64,000 nt of DNA from Chlamydiota bacterium (lineage in GTDB: Bacteria > Chlamydiota > Chlamydiia > Chlamydiales > JAAZZY01). Positions 1 through 64,000 of this stretch are shown in pieces (positions within the stretch are counted from its first letter, which is position 1; each line of letters starts with the position of its first letter). Both the position numbers and the translations under genes were made by a program. The stretch covers positions 1,176-65,175 of the forward strand of contig JAJACV010000049.1 of NCBI GenBank assembly GCA_022601335.1, given 5' to 3'. The notes beneath the pieces are model-generated. The model saw only the letters and a list, made by a program, of their open reading frames with translations, made no database searches and was not told the origin of the DNA.

Positions 1-130
1 GGAGTTTCAAATGAGGCCGCGTTGTTAATTGTAGTCATAAAAGGATCCTTTTTCTATATATTACTAAATATACTAAAATAATAGTTAGTTTGTTAATAAT
101 TGTAAATTAGTTGATTTTTTTTAAATTAAA

Positions 131-166
131 AAAAAACGTCCAGAAAAAAAATCCGGACGTTTTTAT
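131..166 (-). terminator. Rho-independent terminator downstream of rpsD; the hairpin is flanked by A and T runs, so it could act in both directions
   Basis: ACGTCC (136-141) pairs with GGACGT (155-160). An A-run lies on one side and TTTTT (161-165) on the other. It sits about 40 nt past the rpsD stop. Confidence 0.7.
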
Positions 167-206
167 TAAAGCTTGATTTGACATGTATTTCATCAAAATT
201 GAAGAT

Positions 207-824
207 TTAGGTTGTGTGTGCTAAGAAGTCACAAATAACAGGTAAATTAATCATAAGAGGATGGCTAACTTGGTCTACTTCAGGAAGATTTAAAAGTTCA
301 CCTTCTACTTTCTTAGGATCTAAACTTAAGTACTCAGGAACTTCTCTTGAAGAATCTTGGACTGAATTTTGAATCTGTTTCATGTTAATAGATTTTTCTT
401 TAATCGAAACTTTCATTCCAGGAGCTACTTGGAAGGAACGACAATCTACTTTTTTACGATTGACTGTAACATGGCCGTGAGCTACTAGTTGCTGCGCTGA
501 AAAAATAGTAGGAGCCATTTTTAATCTATAAAGGACAACGTCTAGTCTACATTCTAAATAAATCAGTAGGTTCTGAGTAGCACTCCCTTTTTTAGAAGCT
601 TTTTTGTAGTAACGTATGAGCTGTTTCTCGGAAAGCATTCCATAGACAGCTTTAAGTTTTTGTTTTTCTTCAAGCTGTTGACCGTAATCAGATTTTTTAC
701 GTCTACGTGCACCATGGACCCCTGGAGGGTTAGGCTTATGGATTAATGGGTTGCGAGCTCGGCCAAAAATGTTAACTCCGAACTTACGAGCGATTCTGTT
801 TTTAGGGCCTCTATAACGTGCCAT
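207..824 (-). CDS. rpsD: 30S ribosomal protein S4
   Basis: The N-terminus MARYRGPKNRIARKFGVNIF and the overall 205-aa pattern are typical of bacterial S4. Confidence 0.97.
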   Translation of the reverse strand: MARYRGPKNRIARKFGVNIFGRARNPLIHKPNPPGVHGARRRKKSDYGQQLEEKQKLKAVYGMLSEKQLIRYYKKASKKGSATQNLLIYLECRLDVVLYRLKMAPTIFSAQQLVAHGHVTVNRKKVDCRSFQVAPGMKVSIKEKSINMKQIQNSVQDSSREVPEYLSLDPKKVEGELLNLPEVDQVSHPLMINLPVICDFLAHTT

Positions 825-973
825 TCGGGCTTCTCCTGTATTAGGTCTACTAGTTTTTTTGATGGATCGATGATAATCTCTTCGATAGTTTTAAAACAAG
901 TCTATTTTTTGCCTTTATTTTAAAGGGAGATTAGGGTTTTATATTACTTCGGAAAACAATATTTTAAAGACCT

Positions 974-1927
974 ATGGAAAACAAGTATTTAATTTTAGCT
1001 TATTATCATTTTTTTAAAATAGAAAACCCTGAGCTCTTTGTTAAAGAACATAAATTTTTTTTTAAAGATAGAGATGTGACAGGTCGCATCTATATTTCTT
1101 CTGAAGGGATTAATGGGCAGATGAGTGGGTTTAAAAAAGACTGCGAAGCCTATATGCTTTGGCTGAAAAGTCAAAAAGGGTTTGAACAAGTGACTTTCAA
1201 AGTAGACCCCCATCATCAAAATATTTTTTACAAAATGACTGTTAAAGAGAGAGAGCAGCTAGTTGCTTTTGATCAAAAAGTTGATTTAAGCCAAACAGGT
1301 ACACATCTGAATCCCAAGGAGTGGGATGAGGTTTTAGAAAATGAAGACTATTTTCTGATTGATGTACGTAATAATTATGAAATGGAAGTCGGACACTTTA
1401 AAACGGCTGAGCTACCTCCATGCGAGACCTTCAGAGAGTTTTCTGATTACACAGAAAAAAAATTACTTCCTAAAAAGGAAGAATTAGAAAATAAAAAAAT
1501 CCTGATGTACTGCACAGGTGGCATTCGCTGTGAATACTATTCAGCTTATCTGTCTGAAAAAGGCTTTAAAAATGTGTATCAACTCGATGGAGGAGTTCTT
1601 AACTACAATCACAAGGTAGGAAAAGGGCATTGGACGGGTAAGCTTTTTGTGTTTGATGACCGTTTAGCTTGTAAAGTTGGAGAAAGCGATGAGTGCATTT
1701 CAACTTGCCATCACTGCTCTGAAAAATCAGACCGTTACTACAACTGTGCAAATATGGATTGTAACTTCTTATTTACCTGTTGCACGAATTGTTTAGAAAC
1801 TTATCAGGGATGTTGTAAAGAAACATGTACAGCCTCAAAGAGACTTAGGCCGTTCAACCATGTGCAAAATACCCCTTTTAGGCGATGGTATCACTATATG
1901 GATGAAGCTGAAAAGCTGACTAAATAA
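974..1927 (+). CDS. trhO: Rhodanese-domain protein of the UPF0176/YceA family (tRNA uridine(34) hydroxylase TrhO)
   Basis: N-terminal YYHF..I pattern, rhodanese active-site loop CTGGIRCE, and a Cys-rich C-terminal tail. Confidence 0.85.
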   Translation: MENKYLILAYYHFFKIENPELFVKEHKFFFKDRDVTGRIYISSEGINGQMSGFKKDCEAYMLWLKSQKGFEQVTFKVDPHHQNIFYKMTVKEREQLVAFDQKVDLSQTGTHLNPKEWDEVLENEDYFLIDVRNNYEMEVGHFKTAELPPCETFREFSDYTEKKLLPKKEELENKKILMYCTGGIRCEYYSAYLSEKGFKNVYQLDGGVLNYNHKVGKGHWTGKLFVFDDRLACKVGESDECISTCHHCSEKSDRYYNCANMDCNFLFTCCTNCLETYQGCCKETCTASKRLRPFNHVQNTPFRRWYHYMDEAEKLTK

Positions 1928-2034
1928 CACAATCGCTCTTTTTTCAGATTCTGATAGATCTATTTGACGAAAATTTTTTTTTACACTAACTTCCGGAATA
2001 ATTGTAATTATTGAAGATTTTCCTTGGAGGATTT

Positions 2035-2958
2035 ATGTATAAAAAAAGAGGTGTTTTAGCTCTCACGCTGATTATATTCTCCTCGATGCTTTTATTTTTG
2101 CCAGCCTGTCAGTCCAAAGAATGTAGAATCAGGGAAAAAAATAAGCGAGAAAATTTTAATAAGAGAAGGTCAGACGAAAAAGAACGCAAGACTAAAGGAA
2201 AACAAAGAAAAAAAGCTCAACATAACAGTGAAAAGGCTCAAAAAAAGTATCAAAAGCAGCAAAAGAAAAATTCTAAAAATAGATCTCCTCTTATACATAA
2301 AAATAATGTTTCTAAAGCTTCAAAGCACAAAAAAACTCACTTAAGCCAGCTTGTCAGTTATCAGCACTCTCCGTCTTGTGGCTATCGTAAGGGGACGCCA
2401 AACTACACAAATTCGCCCTACTGTTCGTCCGGGAATTGTTGTGGGGCTAGTGGATGTGGAACCTATGGATGTTCAAACTCTGACTCTTGTAGTGCCTCAT
2501 CCTGTTCCTTTGGATGTTGCGCGGCTTCTTGTTGTTCAAACTGTTGTGCGTACAATGGATCTTCCAAATCAAATAGTTCTGGAAATAGGTATCGTTTTTA
2601 TCAAAATAGAAATAGTAGCAGCTCTTCTACTTGTTGCAGTTCTTGCAACTCTTCAAGCTGTGGATCTTGTACCCCTTGTTGCGGGTATTCTAACTGCGGA
2701 TCTAGTGCCTGTTGCGGGTATTCAAATCGCTACAACAATCGATATAATCCTTGCTGTAACAATAATAGCTGTAGTCCCTATAGCTCTTGTTGCTCAAATT
2801 GCTGCACTCAAAATAATTGCTCAGGCTATAGCTGTTGTCCCCCTAGTTGTAATGAATGCAATAGCACTGTCAACTCAAACAGTTCTGCTACACGCTCTTC
2901 ATACAACAGACGCAGTGGAAGAAGGCAACCTTCTCATGCATCTAGGTATCGAAGGTAA
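2035..2958 (+). CDS. Lipoprotein with a Lys-rich linker and an extremely Cys/Ser/Asn-rich C-terminal half; function unknown
   Basis: GGAGGA lies 4 nt upstream of the ATG at 2035 (the ORF-track TTG at 2011 is less likely). Signal peptide plus lipobox LFLPAC. About 36 Cys, including 11 CC doublets, fall in the last ~195 aa (hand count). Confidence 0.7.
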   Translation: MYKKRGVLALTLIIFSSMLLFLPACQSKECRIREKNKRENFNKRRSDEKERKTKGKQRKKAQHNSEKAQKKYQKQQKKNSKNRSPLIHKNNVSKASKHKKTHLSQLVSYQHSPSCGYRKGTPNYTNSPYCSSGNCCGASGCGTYGCSNSDSCSASSCSFGCCAASCCSNCCAYNGSSKSNSSGNRYRFYQNRNSSSSSTCCSSCNSSSCGSCTPCCGYSNCGSSACCGYSNRYNNRYNPCCNNNSCSPYSSCCSNCCTQNNCSGYSCCPPSCNECNSTVNSNSSATRSSYNRRSGRRQPSHASRYRR

Positions 2959-2966
2959 AATAAACG

Positions 2967-3443
2967 TTAGATCAAGGCTCCTTCGAATGAAAGGAGTCTT
3001 TTTTTTATCTCAACCCCTCCATTGAACTCTCCCAATGTTTTATTTGATCTAATGACTCGATGACAGGGGACTATAAAAGGAAAGGGGTTCTTCTTACAAG
3101 AAGAGCCTACGGCTCTTACAGCCTTTGGAGAAGAAGTCATTTTTGAAACCTGCAGATAACTACAAGTTTCTCCAAAAGGTATTTTTGTAAGAGACTGCCA
3201 GACTTCTCGCTGAAACGGTGTGTAGTCTGAGAGTAATAAATTTATTTCGAAGGGAGTTTGCTTTTTAAGACTATAGCTTTTGAGCCATTTCTCGAGTAAA
3301 TACTGATTTTTTAGTGGGAGGTCTCCATGAAGATGCACTTCAAATTGAGAGTGAAGCGATAATTCAACTTTTAAAATCTGATTTGAGGAGACATGAAAAT
3401 GGACCAAAATTTGAGGGCCCTCTTCAAAAGTAAACACTTTCAC
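2967..3443 (-). CDS. ogt: Methylated-DNA--protein-cysteine methyltransferase
   Basis: Active-site motif IVPCHRVI, preceded by the helix-turn-helix region IPFGETCSY. Confidence 0.9.
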   Translation of the reverse strand: MKVFTFEEGPQILVHFHVSSNQILKVELSLHSQFEVHLHGDLPLKNQYLLEKWLKSYSLKKQTPFEINLLLSDYTPFQREVWQSLTKIPFGETCSYLQVSKMTSSPKAVRAVGSSCKKNPFPFIVPCHRVIRSNKTLGEFNGGVEIKKRLLSFEGALI

Positions 3444-3460
3444 AAAGGGCCTCTCGAAGG

Positions 3461-4426
3461 TTATTGATTAACAAACTTCTCAAAATCTGATTTAGAAACT
3501 TTTTTGCCTTTATGATACCACTCTATGCGAACAACATCCTGAATATAGGTCTTAGAAATTCCATGTTTGAGATTGTTTTTCCAGGAAACTTCAGCAACAA
3601 CTTGGCCATTACTATTATAAACGAGTTCTACACCATTTTTCTTGTCTTTGAGGTAAGGGATTTCATTATGAGGAACTCCATCTTGATAAACGATAGTGAT
3701 TCCATCTTTAAATCCATCTTTCCAGCTTTCAAATACATCTGGAATTCCGTTTACTAAATACTGCTTTCTTTGCCCGTGAACCTTATTATTTTCATAGAGA
3801 GTAATGGTATATGGATCACCATTTCTGTGGAAAGTTGTGTTGGAGATGATTTCCCCATCCTTCACTTCCATTTTACTGAGGTATTCTCCATAAGGATTTC
3901 TTCGGATTTTTATCCCGCAGCCCTGTGCTACTTTTGCTTCGATTTCGTTATTATTTGCGAAATATTCTCCGTCGATGAGCTTGCCGTTTTTCCACGTTTC
4001 AATATTTTGAGGGTTTCCATTTTCAAACCAACGTGTCACCTGAGTTTGGGTGAGAGAGATGAATTCAATTTTCTTTTTTGGGACTCCAGATGTGTAGTGA
4101 TGTACTTCGGAGAGTAAATGCCCGTTTTTGTAATGTTCTTCTTTTTGTGTCACAAAACTATGTGGAAAACTATGCGTCACAGAGCCTTCCAGTTTAGCAT
4201 CAACATAATTTTGGGTTACAATTGTCCCATCTGCTCGAGTCACTACCACTTGGCCATTTGATCCTCGATTGCGCCAGTCATTTTCTGTCAAAGTTACACC
4301 GTATTTATGAATAAAAACAGTACTGACATTATTTTTGTTAGGGCTTTGACAAGCACTAAATAGACAAAGGCCGCAGCCTAAGAGTAGAGGGATAGATCTC
4401 TTTTTGAGCATAAAGCTAAGCTCCAT
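3461..4426 (-). CDS. MORN-variant (YwqK-like) repeat lipoprotein
   Basis: Signal peptide with lipobox LFSAC. Repeated Y..G......W..GK..G units are typical of the MORN repeat variant. An alternative start is the ATG at 4411. Confidence 0.75.
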   Translation of the reverse strand: MELSFMLKKRSIPLLLGCGLCLFSACQSPNKNNVSTVFIHKYGVTLTENDWRNRGSNGQVVVTRADGTIVTQNYVDAKLEGSVTHSFPHSFVTQKEEHYKNGHLLSEVHHYTSGVPKKKIEFISLTQTQVTRWFENGNPQNIETWKNGKLIDGEYFANNNEIEAKVAQGCGIKIRRNPYGEYLSKMEVKDGEIISNTTFHRNGDPYTITLYENNKVHGQRKQYLVNGIPDVFESWKDGFKDGITIVYQDGVPHNEIPYLKDKKNGVELVYNSNGQVVAEVSWKNNLKHGISKTYIQDVVRIEWYHKGKKVSKSDFEKFVNQ

Positions 4427-6826
4427 TTAAAAGGGTTGAACAATCAAATTTTTCATCTTTTTAAGCACCTCGTTCATTATTTTGGCGTGCTCGATCTCAG
4501 TAGCTTCAAAAGAAATAGTCTTTTTATCATTTCTGTACACAAAGCGCAAGGTAACATTTTTTCTTTCTACCCCTAAAGATTCACTGCGATAAATATCTTT
4601 GAGCTCAATTTGCTTTAAAAGTCTAGATTCTAAAGACTTTACAAATGTTATAAGATGCCCTATTTCTAAATCTTCTAAACAGGTGAGAGTCCAATCTCTT
4701 TCACTACTCGGAAAGTTAGAAAGAGGCTCTATAGATTCAAGAGGTGTAGAGAGTGTCAGAAGTGAAGGAATGCTTAGCTCAGCAAACAAAACACAATCCT
4801 TGAGGCCTTGGGTTCTCAAAATAGAGGGGTGGATTTCTCCAATGGACCCAATTATTTTGCTACGAGCAACAAGGTTTGCTTGAATACCTGGATGCATAAA
4901 TGCATGGTGAGATTTTTCAAAAACAACCTCTTTGATTGATAAGCGATCTAATACATTTTCTAAAATTCCTTTCAGATCGAGAAAATCTACTTTTTTTTCA
5001 GAGTGTTGAAAGTGAAGAGGAGAGGTACGTCCCATAAGGGAAACGGCAAGTTTAGTTTCTTCTTGAAATAAGGAGTCGTTTTTAGAATAAACTTTTCCTA
5101 TCTCATACAGTTGATTATTAAAGTTTTGGCGATCTTGATTTAACTTCAGTACTTGCAAGTGGTTTGCTAAAAGAGAATTTCTGAGAATAGATTGATCTAT
5201 AGAGACATAATTAAGTGCAGAAATTTGATTCTCTTCTTTTTGTTGAAGAGAAGCCATTTGAGGACTAATCAAATCACAAGTTAATATTTCTTGTAATCCT
5301 TCTTGGAGAAGGAATTGATGCGCTTTTTGTTCAAAAGTGTAAAGAGGGGAATCACTTAGCGACGTAAAAGTTGAGGAAGGTTTGGCATGCATAATTCGAT
5401 CAAATCCGTAAAATCTAGCCACTTCTTCAACAAGATCAATCTCATTTTGAACATCATTACGATAAGAGGGGACCTGAACCGTTAGCTTATTCTCGTGGTT
5501 TTTTTGAGGATTAAAATCAAGTCTGTGTAGAATATCAATCATCTCGTCTAAAGGAATTTGAGTTCCTAAAAGTCGGTTAATAAATGAAGGGTCACACTGA
5601 AGTGACTTTGGCCTAGAAATGGCCTTTGAGAGCGCCACAACGCCTTCGCATACCTCACCATGAGCTATTTGCTGTATCAAGCTAGCTGCACGATCAAGAA
5701 CTCTTTCAGGTGCTTTTTCATCGACTCCTCTTTCAAAATGCTTAGAAGCATCTGTAGATAAGTTGAGAGATTTACTTGTTTTTCGAATCAACTGGGGGGA
5801 AAAAACAGCGGCTTCGAGTAAAACATGCTGAGTTTTGTCACTCACTTGTGAGTTAGCTCCTCCCATGACTCCAGCTATTGCCAAAGGCTTCTCCGAGTCG
5901 CAGATGAAAAGTGTCCCAGCTGGAACGTTTCTTTGAATGTTATCTAAAGTTTCAAATTCTTGTTCTGAGGGGAACGACTTGACATTGATTTGAGCCCCTT
6001 CAATTTTATTGAAATCAAAAGCATGTATGGGGTGACCGAGTTCATGGAGAATGTAATTTGTAGCATCAACCACGTTATTAATACTTTTAATTCCAGAAGC
6101 GCTAAGACGCATTTGAAGCCAGAAAGGAGAAGGGCGTATGGTGACATTTTTAATGAGACGACAGGCATAACGAGGGCATTGGTTTGCGTCAGAGACTTTA
6201 ACGTTTACACAATCTTCTGTTCGAGAGTTCTTTGTTTCATTGAGAGGGAAAGATTTTAATTCAAAAGGCTTGTTAATAAGACATGAAATTTCTCTCGCTA
6301 TTCCAAGAACACTCATAGCATGTCCTAGGTTCGGAGTAAAAGAAATCTCTAAGATTTCATCGCGGAGATAGGGAGCAAGATCTTCTCCTGGTTCTAAATC
6401 TTCAGAGAGCTCGATAATTCCTTCGCTGTTTTCTTCCATGCCCAACTCCTCTGCAGAGCAGAGCATGCCGTATGATTCAATGCCTCTTAACTTCCCTTTT
6501 TTAATTTTATGAGCTTTTCCTTCTTTATCAATGAGGTGAGAGTTAATCGGAGCAAATGCAGTGACTAAATTAGCTCTGCAATTAGCAGCTCCACATACAA
6601 CTTGTAGCTCTTGCTCTCCATCGAATACCGTAGCTATTTTGAGCCTATCCGCGTCGGGATGAGGCTTTACGTCTATCACTTTAGCAACGATGAGGCCTTT
6701 AAAAGAAGGTTCAAGGATTTCTATAGCGTCTACTTCTAAACCAAGCTTAGTAAGTTCATTCTCTAAAAAACTAGAAGTTAAGGAGGTGTTAAAAATTTCT
6801 TGAATCCAAGCCAAACTAAAATGCAT
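4427..6826 (-). CDS. pheT: Phenylalanine--tRNA ligase beta subunit
   Basis: 799 aa. The N-terminal tRNA-binding domain (VVAKVIDVKPHPDADRLK), B3/4, B5 and C-terminal anticodon-binding-like regions are all recognisable. Confidence 0.97.
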   Translation of the reverse strand: MHFSLAWIQEIFNTSLTSSFLENELTKLGLEVDAIEILEPSFKGLIVAKVIDVKPHPDADRLKIATVFDGEQELQVVCGAANCRANLVTAFAPINSHLIDKEGKAHKIKKGKLRGIESYGMLCSAEELGMEENSEGIIELSEDLEPGEDLAPYLRDEILEISFTPNLGHAMSVLGIAREISCLINKPFELKSFPLNETKNSRTEDCVNVKVSDANQCPRYACRLIKNVTIRPSPFWLQMRLSASGIKSINNVVDATNYILHELGHPIHAFDFNKIEGAQINVKSFPSEQEFETLDNIQRNVPAGTLFICDSEKPLAIAGVMGGANSQVSDKTQHVLLEAAVFSPQLIRKTSKSLNLSTDASKHFERGVDEKAPERVLDRAASLIQQIAHGEVCEGVVALSKAISRPKSLQCDPSFINRLLGTQIPLDEMIDILHRLDFNPQKNHENKLTVQVPSYRNDVQNEIDLVEEVARFYGFDRIMHAKPSSTFTSLSDSPLYTFEQKAHQFLLQEGLQEILTCDLISPQMASLQQKEENQISALNYVSIDQSILRNSLLANHLQVLKLNQDRQNFNNQLYEIGKVYSKNDSLFQEETKLAVSLMGRTSPLHFQHSEKKVDFLDLKGILENVLDRLSIKEVVFEKSHHAFMHPGIQANLVARSKIIGSIGEIHPSILRTQGLKDCVLFAELSIPSLLTLSTPLESIEPLSNFPSSERDWTLTCLEDLEIGHLITFVKSLESRLLKQIELKDIYRSESLGVERKNVTLRFVYRNDKKTISFEATEIEHAKIMNEVLKKMKNLIVQPF

Positions 6827-6955
6827 AATTTACGAATTGAAAGATTATTTAAGAGATGAAACCTTATACCAAATTTCTACTATTGACGAAAAGGGTAATT
6901 TTCGATTGAATAGAAAAGTTGTTAGAATAAGAATTACACACTGAGGAGCAAGTTC

Positions 6956-8254
6956 ATGAGCCGGAAGAAAAGGAAGTTAAAAGCCTTAAGGGATAAAGAA
7001 GAGACGAGTCGTGATCAAAATTCAACTCGTAGGCTGACCGGTGGACTTATTTTTAGCGGTGCTTTGAATATCGCACTTGCAACTTCATTGATCTATTACG
7101 CTCTCAAAGCCAAAGAACCTACTTTTCCCTATCCAAATTCTTCTGTTGAATCAGAGCTTACCTTGGATCTTTCTAGAGAAATTTCACTTCAAACCTCTGT
7201 TGAAAAGTATTTAAATCTTGATTTTGAAAGCCTTGTGCTTCTTCTTAAAAAAAAGGATGTGATCCAAGATGGAATTTCTGAAAGAGACTTAGCTCTTTCA
7301 GCTCTCGCGTTCAAATATGATGTTGATGTAAACAGAGCTTTGCATGGTCAAGGTGTTGATACGCTTCCTTTTTGTCTCGATCAAAATAAAGAAAATTCTT
7401 TTCCCCTTTATGTAGGCTTAAAAGAGGGGCAGTATAAGTTGATACAATCTTTTTTAAAGACAGAGCAGTGGCCCTATACCTGTGAGGGACTTTTTAACCG
7501 AATTGTAATGGGACAAAGTGAAAATTCTTTAAAAAATGCTTTTTACTTAACCAAAGAGTTTATGCTTTTAGAAGCTCTGTTTGGTCCCTTATCCTTAAAT
7601 AAAGAAGCGCTTCTAGATCTAATGAAGGAAGGCCCTTGGTCGATTGTAAAGCAATTTGTTCAATCCAAACCTCTTGTTGAAAATTTTTCTAACCCGCTTC
7701 GAATTCATTTTCTATGTCAATATTTAGAATCTGCTTCAGAACAAGCTGCTAACTTTATTTTAAAAATAGATCCAAACTATGCCTTAAATAAGCTTTCCGA
7801 TGAAAAAGTAGTCACTCTACTCGGACTTTTGGAAAATAAGTCAGAACTAAATCAAAACTTTGCTCTTCACTTAGCTCTTGGAGCACGGTCTGATTGGGTA
7901 CGCCAAGAGGCGTGTAGGCTTCTTTACCATTACTCAGAGAAAGAATTTACAGCTCCTTTTAATTACCAAGAAGCTCTTGAATTCTTGGCTCGTGAATACG
8001 AACTACTTCCTCATGAAATTCCTTCCCTGGATTTATTTCCTATTGAGGGCAAGCAGACTTCTTTTATATCCTCTGTAACAGCAGACCTTACAGACAACGT
8101 GTCTGTTGCAGCTAAGCAAGTTTATATCGTTCAAAAAGGGGATTGTTTATCTAAAATCGCTAAGATGCATCACATCGATGTGAAAGAGCTTAAGGCGGCG
8201 AATCATCTAGATAATGATCTGATACACGTGGGTATGACCCTTTTGATTCCTTAG
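6956..8254 (+). CDS. Membrane-anchored protein with a C-terminal LysM peptidoglycan-binding domain
   Basis: One N-terminal TM helix ([24 protein letters not shown]). The C-terminal LysM signature is [29 protein letters not shown]...GMTLLIP. Confidence 0.75.
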
Positions 8255-8477
8255 ACGGAACAGGATCGTAGCCTCCTGGATGCCATGGAAAGCATTTAAA
8301 AAGCCTTTTTAAAATAAGCCATCCGCCCTTAATGGATCCATGCTTTTCGATAGATTCTATAGCATAAGTTGAGCAAGTGGGGTAAAAGCGGCAACAAGGC
8401 CGCAGAAGTGGAGAAATTGTCCACTGATACACAATCACCAAGCTTTTAAAAAGTTTTTGAACGGCTTTAGCTAACAT
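8190..8477 (-). CDS. yidD: Membrane protein insertion efficiency factor YidD
   Basis: [27 protein letters not shown] and [10 protein letters not shown] are the YidD signature. Its 3' end overlaps the convergent LysM gene by 65 nt. Confidence 0.9.
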
Positions 8478-8597
8478 ACAGCTATTTTAGCAGAATAAGA
8501 GCTAGTAGGCAAGTTTCAAAATTATATTGATTTAATCTTCTTGTGTAGTGAAGAATATCCAATTCTTTTAATTTACAATTCCTGAAGGAGATTTATT

Positions 8598-9935
8598 ATG
8601 CCGGCATTAGCCCCAATTCAAACCGATTTTCAGGTCATTTTTTCAGATGAGAAAAAACTACAAGAAATAGTAGCTCCCTATTCAAAAGCTGATGTAACTG
8701 AATTTTTTCAAAATAAATACGGGATTTCTATAGAAATTAATCCAAACCTTTCTGAGGAAACACCGAGAGTCACCGAAAAAAACTCACTTCCAAATCTCTT
8801 TTTTGAAACAGTTTATCAAGATGAAGATTTAACCGTATTTTATCCCGATTCTCCTCGTGTTCCACATCAACTCAGCGTGGTCTTGAATCGCCAAGTTAAG
8901 GGAGTTCAAAATCTAACTTCTCAAGAAAATTTGAAACTGTACCACCTAATTAAGAGAGTAAATGAGATTTATGTGAATCAACTAGACTTAGATGGGTTTG
9001 TTTTAGCTCAGTATTCAGATCCTCAGGAAAGACACCACAATCGCACTGTCATTGAACTTTTACCTCATCAGCCAGGTTTTAATAATTGTCGAAATTTTTT
9101 AGACAAAGCTGATTCTAATCGTTATGTATTATTTGGAGATCAATCATTAACCTCTCTGGACCTATCCCTTTCTGAAGAAGAAAAAGATATGCAAATTTCT
9201 TTTTGGAAGAGAGAGTTGAATAAAGATCAGGAAAAAATTTCAGATGATAAATTACGTCTATCTTATCCTTACGAAACTTTTGATACCCAAGCAGAAGAAT
9301 TACAATCTTTTGTTGTGTCAAATATAGTTAAACTCTTCGAAAATGCGGGAGCTCAAATTATCAGCAGCTCTGAACATCAATTCTCCTATGCACTAAACAG
9401 CAAAACAGAGCATAAAGCTCGCCAAGTATTTGATTGCGCTTTTTGTAGAGATCAAGTGATTAATAGACAAAAAGTTTTAGAGTACAAAGATGCTTATGTA
9501 CTTTATAACTTCAGAAAAATGCCCCATGCGGCTTCTAGTTTTTTGATTCTCCCTAAGGAGCATTTAGAAAAAATGTATTTACTCTCAGATGAAAAAGTCC
9601 ACACTCTTTCACTTTTGAAAAAGGCTCTTATTAATGTTCTAAAAAATAAATTTCCAGATTTTGAAGTGGTTGTCTACAATCAGGACTCTCCATCAGTGGG
9701 TCAAACCGTCTTTCATACCCATGATCAGGTCGTTGCGATTGATCCAAAAAAAGTTCCTTTTTATTGGTCGATGATGTCCTTAGCTTATAACCCAAATAAT
9801 GTATCAGGTGGAGTGTCTGAGGATGAAATGTCTACTGTTACACAAGAAATAGGAGAGCTTTTGAATGCTGAGGTCCTCAGACTAGAAAGTGAAGAAAATC
9901 ACCATTCCACTCAAGAGGCGTTTGATTATTTTTAG
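8598..9935 (+). CDS. Tandem HIT-fold protein (degenerate N-terminal repeat, C-terminal repeat with an HxHxQ motif)
   Basis: The C-half has CAFC...LILPKEH...GQTVFHTHDQVV. The N-half has the same fold pattern (DLTVFYPDSPRVPHQLSVVL...) but lacks the His triad. Confidence 0.6.
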   Translation: MPALAPIQTDFQVIFSDEKKLQEIVAPYSKADVTEFFQNKYGISIEINPNLSEETPRVTEKNSLPNLFFETVYQDEDLTVFYPDSPRVPHQLSVVLNRQVKGVQNLTSQENLKLYHLIKRVNEIYVNQLDLDGFVLAQYSDPQERHHNRTVIELLPHQPGFNNCRNFLDKADSNRYVLFGDQSLTSLDLSLSEEEKDMQISFWKRELNKDQEKISDDKLRLSYPYETFDTQAEELQSFVVSNIVKLFENAGAQIISSSEHQFSYALNSKTEHKARQVFDCAFCRDQVINRQKVLEYKDAYVLYNFRKMPHAASSFLILPKEHLEKMYLLSDEKVHTLSLLKKALINVLKNKFPDFEVVVYNQDSPSVGQTVFHTHDQVVAIDPKKVPFYWSMMSLAYNPNNVSGGVSEDEMSTVTQEIGELLNAEVLRLESEENHHSTQEAFDYF

Positions 9936-10043
9936 ATCTCATTTTTTAAATAAATCACTATTATTTAAAAAATGCTAAAATACTTAAAAAATTAAACAGA
10001 GCTTGCCTCTTTCGAGGCTGTTTTGTTATCATCTTTCCTCTTT

Positions 10044-10126
10044 GCGGACGTGGCGAAATGGTAGACGCGCTAGCTTGAGGGGCTAGTGGGAGCAATCCTG
10101 TGGGAGTTCAAGTCTCCCCGTTCGCA
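10044..10126 (+). tRNA. tRNA-Leu (anticodon GAG), class II with a long variable arm; CCA not encoded
   Basis: Hand-folded cloverleaf. Acceptor GCGGACG/CGTTCGC, anticodon stem CTAGC/GCTAG with loop TTGAGGG, T-arm GGGAG TTCAAGT CTCCC. Confidence 0.95.
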
Positions 10127-10196
10127 TTCTTACATTGCCACTTATTTCTAATTCTTGTACACCTCAGTGCTGAGTTATGATACTGCTGGATTTTTC

Positions 10197-10853
10197 ATGT
10201 TACAGCTATACTACTGGTTTAAGGGTGTTTTAATTGGTTTTTTGGTTTCCGCTCCTATTGGCCCTGTAGGCATTTTATGCATTAAAAGGGTTATTAATAG
10301 AGGTGTTTTTCAAGGCTTTGCTACGGGGCTTGGGGCCTCTTTAGGCGACGGTTTTTACTCTGCTTTAGCAGCTTTTGGTTTGACATTTGTTTTGAATTTT
10401 CTCATCAGAGAAGAGTTTTGGTTTCGTTTAATCGGAGGTCTCGTTCTTATTGGGATTGGAATTCTTTGGTTGCTCAAGAAGAATAAATATGAGGGATTTA
10501 AAAAAAATCCACAGAAATCACGCCATGTAGGAGAAGCCTTTACAACAGCTTTTTTACTTAATTTAGCAAATCCCGTTACGCTACTAGTTTACTTGGCTCT
10601 TTTTTCAGGATTTGGGTTAGCGAATGCAAGTGCACATATCTTTTCAGCTTTTTCACTAGTTTTAGGAGTCATTATGGGAGCCGCTGCCTGGTGGTTTCTC
10701 CTTGTTGAAGTCGTAGCTCTTTTTAGAAAAAAACTCACAGAAAAATCTTTTGAGGTTTTAAATAAAATTACAGCGGACCTTGTGATTGCTTTTGGGTTAT
10801 TTGTCTTGTTAACAACTGTTTTTCATATTAAAATTTTTGGACAATCCTTTTAA
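10197..10853 (+). CDS. LysE/RhtB family amino-acid efflux protein
   Basis: Multi-TM protein whose N-terminal pattern GFLVSAPIGPVGILCIKR...GLGASLGD is typical of LysE-type translocators. The ATG at 10197 is preferred to the TTG at 10155. Confidence 0.8.
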   Translation: MLQLYYWFKGVLIGFLVSAPIGPVGILCIKRVINRGVFQGFATGLGASLGDGFYSALAAFGLTFVLNFLIREEFWFRLIGGLVLIGIGILWLLKKNKYEGFKKNPQKSRHVGEAFTTAFLLNLANPVTLLVYLALFSGFGLANASAHIFSAFSLVLGVIMGAAAWWFLLVEVVALFRKKLTEKSFEVLNKITADLVIAFGLFVLLTTVFHIKIFGQSF

Positions 10854-10882
10854 CCTAAAATTTTTCTATAGGAGTCTTAACT

Positions 10883-11833
10883 ATGAAAAAACTTTGTTTT
10901 TACTGTTTTACCTTTTTAAGTCTTTGTGTTTTTAACACAAGCTTATCTTGTGAATCCCATGCCTCTTTATCTGAGAGTCAAACACCCCTGCCTATTGTGC
11001 GCTCAGAGCTATTAATCTCTGAGGACCTAAAATTTTCAGCGCCTTTTAGAGATTTATTAACTCTTATGGATATTTCTCCAAACTTAGATATTCCGAATGT
11101 TGTAAAAGAAACGCAAAACCAATGGTTTGCTAGAAAAGAGCGTTGGTTAATAGAGGATACTCTTGCGGAGAAAAGGGCAGAGGCCTTGCCTCTCTTAGAT
11201 CAACTAGGCTGTTTAAAAAAAATAGACCCAGTTAAAAAGCAATATGATCAAGCTGTTCTTTTAGGATCGACAGTTTATGGAATGCGTCCTAAAATTAAGC
11301 AATTAGTTTCTCTTTGGAATCAAGGAGTTCGGTTTGAAAAAATTATATTTTTAGGAGCTGATTGCATCCATGATTTAAATAGAGAATTACCTCGCCTAAT
11401 GAATTTGGATTACTCTGGTTATCCTTTTAAAAGTAATTGGGAAAAACCTGAAAAGTTGCCTCAAACAGAAATGGAGATGATGAAGTGCGCCTGGGATCAA
11501 ACAGAAATTCCAGAGAGTATGAAGAATGTACCAGTAGTTTTTATTTCGACTCCAATGCAGCAGAAACCAGATGGATCTTTAAGACGGGCAAATACAAAAG
11601 ATACTTTAGTCTCTTGGGTTGAACACGAAGATACATTTGAGAAAAATTGTCTCTTTTTTTCGATACAACCCTATGTTGGCTACCAAGATACTGTTATAAG
11701 GTCTATTGTTCCAGCATCTGTAAATATTGAAACAGTGGGTTTGTCTGGCAATGAAAACCTGCCTTTAAACGTTCACCTAGATAATTTAGCTAAATGGCTC
11801 TACTCAGAAGCTAAAATGCAAAATCTCTATTAA
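10883..11833 (+). CDS. Secreted hypothetical protein (weak YdcF/DUF218-like pattern)
   Basis: Clear N-terminal signal peptide. The central AVLLGSTVYGMRP...IIFLG pattern is reminiscent of DUF218 but is not diagnostic. Confidence 0.45.
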   Translation: MKKLCFYCFTFLSLCVFNTSLSCESHASLSESQTPLPIVRSELLISEDLKFSAPFRDLLTLMDISPNLDIPNVVKETQNQWFARKERWLIEDTLAEKRAEALPLLDQLGCLKKIDPVKKQYDQAVLLGSTVYGMRPKIKQLVSLWNQGVRFEKIIFLGADCIHDLNRELPRLMNLDYSGYPFKSNWEKPEKLPQTEMEMMKCAWDQTEIPESMKNVPVVFISTPMQQKPDGSLRRANTKDTLVSWVEHEDTFEKNCLFFSIQPYVGYQDTVIRSIVPASVNIETVGLSGNENLPLNVHLDNLAKWLYSEAKMQNLY

Positions 11834-12522
11834 ATATTTATTTCACTTAATTGACCATAGAGCGCTCTTATTTTCTCTTTCAAATCAGAAGAAATTTTTT
11901 GTTGCGAAAGAGCTATAAAAGAGCGCTCTTTGACTATAGAAAGTAGATAGCCAAGTTCTTCGGAAGTAAAAGGAAGCTGCTTTTGAGGGGCACATTTTTG
12001 GCAAAAATAATCTTTAAAACAAAAATAAAGATGGGACGGCTTGATATGACAGCGAGAACAGTGAGACTGCAGGGTTAAGCATCCTTCAAGCAAAAGAACT
12101 TTCAGATAAAAACTGGAAATAAGGGCAATCGGGTTTGAGGAAGTCAAAAGTTGCTTGAGGTATAACTTAAGCAAGTTAAAAAGGTCCATTGAGGGAGTGG
12201 AATCTAATTGAGTTTTTGAAATGGCCTCAAGCAAATCAAAAGCGGTTGTTAAATGATCGTAGGAATTGCGTAAGCCTAAAAAAGAATCCAAGAGCCTGCC
12301 CTCACAAAAGGTGTAAAAATCACCTCGTCTTTTCTTTAAAACATATGTGGCGTAGGTCAGAGGCTCACAAAGAGAAAATTTGTTACCCTTGAGTCTATTG
12401 GCCCCTTTGACAAATAGCTTAATTTGTCCCATCTCTTTTGAAAATAGAGTCACAATGCGATCGTAGTCTTTAAAGGCTATCGAAGAGAGGACAAAAGCAT
12501 CTGTAATGAGTTCTTGAGTCAT
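11830..12522 (-). CDS. recO: DNA repair protein RecO
   Basis: N-terminal OB-fold pattern DAFVLSSIAFKDYDRIVTLFSKEMGQIKLFVKGA and a C-terminal Cys cluster (CSRC...CQKC). Confidence 0.85.
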   Translation of the reverse strand: MTQELITDAFVLSSIAFKDYDRIVTLFSKEMGQIKLFVKGANRLKGNKFSLCEPLTYATYVLKKRRGDFYTFCEGRLLDSFLGLRNSYDHLTTAFDLLEAISKTQLDSTPSMDLFNLLKLYLKQLLTSSNPIALISSFYLKVLLLEGCLTLQSHCSRCHIKPSHLYFCFKDYFCQKCAPQKQLPFTSEELGYLLSIVKERSFIALSQQKISSDLKEKIRALYGQLSEINI

Positions 12523-12677
12523 ATATCATCATATTAAACTAAAAGATTTTAAAAATCCTCTACTTCCTAAGTCATGTTTCGTAAGCTATGTGTTTAGCTT
12601 GTTTTTAATCAATACTTTACAAAAAAATAGAAGCTGCGTTTCAATCTATGGGAAGAAATCAAATTTAAAGAGGATTT

Positions 12678-13349
12678 ATGGCATCTATACAGAACGAATT
12701 ATCAATTTATCGTTTTCATGTGAGAGATTCTTTAGATGAAACACAACCAGCGACTCATCCAGAGTATCTCTCTTGGACTAAAAAGCTCCCAGAAAGCCAT
12801 GATGCATCCCAAGAATACACGGCTATTAATATTCGAGATTTAGAAGATCCAAGAAATGTTTCAGGTGGCCAGTTACAGATTAAAGTTAAATCAGTTCCCC
12901 TAGATCTACCCCAAAGGATCGTATATTTCACAAATTTTACTATTGGGCCTCAACCGCACGTGCACCTATTGACCCCAGGAAAGGTTTTTTGCATTTCTGC
13001 TGATAATTATTACTTGGAGAAAATCGATATAGAGATGAGCGAGGGAAGTGTCACAAAAGTGACCGGATTATGTGTCTCAGAATATCTTACAAATCCTCTC
13101 AAGGGCCTGGTAGAGTTTTCCTTATGCAAGGAGGGAGCCTGTGAAGATAGTGAAGGTGATAAGTTTGATGTTTCTGAACAAAAGCGATTAGAAAGTAGAA
13201 CTGTTTTTGGCGAAGGTGTAACAGATATCTCCACACCGCTCAGATCAAGAGTGAGTTCTTTGCCATTATCGGGTAGAGATAGAAATATCAATGGAGAAGA
13301 GAGTGACAAAAAACTTAATACAGCTTTCCTCTCAAATGAAAGTTTTTAA
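12678..13349 (+). CDS. Hypothetical protein
   Basis: Long ORF with a plausible RBS (AAAGAGGA) upstream of the ATG. No motif recognised. Confidence 0.4.
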   Translation: MASIQNELSIYRFHVRDSLDETQPATHPEYLSWTKKLPESHDASQEYTAINIRDLEDPRNVSGGQLQIKVKSVPLDLPQRIVYFTNFTIGPQPHVHLLTPGKVFCISADNYYLEKIDIEMSEGSVTKVTGLCVSEYLTNPLKGLVEFSLCKEGACEDSEGDKFDVSEQKRLESRTVFGEGVTDISTPLRSRVSSLPLSGRDRNINGEESDKKLNTAFLSNESF

Positions 13350-13453
13350 CATAAATGACTCTTTAAAAAAAAATATTTATTAAGCTGAAAAAGGCGATTA
13401 ATCTGGGAAAAAACTTACCCGGATGATAAAATGTCTCTTCTATCAATACTCTT

Positions 13454-13527
13454 GCACCGATAGCTCAATTGGATAGAGTTCCCGGCTTCGAACCGGGCGG
13501 TTAGAGGTTCGAATCCTCTTCGGTGCA
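13454..13527 (+). tRNA. tRNA-Arg (anticodon TCG); CCA not encoded
   Basis: Hand-folded cloverleaf. Acceptor GCACCGA/TCGGTGC, anticodon stem CCCGG/CCGGG with loop CTTCGAA, T-arm AGAGG TTCGAAT CCTCT. Confidence 0.95.
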
Positions 13528-13683
13528 TTTATTTCGTTAATTTCTATTTAGCTGACATTCCGTAAGCTTTTTAAACTTTGGTTAAAAAAATTGCCCATCT
13601 GTGTTGTTCAACAAGTATTTTTTGAATCGAGGTTTTAGGCTAGCTTTCACAAAATGATGAATGATTATTTAATTATTTTTATA

Positions 13684-13749
13684 GTGCAATTGGTGCAATT
13701 GTGTTAGGGTTGGTGTTATATGAAATATAATGGTGCAATTGGTGCAATT
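13684..13749. repeat. Two copies of the 17-nt GTGCAATTGGTGCAATT (each a tandem of GGTGCAATT-like 9-mers) bracketing a TATAAT box and the candidate start codons; operator-like
   Basis: Identical 17-mers lie at 13684-13700 and 13733-13749. TATAAT is at 13726-13731. Candidate ATGs are at 13720 and 13750. Confidence 0.8.
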
Positions 13750-15090
13750 ATGGCAAGAGAGAAGTTTTTTGATGAAAGAGAATCTAAGGTATTAGAATTT
13801 AAATCTTCACTACCCAAGTTTGAAGTTTTAATAAAAACTTGTATAGCATTTGCCAACGGTGTCGGAGGGCGTATTGTAATTGGAGTCGAAGATATCACGC
13901 GAGAAATATGTGGCATTAATGAAAAAGTGAGAAACAGAATTTATGATGATTTTCCAAACAGCCTATTTGATTCGACAAGTCCAGGCCTTTTAGCGCAAAT
14001 TTATGAGAAAAATTTTGATGAGCGATCTGTTATTATCATACAAATACCTTCAATTCTTAAAAAGCCTTGTTTTAATCGAAAAGAGGGCTTGCCCAAAGGG
14101 GTTTATCTAAGAGTTGGTTCTAGTACTAGACGTGCTACAGAAGAATATGTAGAAGATTTAATGAGAGAGTCAAGGAGAATGAGCTATGATGAAGAATCTC
14201 TTCATTTATCGATCAAAATTTTTTCCAATGAATTATTGAGTTTCTTTTTTGGTCAGACACAAACAAAAAGACGTTTAATATCTGAAAAAGTCATCGTACA
14301 ATCTTCAGCTAATTCAGAGATATTTTTCCCCACCGTGGCTGGAGTCATGCATTTTTGTGACAATCCCGAAGAGTATATTCCAGAAGCATCTATTTTATGC
14401 ACTCATTTTGAGGGAGTTAAAGGGAGAAATATCATTCAAACTCAAGAAATTACGGGAAATTTGGAACAACAAGCAACCACCAGCTTAAAATTAATTGAGT
14501 CTTGGATTTCCCGGAAGTTTACTCTTCAGGGAGTTAAGTTGGCTTCTAAACCAATAATTCCTCACTCTGCTTTAAGAGAGGCCGTAATAAACGCGCTTAT
14601 CCACAGAAAATATTTTATTCCCGGGTCTATAAAAATTGCATTATATGACGATCGTGTAGAAATTTTTAGTCCGGGGAGCTTTCCAGGCCTAGTTGATGTG
14701 AATCATCTTGGGGATGGGACTACTTTTCTTCGCAATCCGAATATTGCTAGATTAGCTCGTAAACTAGGGCTTGTTGAAAAAATGGGAACAGGTATAAGGC
14801 TTATTTTTGATAGTTGTAAAAAAGCAGGGTTGCGAATTCCAGAATTTCATGAAGAAGGAGACTTTGTAAAACTAATCTTTTTTGTTCAGCCCTCAAAGCA
14901 CCCTCAAACAAGCGATGAAGAATCTATTTTAGAACTCGCTAAAATAAGGACAGATTTAAGTATATCAGAAATAATGAATTATCTAGGTGTCTCGAGGAAT
15001 ACAGCAACTAGAAAGCTGAATCTTTTGATTGTGCAGAAAAAGCTAATAAGAACTGGAAAAGGGCCCTCTGTTAGATATAATCTAGCGTGA
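13720..15090 (+). CDS. AlbA_2 (Schlafen-like) plus HATPase_c_4 plus C-terminal wHTH protein (putative ATP-dependent DNA-binding protein)
   Basis: N-terminal ESKVLEFKSSLP...IAFANGVGGRIVIGVED is the AlbA_2 signature. The central part is ALREAVINALIHRKY...VEIFSPGSFPG, and the C-terminal part is LSISEIMNYLGVSRNTATRKLN. The true start may be the ATG at 13750. Confidence 0.7.
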   Translation: MKYNGAIGAIMAREKFFDERESKVLEFKSSLPKFEVLIKTCIAFANGVGGRIVIGVEDITREICGINEKVRNRIYDDFPNSLFDSTSPGLLAQIYEKNFDERSVIIIQIPSILKKPCFNRKEGLPKGVYLRVGSSTRRATEEYVEDLMRESRRMSYDEESLHLSIKIFSNELLSFFFGQTQTKRRLISEKVIVQSSANSEIFFPTVAGVMHFCDNPEEYIPEASILCTHFEGVKGRNIIQTQEITGNLEQQATTSLKLIESWISRKFTLQGVKLASKPIIPHSALREAVINALIHRKYFIPGSIKIALYDDRVEIFSPGSFPGLVDVNHLGDGTTFLRNPNIARLARKLGLVEKMGTGIRLIFDSCKKAGLRIPEFHEEGDFVKLIFFVQPSKHPQTSDEESILELAKIRTDLSISEIMNYLGVSRNTATRKLNLLIVQKKLIRTGKGPSVRYNLA

Positions 15091-15114
15091 ATAGAAATTT
15101 CAGATTTATCTGGT

Positions 15115-15132
15115 GGTTCGAATCCTCTTCGG
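15115..15132 (+). repeat. Direct repeat of the 3' part of tRNA-Arg (att-like scar)
   Basis: GGTTCGAATCCTCTTCGG at 15115-15132 is identical to 13506-13523 inside tRNA-Arg(TCG). Confidence 0.85.
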
Positions 15133-15202
15133 CGCGTTTTTCTTTATTTTAATTCCCTTGTTTTAGTAATGTGATGCCTCAAGTAATACAATAAGAGGTT
15201 CC

Positions 15203-15817
15203 ATGTTTTCTAAAGAAGAGGCTCAAAGTTATAATATCTCTATTACAGGTCGGCATGTTTTAGTCACAGATGCTATGAAGACATACGCACATGAAAAACT
15301 ATCTAAAATAGAGCAGTTTTCAAAAGAGATTATTGATATTCACATGACCATGGATATACAAAGACAAGAGCATCGTGTCGATATTCTTGTTTCAGTAGGA
15401 CATTTTGTTATAAAAACTCACGCATCTACCCAGGACATGTATGCTTCTATAGATAAATCTGTAGATAAGCTGCTTGCAAGACTTAAGCGTTATAAATCTA
15501 AAATGCAAGAGCACCATGAAAAGAAACTATCCACGGTTGAGCTTGAAGTAAGTGTCGTTCGAAGCGCTTTTTCGAATGAAGATGAAATCAATGATGCCAT
15601 TGAAGATGAAAATTATAAACACCTTGAAGAAGATTTTAATCATCAAATTGTAAAAACTGAAGTCCTTCCAATGAAAATGCTTACTGCTAATGAAGCTGTT
15701 ATGAAAATGGATTTATCGGGGGATACCTTTTTAGTGTATCGTTCTGAAGAGGAGCAAAAAATTAAAGTTATTTACAGAAGAAAAAGTGGTGATTATGGGG
15801 TCATTACACCGGATTAA
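15203..15817 (+). CDS. hpf: Ribosome hibernation promoting factor, long form
   Basis: The N-terminal ITGRHVLVTDAMKTYAHEKL pattern is typical of the RaiA/HPF sigma-54 modulation protein family. A C-terminal dimerisation extension is also present. Confidence 0.9.
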   Translation: MFSKEEAQSYNISITGRHVLVTDAMKTYAHEKLSKIEQFSKEIIDIHMTMDIQRQEHRVDILVSVGHFVIKTHASTQDMYASIDKSVDKLLARLKRYKSKMQEHHEKKLSTVELEVSVVRSAFSNEDEINDAIEDENYKHLEEDFNHQIVKTEVLPMKMLTANEAVMKMDLSGDTFLVYRSEEEQKIKVIYRRKSGDYGVITPD

Positions 15818-15819
15818 AC

Positions 15820-16488
15820 ATGTTTAAACATCGTGATATAGAAATTTACTGGCTTAAGCATGCTGGGTTCAAAATTAAAAACAAAGATGGCGTTCTCTAC
15901 ATAGATCCTTTTCAGTTGACTAGGGAGCAGGAGAAGGCGGATGTAATTATTTTGTCTCATACGCATGCCGATCATTTAGATCCTGTCTCACTGCAAGCAA
16001 TTTCTAAGAAAGAAACGACTATTTTCTGTTCTCAGGATGCTCCGGAAAAGCTCGCTGAAATGGTACAAGTCGATGCTGTTATGGCCATGCATCCTGATGA
16101 GGAAAAAATTTTTGGCCATCTGAAAATTCATACCTACCCAGCCTATAATTTAGATAAGCCCTTCCACCCCAAAGAAAGTGGCTGGCTCGGCTTTGTAATT
16201 GAAATGGAAGGGACTCGGATCTATTTTTCTGGAGACACGGATTCTTTAGAAGAATTAGAAAAAGTGCAGTGCGATATTGCTCTTTTACCCGTCTCCGGAA
16301 TTTATGTTATGACAGCAGATCAAGCTGCAGCCTTTGCAAATAAAATAAAGCCCAAAGTGGTCTCTATTCCTATGCACTGGGGGACGCTCATAGATGATCA
16401 AAATAGAAAAGTAGGGACCCTAGAAGATGCACAGAAATTTTGTGATCTCTGTGAGGGCCCTAGTCAAATACTTCCTACAAACGCATGA
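15820..16488 (+). CDS. MBL-fold metallo-hydrolase (UPF0173-like)
   Basis: The HxHxDH motif ILSHTHADHLD. The start lies 2 nt after the hpf stop. Confidence 0.85.
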   Translation: MFKHRDIEIYWLKHAGFKIKNKDGVLYIDPFQLTREQEKADVIILSHTHADHLDPVSLQAISKKETTIFCSQDAPEKLAEMVQVDAVMAMHPDEEKIFGHLKIHTYPAYNLDKPFHPKESGWLGFVIEMEGTRIYFSGDTDSLEELEKVQCDIALLPVSGIYVMTADQAAAFANKIKPKVVSIPMHWGTLIDDQNRKVGTLEDAQKFCDLCEGPSQILPTNA

Positions 16489-17039
16489 TTCAAACCCTTT
16501 TTATAGCTTGCCTCAGTGCTTTAGCTGGCGCCTACTTATTTTATTGGGTAGCACGGCTTTTTTTAAGATTAAAATTGAAAAAACGCTTTGGTCGTGCCAG
16601 CCTCGGGGAAAAAGAAGCCGAAGAAATTTTACTTGAAAAAGGTTATAAAATAGAAGAGAGGCAAACCTCTTCAAAGTTGTCCATGTGGGTGAATGGCCTA
16701 GAGCATTCCTATCTTGTGAGGCCCGATGCTTTTGCTATAAAAGAGAATAAACGCTACCTGGTAGAAGTTAAAACAGGAAAACTAGCAACTAATCCAAAAC
16801 ATGCTCCTACTAGGAGACAGCTTTTAGAATACTTTCATGGGTTTGATGTGGAAGGTGTCTTACTCGTCGATGCAGACCAAAAGGCGATTCATCAAGTCCA
16901 TTTTACACCTCTTAAAATGGAAGTAGCTCAAGAAAGTTTTGTAGAATCTCCTCTGCCCTCACCTAAAAAATTTAAAGTGTTTTTAGCTTTTTCAATAGGG
17001 CTAATTTTTGCCTTTTTGTTAGGGGCTCTATGGCGTTGA
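16485..17039 (+). CDS. Membrane-anchored PD-(D/E)xK (RecB-like) nuclease-fold protein
   Basis: TM helices at both termini. The core is GEKEAEEILLEKGY...RPDAF...LVEVKTGK...RRQLLEY, i.e. D, ExK and QxxxY motifs. ATGA overlap with the upstream gene. Confidence 0.5.
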   Translation: MIQTLFIACLSALAGAYLFYWVARLFLRLKLKKRFGRASLGEKEAEEILLEKGYKIEERQTSSKLSMWVNGLEHSYLVRPDAFAIKENKRYLVEVKTGKLATNPKHAPTRRQLLEYFHGFDVEGVLLVDADQKAIHQVHFTPLKMEVAQESFVESPLPSPKKFKVFLAFSIGLIFAFLLGALWR

Positions 17040-17488
17040 AACAAGTTTTCGATCCCATACGAAAAATATGGGTCTCAGCTACACCCGAAGAAATTGTGCG
17101 CCAAAAATGGATTGAAGTCATGGTGCGTCATTTAGGGTTTCCTAAAGAATTACTTGTTGTTGAAAGAGGGGTGAAATTATTACCCCATTTAAAGGGTGCC
17201 TCGCTTGGATGTCCAGATAGACGCGTAGATCTTCTCGCTTATGCAAAGGGAGAAGAGGGGAATCTTTTCCCTCTTCTACTTATTGAATGTAAATGCACTC
17301 CTTTAAATGCTAAAGCGCTAGCTCAGGTCTTTGGATATCATCACTACATTCAATCAAAGTTTTTAGGTTTGGCTAATGAAGACGAAATTTTAATCGGATA
17401 CCAAACAAAAGAGGGGATGCAAACTTTAAAATTTCTTCCTGATTACTCGCAGCTACTAAAAGCCATGGTCTCCCCCAATCATTCCTGA
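17030..17488 (+). CDS. HsdR_N-like (type I restriction enzyme R N-terminal domain) PD-(D/E)xK protein
   Basis: ATPEEIVRQKWIEVMV...RVDLLAY...LLLIECK...AQVFGY gives D, ExK and QxxxY motifs. Overlaps the upstream gene by 10 nt. Confidence 0.6.
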   Translation: MALKQVFDPIRKIWVSATPEEIVRQKWIEVMVRHLGFPKELLVVERGVKLLPHLKGASLGCPDRRVDLLAYAKGEEGNLFPLLLIECKCTPLNAKALAQVFGYHHYIQSKFLGLANEDEILIGYQTKEGMQTLKFLPDYSQLLKAMVSPNHS

Positions 17489-18994
17489 GGAATGCTGAGT
17501 AAAATAGTAGGTCGTAATAAAAGAGTTGTCGCTCTCTAATGTACACCAACCCGTCTCCTGATCAAGAAAATGAGACAACTCATCTTTTGATTCTATGACG
17601 TATGTCCCGCGAGGGGGTATTTTAATTTCCCTCTGAAGCGTTTTCTCATCTCTTTGTCTGTAAAAAGTTGCTTTGATTAGAGCCGTTTTTTGGTAATCTT
17701 TTTTAGGGGCATCATTATGACACCAAATAGATCCACTTAAAGATGCAGGCATCATTGGGGCCCAACGAAAAGCTGTTTTCTTTGTTTCTAAAGAGGGGTT
17801 TGCAGGATAAAAATTAGTACAGATATTGCAAGGAAGTCCTCCAGTTTTTAGACCAATATCTAAGCTGACTTTGAGGCGAGATGGAATAAATTTACTTGCT
17901 TTTGAAGTAGCAATCATTTTGAAAGTATAGTGCTTAGAGGCATCCAAACCCTCCGTATACTTGCTTAAATCTAACCAAGTAAAAGAAGCGTTTTTGGTGA
18001 ATTGTAAAACAGACTCTGCTTTTTTTATAAACGATCCATCCAAATTGTAAATTTCAAGATCAATACTAAATTGAGAAGGAGAGTAAATAGGGTAAAAATA
18101 AGCACGCGTTATATAGGAGGCGGGGCTCATTAAGGGAAGCATGAGAGCTGCAGGCTGCCAAGAATCATCCGGAGTCATCCAGTAATCAGAAGGCTCCACT
18201 TTCTTTGTAAGATCGTAATAGGTGTGAGTCACACTCATTGAGCCAGTCGTGTGATTCCTATTACCTACAAGAAGACGTGGGAAAGTTTTAGAATGAGGAA
18301 GTGAAATTTTCATACAACCCGCTTTTCCATTCAAATGAGATTTAAGCTCTTTCCAGTAGGCTAAAGAAATATACTCAGTTTGATTTGGTTGGCAGTCCAG
18401 TTCCAAAGACGAGCCTATGACTTTTTGATCCGAGTTATAGGCAGCTAGTTGTACCGCTTGTTTGTAATCTTCTTTAGATCCATTGATATAAGTAATAAAA
18501 GGGTCCGTCTCTTCATCTGCGTAAATATTAAAGCCCGATTCAATGGCAAGAGGTCTTTGATTAATGCTAAAATCTTCTTCATCATTATAAGAGCGTTGAG
18601 CTGAGTGTACAAAGGTCGAAAAATGATTTCCAATATATTGAACAACTACAGCTGGGTACGGAAAAACAAGGTTTTCTGGAGAAGCAAACTCTATTTCTAA
18701 ACTGCCACCAAAAGGGTAGCGTTTTCCTATCAATTCACTCAGATTAATTGAATAAGCTCGTACTTCTTCAACATAAAAGCATTTATTTAAAATTTTATTT
18801 CCATGCAAATCTCTTATATAGAGTCTGCAAAGAATGTGATCGATCCCTCTTTTTACTTTCCAGTAATTAAAAAAAAGAAGCTTCATCGATCGATTACAAT
18901 CAAAGAAAATAGGAAAAATAGCCGATGCTCTATTACAACTAGAACTCGGAGAGGGATTTAATAAACTCTTTAAATGCTCTTCATAACTCTTCAA
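17456..18994 (-). CDS. Hypothetical protein (512 aa) with an apparent internal duplication
   Basis: Long uninterrupted ORF. The two halves share a similar beta-rich pattern. No catalytic motif recognised. Confidence 0.5.
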   Translation of the reverse strand: MKSYEEHLKSLLNPSPSSSCNRASAIFPIFFDCNRSMKLLFFNYWKVKRGIDHILCRLYIRDLHGNKILNKCFYVEEVRAYSINLSELIGKRYPFGGSLEIEFASPENLVFPYPAVVVQYIGNHFSTFVHSAQRSYNDEEDFSINQRPLAIESGFNIYADEETDPFITYINGSKEDYKQAVQLAAYNSDQKVIGSSLELDCQPNQTEYISLAYWKELKSHLNGKAGCMKISLPHSKTFPRLLVGNRNHTTGSMSVTHTYYDLTKKVEPSDYWMTPDDSWQPAALMLPLMSPASYITRAYFYPIYSPSQFSIDLEIYNLDGSFIKKAESVLQFTKNASFTWLDLSKYTEGLDASKHYTFKMIATSKASKFIPSRLKVSLDIGLKTGGLPCNICTNFYPANPSLETKKTAFRWAPMMPASLSGSIWCHNDAPKKDYQKTALIKATFYRQRDEKTLQREIKIPPRGTYVIESKDELSHFLDQETGWCTLESDNSFITTYYFTQHSSGMIGGDHGF

Positions 18995-19367
18995 TGGGAG
19001 CCTCCTTAAATTAGTAAAAAAATAATAGAATCCGCATCATGTGGTAATTAAAAATATTTCTACAAATGATTTTTAGAGAGAGGTCTTTTTTTATAGAAAA
19101 GTTAGACCTTTTAGCTTATGATGTAACAGAAATTTAATTTGAGTATGCATTATTGTACTCAAAAAAAGAATTAAAATAGATCTCAAAAGGAAAGTACTTA
19201 AACAAGCGTTTTTGAATTCCTTTTAAATAAAAATGTGAACCGAGAGTAGACGTTGACCGTGATTTTGAATCTAAAGAACCCTTTGATACGATCATTTAAC
19301 CGACAAGGTGAAATTTTCCTTCTTTCTGATACCATGTCTACACTCTCAATATGGACAGATTATTCCT

Positions 19368-20912
19368 ATGCAAGAAATTCTTCTCAATGTAGAAACAAAA
19401 GAGATTCGCATGGCCACTCTCAAGAATGGTACTTTGCAGAACCTCGTCGTAGAACGAAAAAAAGAACGCCAGCTCACCGGTAATATTTATCGGGGTAGAG
19501 TTACCAATATTTTACATAATATTCAATCTGCGTTTATAGATATTAACGAATCTGAAAATGGATTTATTCATATCTCAGACATCTTGGAAAATAAAAAGAA
19601 ATTTGAAGAGATGTATGATATGGACTTTGATCTCGTTGTAGATGAAAAGGATCCCCCTAAAAAAAATCAAAAAGAAAAAGATAAAGATATTGAAGAGGTC
19701 ATGAAAATTGACCAACCCGTACTGGCACAAGTTTTGAAAGAGCCCATAGGCTCTAAAGGAGCGAGGCTCACGTCTAAAGTCTCAATTGCAGGTCGCTATT
19801 TAGTGCTGCTGCCAAACTCTATTCATCGAGGAGTTTCAAGAAAAATTGAAGATGTAAATGAAAGAGCTAAACTCAAAAAATTAATTCGCTCTTTTGAAAT
19901 GCCTCAAGACATGGGGTTGATCTGCCGTACAGCATCACGTTATGCTACTACCGAGCTACTTATTGCTGAAGCCCATGATTTAATTAGCACTTGGGAAGGG
20001 ATTATAGAAAAATATCATAAATCTAAAGGCTCATGCTGTCTTTATCAAGAGTCTGATTTGATAAAAAGAGCTGTGATGATTGCTATTGATAAACGCTATG
20101 ATCGCCTTTTAATTGATGACCCTCATACATTCAGACAATGTAAGAACATTTATAATCGATATGCGGATGAACACCCTTTAAAACTAGAATTGTACCGAGA
20201 TAAAGTGCCTATGTTTGAGCGCTTTAATGTAGAAAAAGAAATAGAAAAAGCACTTCGACACAAAATTTGGCTGCCAAGTGGGGGGTATCTCTTTTTTGAG
20301 CATACTGAAGCTATGTGTACTATAGATGTCAACTCCGGAAGAAGTACAAAAAATGAAAGAAATTTAGAAGAGACTTTAGTACGAATCAATCTGGAAGCCG
20401 CAGAAGAAATAGCCAGGCAACTTAGAATTAGAAATCTAGGTGGGCTTGTTATTTGTGATTTTATTGATATGAGAATGAAAAAGAATCAAAGAAGATTACA
20501 GGATTATCTCAAAGATCAAATGAAACAAGATAGCGCTAAATGCACTATCTTAGGAATGAGTGAATTTGGTCTGGTAGAAATGACGCGTCAGCGAAACAGA
20601 GAATCTCTTAGACAAATGATGTTTACAAACTGCCCGTACTGTTCAGGATCTGGGAGCGTTAAGAATTTTGAGACATTAACTATAGAGATAGAGAGGGCCT
20701 TGAAGAAAGTCGTCTTAGTAGAAAATCAATTTGCACTAGAGCTTAAAGTTCACCCAGAACTAAATAAATATCTTAGAGAAATTGATAAAGACTTTTTATT
20801 GAAACTTTCTGACAAACTTAATGCTAGATTAGAATTTACTCAAGATGAAACCTACCACTTAAATGAGTTTAGTTTTTTTTCTACAACGAGTGGAAAACAA
20901 ATTAATTATTGA
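19368..20912 (+). CDS. rng: Ribonuclease G/E family endoribonuclease
   Basis: S1 domain GNIYRGRVTNILHNIQSAFIDI, a catalytic-core pattern, and the Zn-link CPYCSGSG. The ATG at 19368 (MQEILLNV) is preferred to the upstream GTG at 19308. Confidence 0.9.
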   Translation: MQEILLNVETKEIRMATLKNGTLQNLVVERKKERQLTGNIYRGRVTNILHNIQSAFIDINESENGFIHISDILENKKKFEEMYDMDFDLVVDEKDPPKKNQKEKDKDIEEVMKIDQPVLAQVLKEPIGSKGARLTSKVSIAGRYLVLLPNSIHRGVSRKIEDVNERAKLKKLIRSFEMPQDMGLICRTASRYATTELLIAEAHDLISTWEGIIEKYHKSKGSCCLYQESDLIKRAVMIAIDKRYDRLLIDDPHTFRQCKNIYNRYADEHPLKLELYRDKVPMFERFNVEKEIEKALRHKIWLPSGGYLFFEHTEAMCTIDVNSGRSTKNERNLEETLVRINLEAAEEIARQLRIRNLGGLVICDFIDMRMKKNQRRLQDYLKDQMKQDSAKCTILGMSEFGLVEMTRQRNRESLRQMMFTNCPYCSGSGSVKNFETLTIEIERALKKVVLVENQFALELKVHPELNKYLREIDKDFLLKLSDKLNARLEFTQDETYHLNEFSFFSTTSGKQINY

Positions 20913-20913
20913 A

Positions 20914-21948
20914 ATGAAGCAAATAGAGCAACTACAAAGTCAATTAAGAGAACTTTTCAAAAAACGTGTTTTAGATAAAAGAAATTTTGAGATTACAAAA
21001 GATTGTATTCAAAGTTATTTCAATAGCGCAGCTCAAGGGGAATATTCCGCTGAGCACACCGGAAAAATTCTAGAAATTTTTTTAGAACGCCTTGAATATT
21101 TGCACAAACATCCATTTACCTTTAAGCCGTATCATCATCAAATTCTAGAGCCGTTTGACTACCATCAGTATGGAATAGACTTTGTCAAACCTTTAGTCAA
21201 TAAAGAAGCATCTACGTTTATTGGCGGGGAAAATTTAAAACAAATCAATCAGAAAGTATCGCAGGGTCACAATGTTATTTTATTTGCAAATCATCAAACA
21301 GAGCTAGATCCTCAATTTATGAGCGTGCTGCTTGAAGAAGAGTATGCTCAGTTAGCAAAAGATATGATTTTTGTAGCTGGAGATAGAGTTATTTTAGATC
21401 AATTAGCTATTCCTATGAGCATGGGAAGAAATCTTTTATGCATCTACTCAAAGAAGCACATTGAAAACCCACCTCAACTTATGGAGGAAAAGAGACTTCA
21501 TAATAAAAAAACGATGGAGCTAATGAGTGATTTATTAGTCGAGGGGGGGAAATGCATTTATGTAGCTCCTTCAGGTGGGCGTGATAGACCCAACGCTAAT
21601 GGAGAGTTTAGAGTGTCTAGGTTAGATCCAAAAAGTCTTGAGTTATTTTACATTATGGCTCTTAAGTCAAAACAACCTACAGATTTTTATTCTCTCTCTT
21701 TACTCACTCATGAAGTGATGCCTCCTCCGAAAGAAGTTAGCGAAGATTTAGGAGAAGATCGACTCACTAAATACGCAGGAATTTATGCTGCTTTTGGAAA
21801 AAGTATTGATATGGTTAATTTTTCAAAGCAACCTATTGAAAATAAAGTTGAAAGAAGGCATCTAAGATCTGAATTTATTTGGAAACAAATTAATGATGAC
21901 TATCAAAAACTTATTACAATTCAAGGTCAAAATGAAAAGTCTAGCTAA
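20914..21948 (+). CDS. Glycerol-3-phosphate acyltransferase, plant/chlamydial (ATS1-like) type
   Basis: Acyltransferase HX4D motif FANHQTELDP and block III APSGGRDR. The ATG lies 1 nt after the rng stop. Confidence 0.85.
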   Translation: MKQIEQLQSQLRELFKKRVLDKRNFEITKDCIQSYFNSAAQGEYSAEHTGKILEIFLERLEYLHKHPFTFKPYHHQILEPFDYHQYGIDFVKPLVNKEASTFIGGENLKQINQKVSQGHNVILFANHQTELDPQFMSVLLEEEYAQLAKDMIFVAGDRVILDQLAIPMSMGRNLLCIYSKKHIENPPQLMEEKRLHNKKTMELMSDLLVEGGKCIYVAPSGGRDRPNANGEFRVSRLDPKSLELFYIMALKSKQPTDFYSLSLLTHEVMPPPKEVSEDLGEDRLTKYAGIYAAFGKSIDMVNFSKQPIENKVERRHLRSEFIWKQINDDYQKLITIQGQNEKSS

Positions 21949-24883
21949 AATTCTTCGGATCCTTTTTCTTGCGTTAACTCTACCAATTGCCTCTTTGTCA
22001 GCAGACTATACAGTTGTCGAAGATCAAATGAGCGAACAAGTTAAAACGCCTTCTTTGCAAAATGTCGAAAAAAAGAAAATCAGATTGGAGAATGGCTTAG
22101 AAGCCATTGTTATTTCAGATCCAAATACACCAAAGTCTGGAGCTTCTATCGCCGTGGGAGCGGGTAACTCTGAAGAACCTTTTGATAAAATTGGATTAGC
22201 ACATTTTGTTGAGCATATGCTTTTTATGGGGACCGAGGAGTATCCTGTAGAAAAAGAATATCATGAGTTTATTGATCAAAACGGAGGAACAACCAACGCA
22301 TACACTTCCTCAAATCAAACTGTTTACATGTTTGAAATTAATAATGATAAAATGCCAGAGGCCATTTCTAGATTTGCTTCTTTTTTTTCGACCCCTCTTT
22401 TTAACTCATCTGGCTTAAGCCGGGAAAGACAGGCTGTTGACCACGAATTTACCTATCGTACAAACATGGATGGAGTCAGACAGTATCTTGCATTTCTTGA
22501 AATGACCAAAAAAGATCACCCACTCCATAATTGGAGATGTGGAAACAAAGAAACCCTTTCGGACATTTCTCGAGATGAACTTGTAGAATGGTATCGCTCT
22601 CACTATGGAGCGAATAAAATGAAGCTTGCGGTCTATACTTCGCTTCCGATGAATGAAGCTCTAGCACAAATTGATCAAGCTTTCTCTATTATTCCTCAAA
22701 ATGCTGAGAAGAAAGTAGCACTACAACCTCAAATAATAGATCCTAAAAATTTAGGATCGAAAATCTATTTAGAACCCATCAAAGATTTAAGATCTTTGAG
22801 CATTTGGTGGGAAGTTCCTTCTACATTTGCTGATGATCTAGATTGTCATACAATGGATCTTGTAGGCGATGCTTTATGTGAAGAATATTCAGGTAGCCTA
22901 GCTACCTACTTAAAAAAAGAAGGTCTCATTCAAGGATTGTCAGCAGGTGGCATGACTATGGATGATCAAATTGCCATTTTTCAGATTTCAATGGAATTGA
23001 CTGAAAGAGGCATCTACCAAGTAGATACAATTATTGAAAATACTTTTTCATCTCTAGCTGCTTTAAAAAAAGAAGGCATACCTAGGTATCGATTTGATGA
23101 AAAAGTAAATATGGCAAAAATTAACTATCAATATCAGTCTCGCCCAAAAGTCTTTTCTTTCATTTCTCAAACTTCGGCTCAAATGAAAGATGAACCTTTG
23201 GAAACTTTCCCTTTAAAGCATAGCTGGCCAACTAAGTTTTCTGCTGAAAGAAATCAATTTTTTTTAGAAAGTTTAAACGCTGATGAAGCTATTTATATTG
23301 TCATGGCTCCAAACTCATTTCTTGAAAAACAGTTAGATCATACAGAAAAGTTATCACAAGCTAAGTTCGCATTAGAGAAAGTACCTGAAAACCTTTTAAA
23401 TGCGTGGACTCACCCTAAAAATAACCCGCTCATAGGAATGGCACCCCCTAATCCCTATATTCCCAACAACCTTGATTTAGTTGAGATAGACACGACGATC
23501 ACTCAGACTGATCAACCTCGTGTGTTAACACAAAGTGATAAGGGGATCTCTTACTTTAGCCAAGATTCTGTTTACCAAGTTCCTGAGGTTTACTGTGAAG
23601 TAAATATTAACACACCAAAGTTAGATTTTAGTCCCGAGGCTCAAGTGCAAACTCAGCTTTATCTTTTATCTATCAGTGATGCTCTTGCAACTCTAGCTGA
23701 TCAAGGAAGCTCAGCAGGTATTTATCATCAAGTGAGTGAAGACCCTAATTTTGGGATTAAAGTGGGTATCTATGGATATAGCCAAAAATCACAAGCTTAC
23801 CTACAAGAGGTGATAGAAACTCTTAAAAATCATAAGCCTACTCAGGAAGAATTTGCAAGGTATCGAGAAAAGCTATTAAGCCACTATGAGAATCAAGCAA
23901 GCAAGCAAATGCCACTTGTGGAAGCATCTCAAGCAGTCAATTCCATATTGATCAAAGAATACGTATCTTTTGATGCTAAACTAGAAACACTAAGTCGAAT
24001 TAATTATTCTAACTTTTGTCAGTTTCAGTCCTCTTTATATGACCAAGTTTACTTTAGATCTTTTTTCTATGGAAATCTTGAAGACTCTACAGCTCTTCAA
24101 ATGAATGACTATGTAACCCATGTCTTTTCTGAGTCTCAATCTTTTCCGTTAAATGAGCAGAGGAAGCAGTCTATTTTAGAGTTTGGTGAGGCAACAACTC
24201 CACACTTAATTGCAAAAAACTCTAACATGGAAGGAAATGCAGCACTGTTAGCCATAGGCCAAGGCGAAATGAACTCTGAAAAGCTAGCAGCTCTTTCGGT
24301 TTTTTCAAAAGCGATTGAAACTCCTTTCTTTGATACTCTCAGAACGAAGCAACAAACAGGCTATTTAGTTCGCTTTAGTTCAGATGAAATACAAAGACAA
24401 CTTTTTTCATTCTTTATGGTGTTATCCAATTCTCATTCTCCGAGAGACTTGCTTGCCCGATTTGAACTGTTTAACGAAGATTTTTTAAAAGTTCTAAATA
24501 CGGAAGTATTCAACGAAGAGAAATTCAATGCTATCAAAGGGGCCCTGGTACTTGAACTTGAACAGCCTGAGAGAAGCTTACAGGCTAAAGGAAAATTATT
24601 CAGTACCTTAGCTTTTGAATATCAAGGTGATTTTAATTTGAAAAAAAATAGAATCACGGCATTAAATAACCTTTCCTTTAATGACTTTTTACAGTTCGCA
24701 TACACTTATTATGGGCGTAGTAACCCAAGACGTGTTGCGGCCTTAGTAGAAGGCAGTATCGCTCCTGAAAATGCTTTGGATTACACTGAAATTAATAATA
24801 TACAAAATTTCAAAACACAGCTTTTCTATACTTCTATTAGTTTAAGTGAGCCTCAAACGGAATCAAAAATAGATGAGCTTTGA
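21932..24883 (+). CDS. M16 (insulinase/pitrilysin) family zinc peptidase, secreted
   Basis: Inverted zinc motif HFVEHMLFMGT, a signal peptide from the ATG at 21932 (MKSLAKILRILFLALTLPIASLSA), and ~980 aa, the size of insulin-degrading-enzyme-like proteins. Confidence 0.9.
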   Translation: MKSLAKILRILFLALTLPIASLSADYTVVEDQMSEQVKTPSLQNVEKKKIRLENGLEAIVISDPNTPKSGASIAVGAGNSEEPFDKIGLAHFVEHMLFMGTEEYPVEKEYHEFIDQNGGTTNAYTSSNQTVYMFEINNDKMPEAISRFASFFSTPLFNSSGLSRERQAVDHEFTYRTNMDGVRQYLAFLEMTKKDHPLHNWRCGNKETLSDISRDELVEWYRSHYGANKMKLAVYTSLPMNEALAQIDQAFSIIPQNAEKKVALQPQIIDPKNLGSKIYLEPIKDLRSLSIWWEVPSTFADDLDCHTMDLVGDALCEEYSGSLATYLKKEGLIQGLSAGGMTMDDQIAIFQISMELTERGIYQVDTIIENTFSSLAALKKEGIPRYRFDEKVNMAKINYQYQSRPKVFSFISQTSAQMKDEPLETFPLKHSWPTKFSAERNQFFLESLNADEAIYIVMAPNSFLEKQLDHTEKLSQAKFALEKVPENLLNAWTHPKNNPLIGMAPPNPYIPNNLDLVEIDTTITQTDQPRVLTQSDKGISYFSQDSVYQVPEVYCEVNINTPKLDFSPEAQVQTQLYLLSISDALATLADQGSSAGIYHQVSEDPNFGIKVGIYGYSQKSQAYLQEVIETLKNHKPTQEEFARYREKLLSHYENQASKQMPLVEASQAVNSILIKEYVSFDAKLETLSRINYSNFCQFQSSLYDQVYFRSFFYGNLEDSTALQMNDYVTHVFSESQSFPLNEQRKQSILEFGEATTPHLIAKNSNMEGNAALLAIGQGEMNSEKLAALSVFSKAIETPFFDTLRTKQQTGYLVRFSSDEIQRQLFSFFMVLSNSHSPRDLLARFELFNEDFLKVLNTEVFNEEKFNAIKGALVLELEQPERSLQAKGKLFSTLAFEYQGDFNLKKNRITALNNLSFNDFLQFAYTYYGRSNPRRVAALVEGSIAPENALDYTEINNIQNFKTQLFYTSISLSEPQTESKIDEL

Positions 24884-26303
24884 ATTAACTGAAAAAAAAC
24901 AGTGGGCAGCTCTCTTTTTACTGAGCCTCGGTTATGCTACGATTTATCTCGACATGACCGCACTCAATATTGCGCTGCCGTTTATTCAAGAGACCTTTAG
25001 CTCTACGAATACACAACTGTTTTGGATCGTTAATGCCTATATTATTACCACAGCAGCTTTTGCCCTTGCAGGAGGCAGGCTGGGGGATATTTTTGGACTC
25101 AGAAATATTTTTTTAATAGGTGTTTCTCTATTTGGATTCGCATCCATCGGATGTGCAGTTTCATTTTCTTCAGAAGCCCTTATTTTATGGAGGGCTATTC
25201 AAGGTGTTGGTGGTGCGCTGACTATTTCAACATCCGCAGCTCTTATTTATCAAATTTTTCCTAGAGAAAAGCAAGGAAGAGCCATGGGTTTTTTTGGCCT
25301 AACCTCTGTTCTATTTATAATGCTAGGACCTACTGTCGGAGGATGCTTAACACAGTACCTCAGTTGGAGATGGGTTTTTTGGTTAAATCCTATGATGGGA
25401 GTCATTTCTTGCTCTGCAATTTACTTTCTTATTAAAGGAATTGATCGCCTTCGTGACACAGAAGCTACCTTTGATTTTATTGGACAGCTGCTTTTAGTCG
25501 GTTTTATGGGACCTATTATCATAGCTTTGATGCAGTTAGAAAAGTGGGGGTGGACTTCACCCTTTTTCTTAAATTTATTAGCAGTCGGAGTGGTATTTTT
25601 TATCTCATTTATCGTTTATGAGAAAAGACAAAAATACCCACTTTTTGATTTTACCCTATTCGAAAACAACAACTTTAAAATTGCAATTATTCTATATTTT
25701 TTCTCCCAATTTGCCGTTGTTTCAAATGTCTTATTTGCTCTGTACCTAGAAAAATCGCTAGGATACAAACCTCTTATGGCAGGAATAGCTCTTCTTCCAA
25801 ATGCTCTTTTAGGCTTTTTGGGGAACCCTATTGCTGGAACTCTTATTGACAAATTTGGCCCTAAAAAAGTGATTCAAGCAGGTTTATTGTCAGGAAGTAT
25901 GGCCTTTATTTGGCTCTCTTTTTCAGCCTATACCCTCAATTACTACTGCTTACTTGTTGCTCTTTTAGTTATTAGTATAGCCCTCCCTCTCTACATGATC
26001 GGTATCGTTGTTATGGCTATGCATACAGCATCGCCAAATCAAAAGGGGATGGTTGCTGGAATTAGCATGACTATGCGACAAACAGGAGGAGCTTTTGCGG
26101 TTGCCTTCATGGCCCTAATTGTTGCTTTCTATGAAAAAAAATACGGAGAAATTCTTCCTCCAGGCGAGACCTTTACAAAAGGATATTCAGCAGGCATGCT
26201 GCTTATTGCCCTAGCTCTGGGAGTTGCTCTTTACGCATCTATCTGGATTGGGCAAGAAAAACCAGCACAAAGCACTGATGATGATGTTGTATCAGTCGAT
26301 TAA
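24873..26303 (+). CDS. MFS transporter, DHA2 (EmrB/QacA-like, 14-TM) family
   Basis: Highly hydrophobic with about 14 predicted TM segments. MFS motif GGRLGDIFGLR after TM2. Confidence 0.85.
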   Translation: MSFELTEKKQWAALFLLSLGYATIYLDMTALNIALPFIQETFSSTNTQLFWIVNAYIITTAAFALAGGRLGDIFGLRNIFLIGVSLFGFASIGCAVSFSSEALILWRAIQGVGGALTISTSAALIYQIFPREKQGRAMGFFGLTSVLFIMLGPTVGGCLTQYLSWRWVFWLNPMMGVISCSAIYFLIKGIDRLRDTEATFDFIGQLLLVGFMGPIIIALMQLEKWGWTSPFFLNLLAVGVVFFISFIVYEKRQKYPLFDFTLFENNNFKIAIILYFFSQFAVVSNVLFALYLEKSLGYKPLMAGIALLPNALLGFLGNPIAGTLIDKFGPKKVIQAGLLSGSMAFIWLSFSAYTLNYYCLLVALLVISIALPLYMIGIVVMAMHTASPNQKGMVAGISMTMRQTGGAFAVAFMALIVAFYEKKYGEILPPGETFTKGYSAGMLLIALALGVALYASIWIGQEKPAQSTDDDVVSVD

Positions 26304-27031
26304 TCAAACGGAACGTCTGGCAACTTCCATTTATCTTTTAACTTTAAATAATCATTTTTAGTCAGTTGGATAAGCACAGGTTTTGCTTCTTTTTTTAACC
26401 AGTGAGCTACATAAGACATATTCTTTTCAGACATGGCGGTGCAACCAGCTGTAGGATGTCCAGGAGCTCTCCACACATGAAGAAAGATAGCTGAACCTGC
26501 TTCTCTATCTACCGGCTCTTGATTGAACCCGACGACAGCTCCATATCTATAAGGTGTAATAAGGCTTACATCCTCAGCGCTGCTCCAATCTTTTTCAACT
26601 TTGTTAGCGTCTACAATCATGTTGTAATATTTAGAATTTACATCATCTACAGCAAATATAGTAGGTCCAAAATAAATGTAGGGAAGGTTATAAGATTCTG
26701 GAGAAGTGAGAGGATTAAGCTCAAATACCGCATCGATAGAGTAAATACCTAAAGGAGCTGTGAGGCTACCTTCACATCTCGGCTTTTCATTTGTAGGACA
26801 GGTCCCATGTAAACCATGTGACCAAGCAAGTCCGCCTCTTCCTAATGAAACTTCGATCGGAGAACCCTGTTGTTTCCACGAAGCCTCTTTTTCAAAAAGC
26901 CACATTTTACCCGTTGTGCTATTCATATGATCTGCCAAAACAAGTAAAGCTTGTGTGTGCTGATCTGCCAAATTGGCAAAGGCAAAACAGCTATAAATAC
27001 ACAATAATAGAGTCAGTATCTTCTTCATCAT
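26300..27031 (-). CDS. Secreted L,D-transpeptidase (YkuD/ErfK) family protein
   Basis: Signal peptide. The catalytic-domain pattern AIFLHVWRAPGHPTAGCTAM matches H...(S/T)xGC. Confidence 0.65.
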   Translation of the reverse strand: MMKKILTLLLCIYSCFAFANLADQHTQALLVLADHMNSTTGKMWLFEKEASWKQQGSPIEVSLGRGGLAWSHGLHGTCPTNEKPRCEGSLTAPLGIYSIDAVFELNPLTSPESYNLPYIYFGPTIFAVDDVNSKYYNMIVDANKVEKDWSSAEDVSLITPYRYGAVVGFNQEPVDREAGSAIFLHVWRAPGHPTAGCTAMSEKNMSYVAHWLKKEAKPVLIQLTKNDYLKLKDKWKLPDVPFD

Positions 27032-27190
27032 TTTCCTTGTTTAGAGATATTAGAGTGAAATTTCATGTCTGAATAATTAGTGAATAGGCTTTAAATTTCA
27101 ATTTTTTTGAAAAAAAGATAAAGTCTAACTTCTCTTTGTAAATTCATAATTGACTTATCATAAGTTATATATGGGTTGTTTCAGTATAAT

Positions 27191-27252
27191 ATCGTAAGAT
27201 TTGAGCCATAATTTACGATAGCATCGTAAGATTTGTGCTATATTTTACGATA
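27191..27252. repeat. Two tandem 30-bp units (32-bp period), each with the terminal inverted heptamer ATCGTAA...TTACGAT
   Basis: ATCGTAAGATTTGAGCCATAATTTACGATA (27191-27220) and ATCGTAAGATTTGTGCTATATTTTACGATA (27223-27252) match at 26 of 30 positions. TATAAT-like boxes flank both sides. Confidence 0.85.
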
Positions 27253-27268
27253 ATAGGTATAATTACAA

Positions 27269-27796
27269 TTATGAAGGAAGATAAGTATAGACATAGGCAA
27301 TTGGAGAAAATGCTGCTTGAGCTAGTTCCTCTTCAAAAGAAATAACCTCAATTTGTTTTGCTTCACAAAGAGCAAAAATAAGCTCTGCTCCAAAGCGAAG
27401 CAAACGATCTTTATGAGTCAAAACCAAACGTTTAATCTTACCTTCTAAAATATGATCTAACAATACTTTTAATCCAGCTTTTCTGTAATTCATCCCAGAA
27501 CCTAAATCTTCAAGAATTTTATAGGTCCATCCATGAGAAGCGCAGTAAGAAGAGAGTCGCTTAGTCTGAGTAGCTAAGTCTTTTTTTTGATCATTTGAAG
27601 AGACTCTTGCATAGCCAATAGTCAATTCTGATTCAGTTGATTTATGACCTAGAAGTTTATCTTTCAAATAATAACGAGTACCACTCAGCCCAATCTTATC
27701 AGGAAGCAACGTTTTCTTTTGTTCCCAACGACGAAGCGTTTGCGGCGTAACACCTAAGATCTCTGAAGCTTTTCCTATTCTAATATATCTATTCAT
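27269..27796 (-). mobile_element. tnpA: IS607-family serine recombinase (TnpA), C-terminally truncated; no tnpB partner
   Basis: MerR-like HTH (ASEILGVTPQTLRRWEQ) followed by a resolvase-type catalytic domain (YARVSSNDQKKDL...GSGMNYRKAGL...THKDRLLRFG). Homology is lost after FEEELAQ, and the ORF ends at 175 aa. Confidence 0.8.
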
Positions 27797-27873
27797 TTGT
27801 ATATCTATTAATAGATAGTAATAGATTTATTCAAGCAGTTAAAAACCCTTTTTATACAAATAGTACCACATCG

Positions 27874-28272
27874 TTGATCAAAACACCTAAGCTGTTTTTT
27901 ATAGATATAGGAATGTTGAGACAAGCAACTGGAAATTGGGGACCTGCAACAGGGAGCCTTTTTGAAACAATGGTGGTTTCCGAAATATACAAATGGATTA
28001 AAACCAATCAAAGAGATACCTCTCTCTTTTTTTATAGAACACATGGGGGATTAGAGTGCGATCTTCTTTTGCAAACAGAAGAAGGATTCATTGGAATTGA
28101 AATAAAAATGAGAGATAAAATTTATTCCAAAGATATGGGTCCAATGAAAGAAATAGCAAAAAAATTTCCAGATAACTGGTTAGGTTCTATTTTTATCTAT
28201 AACGGTGTAAGTATTGAAAAATTACCAGGGGATAGAAATTGGGCTATTCCTGCTTGGCGGTTATTAACCTGA
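27874..28272 (+). pseudogene. 5'-truncated DUF4143-type AAA ATPase gene (C-terminal fragment only)
   Basis: IKTPKLFFIDIGML...FETMVVSEIYK...FFYRTHGGLECDLLL...IEIK matches the DUF4143 C-terminal module. The in-frame homologous stretch continues upstream to about 27800, where it abuts the tnpA start. Confidence 0.65.
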
Positions 28273-28354
28273 TTGCACAATTTAAAATCATGGTAATGTG
28301 TTAATTATTTTAACGAAATTTTCTCTAAGAAGTTGCACTAGCTTTAGAAAAAAA

Positions 28355-29347
28355 TTATATTTTATTTTTTAAATAAAAATCTACAGCTCTGTAAACCGCT
28401 ATGTATTGAGCTTCTTTAGCAATAAGGGGACGCCTGTGAAGATTTAGTTTGATGTACAACTCTGCTATACTCAGTTCTAATTCATCGAGACTTTTACCTT
28501 CCTCTATTTGAGAGTCAATAGCATCAAACAAGGCCATGATAGCTAAAAAAGTTCCTGTTCTACCCACTCCACCACTACAGTGTATAGCCATAATTTGGTC
28601 TTTATCAATGCGCTTTCTTGCATGATCAACAGACTCTACAAGTTCTTTGATATCATAGCCTTGATGGTCTTTCCAATCAGAAATATGAAGAAAAGGAAGT
28701 TTTTTTTGGTCCCAGTGATCCATAGGAACATCATATTGATCTTGAATGGGGATGCCTATATAGTCTTCATTATCACTAGAAAAAGTTTTTTCGTTCCAAT
28801 AAGGATAGCACTTTGGCGTGCCGTTTTCTTCTTCACCTGTTAGGCTAACAAGCATTCCTACATCCCAACTTAATAGTAAACGATAGAAATACTCTACATG
28901 TTTTTGAGTCGGACCCTCTAATGCAAAGTAATGCCTTGCATTAATGGTTAAACAAGTGCTGTTGTAAGTATTATCCGTTTTGGAATGCTCAAAAGTAATG
29001 CAGTTGGGTTGGCGATAGCGATGATTTGCTATTAAACTTTCAGCCATATCGAAGTCTGTATTGAGTCGTGTGGGGATAGAATTATTTGCAATAATAGAGT
29101 TACGTATAGATTTGAATTTTGAAAATTCAAGCTTAATCTCAGCAATATCCTTATCTAGATAATATTTAGGGAAAGAAATATCTTGGCAATGCTTTATCCA
29201 TCTGTTTGATATAGCTTCATCAACCTCTAAAAAATGGGCTTTAATTTTTTCGTTTGGAATAGAGAACATATGACCACTTGTGTAGAGGTTTAGATTGGAT
29301 TGAGAAAAAACAGTCGGTTGAAAAAAAGTTAGGTTAGATGAAATCAT
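28355..29347 (-). CDS. Classical (eukaryote-like) protein tyrosine phosphatase
   Basis: P-loop IHCSGGVGRTGTF (CX5R), an upstream NHRY...FEHS pTyr-recognition-like motif, a WPD-like DWKDHQG, and a Q-loop-like AQYIAVY. Confidence 0.8.
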   Translation of the reverse strand: MISSNLTFFQPTVFSQSNLNLYTSGHMFSIPNEKIKAHFLEVDEAISNRWIKHCQDISFPKYYLDKDIAEIKLEFSKFKSIRNSIIANNSIPTRLNTDFDMAESLIANHRYRQPNCITFEHSKTDNTYNSTCLTINARHYFALEGPTQKHVEYFYRLLLSWDVGMLVSLTGEEENGTPKCYPYWNEKTFSSDNEDYIGIPIQDQYDVPMDHWDQKKLPFLHISDWKDHQGYDIKELVESVDHARKRIDKDQIMAIHCSGGVGRTGTFLAIMALFDAIDSQIEEGKSLDELELSIAELYIKLNLHRRPLIAKEAQYIAVYRAVDFYLKNKI

Positions 29348-29357
29348 TTGATATCCT

Positions 29358-29834
29358 TCATTTTTTTATTTTAGTAGAGATTAGCTTAAAACCAACATGG
29401 CTTGCCTTAAATCCCAGTCTTTCATAGAACTTAATAGAGCTCTCTCTTTGGCAATTTGTTGTAAGTTGAATAATATAGGCGCCTTTAGATTGGCCGTAAG
29501 TGATGGCTTGCTTAATCATCCATTCGCCTACTTTTTGATTTCTGCATTCCTCTAAAACACGGACAGCTTCTATTTGCATTCTTGTAGACCCACAGTAGGT
29601 TAAAGAAGGCAATAGAGTTAAGTGGCAAGTCCCAATCATTTTTTTATTTTGCTCGACAACCATCAGGTAATGGTTAGGATCGGAATCAATTTTTTGAAAG
29701 GCTTCTTTGTATTTGTCGATAAAGATAGAATTAGGTTTTTCTCTCTGAGCTCCTAATTCATCTTGGTACAAAAGAGAAATAAGAATTGATAAATCAGCAG
29801 CTTGAGCTTTTCTATAAATGAGATTCATGACCAA
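29358..29834 (-). CDS. GNAT family N-acetyltransferase
   Basis: Acetyl-CoA binding motif A (RNQKVGEWMIKQAITYGQSKG) and the C-terminal FYERLGF. Confidence 0.75.
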   Translation of the reverse strand: MVMNLIYRKAQAADLSILISLLYQDELGAQREKPNSIFIDKYKEAFQKIDSDPNHYLMVVEQNKKMIGTCHLTLLPSLTYCGSTRMQIEAVRVLEECRNQKVGEWMIKQAITYGQSKGAYIIQLTTNCQRESSIKFYERLGFKASHVGFKLISTKIKK

Positions 29835-30433
29835 ACTTTGATAATTTCACCGTTGAGAATTCCAACAATGGATCGAACATAGGCTGAAGCGACTTTCTTT
29901 ACAGGGATTTCATCGTAGGCTACGAAGAGCTCTCCGTAGTGCTTTACAGATTCTTCCACTAAACCAGGATTTACTACATTAAGACGCATTTTTTTGGGGA
30001 GCTCTAAAGAGCCCGCTTTAACAAAAGCTTCGATTCCACTATTGACAATAGCTCCTGCGGAGCCTTTTGGAAGAGGAGGACCGTTTAAAATACCTGAGGT
30101 AAGCGTAAACGAACCATTTGAGTTTAAATATTGAAGACCTGTTAATACCACATCAATTTGTCCTAAGAGCTTTGCCTGGAGACTCTCTAGATAGCTTTTT
30201 TTAGTCATTTCAGTAATGGGTTTAAAAAGAACTCCTCTGCCTCCCGCGCAGACAACAGCGTCAAGAGCGCCTACTTCTTGATACATTTTCTCAATGGATT
30301 CAGTAGATGTAATATCTACTTTAATATCCGATGAATTTTGAGAAGCAGAAATCACCGAGTGATCTAGTTGTTCAAGCTTTTTTACTACAGCTGATCCTAT
30401 CGTTCCTCTGCCCCCAATAACTAAAATTTTCAT
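29825..30433 (-). CDS. Short-chain dehydrogenase/reductase-like NAD(P)-binding protein
   Basis: N-terminal Rossmann motif MKILVIGGRGTIGSAV. About 200 aa. Confidence 0.75.
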   Translation of the reverse strand: MKILVIGGRGTIGSAVVKKLEQLDHSVISASQNSSDIKVDITSTESIEKMYQEVGALDAVVCAGGRGVLFKPITEMTKKSYLESLQAKLLGQIDVVLTGLQYLNSNGSFTLTSGILNGPPLPKGSAGAIVNSGIEAFVKAGSLELPKKMRLNVVNPGLVEESVKHYGELFVAYDEIPVKKVASAYVRSIVGILNGEIIKVWS

Positions 30434-30450
30434 TTATAATTCCTTTAGGT

Positions 30451-31722
30451 TTAATCTTGGTTCCAACGTGTCCAGTCGAGAATAGACTGGGTATATATTT
30501 GTACCATCTCATCAATACGTCGATCTTTGTTATAATATAATATCTTTGTTTGTTCGTAGTTGTCTTGTAAAAAAGGCTCACAATAAAGAATAGGCGCATG
30601 GGTAAGGCGAGCTAACATTAAATTTCTATGAAAGACTCCTGCTGCTTTATCAGGGTAAATAGCTTGCATCCAACCTTTCATTTTGGCTAAAGGTAAATTA
30701 AGTATTTCAGAGGTATAATCAGAAGTAATACTCGCAAGAGCTACAGATTGCTCGATATCCTCAGTGACTAACAAACGCACAAACTCATATCTCGATCGAT
30801 CATTTTTTAAAGAAGCTTTGCGAAAAACCTCATCTTTTAAATCGCCTTTCTCAAAAGCTCCTGGAACAAAGAAAAGAGTGTAGTCTGTGTCTGTGCCAAT
30901 TGTATAACCTTCTTTGTTGTAGCCGCCTCCCAAATTATAATGACAAGCTATGGTTACATGAGGTTTAAAAGCGTTGATAAGTTCAGCCCTTCTTTCTATA
31001 TCCAAAAAGTTATATGTACTGCGAAAAATTTGACTTAAAGGGGCCTTTTCTTTCCACCAAAGAGCTTCTTTACTTTGAATCAAAGGGTCCGGCTGTCTTA
31101 AAACAAGTTGAGCGACAGCAGACTCAAAGTTTTCGGACTTCCAATCATCAAAGTTACTTCGAAGAACGGGCTCACCTGATTTGACTTTTGTTAGAAGGAC
31201 AGTGGCACCCAGTGCCTTGAGTTTATTCGCCAGTCTTTTTGCAGTGGTAATGGCAAGTTCTCCCTCATTAAATTTTATCTCTTCATAGATGCCTTTTTCT
31301 TCGTTCGGGAGCATATGGACATATTTCTCCTCAAGGTGAGCTAATTTACCTCCCATATGCCCTGGGTCAATTGCGACTCTAAGACCTTTAAGGGGAGTAT
31401 GTGGGTTCTGAAAAGGAGGGAATTCCTTTTTGGGTCTTTTTTTAGAACCTAGCTCTAGAGTGAATTCAGCTCGATGGTTTAGCTTATCTTCTGGAGAGGC
31501 ATAGATTACAAATTCATGTTCTGTTAGTAAATACCAACGATTGATTTCAGCATCTCCTTCAAGTGCTTTTTTTATTTTGGTTTCTACATATTCTTTTGAA
31601 AGCGTTTTTTGATAGGCATCAAAGTCATGAGCATCTTCAAATAGATTTTTACAAGACAAACGGGCTGTAGAAAAAGTAAGCATAAGTAAAAGACTGAGAA
31701 TAGCTATTGAAATGAGTCGCAT
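30451..31722 (-). CDS. N-acetylmuramoyl-L-alanine amidase (Amidase_3-like), secreted
   Basis: Signal peptide. RVAIDPGHMGG...E..LAITTAKRLANKLKALGATVLLTK matches the Amidase_3 Zn-site pattern. Confidence 0.7.
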   Translation of the reverse strand: MRLISIAILSLLLMLTFSTARLSCKNLFEDAHDFDAYQKTLSKEYVETKIKKALEGDAEINRWYLLTEHEFVIYASPEDKLNHRAEFTLELGSKKRPKKEFPPFQNPHTPLKGLRVAIDPGHMGGKLAHLEEKYVHMLPNEEKGIYEEIKFNEGELAITTAKRLANKLKALGATVLLTKVKSGEPVLRSNFDDWKSENFESAVAQLVLRQPDPLIQSKEALWWKEKAPLSQIFRSTYNFLDIERRAELINAFKPHVTIACHYNLGGGYNKEGYTIGTDTDYTLFFVPGAFEKGDLKDEVFRKASLKNDRSRYEFVRLLVTEDIEQSVALASITSDYTSEILNLPLAKMKGWMQAIYPDKAAGVFHRNLMLARLTHAPILYCEPFLQDNYEQTKILYYNKDRRIDEMVQIYTQSILDWTRWNQD

Positions 31723-31755
31723 GATTTGATAAACTCCCTTAAAAAAACTACTAAT

Positions 31756-33471
31756 ATGCGACTTACAAATCTTTTCTTCAAGACATTTAAAGAGGCTCCG
31801 TCAGATGCCGATGTTCCTTCACACAAGCTACTTGAGAAAGCTGGCTTTATTAAGAGACTCGCGCGTGGACACTACACTTATACGCCTCTGATGTGGCGAG
31901 TGATTGGAAAACTCAAGAAAATTATTCGTGAGGAAATGGAAAAAGAAGGTTCTCAAGAAATCTTTCTCCCGCAATTACATCCTAAAGAAATTTGGGAAGC
32001 ATCAGGTAGATGGGACGCTTATAAAGCTGAAAAACTGACTTATCTTGTTCAAGATAGAGATGAAAATGAATACTGTCTAGGGCCCACACATGAGGAAGCT
32101 GTAGCGCATCTCGTGAAAAACTGGATTACAAGCTATAAGCAACTTCCTAAAAATCTTTATCAAATTACGAATAAATTTAGAGATGAAATTCGACCTCGAT
32201 TTGGATTGATGCGTTGTAAAGAATTTCTTATGAAGGATGCTTACAGTCTCTCTGCTAATACGCAGCAAATGGATAATGAATATAAAAAAATGAGAAGAGC
32301 CTACCAAAAGATCTTTGATCGATTGGAAATAGACTATGTCATTGTTCAAGCAGATGCAGGTAAAATAGGGGGCTCTCAATCACAATCAGAAGAGTTTCAA
32401 GTGACTGCTGAAATTGGTGAAGACACTCTACTTGTGTGTGATGATTTTGCTTTTAATAGCGAAAAAGCGCCTTGTATTATTTCCAAATTTGAATACCCAT
32501 CAACACAAGAGCCTATCGAAAAATTTGAAACTCCTAATGTGAGAACTATTGAAGATCTAAAAAACTTCGCTAAGTCTCCTATTGAAATGTTAATAAAAAT
32601 TATCGTCTATAAGTTAACGCACAAAGACTCTGAAGAAATTGTAGCTGTAGGTATTCGAGGAGATAGGGAAATCAATCCTATCAAGCTTACGAATCACTTC
32701 AAAGCTTTGGATGTAACTCTTGCTGAAGAAGCAGATTTAAAAAAAGTAGGTTTGAAAAAAGGCTTTATAGGGCCCGTTAACTGTCCTGTTAATTTTGTAG
32801 CTGATAACAGTTGTAAACCAATGGTTAACTTCATTTGTGGGGCTAATGAAATAGATTTTCACTTCAAAAATGTGAACTGGAAAACAGATTGTGAGGAACC
32901 GATTTTTGATGATTTTTGCCAAGCTATAGATGGGGATTTGTGTCCTTTGGTTCCAGAGGGACGCTACAAAGAAAAAAGAGGCATAGAAGTCGGACATATT
33001 TTTAGCTTTGGAGATAAGTATAGCAAAGCTCTGGGGGCCTTTTTTCAAAATGAAGATGGCAAGCCTCAACCTATTTTAATGGGATCGTTTGGTATTGGTG
33101 TGGGCCGACTCACACAAGCTTGTGTGGAACAAAATTACGACGATAAAGGAATCATTTGGCCTAAAGAAATAGCTCCTTACTCTGTCTTTTTGACTGCTGT
33201 TAATATGAAAGATGAAGATCAGAGAGCAGCTGTAGAAGCCCTTTACCAGAAGCTCTTAAACTCCAAGGTAGAGGTTCTTTTTGATGATCGAAAAGAAAGA
33301 CTTGGATTCAAGCTCAAAGATAGCGACTTAGTAGGAATGCCTTATAAAATAATCATTGGAAAAAGCTACTTAGCTGAAAAAAAACTTGAGATTGAACCTA
33401 GAGTTGGAGAAAAAATAATCCTTTCAGAAGATGAGCTTGATTCTTTTATAAAAGAGCATCTTCTCTCATAG
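31756..33471 (+). CDS. proS: Proline--tRNA ligase (bacterial type with an inserted editing domain)
   Basis: MRLTNLFFKTFKEAPSDADVPSHKLL, class II motifs (FRDEIRPRFGLMRCKEF, GIEVGHIF) and a C-terminal anticodon-binding domain. Confidence 0.95.
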   Translation: MRLTNLFFKTFKEAPSDADVPSHKLLEKAGFIKRLARGHYTYTPLMWRVIGKLKKIIREEMEKEGSQEIFLPQLHPKEIWEASGRWDAYKAEKLTYLVQDRDENEYCLGPTHEEAVAHLVKNWITSYKQLPKNLYQITNKFRDEIRPRFGLMRCKEFLMKDAYSLSANTQQMDNEYKKMRRAYQKIFDRLEIDYVIVQADAGKIGGSQSQSEEFQVTAEIGEDTLLVCDDFAFNSEKAPCIISKFEYPSTQEPIEKFETPNVRTIEDLKNFAKSPIEMLIKIIVYKLTHKDSEEIVAVGIRGDREINPIKLTNHFKALDVTLAEEADLKKVGLKKGFIGPVNCPVNFVADNSCKPMVNFICGANEIDFHFKNVNWKTDCEEPIFDDFCQAIDGDLCPLVPEGRYKEKRGIEVGHIFSFGDKYSKALGAFFQNEDGKPQPILMGSFGIGVGRLTQACVEQNYDDKGIIWPKEIAPYSVFLTAVNMKDEDQRAAVEALYQKLLNSKVEVLFDDRKERLGFKLKDSDLVGMPYKIIIGKSYLAEKKLEIEPRVGEKIILSEDELDSFIKEHLLS

Positions 33472-34159
33472 CTGTTTCATGTATTAAGTTGAGTAAATCA
33501 CGAATAATTTCTTCCTGAGTATCGATTTTTTCCCCATTTAAATTTGAAACGGCTCGAATCTCTTTCATTGAATTACAGATGAAAATATAATTTTGTTTTT
33601 CTAGTTCATTGTAGTTAAGCGCTTTCTCTTCTACTTGAAGGCCTATCTTTTGTACGCATTCACAAACAAGATCTAAAGTAACCCCATAGTAATAGGGGAG
33701 GGATCTATCCGGAATAAAAAGTGTCTTTTTATCGATCCAAAAAATATTAGCTATAGAAGTCTCTAGTAAATTCTGGCTATTATCGTAGAAGACCCAATCT
33801 TCAAAACCTTCAGATTGAGCGTCTCTTAAAAGTTTCTTTCTTTGCGAAAAGTCACTTTTTTTTACATAGGCCAGAGCTTCGAAAAAAGGTTTTGAATAGA
33901 ATTTTAATGAGGCTGTTCTCTCTTCTTGCTCTTTGTAAGAGTGAATTTCAACCGAGGCTTTATTTAATGAGTCTATGCTTATTTTTAATCTCCAAAGCCC
34001 CTTCTGATATCGAGCGTTTTTCAGAAGTATAAATAAAGCAGGGAGATCAAAAAGGGGCTGAGGTAGCCCCATTGCTTTGCAGCACCTAGAAAGCTTATCT
34101 AGATGTCGCTTCAGCGCAATAGGAGTGCCATTTTTGACTTTCAAGGTTGTAAAAAGCAA
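33446..34159 (-). CDS. pabC: Class IV aminotransferase-fold protein, probably aminodeoxychorismate lyase
   Basis: FTTLKVKNGTPIALKRHLDKL and NIFWIDKKTLFIP...YYYGVT follow the PabC/IlvE fold-type IV pattern. TTG start. The short N-terminus lowers confidence. Confidence 0.55.
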   Translation of the reverse strand: MLFTTLKVKNGTPIALKRHLDKLSRCCKAMGLPQPLFDLPALFILLKNARYQKGLWRLKISIDSLNKASVEIHSYKEQEERTASLKFYSKPFFEALAYVKKSDFSQRKKLLRDAQSEGFEDWVFYDNSQNLLETSIANIFWIDKKTLFIPDRSLPYYYGVTLDLVCECVQKIGLQVEEKALNYNELEKQNYIFICNSMKEIRAVSNLNGEKIDTQEEIIRDLLNLIHETAMREDALL

Positions 34160-34330
34160 GGGAGATCAATTTTGTATGATAAACATCTAATTTATCTACT
34201 TTAGCTCTATTTTTCCAGGATGTTGCGTTTTTTTTAGTTTCTTTTGAACTATTTTAGGAAAGACTAAATAAACCTTTTTTTAAAATACTTTAAAAAAGTA
34301 TAGCAAAAGGGTTTGGAAGGAGAGGCAAAA

Positions 34331-35842
34331 ATGGAAAAACTACCGCTTTTAAAAAAGTGGATCGGTTTTTTTAAACCCTTATTTATTGTTATAATAGGTG
34401 GTTTCTTTACAGCTTGCTCTATTCAAAATCAAAGAGCTGAAATATTCAAACCCCTTGATGCTCAGCTTTCTATCAAAGAAGCGTTCCTTGCAAAAGACTT
34501 TGTATCAGCAGATTGGATATCAGAGCAATGGTGGGAGATGTTCAATGACCCTCAGTTAAATGTCTTCATAGAGCGTGCCATAAATAATAGCCCAACCATG
34601 CAATCTGCTATTGAAACGGTTTCCCTAGCTCATGATGTAGCAAAACAAAACTTCTCCCCACTTCTTCCAAGTGTTAACGCTGAATTTAAGGAAGCCCTTT
34701 TTGGCTTTAACTGGAAGAGGGATGATATTAAATTAAAAAACCCGCTTCTGCCAGATAATCTATTACCGAGTTGGTTAAACTTTTTGGGCTATACTCTTAA
34801 CTTTAAATGGTCTTTGGATATATGGGGAAAACAAGCAAAGCTATTTAAAGCGGCTGTTGATGATATGAAAGGACAAATGGCTGAATCAGCTTTCCAAAAA
34901 CTTATTTTGAGCGTTCATGTGGCTAAAAGCTACATAAGTTTGCAATATTACACGCGGCTTAAAGAATTGCAGCTTGCTGTACTTAAAACTCAAAAAGATA
35001 CCCTTTTTATTCAAAAACAAATGTTTTGTTATGCCCTTGCTGATGAAATAGATCTTCAGAAAATAAACAAATCACTATCTCAAACACAAATTAATCTTTT
35101 AGAGACTGAAAATACTTTATCACAATTGAAACATGAGCTCTGTAGACTCATGGGAGAAAACCCAGATGTATTCACTTCTTTTAATGAGCCTACGGCACAA
35201 TTCAACTTCTCTTTTCCATTCCCAGAGAATATTTCTTTAGATTTACTAGCAAGAAGACCTGACTTGGTGACCAAGATTTGGGCTATACAGGCAGCTACCA
35301 AACGAGTGAACTCCGCTAAAGTAGAATTTTTGCCATCGATTAATTTAGCTAGTTTGTCAGGATATTTGAACCTGAAGTTTAAAGATATTTTAGAGCCAAA
35401 AGGTTGGTTTACAAGTATTATTCCAGGTGCAGCTCTACCTTTATTCAATGGATTTAACTTAAGAACTAAACTCAAATATAGTCTGCGAAAATATAACTTA
35501 GCTGTGTATGAATATAATGAGCTTCTTTTACAAGCAATGCAAGAAGTCGTTGATAGTATCACAGCCTTTCGCATAGCCAATATGAAACTAGAAGAACAAA
35601 CAATGGTTCTGCAGGCAGATGAAAAAATTCTAGACTTATCTGGAATGCGCTTTGAGTATGGACTGAATACGTATCTACAAGTGTTGGAAAGCGAAATGAT
35701 TTGTTTAGAAGATGAAATGGTTTATGTGCAGCTTCTTCAAATGAGACTTTTGAGCGTTTTGAGTTTAATTAAGGCAATAGGTGGGGGCTATAATAATCCA
35801 AGTGCCCAAATCGACATGGAGAGTGATTTTATTTATGAGTGA
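34331..35842 (+). CDS. Outer-membrane efflux lipoprotein (NodT/OprM/TolC family)
   Basis: Lipobox FFTAC. The two-repeat OEP pattern has the typical N-terminal W...F.D..L...I..A...N. An RBS GGAAGGAG lies upstream of the ATG at 34331. Confidence 0.85.
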   Translation: MEKLPLLKKWIGFFKPLFIVIIGGFFTACSIQNQRAEIFKPLDAQLSIKEAFLAKDFVSADWISEQWWEMFNDPQLNVFIERAINNSPTMQSAIETVSLAHDVAKQNFSPLLPSVNAEFKEALFGFNWKRDDIKLKNPLLPDNLLPSWLNFLGYTLNFKWSLDIWGKQAKLFKAAVDDMKGQMAESAFQKLILSVHVAKSYISLQYYTRLKELQLAVLKTQKDTLFIQKQMFCYALADEIDLQKINKSLSQTQINLLETENTLSQLKHELCRLMGENPDVFTSFNEPTAQFNFSFPFPENISLDLLARRPDLVTKIWAIQAATKRVNSAKVEFLPSINLASLSGYLNLKFKDILEPKGWFTSIIPGAALPLFNGFNLRTKLKYSLRKYNLAVYEYNELLLQAMQEVVDSITAFRIANMKLEEQTMVLQADEKILDLSGMRFEYGLNTYLQVLESEMICLEDEMVYVQLLQMRLLSVLSLIKAIGGGYNNPSAQIDMESDFIYE

Positions 35843-37019
35843 TACAGATCAACCTAAATTGATAGAGGATAAAAGTACGCCTAAAAAACGTAAGTGGATT
35901 CTACTTGTAGTTATAGGATGTTTGCTTATTCTATCTTTAATTATTTTTTTATATTGGGTGCTGTCTGCTAGATTTTATATCTCTACAGAAGATGCTTATG
36001 TAAATGGGAATACTGTTGAGGTTTATCCTCAAATAGGTGGGAATATCACAACAGTGAATGTGCAGGAGACCTTTCATGTAAAACAAGGAGATGTTTTAGT
36101 CATACTAGATCCAACAGAATCCTTGATCGCTTTTGAAAATAGTAAGTCAGCATTAGCTAATACTGTCAGAGAAGTTGTGCAGAAATTTGATCAAGTGTTT
36201 AAAATAAAAGCTCATATTCAAATGCTGCAAAGTCAATTAGCTCAAGCTGAATTAAACTTTCAGCATAGAGATGCTCTTGTTAAAATAGGAGGAGTCACTA
36301 AAGAAGATTTCGAAAATTCAGGAACAAATGTGCTTGTAGCGCAAGCTTCCCTAAATGAGGCCATGGAAGACTTAAGAGGATCTGAGGCTCAAATATATAA
36401 TACAACCGTCGCGACTCACCCACTAGTAAAAGAAGCTGCTGACAAAGTACGCTCTAGCTGGATAAATTTACAAAGGACTGTGGTTTTAGCGCCCATAGAT
36501 GGTTATATTGCTAAAAAATCTGCGCAAGTAGGTGAGAGTGCGGATCCAAGTGTTGCGCTTCTTTCAATAGTTCCTTTAAAAGATATTTGGGTAGATGCGA
36601 ACTTTAAAGAAAGTCAATTGAGTCACATAAAATTAGGCCAGTCAGTTGAAATGGTCACATCCTTATACGGAAATCGTGTGAAATATAAAGGGAGTGTTGT
36701 AGGTATTTCTCCGGGAACAGGTAGTGCATTCGCTATTTTGCCTCCTCAAAATGCCTCTGGAAATTGGATTAAAATTGTACAACGTGTTCCAGTTAGAATT
36801 TCTTTGGATTCTAATCAATTAGACAAATATCCACTTCGTCTGGGGCTCTCATTAAAATCGATAGTTGATATCCGGGATGAATCAGGTGGGACTCTATTGC
36901 CAATGGAGGCAACACAATCTCTTTATCAAACCTCTGTCTTTCAAGATCAAATAGTAGGGGTTGATGAGATCATAAGCCAAGTGATTCAACAAAACATTAA
37001 TCCTAACCTCTCGGATTAG
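35835..37019 (+). CDS. emrA: HlyD/EmrA family membrane fusion protein
   Basis: Single N-terminal TM, then YISTEDAYVNGN, a coiled-coil middle, and a lipoyl/beta-barrel pattern. ATGAGTGA overlap with the upstream OMF gene. Confidence 0.85.
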   Translation: MSDTDQPKLIEDKSTPKKRKWILLVVIGCLLILSLIIFLYWVLSARFYISTEDAYVNGNTVEVYPQIGGNITTVNVQETFHVKQGDVLVILDPTESLIAFENSKSALANTVREVVQKFDQVFKIKAHIQMLQSQLAQAELNFQHRDALVKIGGVTKEDFENSGTNVLVAQASLNEAMEDLRGSEAQIYNTTVATHPLVKEAADKVRSSWINLQRTVVLAPIDGYIAKKSAQVGESADPSVALLSIVPLKDIWVDANFKESQLSHIKLGQSVEMVTSLYGNRVKYKGSVVGISPGTGSAFAILPPQNASGNWIKIVQRVPVRISLDSNQLDKYPLRLGLSLKSIVDIRDESGGTLLPMEATQSLYQTSVFQDQIVGVDEIISQVIQQNINPNLSD

Positions 37020-37022
37020 TCA

Positions 37023-38585
37023 ATGGACAATAAATATCAAATCCAAGGTATTCCGTTTGTTCTAGTTTCTATAGCAATTGGGTTGTGCGCTTTTATGCAA
37101 ACGTTAGATTTGTCGATTGCGAATGTAGCCTTGCCTTATATAGCAGGGGACCTAGGCGTCAGTATAAGCAACAGTACGTGGGTGATTACCCTTTTTATGG
37201 TCGGGAATGCTATTGTATTGCCCCTTTCTGGATGGCTATCTGAAAAAGTAGGCTCCATTAGACTGATTGTTATTTCTACCTTATTATTTGGAATCACTTC
37301 TTTTTTGTGTGGCATTGCTCTTAATTTTCCTATGGTCATTTTAAGTCGTTTTATTCAAGGGATGTGTGCGGGTCCACTTATTCCTACTAGCCAAATCCTT
37401 CTCACTAGAGTCTTTCCTAAAGGAAAAGAAAATATGGCTATTGCACTTTGGGCTATGGTTATTCTAATAGGCCCGATTAGTGGGCCCATTGTAGGAGGAT
37501 GGATTACTGAAACTTATTCTTGGAGATGGATATTTTTTATTAATGTTCCAGTAGCTCTTGTTGCCGCATTTATAATTTATATTCATATGAAACAGTCTAT
37601 AAAACCTATTAAGCAAAAGAAATTCGATTGGTGGGGACTTATTTTTTTAGCACTGGGAGTTACAGCGCTACAGATCTTTTTGGATCAAGGTAGAAATCTA
37701 GACTGGTTTCACTCGCCCACCATTCGCACTCTTTTTATAATAGGTATTATTTCCCTGATTCTGTTTGCTGTTTACGAGTGGAACACTCCTAATCCTTTAG
37801 TCGAACTTCAGCTTCTGAAAATTAGTTCTTTTACTATAGGTATGCTTATCTTAGGGATCTCATTTATGGTGTTCTTTGCTCCGATTGTTATTACACCACT
37901 TTGGCTCGAGGATACTTTAGGGTATAATGCTTTAAATGCGGGTATTTGTTTAGCGACTATGGGAATACTGCCCTTTTTTTTAGCCCCCTTAGTAGCTAAA
38001 TTGATGGAGACTGGACGGCTGAAGCTTCTTATTGGATTTAGCTTTGTTGCAATGGCTATTGTATCCTACTATTTCAGTAAATTTAATTCGAATGTGTCCT
38101 TCAAACAGGTCGCTTTATCTCGACTCTATTTTGGGATCGGACTCGCTTTTTATATCGCTCCTGCAACCAGACTTCCTCTTGTTAAAATTCCAGAAAATAA
38201 GCTTACAAGTGCTTCTGGGATCCTGCAATTTTTTAGAATCTATATGAGCGGAGTTGGAACGGCTGTTTATACGACGATTTGGAGTAATCGAGCGACTTAT
38301 CATCATCAGACACTGGGAAGTCGCTTAATAAACTTCAATGAAAGTCTCCTGCGTTTCAAAAATCAACTTATTTATAAACTAGGGTTCAGTGAGGCTCAGT
38401 ATCTTGAAACATTAAATCAAATACTTGATAAACAAGCCTACACTTTAGCTACAAATGATATTATGCTCTTAAGTTCTATCTCTCTTCTTATTCTAATAAC
38501 TCTCTTATGTGTAGATCGAGTCACTCCTAAAGACTGCCTTCAAATAGATAAAAAAAACACTATTAAAATAAAATCTTTTCATTAA
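37023..38585 (+). CDS. emrB: EmrB/QacA family (DHA2, 14-TM) drug efflux MFS transporter
   Basis: FMQTLDLSIANVALPYIAGDLG start and the SWRWIFFINVP motif. Lies immediately downstream of emrA. Confidence 0.9.
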   Translation: MDNKYQIQGIPFVLVSIAIGLCAFMQTLDLSIANVALPYIAGDLGVSISNSTWVITLFMVGNAIVLPLSGWLSEKVGSIRLIVISTLLFGITSFLCGIALNFPMVILSRFIQGMCAGPLIPTSQILLTRVFPKGKENMAIALWAMVILIGPISGPIVGGWITETYSWRWIFFINVPVALVAAFIIYIHMKQSIKPIKQKKFDWWGLIFLALGVTALQIFLDQGRNLDWFHSPTIRTLFIIGIISLILFAVYEWNTPNPLVELQLLKISSFTIGMLILGISFMVFFAPIVITPLWLEDTLGYNALNAGICLATMGILPFFLAPLVAKLMETGRLKLLIGFSFVAMAIVSYYFSKFNSNVSFKQVALSRLYFGIGLAFYIAPATRLPLVKIPENKLTSASGILQFFRIYMSGVGTAVYTTIWSNRATYHHQTLGSRLINFNESLLRFKNQLIYKLGFSEAQYLETLNQILDKQAYTLATNDIMLLSSISLLILITLLCVDRVTPKDCLQIDKKNTIKIKSFH

Positions 38586-38630
38586 TTAATAATATAATTG
38601 TTTCTTTCTTTCTTAAAAAGGATCTTTTAA

Positions 38631-38963
38631 ATGACTATTCAACTCATCCAATTTTCCCCATTATTTTTGAGGCCACCCATTTCCATAAATCCTAAGCTTT
38701 CAGCTTTAGACCTCGATAGAGAGTTCTGCTCAGCTTTCGAAGATATGGATATAGAAAGAGCCGCAGAGCTTCTTAAAGCAGGAGCTAATCCAAACCAAAA
38801 TATTGCTTTTTCAAAGCCTATTGTACTCAATTTTTTAATTCAAATGGGGGAATGTGATTGCAGCGGAAAAGTAGATCTAGATAATTATAAATCGATTATT
38901 TCAAATTTTTTAGAGGATCCCCAAAACTGTCAATCGGTGATAGATGAGTTTTTTTCAGGATAA
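38631..38963 (+). CDS. Hypothetical small protein (a single ankyrin-like motif)
   Basis: An ORF with AAELLKAGANPNQ; otherwise there is no support. Confidence 0.3.
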   Translation: MTIQLIQFSPLFLRPPISINPKLSALDLDREFCSAFEDMDIERAAELLKAGANPNQNIAFSKPIVLNFLIQMGECDCSGKVDLDNYKSIISNFLEDPQNCQSVIDEFFSG

Positions 38964-38999
38964 GATTCTCGGTTTGATGGCCTCAAGTTAGTGTAAGTA

Positions 39000-40352
39000 T
39001 TAAGTCTGTTTAAGGGCCTTTTTTTGAAAAATTTTTTCAAAAGGAGAGCCCTTTGCTTTTGTTTCTTCGAATTCATCTTCTAAATCGGAATCAATTGTAA
39101 TAGCACCTCCAAGCTGAAGCTCAAATTGGTTTCTTTGGTAAACTCCCGTTCGAATAGCTACACTAAAATCAAAGTCTCCTTGAGATGTAAAATATCCAAC
39201 AGATCCGCAGTAAAGATGGCGGGGCCTTTTTTCTAGTAGGTTTATAATCTGCATACTGCGAATTTTAGGGCAGCCTGTGATAGATCCAGCTGGAAAGCAG
39301 CTCTGAATCAAGTCTAAGGGATGCATATGGATTGGCTGGCCTCGGATAACAGACTCTAAATGAAAAACATTAGATAAAGTGAGAAGCTTAGCTTTATGGA
39401 TACAGCGAACAGACCCAATCTCACAAACCTTTCCTAAATCATTGCGCATCAAGTCACAGATCATTGCAAGCTCAGCATTTTCTTTAGAGCTATGAATTAA
39501 TTTTTCACATTGAGCTTTATCCTGTTCAGAATTCTTTAGGCGAGGAAGAGTCCCTTTAATAGGTCTTGCTTCTAAACAATCTCCAAATTTTGATAAAAAT
39601 CTTTCGGGAGATGCTGAAACCACTTGAAAAGAGTCGTAGTTTAGATAAGCAGAAAATGAAACAGGATTTATTTGAGAAAGTGTCTTAAAAATAGTGAAGG
39701 GAGGAATATCTGTTCCATAGGTAATAGACCTAGATAAATTGACTTCGTAAATATCTCCGCTGCGAATATATTCCTGAGCCCTATTCATTTTCTCAAAGTA
39801 ACTCTCAAAGGTATCCGTTTGCAGGACTTCAAAAATATCTCCCTTTGATGCATGAGAAAAAGAAATAGATTCAGAAAAAAGAGATTTCCAAAAACGTATA
39901 TTTAAAGCCTTTTTCAGCAGGGTATGCTCAGGCAACGAAGCTATCTTATCTATAGTGCGAATATGCACGGTTATTTGATTATCTTTTTGAAGTAATGTGA
40001 TTGCAAACTTGTCAAAATGAGCGAGCGGAAAGGGTGACTTTGAATGAGGTAAAATCATATTAGAGTCAGCATAGGCTCCCATTTCATAACTTAAATACCC
40101 TATCCATTCGGGAAGTGGGGAGTTAGAAGTATTAAAATTTCCAAGCTTTTTTTTTAATGTTTTCCACGGTTGATTACAATTGGGAGTAATTTCAATGTGA
40201 TCGCAAGGAGCTAGAAAAAGATATGACGAATTTGTTTTTTCGTGGTCGCTTGAGAATAAAAGAGATATTTTAGAAAAAGTATCAAAATAGCCCGCGACTT
40301 CAAGAAGCCGAAGATGTGCTTGAGAAGAAGATTCAAAAGAAAAGGAGTTCAT
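39000..40352 (-). CDS. pabB: Aminodeoxychorismate synthase component I (chorismate-binding enzyme)
   Basis: GDIYEVNLS, SPERFL, RPIKGT, NAELAMICDLMRNDLGKVC, GSITGCPKIRSMQII and LYCGSVGY are the TrpE/PabB family motifs. No glutamine amidotransferase partner is adjacent. Confidence 0.85.
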   Translation of the reverse strand: MNSFSFESSSQAHLRLLEVAGYFDTFSKISLLFSSDHEKTNSSYLFLAPCDHIEITPNCNQPWKTLKKKLGNFNTSNSPLPEWIGYLSYEMGAYADSNMILPHSKSPFPLAHFDKFAITLLQKDNQITVHIRTIDKIASLPEHTLLKKALNIRFWKSLFSESISFSHASKGDIFEVLQTDTFESYFEKMNRAQEYIRSGDIYEVNLSRSITYGTDIPPFTIFKTLSQINPVSFSAYLNYDSFQVVSASPERFLSKFGDCLEARPIKGTLPRLKNSEQDKAQCEKLIHSSKENAELAMICDLMRNDLGKVCEIGSVRCIHKAKLLTLSNVFHLESVIRGQPIHMHPLDLIQSCFPAGSITGCPKIRSMQIINLLEKRPRHLYCGSVGYFTSQGDFDFSVAIRTGVYQRNQFELQLGGAITIDSDLEDEFEETKAKGSPFEKIFQKKALKQT

Positions 40353-41071
40353 ACAGGTGAATTCATATTATGGTAGACAAGGTCTACATCTTCAATGTCT
40401 TCCAGCCAGTCTATGAGAGCTTGGTTGGATTTAGCTGTCTCTTCGTCACAATCGACAAAGTGTTTCGGAATCATGGTAATAGAAGCTTCAAGAGCGTTTA
40501 GGTCTTTACTTGCTAAAGCTTCCTTTACTTCATAGAGCTTTTCAGGAGCTGTAATGACCATGAATAACTCTTCTGCTTGATCAAAATCTTCAGCACCACA
40601 GTCGATAGCTGCGGCAAAAACAGCTTCTTCATCGAGCTCTTTTTTTTCTATTTGTATGATCCCTTTTCTATCAAAATTAAACTGAACAGACCCAGGAGTT
40701 GCTATGGTACCGCCTCTTTTATTAGTTGCAATACGAATTTCTGAGGAAAATCGGTTCCTATTATCAGTCATTCCATCTACTAAAATTCCAATGCCACCAT
40801 GGCCATAAAGCTCATAGGTTACCTCATCGTAATTTGACTGATCCTTTGAACTGGCCTTTTTAATGTTTCTATCTACATTCTCATTAGGCATATTGGCTTC
40901 TTTAGCTTTTTGAATAGCAAGCCTAAGTCGCGTATTGCCTTTTGGGTCACTTCCACCTTCTTTTACTGCACTGATAATCTCTTTAGCAAGGCGTGAAAAA
41001 ATTTTTCCCTTTGCAGCATCAGCTCTTCCTTTTCTATGCTTGATATTTGCCCATTTACTATGGCCTGCCAT
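40349..41071 (-). CDS. yebC: YebC/PmpR family DNA-binding transcriptional regulator
   Basis: MAGHSKWANIKHRKGRADAAKGKIFSRLAKEI is the invariant YebC N-terminus. Confidence 0.95.
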   Translation of the reverse strand: MAGHSKWANIKHRKGRADAAKGKIFSRLAKEIISAVKEGGSDPKGNTRLRLAIQKAKEANMPNENVDRNIKKASSKDQSNYDEVTYELYGHGGIGILVDGMTDNRNRFSSEIRIATNKRGGTIATPGSVQFNFDRKGIIQIEKKELDEEAVFAAAIDCGAEDFDQAEELFMVITAPEKLYEVKEALASKDLNALEASITMIPKHFVDCDEETAKSNQALIDWLEDIEDVDLVYHNMNSPV

Positions 41072-41082
41072 AACGACTCTTC

Positions 41083-41757
41083 CTATTTAAAAAATAAATG
41101 ACGATATTGTTTTTCCCATGCTATGGATTCATGGTAAAAATTAAATTGTTTCTCTTGCTTTTTGAATTCTGGTGTGTGAATTCGTGTACACAAAGTGCCC
41201 ATTGTGGGGCGATGCACTTCATGGAGCATTTCATGATAAATGACAAATGCCACATAAAATTCAGGGCATGACTTTTGATCTAAAAGGTTATGAATTTTAA
41301 TCAGTTTTAGTGGCTCATGATAGAGTCCATAAGTCATGCGGGATCCACTCCTTTTTTTAGGAAGTCCATACCAAGTAATATTTAATTTGAGATTTTTTGA
41401 AAAGTAAGTGCTATTCACCTGGTCATATATTTCTTTTAAATCGTGCACCTTTCCTTGTGTCACTAGATTTTGTTTATTGAGTTTTTTATCATAACCGAAT
41501 AAAGGCAAATGCGTATTGATATAGTCTTGTAGCAAAACGGAGGATCGGCGGTCTTTTTGATTATTAATAAAATTTACAATGGCATTAATAACATTTGAGG
41601 AAGCTTCCAAAAACATTCTGTGAACTGAAAGGCGAATATAGCGTCTCTTTCTTTCTAAGATACTAATCATTGTTGTTCGGTTATCATTGACAACGACATC
41701 AACCTTGAGCTTGCTCAAAGAAGTCAAAGACTGCTGTAGTTGACAAAGACTCATCAA
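41083..41757 (-). CDS. HExxH zinc-metallopeptidase-like protein (SprT/DUF45-like)
   Basis: VIYHEMLHEVH, followed by HTPEF...W, resembles SprT/YgjP-type motifs. The family assignment is tentative. Confidence 0.5.
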   Translation of the reverse strand: MMSLCQLQQSLTSLSKLKVDVVVNDNRTTMISILERKRRYIRLSVHRMFLEASSNVINAIVNFINNQKDRRSSVLLQDYINTHLPLFGYDKKLNKQNLVTQGKVHDLKEIYDQVNSTYFSKNLKLNITWYGLPKKRSGSRMTYGLYHEPLKLIKIHNLLDQKSCPEFYVAFVIYHEMLHEVHRPTMGTLCTRIHTPEFKKQEKQFNFYHESIAWEKQYRHLFFK

Positions 41758-42260
41758 AGAACGCGCTCCATCGTAATTTTACTTCTATAATTTCCATCGT
41801 CTTCTTTTAACCATTTTCTCTGGTAGCCAACTTCATTAAAGCCCATACGACGATATAGAGAAATAGCAGGGTTACCTTCAAATACCTCAAGATAAAGTGT
41901 TTCTACATTAAAGTTTTGCTTGGCAAGCTCATAAAGATGGAGAATGAGCTGCGTGCCAATTCCCTTATTTCTATACTCCTGATCCACAATCATACCAAAA
42001 AGACATTGGTGAGCAATCTTTTTATAGGCGTGTAAATACAAAACACCAAAACCAACAGGAACACCGTCATACTCTGCAGTAAGAGCACACTTCCAACGAC
42101 TAAAACTCACAAGCATTTTAACCGTATCATCTATTTCCTTTTGCTCTTGGCACGGAAACCATCTTAAAATGCCAGGCTCTTCAAACCATTTTAGCAGGTA
42201 CTCGCCATCTTCTTCGTTTGAATACCTGATTTTTAACTTCTCAAATTCTTTTTTGTTCAT
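41754..42260 (-). CDS. GNAT family N-acetyltransferase
   Basis: Motif A QEYRNKGIGTQLILHLYELAK and the C-terminal LYRRMGF. Confidence 0.75.
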   Translation of the reverse strand: MNKKEFEKLKIRYSNEEDGEYLLKWFEEPGILRWFPCQEQKEIDDTVKMLVSFSRWKCALTAEYDGVPVGFGVLYLHAYKKIAHQCLFGMIVDQEYRNKGIGTQLILHLYELAKQNFNVETLYLEVFEGNPAISLYRRMGFNEVGYQRKWLKEDDGNYRSKITMERVL

Positions 42261-42262
42261 AA

Positions 42263-43358
42263 TTACCCAAATTCTTTTAAATATGTGATAATGAAGGCGT
42301 CTAAGTTACCATCCATAACTCCTTGGACATCTCCCTCTTGGTGCCCCGTCCTCGTATCTTTTACCATTGAGTACGGTTGAAAAACATAGTTGCGTATTTG
42401 ATTACCCCAACCGATGTCTTTTTTTTCACCACTTTCATTCCTAATTCTAGCCTCTCTCTCCTGTACTTCAAGCTCATAAAGCTTAGAGCGCAAAATTTTA
42501 AAGCATGTTTCCTTGTTTTGTAGTTGGCTTCGCTGGTTTTGGCAAGTCACAACAATATTTGTTTTCAGGTGGGTGATGCGTACAGCAGAGTCTGTTTTAT
42601 TGACATGCTGTCCTCCAGCACCGGAAGCTCGGTAAGTATCAATCCTAATTTCTTCTGGCTTTATTTCAATTTGAATATCATCTTCAATCTCTGGAATGAT
42701 CTCAACAGATGCAAAGCTTGTATGCCTTTTTGCATTACTATCAAACGGGGAAATACGTACGAGTCTGTGCACTCCTTTTTCAGCCTTTGCATAGCCATAA
42801 GCAAAAGGGCCAATAATTTTTAATGTCGCACTTTTAATGCCTGCTACATCTCCATCAAGATAGTCCACTTGCTCTACTTTCCAGCCTTTTTTTTGAGCCC
42901 AGCGCATATACATTCGATGTAGCATTGCGGCCCAATCACAAGACTCAGTGCCTCCAGCTCCTGAGTTAATGCTAATAAAACAATTTTTATTGTCGAGTTC
43001 TCCCGAGAGCATTTTACGCGTTTCAAGTTCAGATAACTCCTGCTCTATATCTGATAATTCAGTCAATAAATCATTTAAAAGATCTTCATCACCCATTTCA
43101 TCTGCTTCAGGAAGCATCTCCCGGGTGTCATCGAAACGTTTTTTTAAATCGTTATAGGGGACTGTCCAAGCCTTTAACTTGTTTGATTGTGAAATGATTT
43201 TTTGAGCATTTTTATTGTCGTCCCAAAAGTCATTTGCTTCCATCTGATTTTCGAGAGATAAGACCTCTTTTTCTTTTGAAGCGAGGTCAAAGATACCTCC
43301 ACATATGAAGAAGTCTGCTTTCAATCGATTCTAAGCGGAGTTGAGTTTCTTCGTTCAT
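42263..43358 (-). CDS. prfB: Peptide chain release factor 2, made by a programmed +1 frameshift: join(43358..43290, 43288..42263) on the minus strand
   Basis: Frame 0 gives MNEETQLRLESIESRLLHMWRYL and then TGA. The +1 frame continues DLASKEKE..., carrying SPF (RISPFDS) and GGQ (SGAGGQHVN). Confidence 0.95.
43286..43300 (-). other. prfB +1 frameshift site: GGAGG TAT CTT TGA C (internal Shine-Dalgarno-like element, slippery CTT, in-frame TGA followed by C)
   Basis: Read directly on the minus strand. CTT is 43292-43290, TGA is 43289-43287 and C is 43286. This matches the canonical bacterial prfB recoding cassette. Confidence 0.9.
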
Positions 43359-43532
43359 ACTATATCCTGTCTAAAAAAGGTGAGAAGATAGCGAATTTTA
43401 ACGCAAAAGTCAATTGCAATAGGAGGAAGATTCAGAACTAATACGTTAAAATAAATATTTGGATTCTAATATACAGATCGTCAAAAATGAAAAGTTGTTC
43501 TGAATTTCTTAAGGTTTTAAGAGATTGAGTTT

Positions 43533-45704
43533 TTACTTTTTCTCTAAATGGATTTGGTTTGACTTAGAAAGTGAGTATTTCCAAGACCAGCTGGGATTAG
43601 TGAGAGGCGATGATTGGAATCGGACAGAGTCTCCCTCTTGATAGGCTGTTACTTTAGTATTAGCAGGAACCTCAATATGAAAAGATCCCTTGAAGATAAT
43701 ATCTTCTGCTAAAAATTCACTATTTTCGCTTAAATGAAGTTCAAAAGACTCTTTTCTCTCTATCTGATTTTTCCAGAAGTTGCTTTTTTTAGAGCGATCA
43801 ATGCCTGCATTATAAACCTTAATATTTTTGAGAGTGCATCTAGGAGCTAAATTAGAAAAATGAAGTAAGTTATTTTCATCTAAATGTCCAAGAGGACAAG
43901 GAGAATGAACCACAAGGCTTCCGTCCAATTCTAAATTTTCAAGATCAAGCTCTGTAATCTCAAGCTGTAATTCTGAGTTTTCAGCAAGGGAGCCATGGCG
44001 GAGCTTTTGAGCAATAATAGAATAAAGAGGGCCCAAAGCTGGGTGATAAATAAAGTGGAGTTTAGGGCCTTTTTCTACAAAAGTGTCTGGTTCGTCAGCA
44101 GAGGGCACCTTAAAGTTACAATTCTCTTTCAGAAGGGTTAAGTTGTTTTGAATAAGCGTAAAGTAACTTCCTTCAGGTGTTTCATTAATGGATTCACCAG
44201 CTTTATATGTTTTTTTAGTGACGGAGATTGTTTTAGCTCGTTCATTATAGGTTAGAAAGGTCTTTAGCTTATGAGAGTCTTCTTCAGTTATCGGGTCTGG
44301 AAATTCATCTGTTAAATAGTCTGCAATGTTTTGCATAGTAGACTCTAATCGACCACCCTTTTCTGGTATTAATTTTCCAGAAGCATCTAAAAAGGGAACA
44401 TCATTTTTCATGTTAATAAGCATTCCAGGAATTAAACACTTCTCAATCGCATGCTCTATTTGGTGAATGTCTGCGAATAAAATATTCGTATTGGATGGGT
44501 GAATCGAATAGAGGCTTGAAGGCTCTATCGGCTCATCTTGTATGTGGTTCTTCTCAAAATCTGTATACTCGATATTTGAAATTGCATACTGATAGGTGTC
44601 ATTTTCATGAGACTCCGTTAAAATATTCACCCCTTCTGCGGATCCAATAAGTCGATGGCAAGATGCAAATCCAAAGGCTTTATTCTGACTGCAACCAATT
44701 CCAATGAGTGCAAGTAAGCCGTTATCAATGCCGGCGATAGGATTGTTAATTTGCCGGATTAAAATCTTTTTGCGTTGCAGGTTTTTAAACCACCGTAAAA
44801 CCCCTTTTTCTTGGGTTATTTTCCAAATGACTCCATGTCCTGAGGGTTTTAAATAAAGTTGAAGAGGCGCTTTTAAAGACCAGTTGCCCTCTTGAGTAAG
44901 TACAGGAGCTTGAGGCTGCATAAAAGGGAAGAATGTGTTTTTTGGACGATGGTACCAGATATTATCTTCACAAATTTTATGAATGAACTGATGATTGTTT
45001 TTCGCCTCAGACGTCATCATCGCAATGGGTGTGATCAATTGCTTTTGATACAGCTTATAGTACAAAAATTCACGAGCTTGTAAATCTCTTACGAGTCCTG
45101 TGAGCAGAGAGCGTCCTAAGAACATGAGCTTTGCCGTTGGAAGAGGGAGGCCTGTTTTATCATCTTTGAGGTCTAAACGATCACCCGATCCTCCAATAGG
45201 ATAGAGCTCTCCCATAAAGGGTAGATTTTTGATTCCTTCTAAGACGGCTTGTTCAGCCCCTTTAGTATCTTCTTGGATGTCAGTGCCAACGGCTCTGTGA
45301 AATATACGCTTTTCATAGTTTTTGCTGCCCTTTTCAAACAGAAGGTGAACCATTTGATAATGGTAGCCAATAACACCCCCAATCTCTCGGTAAAAACGGT
45401 CAATAAGTAGTAATTGATCAATTAATTTTTTAAAATGAGTTTGGGTATCGGTAAGGTGTTTTGGAATTTGAAAAACAATAGGAGCCTGTCCTATGACTAT
45501 AATAGAGCAAACAATGAGTTTTTCTAAAAGGGAAAGGTTGGGGTAATAAGATTCTATTAAATGGTCTGAGGCCAAAAAATCTTCGACAAGATACTCGCTT
45601 TCTAAAAGTTTTACTTTATCCGCAAGAGTTGATTGATCGGAGAGCTCTTCCATTAAATTAATAAGGTAGTCAATCTGCTCTTTGAGAGTTTCAAGAGTCG
45701 GCAT
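43533..45704 (-). CDS. UDPGP (UTP--hexose-1-phosphate uridylyltransferase, eukaryotic-type) family protein with long N- and C-terminal extensions
   Basis: YPIGGSGDRL, IAMMTSEAKNNH and LKPSGHGVIW resemble the UDP-sugar pyrophosphorylase nucleotide-binding, MTS and G.G motifs. The C-terminal third is beta-helix-like. Confidence 0.55.
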   Translation of the reverse strand: MPTLETLKEQIDYLINLMEELSDQSTLADKVKLLESEYLVEDFLASDHLIESYYPNLSLLEKLIVCSIIVIGQAPIVFQIPKHLTDTQTHFKKLIDQLLLIDRFYREIGGVIGYHYQMVHLLFEKGSKNYEKRIFHRAVGTDIQEDTKGAEQAVLEGIKNLPFMGELYPIGGSGDRLDLKDDKTGLPLPTAKLMFLGRSLLTGLVRDLQAREFLYYKLYQKQLITPIAMMTSEAKNNHQFIHKICEDNIWYHRPKNTFFPFMQPQAPVLTQEGNWSLKAPLQLYLKPSGHGVIWKITQEKGVLRWFKNLQRKKILIRQINNPIAGIDNGLLALIGIGCSQNKAFGFASCHRLIGSAEGVNILTESHENDTYQYAISNIEYTDFEKNHIQDEPIEPSSLYSIHPSNTNILFADIHQIEHAIEKCLIPGMLINMKNDVPFLDASGKLIPEKGGRLESTMQNIADYLTDEFPDPITEEDSHKLKTFLTYNERAKTISVTKKTYKAGESINETPEGSYFTLIQNNLTLLKENCNFKVPSADEPDTFVEKGPKLHFIYHPALGPLYSIIAQKLRHGSLAENSELQLEITELDLENLELDGSLVVHSPCPLGHLDENNLLHFSNLAPRCTLKNIKVYNAGIDRSKKSNFWKNQIERKESFELHLSENSEFLAEDIIFKGSFHIEVPANTKVTAYQEGDSVRFQSSPLTNPSWSWKYSLSKSNQIHLEKK

Positions 45705-45971
45705 TGTGGATAGGGGTTACTTTAAAAGCTTTGTTTAACATACTATTAGTTTTGGAAAAAGAATTGTTTTTTTGTTTTTTTGAAAATTTACCTCTTAGTG
45801 CTAATATAACATAATTCCTTTGACTAAAAAAATGCCGCAGAGCTAAAAAGATCCCTAACAACAAAGAGATATTCCAAATCTTCTCTGAAAAAAGAGAAAA
45901 TACGAACCATTTTATTGAAGTTTAAAAAAAAATTATTACTCACACCCTAAAGCATAATAAGGAGAAATGTT

Positions 45972-46232
45972 ATGGCACCTAAGAAAAAAGCTACTTCAGC
46001 TTTCATGAAGCCTGTTAATCTTAGCAAGGAGCTTGAAGCTATTGTTGGAAAAGGCCCGATGCCTAGAACCCAAGTTGTTAAAAAAATATGGGTTTATATT
46101 AAAAAGCATAAAAGACAAGATCCAGAAAATAAGCGTATGATCCTGTCTGATGACAAGTTAGCTCCAATTATCGGTAAGAAAGGATGCGACATGTTTAAAA
46201 TGACAAAAGCTCTTTCTAAACACTTATCTTAG
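45972..46232 (+). CDS. SWIB/MDM2 domain protein
   Basis: LSKELEAIVGKGPMPRTQVVKKIWVYIKKHKRQDPENKRMILSDDKLAPIIG is the SWIB signature. The RBS AAGGAG lies upstream. Confidence 0.9.
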   Translation: MAPKKKATSAFMKPVNLSKELEAIVGKGPMPRTQVVKKIWVYIKKHKRQDPENKRMILSDDKLAPIIGKKGCDMFKMTKALSKHLS

Positions 46233-46244
46233 TAAATTCCTTTT

Positions 46245-46277
46245 ATAAGGAAGGGGGATCTCCCTTCCTTATATTTT
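46245..46277 (+). terminator. Rho-independent terminator after the SWIB gene
   Basis: ATAAGGAAGGG (46245-46255) pairs with CCCTTCCTTAT (46262-46272) and is followed by ATTTT. Confidence 0.7.
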
Positions 46278-46435
46278 CCTGCCCAGCTATATTCAAAACC
46301 TAGATTAATCTAAGGTTCTCCCTACTTTTCCTCTAAAACGTAGCTTTTTTTAATTCTTAGGGAATTTTATTAAGTAGTTCTAAATTAGATATTTATAATC
46401 TTTTACTTAAAGGGGAGAAGGGCCTTTTGGTAATT

Positions 46436-47019
46436 TCCTCAATTTATCAGCTTTAGAATCAGGATTAATTAGTAATTTTCATAAACTCTCACAGGATATA
46501 GGCGTTTCAAACCCAACTATTAGTGAATATTATCAAATTCTTGTTGATTGTCTTGTAGCAGAGAGAATTGATGCACTGTCTCATTCTCATACTCGAAAAA
46601 AATTGATTAAATCACCCAAATTTCTAATCTTTGATCTCGGTGTTAGAAGAATGGCTGCAGGAGAAGGCCTGGATATTCCAGAAAAGTATATGGGAGACTT
46701 ATTTGAACAATGGGTGGGTTTAGAATTATTACGTGAGATGAGAACTAAACCCATAAAAAGCTCTCTTATGTTTTGGCGTGATCAATCAGGAGCTAAAGTA
46801 GACTGGATTGTGGAAAAACAAAATCGTTATATTCCAGTTGAAGTCAAATGGACAAAGAATCCAAGTGTAAAAGATGCAAGGCACATTCTCACTTTTCTTG
46901 ATGAATATGAAAATTCTTCGAAAGGATATGTTGTATGCAGAGTGTCTCGAGCTCAAAAGTTAACAGATCGTGTAACTGCCATTCCCTGGACAGATATACC
47001 GATAATTTTAGAAGAGTAG
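46436..47019 (+). pseudogene. 5'-truncated DUF4143-type AAA ATPase gene (second remnant)
   Basis: The in-frame translation from 46436 reads LNLSALESGLISNFHKLSQDIGVSNPTISEYYQILVDCLVAERI...KSPKFLIFDLGV...VDWIVEK...PVEVKW. The Walker A/B half of the gene is absent, and a stop lies immediately upstream. Confidence 0.6.
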
Positions 47020-47136
47020 ATGAGCGGAGTAAAGAGCTATTCAATACTTTTTTTAACCTTGTTGAAGAATTACAATTCTGATGAATTTAATCTGAAATGC
47101 TGCTAAAATAGTCTTGAATTTCTATAAATATCTATC

Positions 47137-47823
47137 ATGTATTCATTTTCTAAAAAAATTTCTGTTATTTTATTGGCGGGCGGTCTTGGAACTAGAATGA
47201 AGGCTCAGAAACCCAAGCAATTCTTAAAGCTTTTCGGGAAAGAAATAGCTCTCTACTCCTTTGAAATTTTTTCTAACCATCCTCAAGTACACGAAATTGT
47301 AGTGGTTTGTGAAGCTGAATACCAACCTATGTTTACATCTCCCCATAAACCTGTTTATTTTGCAAATCCTGGAAAAAGGCGCCAAGACTCAACCTACAAT
47401 GGTCTTCAAAAAGTCTCTAAAGAAGAGCATTTAGTTTGTGTTCATGATGCAGCAAGACCTTGTTTGGATTTGGAAATATTAAATAACCTTTTTGAAGTGG
47501 CCTATGAGTATAAAGCGGCAACATTAGGGATTCGCGCCACATCTACTTTGAAAGAAGTCAATGCAGATGGCTTTTTAGTGAAGTCTATTGAAAGAAAGAA
47601 AGTTTGGATGATACAAACTCCTCAAGTGATACTAAAAAGCCTTATGGAAAAAGGGTTTCAAAAAGCGAAGGAAAATGGCTTAGAAGTCACTGACGAAACC
47701 TCATTAATCAATTTAATCGGCCATCGCGTAAAAATGGTAGAAAGCACTTCTGAAAATATAAAGCTCACCGAGCCTGCAGATCTCGAAATTATTGAATCTT
47801 TTTTATCAAAAAAGGATAAATAG
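47137..47823 (+). CDS. ispD: 2-C-methyl-D-erythritol 4-phosphate cytidylyltransferase
   Basis: ILLAGGLGTRMKAQKPKQFL and the VHDAARP motif. Confidence 0.9.
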   Translation: MYSFSKKISVILLAGGLGTRMKAQKPKQFLKLFGKEIALYSFEIFSNHPQVHEIVVVCEAEYQPMFTSPHKPVYFANPGKRRQDSTYNGLQKVSKEEHLVCVHDAARPCLDLEILNNLFEVAYEYKAATLGIRATSTLKEVNADGFLVKSIERKKVWMIQTPQVILKSLMEKGFQKAKENGLEVTDETSLINLIGHRVKMVESTSENIKLTEPADLEIIESFLSKKDK

Positions 47824-47824
47824 T

Positions 47825-48571
47825 ATGAAACGTAGATATAGGTTAACTATTGCTTATGATGGGACAAAATTCTCAGGTTGGCAAATTCAACCCAATGCAA
47901 AGACCATTCAAGAAGAACTACAAAAAGCCCTCTCAACGATTTTGAGAACACCCTTGAGTATTGTCGGCTCAGGACGCACAGATCAAGGTGTTCATGCGAA
48001 AGGACAAGTAGCCCATTTTGAAGTGGATCATGGACTGGATCATGAAAGGGTTTTGTTATCTCTAAATGGTTTATTACCCACACAAATTAGAGTTAAAGCC
48101 TTAGATATAGTGGATAAAGATTTTCATGCATGCTACAGCGCTAAAACAAAAATATATCACTACCATTTGTGGTTAGAGTCTGTTGTTGATCCTATCTTAT
48201 ATCGCTATCGACTTCATATGAGAAAGCCTCTGGACTTAAAGTTGATTCAAAAAGCAGCTCGAAAATTCGTAGGTTTAAAAGATTTCACTTCCTTTGCTAA
48301 TTTAAGAGGGCCCGGGGTTTTTTATAAAAATGCCGTACGTAACCTCAAAAGACTAGATCTTGTTTTCGAAGAAGGGGGAGTGCGTCTAGAGTTTGAAGGA
48401 GAAGGATTTTTATATAAAATGGTAAGAAATATTACAGGAGTCCTTTTAGAAGTAGGTCAAAAAAGGCGAAGTATTCTATCTATAGATGAATTATTTGAAG
48501 CAAGAAATAGACAAGCTATTGGAATGCCAGCTCCTGCACACGCCCTGTTTTTATATAAGGTAAATTATTAG
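47825..48571 (+). CDS. truA: tRNA pseudouridine(38-40) synthase
   Basis: RYRLTIAYDGTKFSGWQIQ and the catalytic GSGRTDQGVHA. The ATG lies 1 nt after the ispD stop. Confidence 0.92.
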   Translation: MKRRYRLTIAYDGTKFSGWQIQPNAKTIQEELQKALSTILRTPLSIVGSGRTDQGVHAKGQVAHFEVDHGLDHERVLLSLNGLLPTQIRVKALDIVDKDFHACYSAKTKIYHYHLWLESVVDPILYRYRLHMRKPLDLKLIQKAARKFVGLKDFTSFANLRGPGVFYKNAVRNLKRLDLVFEEGGVRLEFEGEGFLYKMVRNITGVLLEVGQKRRSILSIDELFEARNRQAIGMPAPAHALFLYKVNY

Positions 48572-51070
48572 ATGGATTCATTGTCTAAAAAAATAAATGC
48601 TTTCTCTGGCAAGAGAGCTCATATCCTTAGAAAAGGATTACATGGGCTTGAAAAAGAAAGCCTGAGAGTTGACTCTTTAAAACGATTGGCTCAAACACCT
48701 CATCCACCTTACTTAGGCTCAGCTCTCACACACCCCTACTTTAGTAAAGATTTTGCTGAAGCTCAGCTAGAACTTATTACACCTCCTCTTGAATCAATAG
48801 AGCAAGCCTTTTCTCACCTTGAAGATTTACATCTCTATATTTACCAATATATGAAAGATGAGTGGCTGTGGCCTGTTAGTGTTCCATGCACTCTATTAGA
48901 TAAAAAAAATATTACTCTTGCAAAATTTGGATTTACACATGAGGGATACACAAAATGGCTCTACAGACGAGGGTTAAGCTCTCGCTATGGCAATGCTATG
49001 CAACTTCTCTCAGGAATACACTATAGCTTTTCATTTTCTAATGAATTTTGGCAAATCTATCATCAATTACTACAGTCAAAACAAAGCATAAATGGATTTG
49101 TTACGAAGCACTACCTTCACTTAGTCCGTAATTTTTTGCGGGTAGGGTGGATTTGTAGCTATTTGTTTGGAGCTTCTCCAATCATCGATAAAACATACGT
49201 AGATCAGCCAAGTAATCTACTCAAGTCCTACTGTAAAGATTCTCTCTACAACCCCTATGCCACCTCTATCAGAATGAGCCAATTAGGCTATTTTAGTAAG
49301 ATTCAAAGCCAAAATGCCATTACTTTTAATAGCCTAGACGAATACTTAAGAGATCTTAAGTTTATGTTGAATACTCCAAGTGAAGAGTTTAAAGATTTGG
49401 GATTGTTTTCTCAAAATGAACAAATTCAAATAAATGAAAATATCCTTCAAATTGAAGCCGAGCACTATGCTCGTATTCGTCCTAAACCTAAGCATACAGA
49501 GGGTGAGAGGCCTCTAGTCTCATTAAAAGGAGGGGTAGAGTACTTTGAAACACGTATTTTAGACTTAAATCCCTATATGCCAAATGGACTGGATGACGAG
49601 ACATTAAAATTTATGCACCTTCTCTTCGTTTATTGTTTATTTGAAGAAAGCCCCCCTATAACTAAAGAAGAAAGCCGTTTAATCTGTGAAAACCAAAATA
49701 ATGTGGCATTAATGGGGAGAAAAAAAGGCCTCAATCTCAAAATAGGAAGAAATGGAGAAAAAATTTCTCTCAAAAAAGGGTCTCTAAATATCCTTGAGCA
49801 GCTTGATAAAGTAGCTCTCCTTTTTGATGAAGGTGATCCTAAAAAACTCTATCAAAATGCTTTAAAGCAGCAGTATGAAAAAATATACGATCCCGAAAAG
49901 ACTCCTTCAGCTAAGATTTTAGAGGACCTTATCAAAAAAAAGAAAAGCTTCGTTGATTTTACTTTTTCATTAGCTAAGAAACACAAAAATTATTTTCTTT
50001 CAAAAAAATTAACGGACACCACTCATAAAAACCTCACGAAACTTGTCAAAAAGTCTCTGGAAGAGCAATCCGAAAGAGAAGAACTTGAAGACTTGAAGCT
50101 TCCTGGATATGAAGATCTGGAGGTTTCAACGCAGGCTCTTATCAAAGAAGCAATGAAGCAAGATATTAAAGTGTGTGTGTTAGATCGCAAAGAGAACTTA
50201 ATAAAATTAGAAAAAGGGAATAAAAAAGAGTATATCAAGCAAGCATCTCAAACACGATTAGACCCTTTAATAAGCTATTTTTTGATGGAAAATAAGCAAG
50301 TGACTAAATCAATTTTGAAAGAGAGAGGTTTGAGTGTTCCAAAGGGTTCGATTTATAAGTCTAAAGAACATGCCCACTCTGATTATCATAAGTTTTCTAG
50401 CAAAAAAGTAGTTGTTAAACCAAATGGTGCCAACATGGGAGAGGGGATTTCTTTTGTTGAGAAAAATCAAAGCTCGCTCTTTCTTAAAGCATTGTCTTTA
50501 GCTGAAGCACATCAATCACAAATTGTTGTGGAAGCATTTTGTCCAGGAGATGAATATCGCTTTTTAGTAATCAATGAACAGGTAGAGGCTGTTTGTAAAC
50601 GACTACCCGCACATATAGAGGGGGATGCAAAACATTCGATTTCAGAATTGATCAAATTAAAAAATAGTACGAATGAAGCAAAAGCTTCTTTTCAAAAAAA
50701 ATTGAAAATTTCGAAAGGTGAAAAAGAATATTTGTTGAAACAGGGGTTTCAGATCAACGATATCCCCAAAAAAAATACACTTGTCTTTCTTAAGCAAAAT
50801 AGTAATGTTTCTACGGGCGGAGAATCTATTGATATGACTGATGAAATGCCAACGTACTATAAAAAAATAGCCCTATCTGCTGCAAGTGCTGTTGGAGCAC
50901 AGATCTGCGGAATTGACATGCTAATTACTAGCCTAAAGAAAAAACCTGACAAGAGCTTGTATAGCATTATAGAGCTTAACTTTAATCCGGCCTTATATCT
51001 CCATCGATTTCCTTCAAAAGGGAAAAAAAGACGCGTGGAGCGAGCCATTTTGAAGGCTTTAGGATTTTAA
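48572..51070 (+). CDS. gshAB: Bifunctional glutamate--cysteine ligase / glutathione synthetase (GshAB/GshF type)
   Basis: The N-terminal ~500 aa are GshA-like (GLEKESLRV..., AQLELITPP, YARIRPK, EYFETRILD). The C-terminal ATP-grasp has VVVKPNGANMGEGI, NVSTGGESIDMTDEMP and IIELNFNPALYLH. Confidence 0.85.
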   Translation: MDSLSKKINAFSGKRAHILRKGLHGLEKESLRVDSLKRLAQTPHPPYLGSALTHPYFSKDFAEAQLELITPPLESIEQAFSHLEDLHLYIYQYMKDEWLWPVSVPCTLLDKKNITLAKFGFTHEGYTKWLYRRGLSSRYGNAMQLLSGIHYSFSFSNEFWQIYHQLLQSKQSINGFVTKHYLHLVRNFLRVGWICSYLFGASPIIDKTYVDQPSNLLKSYCKDSLYNPYATSIRMSQLGYFSKIQSQNAITFNSLDEYLRDLKFMLNTPSEEFKDLGLFSQNEQIQINENILQIEAEHYARIRPKPKHTEGERPLVSLKGGVEYFETRILDLNPYMPNGLDDETLKFMHLLFVYCLFEESPPITKEESRLICENQNNVALMGRKKGLNLKIGRNGEKISLKKGSLNILEQLDKVALLFDEGDPKKLYQNALKQQYEKIYDPEKTPSAKILEDLIKKKKSFVDFTFSLAKKHKNYFLSKKLTDTTHKNLTKLVKKSLEEQSEREELEDLKLPGYEDLEVSTQALIKEAMKQDIKVCVLDRKENLIKLEKGNKKEYIKQASQTRLDPLISYFLMENKQVTKSILKERGLSVPKGSIYKSKEHAHSDYHKFSSKKVVVKPNGANMGEGISFVEKNQSSLFLKALSLAEAHQSQIVVEAFCPGDEYRFLVINEQVEAVCKRLPAHIEGDAKHSISELIKLKNSTNEAKASFQKKLKISKGEKEYLLKQGFQINDIPKKNTLVFLKQNSNVSTGGESIDMTDEMPTYYKKIALSAASAVGAQICGIDMLITSLKKKPDKSLYSIIELNFNPALYLHRFPSKGKKRRVERAILKALGF

Positions 51071-51747
51071 GAAAATTTAGAAATTTTTTCGAAAGTTGGA
51101 AAGTGAACAACTTTTTTCTCATCTATCAATAATTGCATTTTTGCAGGGATATTTGAATTGATCAGAACAGGCTGTGCATTTGTTCCAAGCAAGGAGTAAA
51201 TTCCCCGAGGCGAGTCCTCAAAACCAATAACACGATCTCCCTGTTCATAGAAACGCTCAATAGCCGTTAAATAAGGTTCCGGGTGAGGCTTAGACTGATT
51301 ATAATCTTCACGAGTAATCCAGTTTTCAACCGTGTTTAAAATGGAATTCTGGCTCCTAATATAATCAACTTGCTCTTTTGGTGAGTGTGTGACAACAGAC
51401 CTCTTAATATTATGTTTACAAAGAGCGTTTAAAAAGATCTCAACTCCCGGCATTAACTCAATTTCTGTTTCACTCAAAATATCTAAGTAATGCTTTTTCT
51501 TTTCAGTATACAGAGTAGACCAATTGGGTTCTTCTTTGTGTAAAAGAGGTAGCGTTTTATAAATATCAACTCTCAGTTGCTTAGAATCGTAATGTGCAGA
51601 TTTTGTAAAATCTTCAAAAGACCAATTTAGGTCATGTCCTCGTCTTTCGCACATTCTTAGGTAAGCCCTATAGTGTAAAAGCTCCGTATTTACGAGTAAT
51701 CCATCGAAATCTAATAAGAAAAGTTGAAAATCATTTACCCAGTCCAT
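51067..51747 (-). CDS. HAD-superfamily hydrolase (phosphoglycolate phosphatase / beta-phosphoglucomutase-like)
   Basis: Motif I is FLLDFDGLLVNTE. Motif II is VVTHS. The C-terminal part is GFEDSPRG. Confidence 0.8.
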   Translation of the reverse strand: MDWVNDFQLFLLDFDGLLVNTELLHYRAYLRMCERRGHDLNWSFEDFTKSAHYDSKQLRVDIYKTLPLLHKEEPNWSTLYTEKKKHYLDILSETEIELMPGVEIFLNALCKHNIKRSVVTHSPKEQVDYIRSQNSILNTVENWITREDYNQSKPHPEPYLTAIERFYEQGDRVIGFEDSPRGIYSLLGTNAQPVLINSNIPAKMQLLIDEKKVVHFPTFEKISKFS

Positions 51748-51780
51748 ATGATGTGCCCTTCAGTTATCCTTGTGAAAATA

Positions 51781-52950
51781 ATGGTCAAAATGAATCAAAA
51801 GAAAATACATTGTATCACGTTTGCCCCCTTTCTTAAAGAGCTAAATGGTCATGTTAGAGATTACCATCAATCTCTTCATCAATTGTTTGCACTCAATGGT
51901 TGGAAAACAAAAACTCTAGTTAATGATCAGTGCTTAATAACAGATCTTTCAGAGGATTGGAAGAAAGTACTCTATTTTAATCCTAAATGGAGTAGAAGGC
52001 AGATTTTTTCTAAAATGTTTCCCATTCTCTTTAATATAAGATCATTCACCAAAACCGTACGCTCTTATTATAAAGCGTTATTAACTCACATTAAACCAGA
52101 AAAAGGAAGCGATACAGTATTACTCTTAGAAACATTCAATACGTTTCATCTCTATGCACTTGCAGTGATTTTGCCTTTTTTACCGACTAAAAATATACAT
52201 CTTTGGATTTTATATCGATACGATTCAAAACAACTTTTTTTTAAAGGAAAGAGGGATAAGAAAGTATTAAAGTGGATAGAAAAAATTCTCTGTAAGAAGA
52301 GGCTGACTCTTTTTGCAGATACTAACCTTTTGGCTGACGAACTATCTAATTTTTTTAAAAGGTCTGTTCATCTCGTACCTATTCCACACACATCAGGGAT
52401 TAATGCTTCTCAAAACTCTTATGAACAAAAAAGTAGTTACACATTGTGGTGGCCGGGTGTCCCTAGGCGTCCCAAAGGGCTTCACTCAATTCAAAAAATC
52501 ACCTCCTTAAAAGCTCCCATCAATCCTCAATTGACACTGCGTCTTTCTGAAAGAACTCCAGGGTTACCAGATAAAAGCCCTATTAAATTAGAAAGAGTTT
52601 CTGAAAATTTAGATAGAGTTGACTACCTCAATTTTTTGAAGAACTCCGATGCTATTTTGCTTCCATACAATATGTGGAATTATCGTTATTCAAGCTCAGG
52701 GATTTTTATTGAAGCTGTTTGTGCTCAAAAAATTCCTATTGTCAGTGAGGGCTTGTGGATTTCAGAAGAACTCAAAAAACACGGTTTAAAATCTTTAATA
52801 GTTAATTTTGAAGATACTCAAATTCTATTTAAAATAGTTGAACTGATACAAGATGAAAATGTGTACAACAAATTAAAGCTTATGAGTCAAGCTTATCAGA
52901 GTTTTCATAATGAACAATATTTTGCGAAACAGTTGCTTCAGTATTTGTAA
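51781..52950 (+). CDS. Hypothetical protein, possibly a GT-B glycosyltransferase
   Basis: Only the C-terminal pattern ILLPY....SSGIFIEAVCAQKIPIV resembles the GT1/GT4 E..G..EA...G.P.V motif. The start is uncertain (ATG at 51781 or 51790). Confidence 0.4.
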   Translation: MVKMNQKKIHCITFAPFLKELNGHVRDYHQSLHQLFALNGWKTKTLVNDQCLITDLSEDWKKVLYFNPKWSRRQIFSKMFPILFNIRSFTKTVRSYYKALLTHIKPEKGSDTVLLLETFNTFHLYALAVILPFLPTKNIHLWILYRYDSKQLFFKGKRDKKVLKWIEKILCKKRLTLFADTNLLADELSNFFKRSVHLVPIPHTSGINASQNSYEQKSSYTLWWPGVPRRPKGLHSIQKITSLKAPINPQLTLRLSERTPGLPDKSPIKLERVSENLDRVDYLNFLKNSDAILLPYNMWNYRYSSSGIFIEAVCAQKIPIVSEGLWISEELKKHGLKSLIVNFEDTQILFKIVELIQDENVYNKLKLMSQAYQSFHNEQYFAKQLLQYL

Positions 52951-53785
52951 GAAACTGCCATCTTTTTTTATCATCGCTTTTCTTCTGATATTTATCGGTG
53001 GCTGCAGGGGAGGGCTCAAAGAGACTGAATATCAAAAAAATCGAGAAGCTAACGCGGTTCGAGAAAAGATTTTCAGGTTAGATAAAGATCATTTTATTAG
53101 TATCAATATGCCTATGGCTGTTGCTTTAGACAGCTACCCATGGGAAAAAGAGGTTCAAGGAACCTACTCACTCATCACTAAAGAATTTTTTAGATGTAAG
53201 GGGCATTCAAATAATCCCTCTTTTTTGATAGATTCTAAAGAACGCTTGTTCGATTGTAGCGGATCTTCACGCCATAGCCTTCCCCTTAAAGATGGCCAAG
53301 AATTTATCCATTCGCCTCTTATAGACTTATTGAACTACCTCCAAAAAAAGCTTAATTCGAAAGTTGTTATTACATGCGGTCATAGGTGTCCACAGCACAA
53401 TAGGTATAGTGATCCTTCTGAATCAAATCGAACCTCAAAGCATATGGTCGGAGGAGAAGTTGATTTTTATGTCGTAGGATTTGAGAAAAAACCCGAAATT
53501 GTTGTCGATCTGTTAAAGCAATATTATCTTGAGAATGAAGAGACTCAAAATGATCCTCATTACATTCTTTTTAAACGCTATGAAAAAGCGGATGCTCATG
53601 TTTCAACTCCACCCTGGTATAACGCCGAGGTCTATATCAAAATTTGCCAAGAAAATGAAGGCCGCGATTTTGATAACAAGCACCCCTATCCATATATTAA
53701 CATTCAAGTAAGGCAGGATCGCAAAAGCCACGAAAAGGTAACTTATACCTGGCAGCAAGCTTTTTATAATTATCTTCGTTACTAA
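52910..53785 (+). CDS. Lipoprotein with an M15A/DUF882-type (LAS-fold) peptidoglycan peptidase domain
   Basis: Lipobox IFIGGC. ITCGHRCPQHN...SKHMVGGEVDF matches the SGYR..N....S.H..G.A.D pattern. Confidence 0.6.
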   Translation: MNNILRNSCFSICKKLPSFFIIAFLLIFIGGCRGGLKETEYQKNREANAVREKIFRLDKDHFISINMPMAVALDSYPWEKEVQGTYSLITKEFFRCKGHSNNPSFLIDSKERLFDCSGSSRHSLPLKDGQEFIHSPLIDLLNYLQKKLNSKVVITCGHRCPQHNRYSDPSESNRTSKHMVGGEVDFYVVGFEKKPEIVVDLLKQYYLENEETQNDPHYILFKRYEKADAHVSTPPWYNAEVYIKICQENEGRDFDNKHPYPYINIQVRQDRKSHEKVTYTWQQAFYNYLRY

Positions 53786-53870
53786 TATTGAGGTATTAAA
53801 AATCTTATTTGCTGTTTAAAATATAAAAGCGTATACATCGAAATTTACTTTCAATTTTTTGGATGAGCTT

Positions 53871-54728
53871 ATGAGAGTTATTGCAATAGTTAATCAAAAA
53901 GGAGGAACGGGAAAAACGACCACTGCTGTTAACTTGTCCGCAGCCATAGCGAAAAGTCACAAAAAAGTGTTACTTATTGACCTAGACCCTCAGGCATCTT
54001 CTTCCTATTGGCTCAATTTTAAAAAGCAAGGGCAAGGACTCATCAATGTTTTTTTAGATGAAAGACCTATTGAAGATACTGTTCTACAAACACCCTATGA
54101 AAATCTATGGATTCTGCCAGCCTCTCCACTCCTTGTGAGAGTTGAAAAAACGCTGGTAACTGAAGTCGGATCAGAACTCATTCTAAAGCAAAGAATCGAA
54201 GAATTGAAGCAGACTTGGGACTATATTATTTTTGATTGCCCCCCCAATTTGGGAACACTTTCTCTCAACGCGCTTACTGCAGCTCAAGAAGTACTCATAC
54301 CCGTTGAAACGCGTGTGATGGCGCTACATGGCCTTGTTCAACTACTCAATACAATAAAACTCGTACAGGCCAGGTTAAATCCAGAGCTTAAAATTTGTGG
54401 TGTGTTACCTTGCCGAGCCGATTTTAGAAATAATCATTCAAAAGAAGTTTTAGAACAGCTAAAAAATCGTTTCTCAAACGATATACTTAAGACTTATATT
54501 CGTGAAAATATTAAGCTTGCAGAAGCCTCTTTGCACTTAAAACCAATCACAAATTATGCCCCAAAAAGTCAAGGCTCTGAAGATTACCACAAGCTAGCAG
54601 CCGAAATTCTCAGTCAAGATCCCAACTTTATTAATGAACACACAGCTCAAGAGAGTCAAGAAGCCACTCTTAGTGAGCAAATGCTTGATATGGATGATAC
54701 AACGGTTGCAGATTCAGCCCTAGACTAG
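53871..54728 (+). CDS. parA: ParA/Soj family partition ATPase (no adjacent parB)
   Basis: MRVIAIVNQKGGTGKTTTAVNLS deviant Walker A, and IIFDCPP Walker B. The C-terminal tail is acidic. Confidence 0.9.
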   Translation: MRVIAIVNQKGGTGKTTTAVNLSAAIAKSHKKVLLIDLDPQASSSYWLNFKKQGQGLINVFLDERPIEDTVLQTPYENLWILPASPLLVRVEKTLVTEVGSELILKQRIEELKQTWDYIIFDCPPNLGTLSLNALTAAQEVLIPVETRVMALHGLVQLLNTIKLVQARLNPELKICGVLPCRADFRNNHSKEVLEQLKNRFSNDILKTYIRENIKLAEASLHLKPITNYAPKSQGSEDYHKLAAEILSQDPNFINEHTAQESQEATLSEQMLDMDDTTVADSALD

Positions 54729-54786
54729 CAGAATATTTCTTGTAATTATACTCTCATTTGAAATACCATGTCCTTCCAAATATCTT

Positions 54787-54869
54787 GCCGATGTGGCGAA
54801 ATGGTAGACGCGGTAGATTCAAAATCTACTCTTAGCAATAAGGTGCTGGTTCGAGTCCGGTCATCGGCA
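54787..54869 (+). tRNA. tRNA-Leu (anticodon CAA), class II; CCA not encoded
   Basis: Hand-folded. Acceptor GCCGATG/CATCGGC, anticodon stem GTAGA/TCTAC with loop TTCAAAA, and T-loop GGTTCGAGTCC. Confidence 0.95.
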
Positions 54870-54873
54870 TGTC

Positions 54874-54913
54874 ACCGGGCAAAATCTCAAAAAAGATCTT
54901 GTCCGGTTTTTTT
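54874..54913 (+). terminator. Rho-independent terminator after tRNA-Leu(CAA)
   Basis: ACCGGGCAAAATC (54874-54886) pairs with GATCTTGTCCGGT (54895-54907), with one mismatch and one G-U pair. A T7 run follows. Confidence 0.75.
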
Positions 54914-55105
54914 ATTTACTATTAAAGACTCCATTTTAAATTTTTCAGTGACTCGAATTGTGAAATACGGTGTCGATTAAAAGGTTTACTTGAGTACGTG
55001 TATAAAATTTCTTTCAATATATTTGTACAAATCCCTCTTTTTAAAAGAATTGAATGAAAACGGCTTTATAAACTACCCTTATCCATAAAACAGAGGATTT
55101 TTATT

Positions 55106-55597
55106 ATGTTGAGAGGTATTCATCGACCAACTTCGACTCCTAATTTAGCTTCACATTTTATAGATTCTGCTCGTGGAGATTGGAGTCAAGGTCATCCTAG
55201 AGTTTATAAAGAAAGCTTAGACAACGAAGAACATAATGCTCTCCTATATATTTTAGAAAATTTGGCTAAAAAATCACTACTTAAGCTGATGCTAATTCAA
55301 GGTAAATTGAAAGAAAGTGGAGCTCGTCTTGAGCATTTACATCCTTTAGCTTTTTTTATGGGTATTATGAATCACTCAAGCCTCAAAAATCACTTCTATA
55401 AGCTTAGGGATAAAGATAACTATGCGTGGAAAGAATTTACGCAAGGGGCCATTAACAGCTTTAAAGAAGAAAAATCAGGTGCGAATATTAACGACCATCA
55501 TATTGAGCACTTTTGTCAGGAAGTCGGAAAGGACCCTCATTTTGTCCGTCATCTCATGCATAACGAAAATTGGAATGAGTTCATAAGCCACCTATAA
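55106..55597 (+). CDS. Hypothetical protein, paralog A of a tandem pair
   Basis: ORF with an upstream AGAGGA. It shares the H(L/V)HPL...W(K)(E/I)F...FC..(V/I)G pattern with the next gene. Confidence 0.5.
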   Translation: MLRGIHRPTSTPNLASHFIDSARGDWSQGHPRVYKESLDNEEHNALLYILENLAKKSLLKLMLIQGKLKESGARLEHLHPLAFFMGIMNHSSLKNHFYKLRDKDNYAWKEFTQGAINSFKEEKSGANINDHHIEHFCQEVGKDPHFVRHLMHNENWNEFISHL

Positions 55598-55679
55598 TAA
55601 AAACCTTATGTTTTTATCTAATCTTTATACTACCTGTTTATGCTCTTATTTTGATTGATAAGAAAAACAGGAAAAATTT

Positions 55680-56174
55680 GTGTCTTCTATTGTAGATTCG
55701 AGAGTTTTGACAACAGCATTAAGTAATTCGCAGCCTCCTCTAAAGGGATTTCGACCTTATAGACAAGGCCTGATATCAAAAGATCAAGATAGCGTTTTGA
55801 GCCTTGTAAGTACACTTGCGGATTCCTCTTGGTTTAATTTGTTAACGAATCAAAGCTCTCTGGAAAGCAAGGGGAATAGTTTGGCTCATGTGCATCCATT
55901 AAACTTAATTGAATTTCTAGCAACTGATGAAAAGGCTTTTTCTAAATTTAGCTATATTAAAGTTGAAAGAAGTATGGTTTGGAAAATTTTTGCAAAGAGC
56001 CTTCGATTAAGTCTTGATAACGAGAAAAAAAAATTAAATGTTGAGCCATATATTTCAGAGTTTTGTTCCAGAATAGGCATCTCTGAGGACCTTGGGAGAA
56101 AACATATACAAGCTCATGATATTGATAATTTAGTTCAAGCAATTATAAAAAGAGGATGTGAAAGTGATAGGTAG
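55680..56174 (+). CDS. Hypothetical protein, paralog B of a tandem pair (GTG start)
   Basis: Same length class (164 aa) and colinear motifs with paralog A. Confidence 0.5.
   Translation: MSSIVDSRVLTTALSNSQPPLKGFRPYRQGLISKDQDSVLSLVSTLADSSWFNLLTNQSSLESKGNSLAHVHPLNLIEFLATDEKAFSKFSYIKVERSMVWKIFAKSLRLSLDNEKKKLNVEPYISEFCSRIGISEDLGRKHIQAHDIDNLVQAIIKRGCESDR

Positions 56175-64000: not shown

Follow-up and report, generated by a model that had tools for sequence, protein, structure and literature searches.

It is accepted that in the infectious particles of chlamydiae a peptidoglycan sacculus is functionally replaced by cysteine-rich proteins cross-linked through disulfides, and the known players (OmcA, OmcB, and MOMP) come from a few cultured families. 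OmcA (Pfam family PF03503, Chlam_OMP3) is a small Cys-rich outer-membrane lipoprotein of Chlamydiaceae and Parachlamydiaceae, and OmcB (PF03504, Chlam_OMP6) is the 60-kDa cysteine-rich protein. Chlamydial elementary bodies are stabilized by cross-links of this kind, a proposed function of OmcA is to fasten the periplasmic network to the outer membrane via its lipid anchor, and MOMP has an electronegative periplasmic face (PMC3561449; PMC13254160). For OmcB, an architecture of folded immunoglobulin-like domains has been predicted (PMC13254160), and in Chlamydia the protein is a documented adhesin that binds glycosaminoglycans (PMC6795091). Some chlamydial lineages have been reported to have neither OmcA nor OmcB (PMC6490308).

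The Cys-rich lipoprotein compared here with these systems is encoded in a 64-kb stretch of DNA (here called the window) from the metagenome-assembled genome (MAG) "Chlamydiae bacterium O_S4.2_7", an uncultured member of lineage MCF-D with a sponge host. The original prediction had guessed a chlamydial source, and rightly so: the neighboring gene MCH9634415.1 (locus tag S4CHLAM7_11640) is from MAG O_S4.2_7 of MCF-D. The supplement of the MAG paper is without OmcA or OmcB annotations. Within the window, ORF 2035..2958 (plus strand, as are all features given below with coordinates) is an outlier with 12.4% Cys, all other ATG-started ORFs of at least 150 aa having 5% or less. A ribosome-binding site read from the sequence, GGAGGA (2026..2031), lies 3 nt before the ATG at 2035, and the coding sequence runs for 307 aa to a TAA stop at 2956-2958. 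Sixteen nucleotides past this stop there is a terminator-like hairpin followed by T8 (2974..3006), located within the 3' end of a convergent MGMT-type (PF01035) gene. A scan for sigma-70-type promoters upstream of the gene gave no site. The other flank is a UPF0176 rhodanese-domain gene, so that, as had been predicted, no omcB-like gene is adjacent. A functional tie to this rhodanese-domain gene as a persulfide carrier was rejected as unsupported, because it is present without the Cys-rich gene in four relatives (L016 to L019) and encodes a cytoplasmic enzyme type. A RiPP or bacteriocin precursor was also rejected, given the lipobox, the absence of a maturase nearby, and the housekeeping neighbors.

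The signal peptide, MYKKRGVLALTLIIFSSMLLFLPAC (residues 1 to 25; 2035..2109), consists of a basic n-region and a hydrophobic core followed by a lipobox, L-P-A-C, with Cys25 as the predicted lipidated residue; the Pro at lipobox position -2 is atypical. It is followed by a polybasic K/R/Q/E-rich spacer delimited by composition (residues 27 to 106; 2113..2352), with 22 K, 8 R, 8 Q, 8 N, and 6 E in residues 27 to 115. A conserved hinge motif, VSYQHSPSCGYRKGTPNY (2353..2406), with the family pattern V-x-Y-Q...C-x-Y-R-x-x-T-P-x-Y, connects the spacer to a low-complexity domain rich in Cys, Ser, Asn, Gly, and Tyr (residues 125 to 291; 2407..2907), recognized by composition and by the alignment of the long forms described below. 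The 192 residues from 116 to 307 hold 35 of the 38 Cys of the whole protein (ca. 18% of these residues, with 11 CC doublets), together with 50 Ser, 27 Asn, 16 Gly, and 15 Tyr, and are poor in Phe (2), Val (1), Asp (1), and Glu (1). Conserved blocks of the domain are FGCCAxxCCSxCC, NRYNNRYN, and C-T-x-N-x-C-x-G-Y-S-C-C, and reading of the sequence also revealed a duplicated block, CCGYSN...CCGYSN (2677..2727, copies at 2677-2694 and 2710-2727). No tandem DNA repeat was found under the Cys-rich half, ruling out a microsatellite artifact. The protein ends in a basic Ser/Arg-rich tail, RRSGRRQPSHASRYRR (2908..2955; C terminus ...SRYRR), and all long-form orthologues have an S/R/K-rich tail. The mature protein has ca. 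283 aa, a net charge of ca. +37, and a pI of 9.4. These values agree with the lipoprotein signal, the stretch dominated by K/R/Q/E, and the Cys/Ser/Asn-rich half with few hydrophobic or acidic residues and a basic tail that had been described before, as well as with the statement that the protein is larger than OmcA and of a different, three-part architecture. Three features had been overlooked in that description: the competing +1 ORF that is deposited in GenBank, the syntenic family with its long and short forms, and, for the supposed polylysine linker, the predicted long helix and the great variation in length between orthologues.

AlphaFold2, run on the single sequence, predicted helices at residues 7 to 21 (the signal peptide) and 28 to 81, the latter a single 54-residue helix in the spacer with a pLDDT of ca. 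90 to 95, although predictions for K/E/R/Q-rich helices can be over-confident. Most of the Cys-rich domain had a pLDDT below 50, with no globular fold, so the single-sequence model informs on the spacer helix only. Strongly supported overall is a protein made of a predicted polybasic helix of roughly 8 nm or more as the spacer, the conserved hinge motif, and a low-complexity domain of ca. 170 aa (Cys/Ser/Asn/Gly/Tyr/Arg) without predicted fold.

Direct homology searches were uniformly empty. There was no family match by Pfam hmmscan at an E value of ≤10 for the window protein and all nine members of the family described below, PF03503 and PF03504 included, and an NCBIfam HMM search gave nothing relevant. 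Searches of 1.84 billion representatives by phmmer, of a protein collection with the window protein and with the long-form family profile, and of genome contigs with the window protein returned no match. A PDB profile search gave chance matches to basic or helical proteins only, and a metagenome scan using the neighboring gene as the query gave distant, nonsyntenic loci only. From Pfam, NCBIfam, and PDB profiles, no homology to any characterized non-envelope family emerged; according to the original prediction, clear homology of that kind would have counted against it. In contrast, a search by synteny found relatives at once, and most of the relatives tested in the correct frame were absent from a collection of 15 billion proteins. 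The null results are now read as blindness of the method rather than absence of relatives, due to low-complexity correction and missing database entries.

The family comprises nine syntenic genes, that of the window and eight related loci, in the slot between the rhodanese-domain gene and the MGMT gene. Five of them are long forms (the window and the orthologues L009, L010, L011, and L012) that share both the slot and the three-part architecture, and the window protein fits this group in slot, lipobox, K/R/E spacer, hinge motif, C-T-x-N-x-C...CC pattern, and S/R-rich tail. More distant relatives carry in this slot short Cys-rich lipoproteins of 92 to 218 aa without the spacer, the most distant syntenic counterpart being L004, with 92 aa. 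Over all members, length varies from 92 to 422 aa, Cys from 8.5 to 19%, and pI from 8.9 to 9.7. In all nine, a Cys with A, S, or G before it comes right after the hydrophobic core, and position -3 is usually Leu instead of a small residue, a point against signal peptidase I. Seven of the nine as extracted (the window, L009 to L013, and L004) have a GGAGG-type site ahead of the start. Alignment of the five long forms gave 28 invariant columns, half of them Cys, which cluster in the hinge (V107, Y109, Q110, C115, Y117, R118, T121, P122, and Y124) and the Cys-rich domain; conservation does not peak in the spacer, whose length among orthologues goes from ca. 80 to ca. 205 aa. The Cys-rich half resembles that of the four long-form orthologues beyond what composition explains (z = 6 to 12, with none of 300 shuffles reaching the score), and the number and spacing of Cys differ widely between orthologues. 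Two fairly close relatives, L018 and L019, have no Cys-rich gene in the slot, so it may be dispensable or sited elsewhere.

What decided the reading frame was the number of stops in the frames of the orthologues, together with the synonymous changes seen at invariant residues. The Cys-rich frame is the sole frame without stops in all nine syntenic genes, as expected from the original prediction, which had made conservation of the frame in relatives a test set beforehand. Among the five long forms, synonymous third-position variation occurs at 25 of the 28 invariant residues, both TGT and TGC are used in 12 of the 14 invariant Cys columns, and the invariant columns of the hinge (gaps adjacent to V107 excepted) also vary synonymously, e.g., CGT versus AGA for Arg. 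Two bases distinguish the DNA copies of the CCGYSN block (TCT/TCA and AAC/AAT); each change is synonymous in the Cys-rich frame and nonsynonymous in the overlapping +1 frame. Position-specific divergence in DNA alignments, itself close to saturation, only weakly favored the Cys-rich frame. ORF 2035..2958, for which the ribosome-binding site, the lipoprotein signal, and the hairpin after the stop also speak, is therefore a real gene that codes for a protein in an MCF-D chlamydia.

As judged from its sequence, an exported product with a lipoprotein-type signal is strongly supported, so the protein is probably lipid anchored at Cys25. In Escherichia coli, the sorting rule is that Gln at position +2 leads to the outer membrane and Asp to inner-membrane retention. 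If this rule applies in chlamydiae, the +2 Gln of the window protein would send the product to the outer membrane; three short-form counterparts have Asp or Glu there.

The two roles put forward in the original prediction, envelope cross-linker and thiol or metal buffer, are both compatible with an exported, lipid-anchored chlamydial protein of 12% Cys and pI 9.4. The interpretation that we favor, with a probability of about one-half, is that of a membrane-anchored, disulfide-cross-linking envelope protein resembling OmcA in its action, membership of the OmcA family not being demonstrable. In the oxidizing periplasm of the extracellular (elementary-body-like) stage, its ca. 36 thiols would form intermolecular disulfides, mutually and with Cys-bearing outer-membrane proteins, giving a cross-linked proteinaceous layer that the lipid anchor ties to the membrane. 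Both basic parts, spacer and tail, might dock onto anionic surfaces such as lipid A, phospholipid headgroups, and the acidic periplasmic faces of porins, and the layer would become looser by reduction upon host entry.

Several observations sit well with cross-linking. The share of Cys among the invariant columns, the high Cys content of every member, and the basic pI throughout the family are of this kind, and a Tyr/Gly/Ser/Arg-rich makeup with free variation in length (92 to 422 aa) is typical of matrix proteins and not of enzymes or metal sites. The lack of a globular fold in the Cys-rich half and the confident long helix of the spacer in the AlphaFold2 model also belong here. On the opposite side are the missing match to OmcA or OmcB models and the lack of an adjacent omcB, the atypical Pro at -2, the acidic +2 residue of three short forms, and the empty slot in L018 and L019.

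The same basic charge could serve a different purpose, a surface-exposed polybasic adhesin, which we regard as unlikely. The lipoprotein would be flipped outward, and the K/R-rich spacer and S/R tail would bind sulfated glycans of the sponge or a protist host, with the Cys-rich half merely fixing the protein in the envelope, in parallel to the basic N terminus of OmcB binding heparan sulfate. The net charge of +37 of the mature protein, the basic pI of all family members, and the documented glycosaminoglycan-binding activity of OmcB (PMC6795091) are consistent with such a function, and the quick divergence and variable length of the spacer fit a host-facing molecule. However, the short forms retain both slot and Cys-rich composition without having a spacer, indicating that the conserved core is the Cys-rich part, and it is in the hinge and this domain, not in the spacer, that the invariant columns cluster.

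A decidedly unlikely function is that of a periplasmic metal or thiol buffer, i.e., a sink of metallothionein type for Cu, Zn, or Cd that is anchored in the membrane, or else a redox buffer, in a metal-rich sponge habitat. In favor of it are the sponge host, the 35 Cys spread over 192 residues in CC, CxxC, and Cx4C spacings, and the plentiful Ser, Asn, and Gly, as in metallothioneins. However, no metallothionein family matched at an E value of ≤10, CxC spacings are completely missing from the window protein, and its Cys-rich half contains 15 Tyr, whereas classical metallothioneins, to our knowledge, have no aromatic residues. The number and spacing of Cys vary between orthologues, unlike in defined metal clusters, and an exported thiol-rich protein would be expected to be oxidized in the periplasm.

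The GenBank record at this locus is MCH9634416.1 (S4CHLAM7_11650), an overlapping +1-frame ORF of 224 aa, rich in V, L, I, and A (2351..3025), i.e., the wrong frame. That the Cys-rich frame is a compositional artifact and the real product, if any, is this ORF is hardly credible: gene callers did choose the +1 frame both in the window and in L010, and the likelihood of synonymous codons, with 32 genes of the window as the training set, does not separate the frames (z of -1.07 in the Cys-rich frame and of -0.57 in +1), but the +1 ORF has no ribosome-binding site and a TTG or GTG start, crosses the terminator-like hairpin that follows the Cys-rich frame, extends 59 nt into the convergent gene, and has 3 to 13 stops per gene in relatives (2 of them within the Cys-rich half of L012), while the synonymous variation at conserved residues of the Cys-rich frame is nonsynonymous in +1, and signal peptide, spacer, and hinge motif run on into the Cys-rich half in five genomes. 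The +1 ORF is open in the window as an automatic consequence of the true frame having almost no codons with T at position 2; it is a spurious by-product and no part of the gene.

Returning to the cross-linking envelope protein, a more specific form of it is tentative and, in our estimate, rather improbable. The rigid layer of the infectious stage might be built not from a folded OmcB-type lattice but from a lipid-anchored, disordered "sticker" domain rich in Arg, Tyr, Ser, and Asn, forming a gel or condensate under the outer membrane that is then fixed by dozens of disulfides, with a charged single-helix spacer of variable length setting the distance to the membrane. Such envelope proteins would have gone unseen because gene callers take the wrong frame and HMM tools discard low complexity, and, if true, this may also explain the lineages reported without OmcA and OmcB. 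The deposit in the wrong frame, the absence of most relatives tested from the protein collection, and the empty phmmer and family profile searches amount to a blind spot, and protein-database surveys that conclude that there are no cysteine-rich envelope proteins may therefore miss genes of this kind.

Several known systems share features with the protein. The extreme Cys content, the CC doublets, and the presumed disulfide hardening of a resistant outer layer characterize CotY/ExsY of Bacillus, CdeC of Clostridioides difficile, and the eukaryotic keratin-associated proteins (KAPs). The likeness to these, and to metallothioneins, is one of composition only, with no match to any such Pfam family and a different location and lineage. 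Accordingly, the earlier description as keratin-associated-protein-like holds for composition but not as a family assignment, no KAP, Keratin_B2, or KRTAP family matching even at an E value of ≤10. OmcB also joins a basic segment to a Cys-rich envelope protein and has been proposed as a periplasmic scaffold or adhesin. However, PF03504 does not match at an E value of ≤10, the Cys density of the window protein is far higher, and the folded immunoglobulin-like domains predicted for OmcB contrast with a Cys-rich half without predicted fold.

Braun's lipoprotein (Lpp) of Enterobacteria has an N-terminal lipid anchor and a helix of ca. 56 residues, similar in length to the 54 predicted here. The C-terminal part of the window protein would likewise bind covalently to a structural layer of the envelope, although the linkage would be by disulfides to proteins, while Lpp uses its C-terminal Lys to bind peptidoglycan. 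There is no homology between the two, and the spacer is nearly devoid of hydrophobic residues and therefore unable to form an Lpp-type trimeric coiled coil.

The closest parallel is OmcA, which has in common with the window protein chlamydial origin, an N-terminal lipoprotein signal, very high Cys, the lack of an enzymatic domain, and a presumed role as a periplasmic disulfide cross-linker on a lipid anchor; the 92-aa L004 is even OmcA sized. The differences are equally clear, since PF03503 matches none of the nine members at an E value of ≤10, and omcA lies beside omcB, whereas the window gene and its eight related loci lie between the rhodanese-domain and MGMT genes. Mature OmcA has ca. 9 to 12 kDa and ca. 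15% Cys, compared with ca. 283 aa and 12.4% Cys (18% in the C-terminal half) for the window protein, which is about three times larger and adds a low-complexity domain rich in Ser, Asn, Tyr, and Arg as well as a polybasic helical spacer of at least ca. 80 aa. In MCF-D, and thus in one environmental lineage at least, there is a different and much larger Cys-rich lipoprotein with a predicted polybasic helix built in. Without detectable sequence relation to either, it would unite in one protein the lipid-anchored cross-linker role of OmcA and a spacer role like that of Lpp.

The ORF at 2035..2958 (+) encodes a 307-aa Cys-rich lipoprotein, starting at ATG 2035 downstream of a GGAGGA ribosome-binding site (2026-2031, +) and ending at TAA 2956-2958. 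The three-part architecture proposed in the original prediction was present as claimed, with a signal peptide (residues 1 to 25, MYKKRGVLALTLIIFSSMLLFLPAC) ending in L-P-A-C, a K/R/Q/E stretch (22 Lys, 8 Arg, 8 Gln, 8 Asn, and 6 Glu in residues 27 to 115), and a Cys-rich half, for which about 36 Cys and 11 CC doublets had been estimated and 35 (38 in the whole protein) and 11 were counted in residues 116 to 307. This half also contains 50 Ser, 27 Asn, 16 Gly, 15 Tyr, and 14 Arg, with Phe (2), Val (1), Asp (1), and Glu (1) being scarce, and its C-terminal 16 residues are RRSGRRQPSHASRYRR. Cys makes up 12.4% of the ORF, compared to ≤5% in all other ATG-started ORFs of ≥150 aa in the window. Tandem Repeats Finder detected no repeat array beneath the Cys-rich half, which rules out microsatellite expansion as the source of its composition. 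Upstream, the gene at 974..1927 is an exact match to MCH9634415.1 (locus tag S4CHLAM7_11640). S4CHLAM7 appears in the supplementary data of Dharamshi et al. 2022 (PMC9666466) under the name "Chlamydiae bacterium O_S4.2_7" (GCA_022601335.1), a sponge MAG of 1.68 Mb and 36.6% GC from the unclassified lineage MCF-D, which confirms the chlamydial source assumed in the original prediction. Elsewhere in the window, a 316-aa ORF (10883..11833, +) without a recorded Pfam hit, whose N-terminal leader is hydrophobic and contains Cys (MKKLCFYCFTFLSLCVFNTSLSC...), may encode another exported protein.

Related loci were found through homologues of the neighboring rhodanese-domain protein, whose contigs were retrieved, yielding eight loci. 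Their common gene order is rpsD(-), rhodanese(+), X(+), MGMT(-), MORN-repeat lipoprotein(-), pheT(-), where X is in all eight a Cys-rich lipoprotein gene with its frame continuous with the signal peptide. Departures were seen mid-locus in L012, without a called MGMT, and in L004, where two kinase genes are inserted. The latter (L004:5769..8195, -) are paralogues of 396 and 400 aa that resemble Ser/Thr protein kinases and lie between the small Cys-rich lipoprotein and MGMT; they were identified by an HRDIKxxN motif recognized visually in the translated sequences. Of the nine genes as extracted (window included), seven have a GGAGG-type site ahead of the ATG. The Cys-rich gene is missing from this slot in L019 (64%), L018 (57%), L016 (a Rhabdochlamydiaceae MAG), or L017 (Protochlamydia). 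The window also carries a second predicted lipoprotein (3461..4426, -; 321 aa) with lipobox LFSAC and faint MORN_2 repeats, conserved beside MGMT and pheT wherever a gene was called at that position in the related loci.

An overlapping V/L/I/A-rich ORF in the +1 frame (2351..3025, +) spans the entire Cys-rich half. This frame was the choice of the gene caller on the ENA copy of the contig, and its product is the one deposited in GenBank at this locus (MCH9634416.1, S4CHLAM7_11650, 224 aa); the wrong-frame call is repeated in the relative L010 (P0125). Synonymous codon usage, with z = -1.07 in the Cys-rich frame and -0.57 in +1 (true frames give z ~0 and ordinary +1 frames z ~-6), did not separate the two, because the +1 frame is held open by the codons of the Cys-rich half itself: a +1 stop requires T at position 2 of a true-frame codon, that is, a hydrophobic residue, and these are nearly absent there. 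Conservation of the frame in relatives, a check put forward with the original prediction, was borne out, as the Cys-rich frame had no internal stops in any of the nine syntenic genes, versus 3 to 13 stops per gene in the +1 frame, with L012 having two within its Cys-rich half. The five long forms of the protein (see below) share 28 invariant amino acid columns, 25 of which vary at codon position 3. Both TGT and TGC are used in 12 of 14 invariant Cys columns, and invariant Arg is encoded by either CGT or AGA; these changes are silent in the Cys-rich frame but replacements if read in +1. Similarly, in the window gene, the two copies of a duplicated block, CCGYSN (2677-2694 and 2710-2727, +), differ at two bases that are silent in the Cys-rich frame only, and a terminator-like hairpin followed by T8 (2974..3006, +) begins 16 nt past the Cys-frame stop, within the +1 ORF. 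On this sequence evidence (stop counts, synonymous variation, silent CCGYSN differences, and hairpin position), the Cys-rich frame is the gene and the deposited annotation is wrong. The hairpin and T8 also lie within the final codons of the MGMT-type gene that runs convergently (2967..3443, -), whose conserved KK(R) codons give the T-run when read in reverse complement.

Two types of protein could be distinguished. The long forms (window, 307 aa; L009, 422; L010, 414; L011, 362; L012, 353), whose rhodanese neighbors are 67 to 79% identical to that of the window, have in common the lipobox, a K/R/E/Q spacer that differs greatly in length, a hinge motif (V-x-Y-Q...C-x-Y-R-x-x-T-P-x-Y), an S/R-rich tail, and the conserved blocks FGCCAxxCCSxCC, NRYNNRYN, and C-T-x-N-x-C-x-G-Y-S-C-C. 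Their Cys-rich halves are alike beyond composition (z = 6 to 12; observed score reached by 0 of 300 shuffles). The short forms, found in the same slot of more distant genomes (rhodanese identity of 60 to 65%), have no spacer (L013, 218 aa and 18.8% Cys; L014, from MAG S4CHLAM6; L015; L004, 92 aa). They resemble the long forms no more than composition predicts (z about 1); they are positional and compositional counterparts for which homology is plausible but not demonstrable. The mature proteins are basic in all nine members (pI 8.9 to 9.7, net charge +11 to +57). Residue +2 after the lipobox Cys is Asp/Glu in short forms (GCDY, GCEY; L013:6040-6693, L014:6052-6591, L015:6055-6519) versus Gln/Asn/Ser in long forms, which, if the E. 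coli rule applied, would imply differing membrane sorting. The spacer region of L009 (L009:6087-7352) contains recurring Cys-bearing units (REYCKSIR, EIECLKKSRY, EIEYCKAIRAKER), which suggests that the helical spacer could itself be disulfide-linkable in some members.

Pfam and NCBIfam searches at permissive thresholds gave no family match for any of the nine members, with zero matches to PF03503 (OmcA), PF03504 (OmcB), keratin-associated, and metallothionein families; homology to a characterized non-envelope family, another check raised earlier, was therefore not found in these databases. PDB sequences, searched by profile, yielded chance matches only, and phmmer and profile searches across billions of proteins gave zero. 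The window protein is not in the 15-billion-sequence protein collection, and the correct-frame proteins of L009, L011, L012, L013, and L014 are also missing, even though their contigs had called genes. The empty protein searches are thus partly explained by the absence of most tested Cys-frame relatives from the collection. In effect, HMM and word-index searches cannot see the family, which is, as far as seen here, confined to an uncultured lineage. Its demonstration as mis-annotated and missed by routine protein searches is the added value of this analysis, and bears on the claim that some chlamydial lineages are without Cys-rich envelope proteins (PMC6490308).

AlphaFold2 run on the single sequence predicted a signal-peptide helix (residues 7 to 21), one long helix (residues 28 to 81, pLDDT of about 90 to 95) that would measure roughly 8 nm if real, and pLDDT of <50 for nearly all of residues 92 to 307. 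Judged by its composition, the spacer is too poor in hydrophobic residues to form a coiled coil. The gene is conserved and under purifying selection, and its product is exported, highly cationic, and probably lipid-anchored. We infer that, in the infectious stage, this product serves as an envelope protein that cross-links through disulfides, by analogy with chlamydial biology, in which disulfides among MOMP, OmcA, and OmcB hold together the outer-membrane complex of the elementary body and the OmcA lipid anchor has been proposed as a tether for the periplasmic network (PMC3561449; PMC13254160). The Tyr/Gly/Ser/Arg/Cys composition, which is characteristic of matrix proteins that are cross-linked, the freely varying length, and the lack of any catalytic or metal-cluster signature point in the same direction. 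The most conserved positions of the protein are its Cys residues. Either a GAG-binding adhesin, like the OmcB N terminus (PMC6795091), or a metal or thiol buffer would fit the conservation pattern less well than a cross-linker. The basic spacer and tail of such a cross-linker might dock onto anionic surfaces of the envelope; in Chlamydia muridarum, MOMP has an electronegative periplasmic face (PMC13254160).

These proteins are a new family, with a distinct architecture, within a known functional kind, the chlamydial Cys-rich envelope lipoproteins. The likeness to OmcA would lie in the proposed mode of working, while membership failed on the sequence model (PF03503), size, and omcB adjacency. 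Braun's lipoprotein (Lpp) offers a partial likeness, in the role that the spacer may play.

Follow-up and report, generated by a model that had tools for sequence, protein, structure and literature searches.

Results

A single-gene islet between tRNA-Arg(TCG) and hpf

We analyzed a stretch of 64,000 nucleotides from a contig of a Chlamydiota bacterium (hereafter, the window). A short segment of the window is bounded on one side by an intact tRNA gene and on the other by a copy of the 3' end of that gene, and its surroundings are of a housekeeping nature: recO, the tRNA, hpf and an MBL-fold protein gene. The features of the locus, in window coordinates, are as follows.

13454..13527, + strand: intact tRNA-Arg(TCG), the proximal (attL-side) boundary of the islet (ARAGORN and Rfam RF00005)
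13506..13530, + strand: direct-repeat copy 1, putative att core; exact 18-mer at 13506-13523, two mismatches in the extension
13528..13651, no strand: left spacer, non-coding and private to the locus (blastn; two 22-aa ORFs only)
13652..13749, + strand: putative promoter/operator leader, conserved and traveling with the gene (DNA homology to homologue loci; motif positions)
13750..15090, + strand: cargo gene, a prokaryotic Schlafen of 446 aa (Pfam, PADLOC, PHROG, AF2/Foldseek, motif alignment)
15091..15114, no strand: right spacer between the stop codon and copy 2, 24 nt, locus-specific, with a small CAGAtttaTCTG hairpin
15115..15139, + strand: direct-repeat copy 2, putative attR core; exact 18-mer at 15115-15132, then CGCGTTT
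15140..15817, + strand: native downstream flank with a T-rich tract, the hpf promoter region and hpf at 15203-15817 (Pfam; synteny with the related loci L003-L008)

ARAGORN places tRNA-Arg(tcg) at 13453-13528, and Rfam RF00005 recovers it at full length at 13454-13527 with 68.6 bits. The gene that follows copy 2 carries the Pfam domains Ribosomal_S30AE and Ribosom_S30AE_C, and is indeed hpf, as an earlier note on this DNA had it. The cargo gene is the only ORF of at least 23 aa lying wholly between the repeat copies. A Pfam scan of 17 window ORFs brought up no integrase, and none lies in the islet, which has no recombinase because it holds only one real ORF. Its earlier description as an integrase-less islet whose sole real ORF encodes a Schlafen-family protein is therefore accurate. 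The islet ends show no inverted repeats and no transposase is present, leaving no marks of a transposon, IS or MITE, and at 18-25 bp the repeat exceeds the length of a target-site duplication made by a transposase. In blastn against all fetched loci, the left spacer matches only the window and contigs of the same organism, and the region 13528-13720 has no match among phages or plasmids. The cargo gene has a GC content of 0.359 and a GC3 of 0.26, and in codon-usage deviation it stands 36th among the 46 window genes. The comparison of composition proposed in the earlier note thus returns native values rather than foreign ones, with GC, GC3 and codon usage all typical of the window.

The direct repeat

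In the 64-kb window the 18-mer GGTTCGAATCCTCTTCGG is present at 13506-13523 and 15115-15132 and nowhere else, even when three mismatches are tolerated. Two or more matches to it were obtained in none of 100 dinucleotide-preserving shuffles, and chance matches to the tRNA reached at most 15 nt across 200 mononucleotide shuffles. This confirms the downstream 18-bp copy of the tRNA-Arg 3' end, on which the earlier reading of the locus was built. Extended, the repeat spans 25 nt with 23 of the 25 positions identical (GGTTCGAATCCTCTTCGG followed by [T/C]GC[A/G]TTT); the similarity begins at GG, and there is none 5' of it. The 18-mer runs from T-stem positions 52-53 through the T-loop and the 3' T-stem and ends 4 nt into the 3' acceptor strand. 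Its previous description as the T-arm plus the 3' acceptor half holds for the T-arm and overstates the acceptor, of which only those 4 nt are included. The extension of copy 1 covers the rest of the acceptor 3' strand and 3 nt past the tRNA end. The last three acceptor bases and the discriminator read TGCA in the tRNA versus CGCG in copy 2. The starts of the two copies (13506 and 15115) are 1,609 bp apart, and the gap between the cargo stop codon (15088-15090) and copy 2 is 24 nt, against the roughly 25 nt first reported. Neither of the other two tRNA genes of the window has a nearby copy of its own 3' end.

We considered other identities for copy 2. A second, degenerate tRNA, suggested earlier as a point to check, is not recovered: a permissive Rfam scan of 13000-15600 returns the real tRNA only, and upstream of 15115 lies the 3' end of the cargo ORF, which bears no resemblance to a tRNA. 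An intrinsic terminator was likewise rejected, as the fold is no better than that of shuffled sequences (z 0.13) and the terminator scan made no call. A Logan contig break within the tRNA (window position 13490) was examined as a possible sign of a coexisting empty-site allele; its position agrees with neither junction under the expectation for k=31.

As a segment of tRNAs, the 18-mer GGTTCGAATCCTCTTCGG is near-universal: it gives 29 matches on viral contigs, from several different tRNAs. Two IMG/VR viral contigs each carry the 18-mer twice, from the 3' ends of other tRNAs, an arrangement that by its layout is consistent with an attL/attR pair.

The tRNA-Arg/hpf junction in relatives

Relatives were recovered through hpf. 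In the two nearest, L003 and L004, whose hpf products share 63-65% amino-acid identity with that of the window, the junction is empty: tRNA-Arg(TCG) is followed by hpf after 69 nt in L004 and after ~90 nt in L003, with nothing between. A search for such empty junctions had been proposed as a check, and the Schlafen gene is accordingly not conserved at this place. Three further relatives carry unrelated genes at the junction, namely a GNAT-like ORF (L005), an rlmN-like gene (L007) and a 355-aa ORF (L008). The five relatives thus display four junction states, the Schlafen gene is present in none of them (0/5), and the tRNA-Arg 3' end is TGCA in all. In L005, 15 of 17 positions match the tRNA-Arg 3' end within the intact GNAT-like ORF, probably by coincidence.

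In the window, copy 2 lies 70 nt from the hpf ATG, versus 69 nt between the tRNA and hpf in the empty L004. Because the spacing of the empty site matches that between copy 2 and hpf, the segment between the repeat copies is, judged by this alignment of junctions, an insertion relative to related genomes; the empty-site relatives are distant (hpf ~65% identical), so that the event is undated and insertion and loss are not strictly separable. The integration scar previously proposed at this tRNA is supported by the empty junctions and by a copy 2 that is not part of a tRNA, while the site-specific step is read from the anatomy of the locus.

The cargo is a prokaryotic Schlafen

Pfam identifies SLFN_AlbA_2 (E 3e-20), HATPase_c_4 (E 5e-23) and a C-terminal wHTH (DIP2311-like_C, HTH_DeoR) in the cargo protein, recovering all three domains that had been assigned to it from the sequence at first sight. 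An alternative upstream ATG at 13720 would give a product of 456 aa. The protein matches pAgo-associated models in PADLOC and PHROG 12156 (E 3e-63). Foldseek searches with the AF2 model return DIP2311, SLFN13/11/14/5, GHKL and ArsR/MarR folds, with the ATPase-like region matching the catalytic (CA) domains of histidine kinases. The Ex4ExK motif is intact as E11-x4-E16-x-K18 (ESKVLEFK) and aligns with ESQLVEFK of SLFN11 and ESTHVEFK of SLFN14. Across 34 homologues E11 and E16 are invariant, and K18 is at least 90% conserved. Judged by its domains and motif, the cargo is a pSlfn of the Slfn/HisKinase-like/HTH class.

Of 5,930 prokaryotic Schlafens, 19.2% belong to this class, and their Ex4(E/D)xK motif is catalytic (PMC13056530). 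In 2026 anti-phage tRNA nucleases were demonstrated within the wider pSlfn group, and two of its members, DUF262-Slfn and Ig-like-Slfn, have been experimentally validated against phages; HisKinase-type Schlafens gave no protection in E. coli in the published panel (PMC13056530). About 70% of pSlfns are located in defence islands. The statement of the earlier note that the function of this architecture is essentially unknown is thus dated, the protein belonging to one of the commonest pSlfn classes within a group that has two validated anti-phage members (PMC13056530). By analogy with that group, we infer that the cargo may be a tRNA nuclease acting in anti-phage defence.

A motif array upstream of the gene

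Four GGTGCAATT 9-mers precede the cargo gene, at 13683-13691 (one mismatch), 13692-13700, 13732-13740 and 13741-13749, and the last of them abuts the ATG. DNA homology to the homologue loci starts at window positions 13652-13671 and ends at the stop codon. The same register of motifs (-9, -18, -38, -58/-67) is found in all ten of ten loci fetched independently by protein. The density of the motif is 26 per kb versus a background of 0.087 per kb, an enrichment of about 300-fold. The array is probably an autoregulatory operator of the Schlafen gene, as its position and conservation suggest.

The operator 18-mer has a homologue adjoining it in 24 of 120 metagenome matches. Its 22 matches on viral contigs were discarded, all of them coding for Gly-Ala-Ile or collagen-like repeats. 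Within the searchable papers, no paper describing the GGTGCAATT motif was found by sequence. Separately, we observed that GGTGCAATT arrays stand at fixed positions upstream of this Schlafen gene family across phyla.

Homologues and repeat-separated arrays elsewhere

Close homologues of the cargo (67-81% identity) have a different neighborhood in each of 11 chlamydial contigs. Four of these loci lie near tRNA-Asn or a truncated tRNA-Asn 3' fragment, and one homologue-bearing island contains a 72-aa integrase fragment. Several homologue loci sit between housekeeping genes, with neither a tRNA nor a flanking repeat; the gene therefore moves by other routes too. The closest non-chlamydial homologues are from Legionellales and Berkiella, which fits gene exchange among bacteria with amoebal hosts in common. 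No relatives of the cargo were found on viral contigs. The neighbors of the homologues in L085, L211 and L207 comprise Fic, AbiEi-like and Bro-N genes and an IS21 fragment.

Two of the homologue loci are arrays of single genes separated by repeats. In L211 an exact 52-nt direct repeat stands on either side of the Schlafen gene; this repeat is part of a unit of ~195 nt made of a truncated tRNA-Asn 3' end and ~145 nt of further sequence. Three copies of this unit separate three single-gene modules: ORF399, the Schlafen gene and an AbiEi-like gene. In L085 a hairpin of 42-45 nt occurs at five intergenic positions over ~5 kb, with an extra copy inside a duplicated segment. The hairpins all have one orientation and separate single genes encoding Schlafen, Fic, AAA_14/DUF4143, Bro-N and HD proteins; the element is also found in L207 and L212. 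The L085 hairpin does not qualify as an integron attC site, having no RYYYAAC/GTTRRRY cores by eye, or as a true tRNA 3' end, its stems being unpaired as a T-arm and its similarity to the tRNA-Asn 3' end loose. Flanking repeats were rejected as a general property of the unit: they were present at only 3 of the ~15 loci with usable flanks, and two of those three are dispersed or multi-copy repeats, not simple target duplications.

Discussion

Origin of the islet

With moderate confidence we interpret the locus as a minimal att-flanked islet without an integrase, either CIME-like or decayed, that was inserted at tRNA-Arg(TCG) and carries the Schlafen module as its cargo. From the form of the repeat we infer that it was probably made by site-specific recombination by a tyrosine integrase. 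Recombination at the T-loop/3'-end region of tRNA-Arg(TCG) would have brought the 1,609-bp segment into the chromosome, leaving an intact tRNA on the attL side and an 18-25-bp copy of its 3' end (attR) in front of the original tRNA-to-hpf spacer. The empty attB would be expected to read tRNA-Arg directly followed by TTTTTCTTTATTTTAATTCCC, and the circular attP to read ...CAGATTTATCTGGT-GGTTCGAATCCTCTTCGG-TGCATTTATTTCGTTAA... The islet may be what is left of a larger, decayed island or a cassette brought in by a recombinase acting in trans, the two alternatives of the earlier note. To move again, it would need a cognate tRNA-Arg-specific integrase provided in trans. An old insertion is probable, given the fully native composition and the two substitutions between the repeat copies. 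In the textbook T-loop crossover, the attR copy should carry the original tRNA 3' end. The CGCG of copy 2, in place of the expected TGCA, counts against a simple T-loop crossover and would call for two transitions after the event or for a crossover beyond the 3' end of the tRNA. A chlamydial precedent for the arrangement is the Pam100G island, with a tRNA-Gly gene and 17-bp direct repeats (PMC548262).

The cargo is a self-contained module of a putative promoter, the GGTGCAATT array and one Schlafen gene. In the working model that seems most likely, the wHTH would bind the array, which overlaps the ribosome-binding site and start codon of the gene itself, keeping a potentially toxic nuclease repressed. 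A trigger, for instance phage infection, might be sensed via the ATPase-like domain, upon which the Slfn domain would cut tRNA or other RNA.

Alternative origins deserve consideration. The tight bracket of the islet, with 123 nt and 24 nt of private sequence and no pseudogene debris, would suit a cargo-only cassette, that is, a single-gene defence module inserted and excisable by an integrase encoded elsewhere, integron-like but anchored at a tRNA. The L211 units of ~195 nt with their exact 52-nt repeat, standing between three single-gene modules, and the L085 hairpins between single genes, shared as an element with L207 and L212, point in the same direction. We nevertheless regard such a cassette as rather unlikely: the repeats found at the three loci resemble one another in neither sequence nor length (18/25, 42 and 52 nt), the conserved unit lacks its own terminal site, as homology ends at the stop codon, and no repeat is present at about half of the loci with adequate flanks. 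Moreover, no integrase was seen beside any array, the gene orientation in the L085 array is mixed, unlike that of integron cassettes, and the islet looks old, with native composition and diverged repeat copies. Capture without site specificity, by homology-facilitated or Campbell-type recombination on the tRNA T-arm or by a staggered cut duplicating ~25 bp of target, appears improbable. A stretch of 18-25 bp is very short for RecA-dependent recombination, and homology-facilitated insertion of the one-sided kind does not as a rule produce a direct repeat. Integration sites in tRNA genes fall into sublocation classes, and a repeat running from the T-stem to the 3' end, as seen here, is typical of tyrosine integrases that target tRNAs. 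What speaks for such capture is the near-universality of the 18-mer, with its 29 viral-contig matches from several tRNAs, the CGCG of copy 2, which would fit the acceptor stem of a donor tRNA and not the resident TGCA, and the presence of the gene at sites without tRNA or repeats.

It is very improbable that the relatives lost an ancestral gene from this position by recombination between the repeat copies. The empty-site relatives are distant (hpf ~65% identical) and the composition of the gene is native, both of which are compatible with ancestry; against it, the five relatives show four junction states with the gene in none, the close homologues are scattered and non-syntenic, and the repeat would still require an earlier duplication or integration. 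T-arm sequences of tRNAs are conserved and can recur, so copy 2 might have matched by chance or be left over from a second tRNA gene that has decayed; we give this next to no credence. The observed repeat was reached in 0/100 and 0/200 shuffles, no tRNA-like match at E <=1 was found around 15115, the sequence 5' of copy 2 is the 3' end of the cargo ORF, and the spacing between copy 2 and hpf equals that of the real tRNA in the empty site.

Significance of the islet

Read as an att-flanked insertion at tRNA-Arg(TCG), the islet would illustrate, in clean and minimal form, the fixation of a stand-alone defence gene in a reduced, mostly static obligate-intracellular genome, with the tRNA gene as the route and only a short scar remaining. 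As a mobile-element relic it would be small and fairly ordinary. It also places in Chlamydiae a prokaryotic Schlafen, a member of a family only recently tied to anti-phage tRNA nucleases. The GGTGCAATT array offers a candidate operator for HisKinase-HTH, the least understood major Schlafen class, and doubles as a sequence tag for finding such genes in metagenomes.

A broader idea, which we put forward as speculative and unlikely, is that environmental chlamydiae and other intracellular bacteria exchange single-gene defence modules via a tRNA-anchored, integron-like system, of which the islet would be the simplest, one-cassette case, and in which the GGTGCAATT switch would make a toxic Schlafen transferable. 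Each exchanged module would combine a single gene with its promoter and operator. Insertion would occur in trans, into the 3' ends of tRNAs or into att-like repeats derived from them, and modules could build up into arrays. If repeat-separated arrays of modules do arise by site-specific recombination, this would be a new way to assemble defence islands.

Comparison with known systems

The best structural and sequence match to the ATPase-like and C-terminal wHTH regions of the cargo is DIP2311 of Corynebacterium diphtheriae (PDB 3LMM), which is longer (583 aa), only 16-19% identical to the cargo and itself uncharacterised. With the pSlfn HisKinase-HTH class the cargo shares the Slfn/AlbA_2 domain with ESKVLEFK, the GHKL/HisKinase-like domain and the C-terminal HTH; unlike those genes located in defence islands, it sits among housekeeping genes. 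Integron cassettes resemble the system in being single-gene modules, which in L085 and L211 are separated by repeats of the same orientation. They differ in that no attC-type R''/L''/L'/R' structure is seen by eye in the L085 repeat, and in that the islet has no IntI, a putative promoter/operator leader of its own and a tRNA fragment as its 3' boundary.

Chlamydial islands of the Pam100G type come from the same phylum and share a proximal tRNA gene and a boundary repeat of 17-18 bp (PMC548262). Pam100G is 100 kb long, with tra genes, transposases, a recombinase and tRNA-Gly, whereas the islet has one gene, tRNA-Arg and no mobility gene. [quoted passage not shown] The islet is far smaller than such elements, at 1.6 kb and one gene, and no cognate ICE or IME is known; its composition is native, and its repeat copies differ at 2 of 25 positions. 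Like a CIME, it has attL/attR-like repeats at a tRNA 3' end, to which sequence comparison assigns the att role, is free of integration and transfer genes, is absent from related genomes and carries an accessory, putatively defensive, cargo.

Results

The 18-mer GGTTCGAATCCTCTTCGG occurs twice in the window, at 13506-13523 within tRNA-Arg(TCG), one of three tRNA genes in this stretch, and at 15115-15132. A search of both strands of the window with up to 3 mismatches found no further copy. Two matches were reached in none of 100 dinucleotide-preserving shuffles, and the longest chance match to tRNA-Arg in 200 whole-window shuffles was 15 nt. A repeat finder extended the pair to 25 nt with 2 mismatches, reading GGTTCGAATCCTCTTCGG-TGCA-TTT in copy 1 and GGTTCGAATCCTCTTCGG-CGCG-TTT in copy 2. 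The 5' edge of the similarity is sharp. In tRNA numbering, the repeat runs from T-stem positions 52-53 through the T-loop, the 3' T-stem and the 3' strand of the acceptor, and the copies differ at 2 of the 4 positions formed by the final three acceptor bases and the discriminator. Neither of the remaining two tRNA genes in the window has a similar 3'-end repeat. The layout described in the earlier note, with the 18-mer present twice, one gene in between and hpf following, is borne out in all particulars:

Features of the islet (window coordinates)
13453-13528: tRNA-Arg(TCG) according to ARAGORN; 13454-13527 according to the Rfam tRNA model (68.6 bits, full length)
13506-13530: copy 1 of the repeat
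13683-13700: GGTGCAATT copies, one mismatch
13732-13749: GGTGCAATT copies, exact; the last 9-mer touches the start codon
13750-15090: cargo gene, the only real ORF between the copies (13720 is a possible alternative ATG); the stop codon precedes copy 2 by 24 nt
15115-15139: copy 2 of the repeat
15203: start of hpf

The second copy is not the remnant of a degenerate tRNA gene. A permissive covariance-model scan (13000-15600, E up to 1) recovered the real tRNA only, and nothing resembling a tRNA precedes 15115, where the cargo ORF ends and a short spacer private to this locus follows.

Related loci were collected via hpf, using one genome per species, and included more distant Parachlamydiaceae-type MAGs. 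Identity of hpf is 63-65% in the three nearest relatives, and the order tRNA-Leu(GAG) ... recO ... tRNA-Arg(TCG) ... hpf is kept in all relatives recovered. The empty junction that the earlier note proposed to look for exists in two of them, and the cargo gene is at this junction in none of the following relatives:

The tRNA-Arg/hpf junction in relatives
L004: empty; 69 nt from the tRNA to the hpf ATG
L003: empty; ~90 nt
L005: GNAT-like ORF of 190 aa, reverse strand (1218-1790)
L007: rlmN-like gene
L008: unrelated ORF of 355 aa

This junction thus varies between relatives. In the window, 70 nt separate the end of copy 2 from the hpf ATG, the same spacing as in L004, so copy 2 marks the original place of the tRNA 3' end. 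What lies between the copies (1,609 bp, measured between their starts) is either inserted into the 3' part of the tRNA or a duplication of it. Because these relatives are distant, the case for a gain here over a loss elsewhere rests on parsimony and on how the gene is distributed.

Within the GNAT-like ORF of L005, positions 1519-1541 contain a sequence (GAATCCTCTTCGATGCA) that agrees with the 3' end of tRNA-Arg at 15 of 17 nt; its chance origin is unlikely, yet the host coding sequence is apparently intact. In an independent assembly of the same organism (L001/L002, Logan contig, SRR15145662), position 1 corresponds to window position 13490, within tRNA-Arg and 16 nt 5' of copy 1. A simple branching of filled and empty alleles at k=31 does not fit this break point; strains that differ at the tRNA are a possible cause. 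At 16485-17488, beyond hpf and an MBL-fold gene, the window contains an ORF of 184 aa that matches no Pfam family, and a gene for a 152-aa HSDR_N_2 protein similar to the N-terminus of type I restriction R-subunits. The latter gene is kept at the equivalent place in L007 and L008 and therefore belongs to the core genome, outside the islet.

The cargo protein matches the Pfam domains SLFN_AlbA_2 (residues 11-129, E 3e-20) and HATPase_c_4 (residues 293-377, E 5e-23), and its C-terminal winged helix matches DIP2311-like_C and HTH_DeoR. The pAgo-associated protein models of PADLOC match it weakly, and a PHROG labelled 'DNA helicase' matches it over the full length. We built an AlphaFold model from 34 homologues (mean pLDDT 74.5). 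The top solved-structure match of the predicted fold is DIP2311 (3LMM, E 4e-20), an uncharacterised protein; the model also resembles the N-terminal nuclease domains of SLFN13, SLFN11, SLFN14, SLFN5 and SLFN12, the SAMD9 DNA-binding domain, histidine-kinase catalytic domains and ArsR/MarR-type winged helices. The family profile 'rESkllEFK ... iGVeDkt' aligns to 'pESQLVEFK ... IGVDDKS' of SLFN11 and 'ESTHVEFK' of SLFN14, and the 34 homologues all share E11 and E16, with K18 conserved in at least 90% of them. A catalogue of 5,930 prokaryotic Schlafens published in 2026 defines the catalytic motif Ex4(E/D)xK and ranks Slfn-HisKinase-HTH as the second commonest architecture, at 19.2% (PMC13056530). 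Taken together, the domains, the conserved motif and the catalogue place the cargo in this named family, with an intact active-site motif and a putative activity for the subclass. Phage defence was shown for two other architectures, DUF262-Slfn and Ig-like-Slfn, and the HisKinase fusions assayed gave no protection (PMC13056530).

Close homologues (67-81% identity) are encoded in other chlamydial MAGs and on metagenome contigs, those at 55-60% identity belong to Legionellales, Berkiella and other Gammaproteobacteria, and members of the wider superfamily (<31%) are found on 182 plasmids and 47 phage genomes. The gene neighbourhood differs in each of the 11 chlamydial-type contigs retrieved, and tRNA-Asn is close by in four of the retrieved loci (L083, L085, L210, L211). 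The cargo gene is a roaming module.

Surroundings of the gene in retrieved loci
L084: adjoins PBP and DUF952 genes
L206: 3' of yebC
L208/L209: 3' of a SIS-domain gene
L207: adjoins an IS21 fragment
L212: adjoins a group II intron
L242/L243: between DUF2709/tsaE and a dehydrogenase
L083: tRNA-Asn-linked island with the Schlafen gene, acetyltransferases, a beta-lactamase-fold gene and a 72-aa integrase fragment (island coordinates 4923-4994 vs 5742-5967; 859-1077; 7612-7683)
L085: tRNA-Asn ~6 kb from the gene
L210: gene followed by a terminator hairpin and the 3' end of tRNA-Asn
L211: truncated tRNA-Asn 3' fragment, 50 nt, 90 nt from the unit

The L083 island also carries a second, decayed copy of the 5' end of the Schlafen gene (55 nt, 91% identical), across which a reverse ORF is called. 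DNA homology of the homologue loci to the window begins at 13652-13671 and extends up to the stop codon. The flanking stretches of the islet, 123 nt on the left and 24 nt on the right, are private to the window, and had no match in phage and plasmid collections.

The 9-mer GGTGCAATT was found 5' of the gene in 10/10 homologue loci fetched by protein identity, mostly as tandem pairs of 29-nt period, with motifs starting at -9, -18, -38, (-47), -58 and -67 relative to the ATG. Its density is 26 per kb upstream of the gene vs 0.087 per kb in the remainder of the loci. Arrays lie at 5749-5795 in L083 and 7809-7981 in L084, the latter with five pairs at a 29-nt period, and occur in L206-L212 and L242. 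A metagenome scan with the putative operator 18-mer recovered at least 120 loci. Among the matches listed, at least 15 contigs representing other phyla carry the array at the distances given above, directly upstream of a close homologue, several of these genes being pseudogenised, and in at least nine a reverse-oriented array abuts the stop codon of a distant homologue (24-27% identity; L175 4166-4200, similarly L101, L114, L147, L159, L187, L189, L194 and L201). The reverse motif of L175 begins at the stop, …KGAGSYYKL* AATTGCACC-AT-AATTGCACCAATTGCACC, and the distant homologue lies between genes for a GHKL ATPase (647 aa) and a large helicase (993 aa); the three genes look like a defence operon. 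The array of L117 precedes an AAA-type ATPase and overlaps a TTGACA/TATATT pair that resembles a promoter. The remaining metagenome matches listed are coding Gly-Ala-Ile repeats, and 22/22 viral-contig matches to the 18-mer are coding repeats. The motif was not found in the searchable literature. Since the array sits in both orientations relative to genes, the most economical reading is a putative DNA operator read by the winged helix of the family. It is probably the protein's own operator, likely serving autorepression of a potentially toxic nuclease.

In L095, L107, L171 and L180 the array is kept before frameshifted or truncated Schlafen copies (ORFs of 61-345 aa), indicating that the family decays often.

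Discussion

The islet has an intact tRNA at one boundary and, at the other, a repeat that spans T-stem to tRNA end, with the native spacer beyond it. This layout is the classical signature of a tRNA-targeting tyrosine integrase, which would have inserted the islet. This supports the site-specific integration proposed in the earlier note. The integration site would belong to the T-loop sublocation class. Two IMG/VR viral contigs each have two copies of GGTTCGAATCCTCTTCGG, which there belong to other tRNAs, an arrangement that an attL/attR pair would give; many single viral matches are partial tRNA 3' halves, in which similarity begins at the anticodon loop. A crossover in the T-loop predicts that copy 2 ends in the resident TGCA, present in all relatives, whereas it ends in CGCG. 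This may be due to two later transitions, or to a crossover 3' of the tRNA that left the element's version in attR.

No integrase was found in the islet, in agreement with the earlier note, or among the 17 window ORFs scanned. The comparison of GC and codon usage that the note proposed showed a native composition. Native composition and the lack of an integrase suggest an old, fixed insertion.

We consider a relic that is flanked by putative att sites and has no integrase of its own to be the best explanation, and a fairly probable one. Its main rival is a cassette mobilised in trans, to which the tight bracket and the absence of gene debris could point as marks of a cargo-only insert. An exact 52-nt repeat bracketing the unit in L211 and a 42-nt repeat of 93% identity in L085 at first looked supportive. 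Both, however, are parts of multi-copy repeats, and where the flanks are long enough to judge, roughly half of the loci show no repeat of any kind, leaving the cassette rather unlikely. The L211 repeat belongs to a ~195-nt unit, made of the truncated 50-nt tRNA-Asn 3' end and ~145 nt, in three copies (1-152; 1527-1720; 3201-3255, the third consisting of just the final 55 nt of the unit, of which 52 nt are identical to the second copy). Between the copies lie three modules of one gene each, namely a 399-aa ORF, the Schlafen unit and an AbiEi-like gene, a pattern pointing to tandem accretion at tRNA-Asn. The L085 repeat forms a stable hairpin (z = -4.3) of 42-45 nt, AAAACTCCAGTTACTGG...CGAACTTTTAACTGGAG, found at five intergenic positions over ~5 kb (7879-7920, 9418-9459, 10700-10735, 12155-12195, 13187-13226), with an extra copy in a duplicated segment (within 5627-6285). 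The hairpins share one orientation and may delimit modules, as single genes (Schlafen, Fic, AAA_14/DUF4143, Bro-N and HD) alternate with them. The same hairpin occurs in other chlamydial contigs (L207 5835-5870, L212 3350-3388); in L210 its place is held by the tRNA-Asn 3' end, to whose reverse complement it bears a loose likeness. The arrays of L085 and L211 are the expected residue of tandem accretion at a tRNA, and could equally be ordinary dispersed repeats.

The islet at tRNA-Arg is small, old and integrase-less, and carries a prokaryotic Schlafen gene that is presumably autoregulated. The most useful new findings are the putative GGTGCAATT operator array of this Schlafen class and, in related chlamydial contigs, the repeat-separated single-gene arrays. 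By definition, a cis-mobilizable element (CIME) keeps attL and attR and has lost its integration genes (PMC5704250); the islet has putative att copies, and no integrase was found. The chlamydial precedent Pam100G combines a tRNA-Gly gene with 17-bp direct repeats (PMC548262), and the islet likewise combines a tRNA gene with an 18-25-nt repeat. It thus fits known kinds, namely CIME-like islets, chlamydial tRNA-linked islands and pSlfn HisKinase-HTH proteins, and is not a new kind of system.
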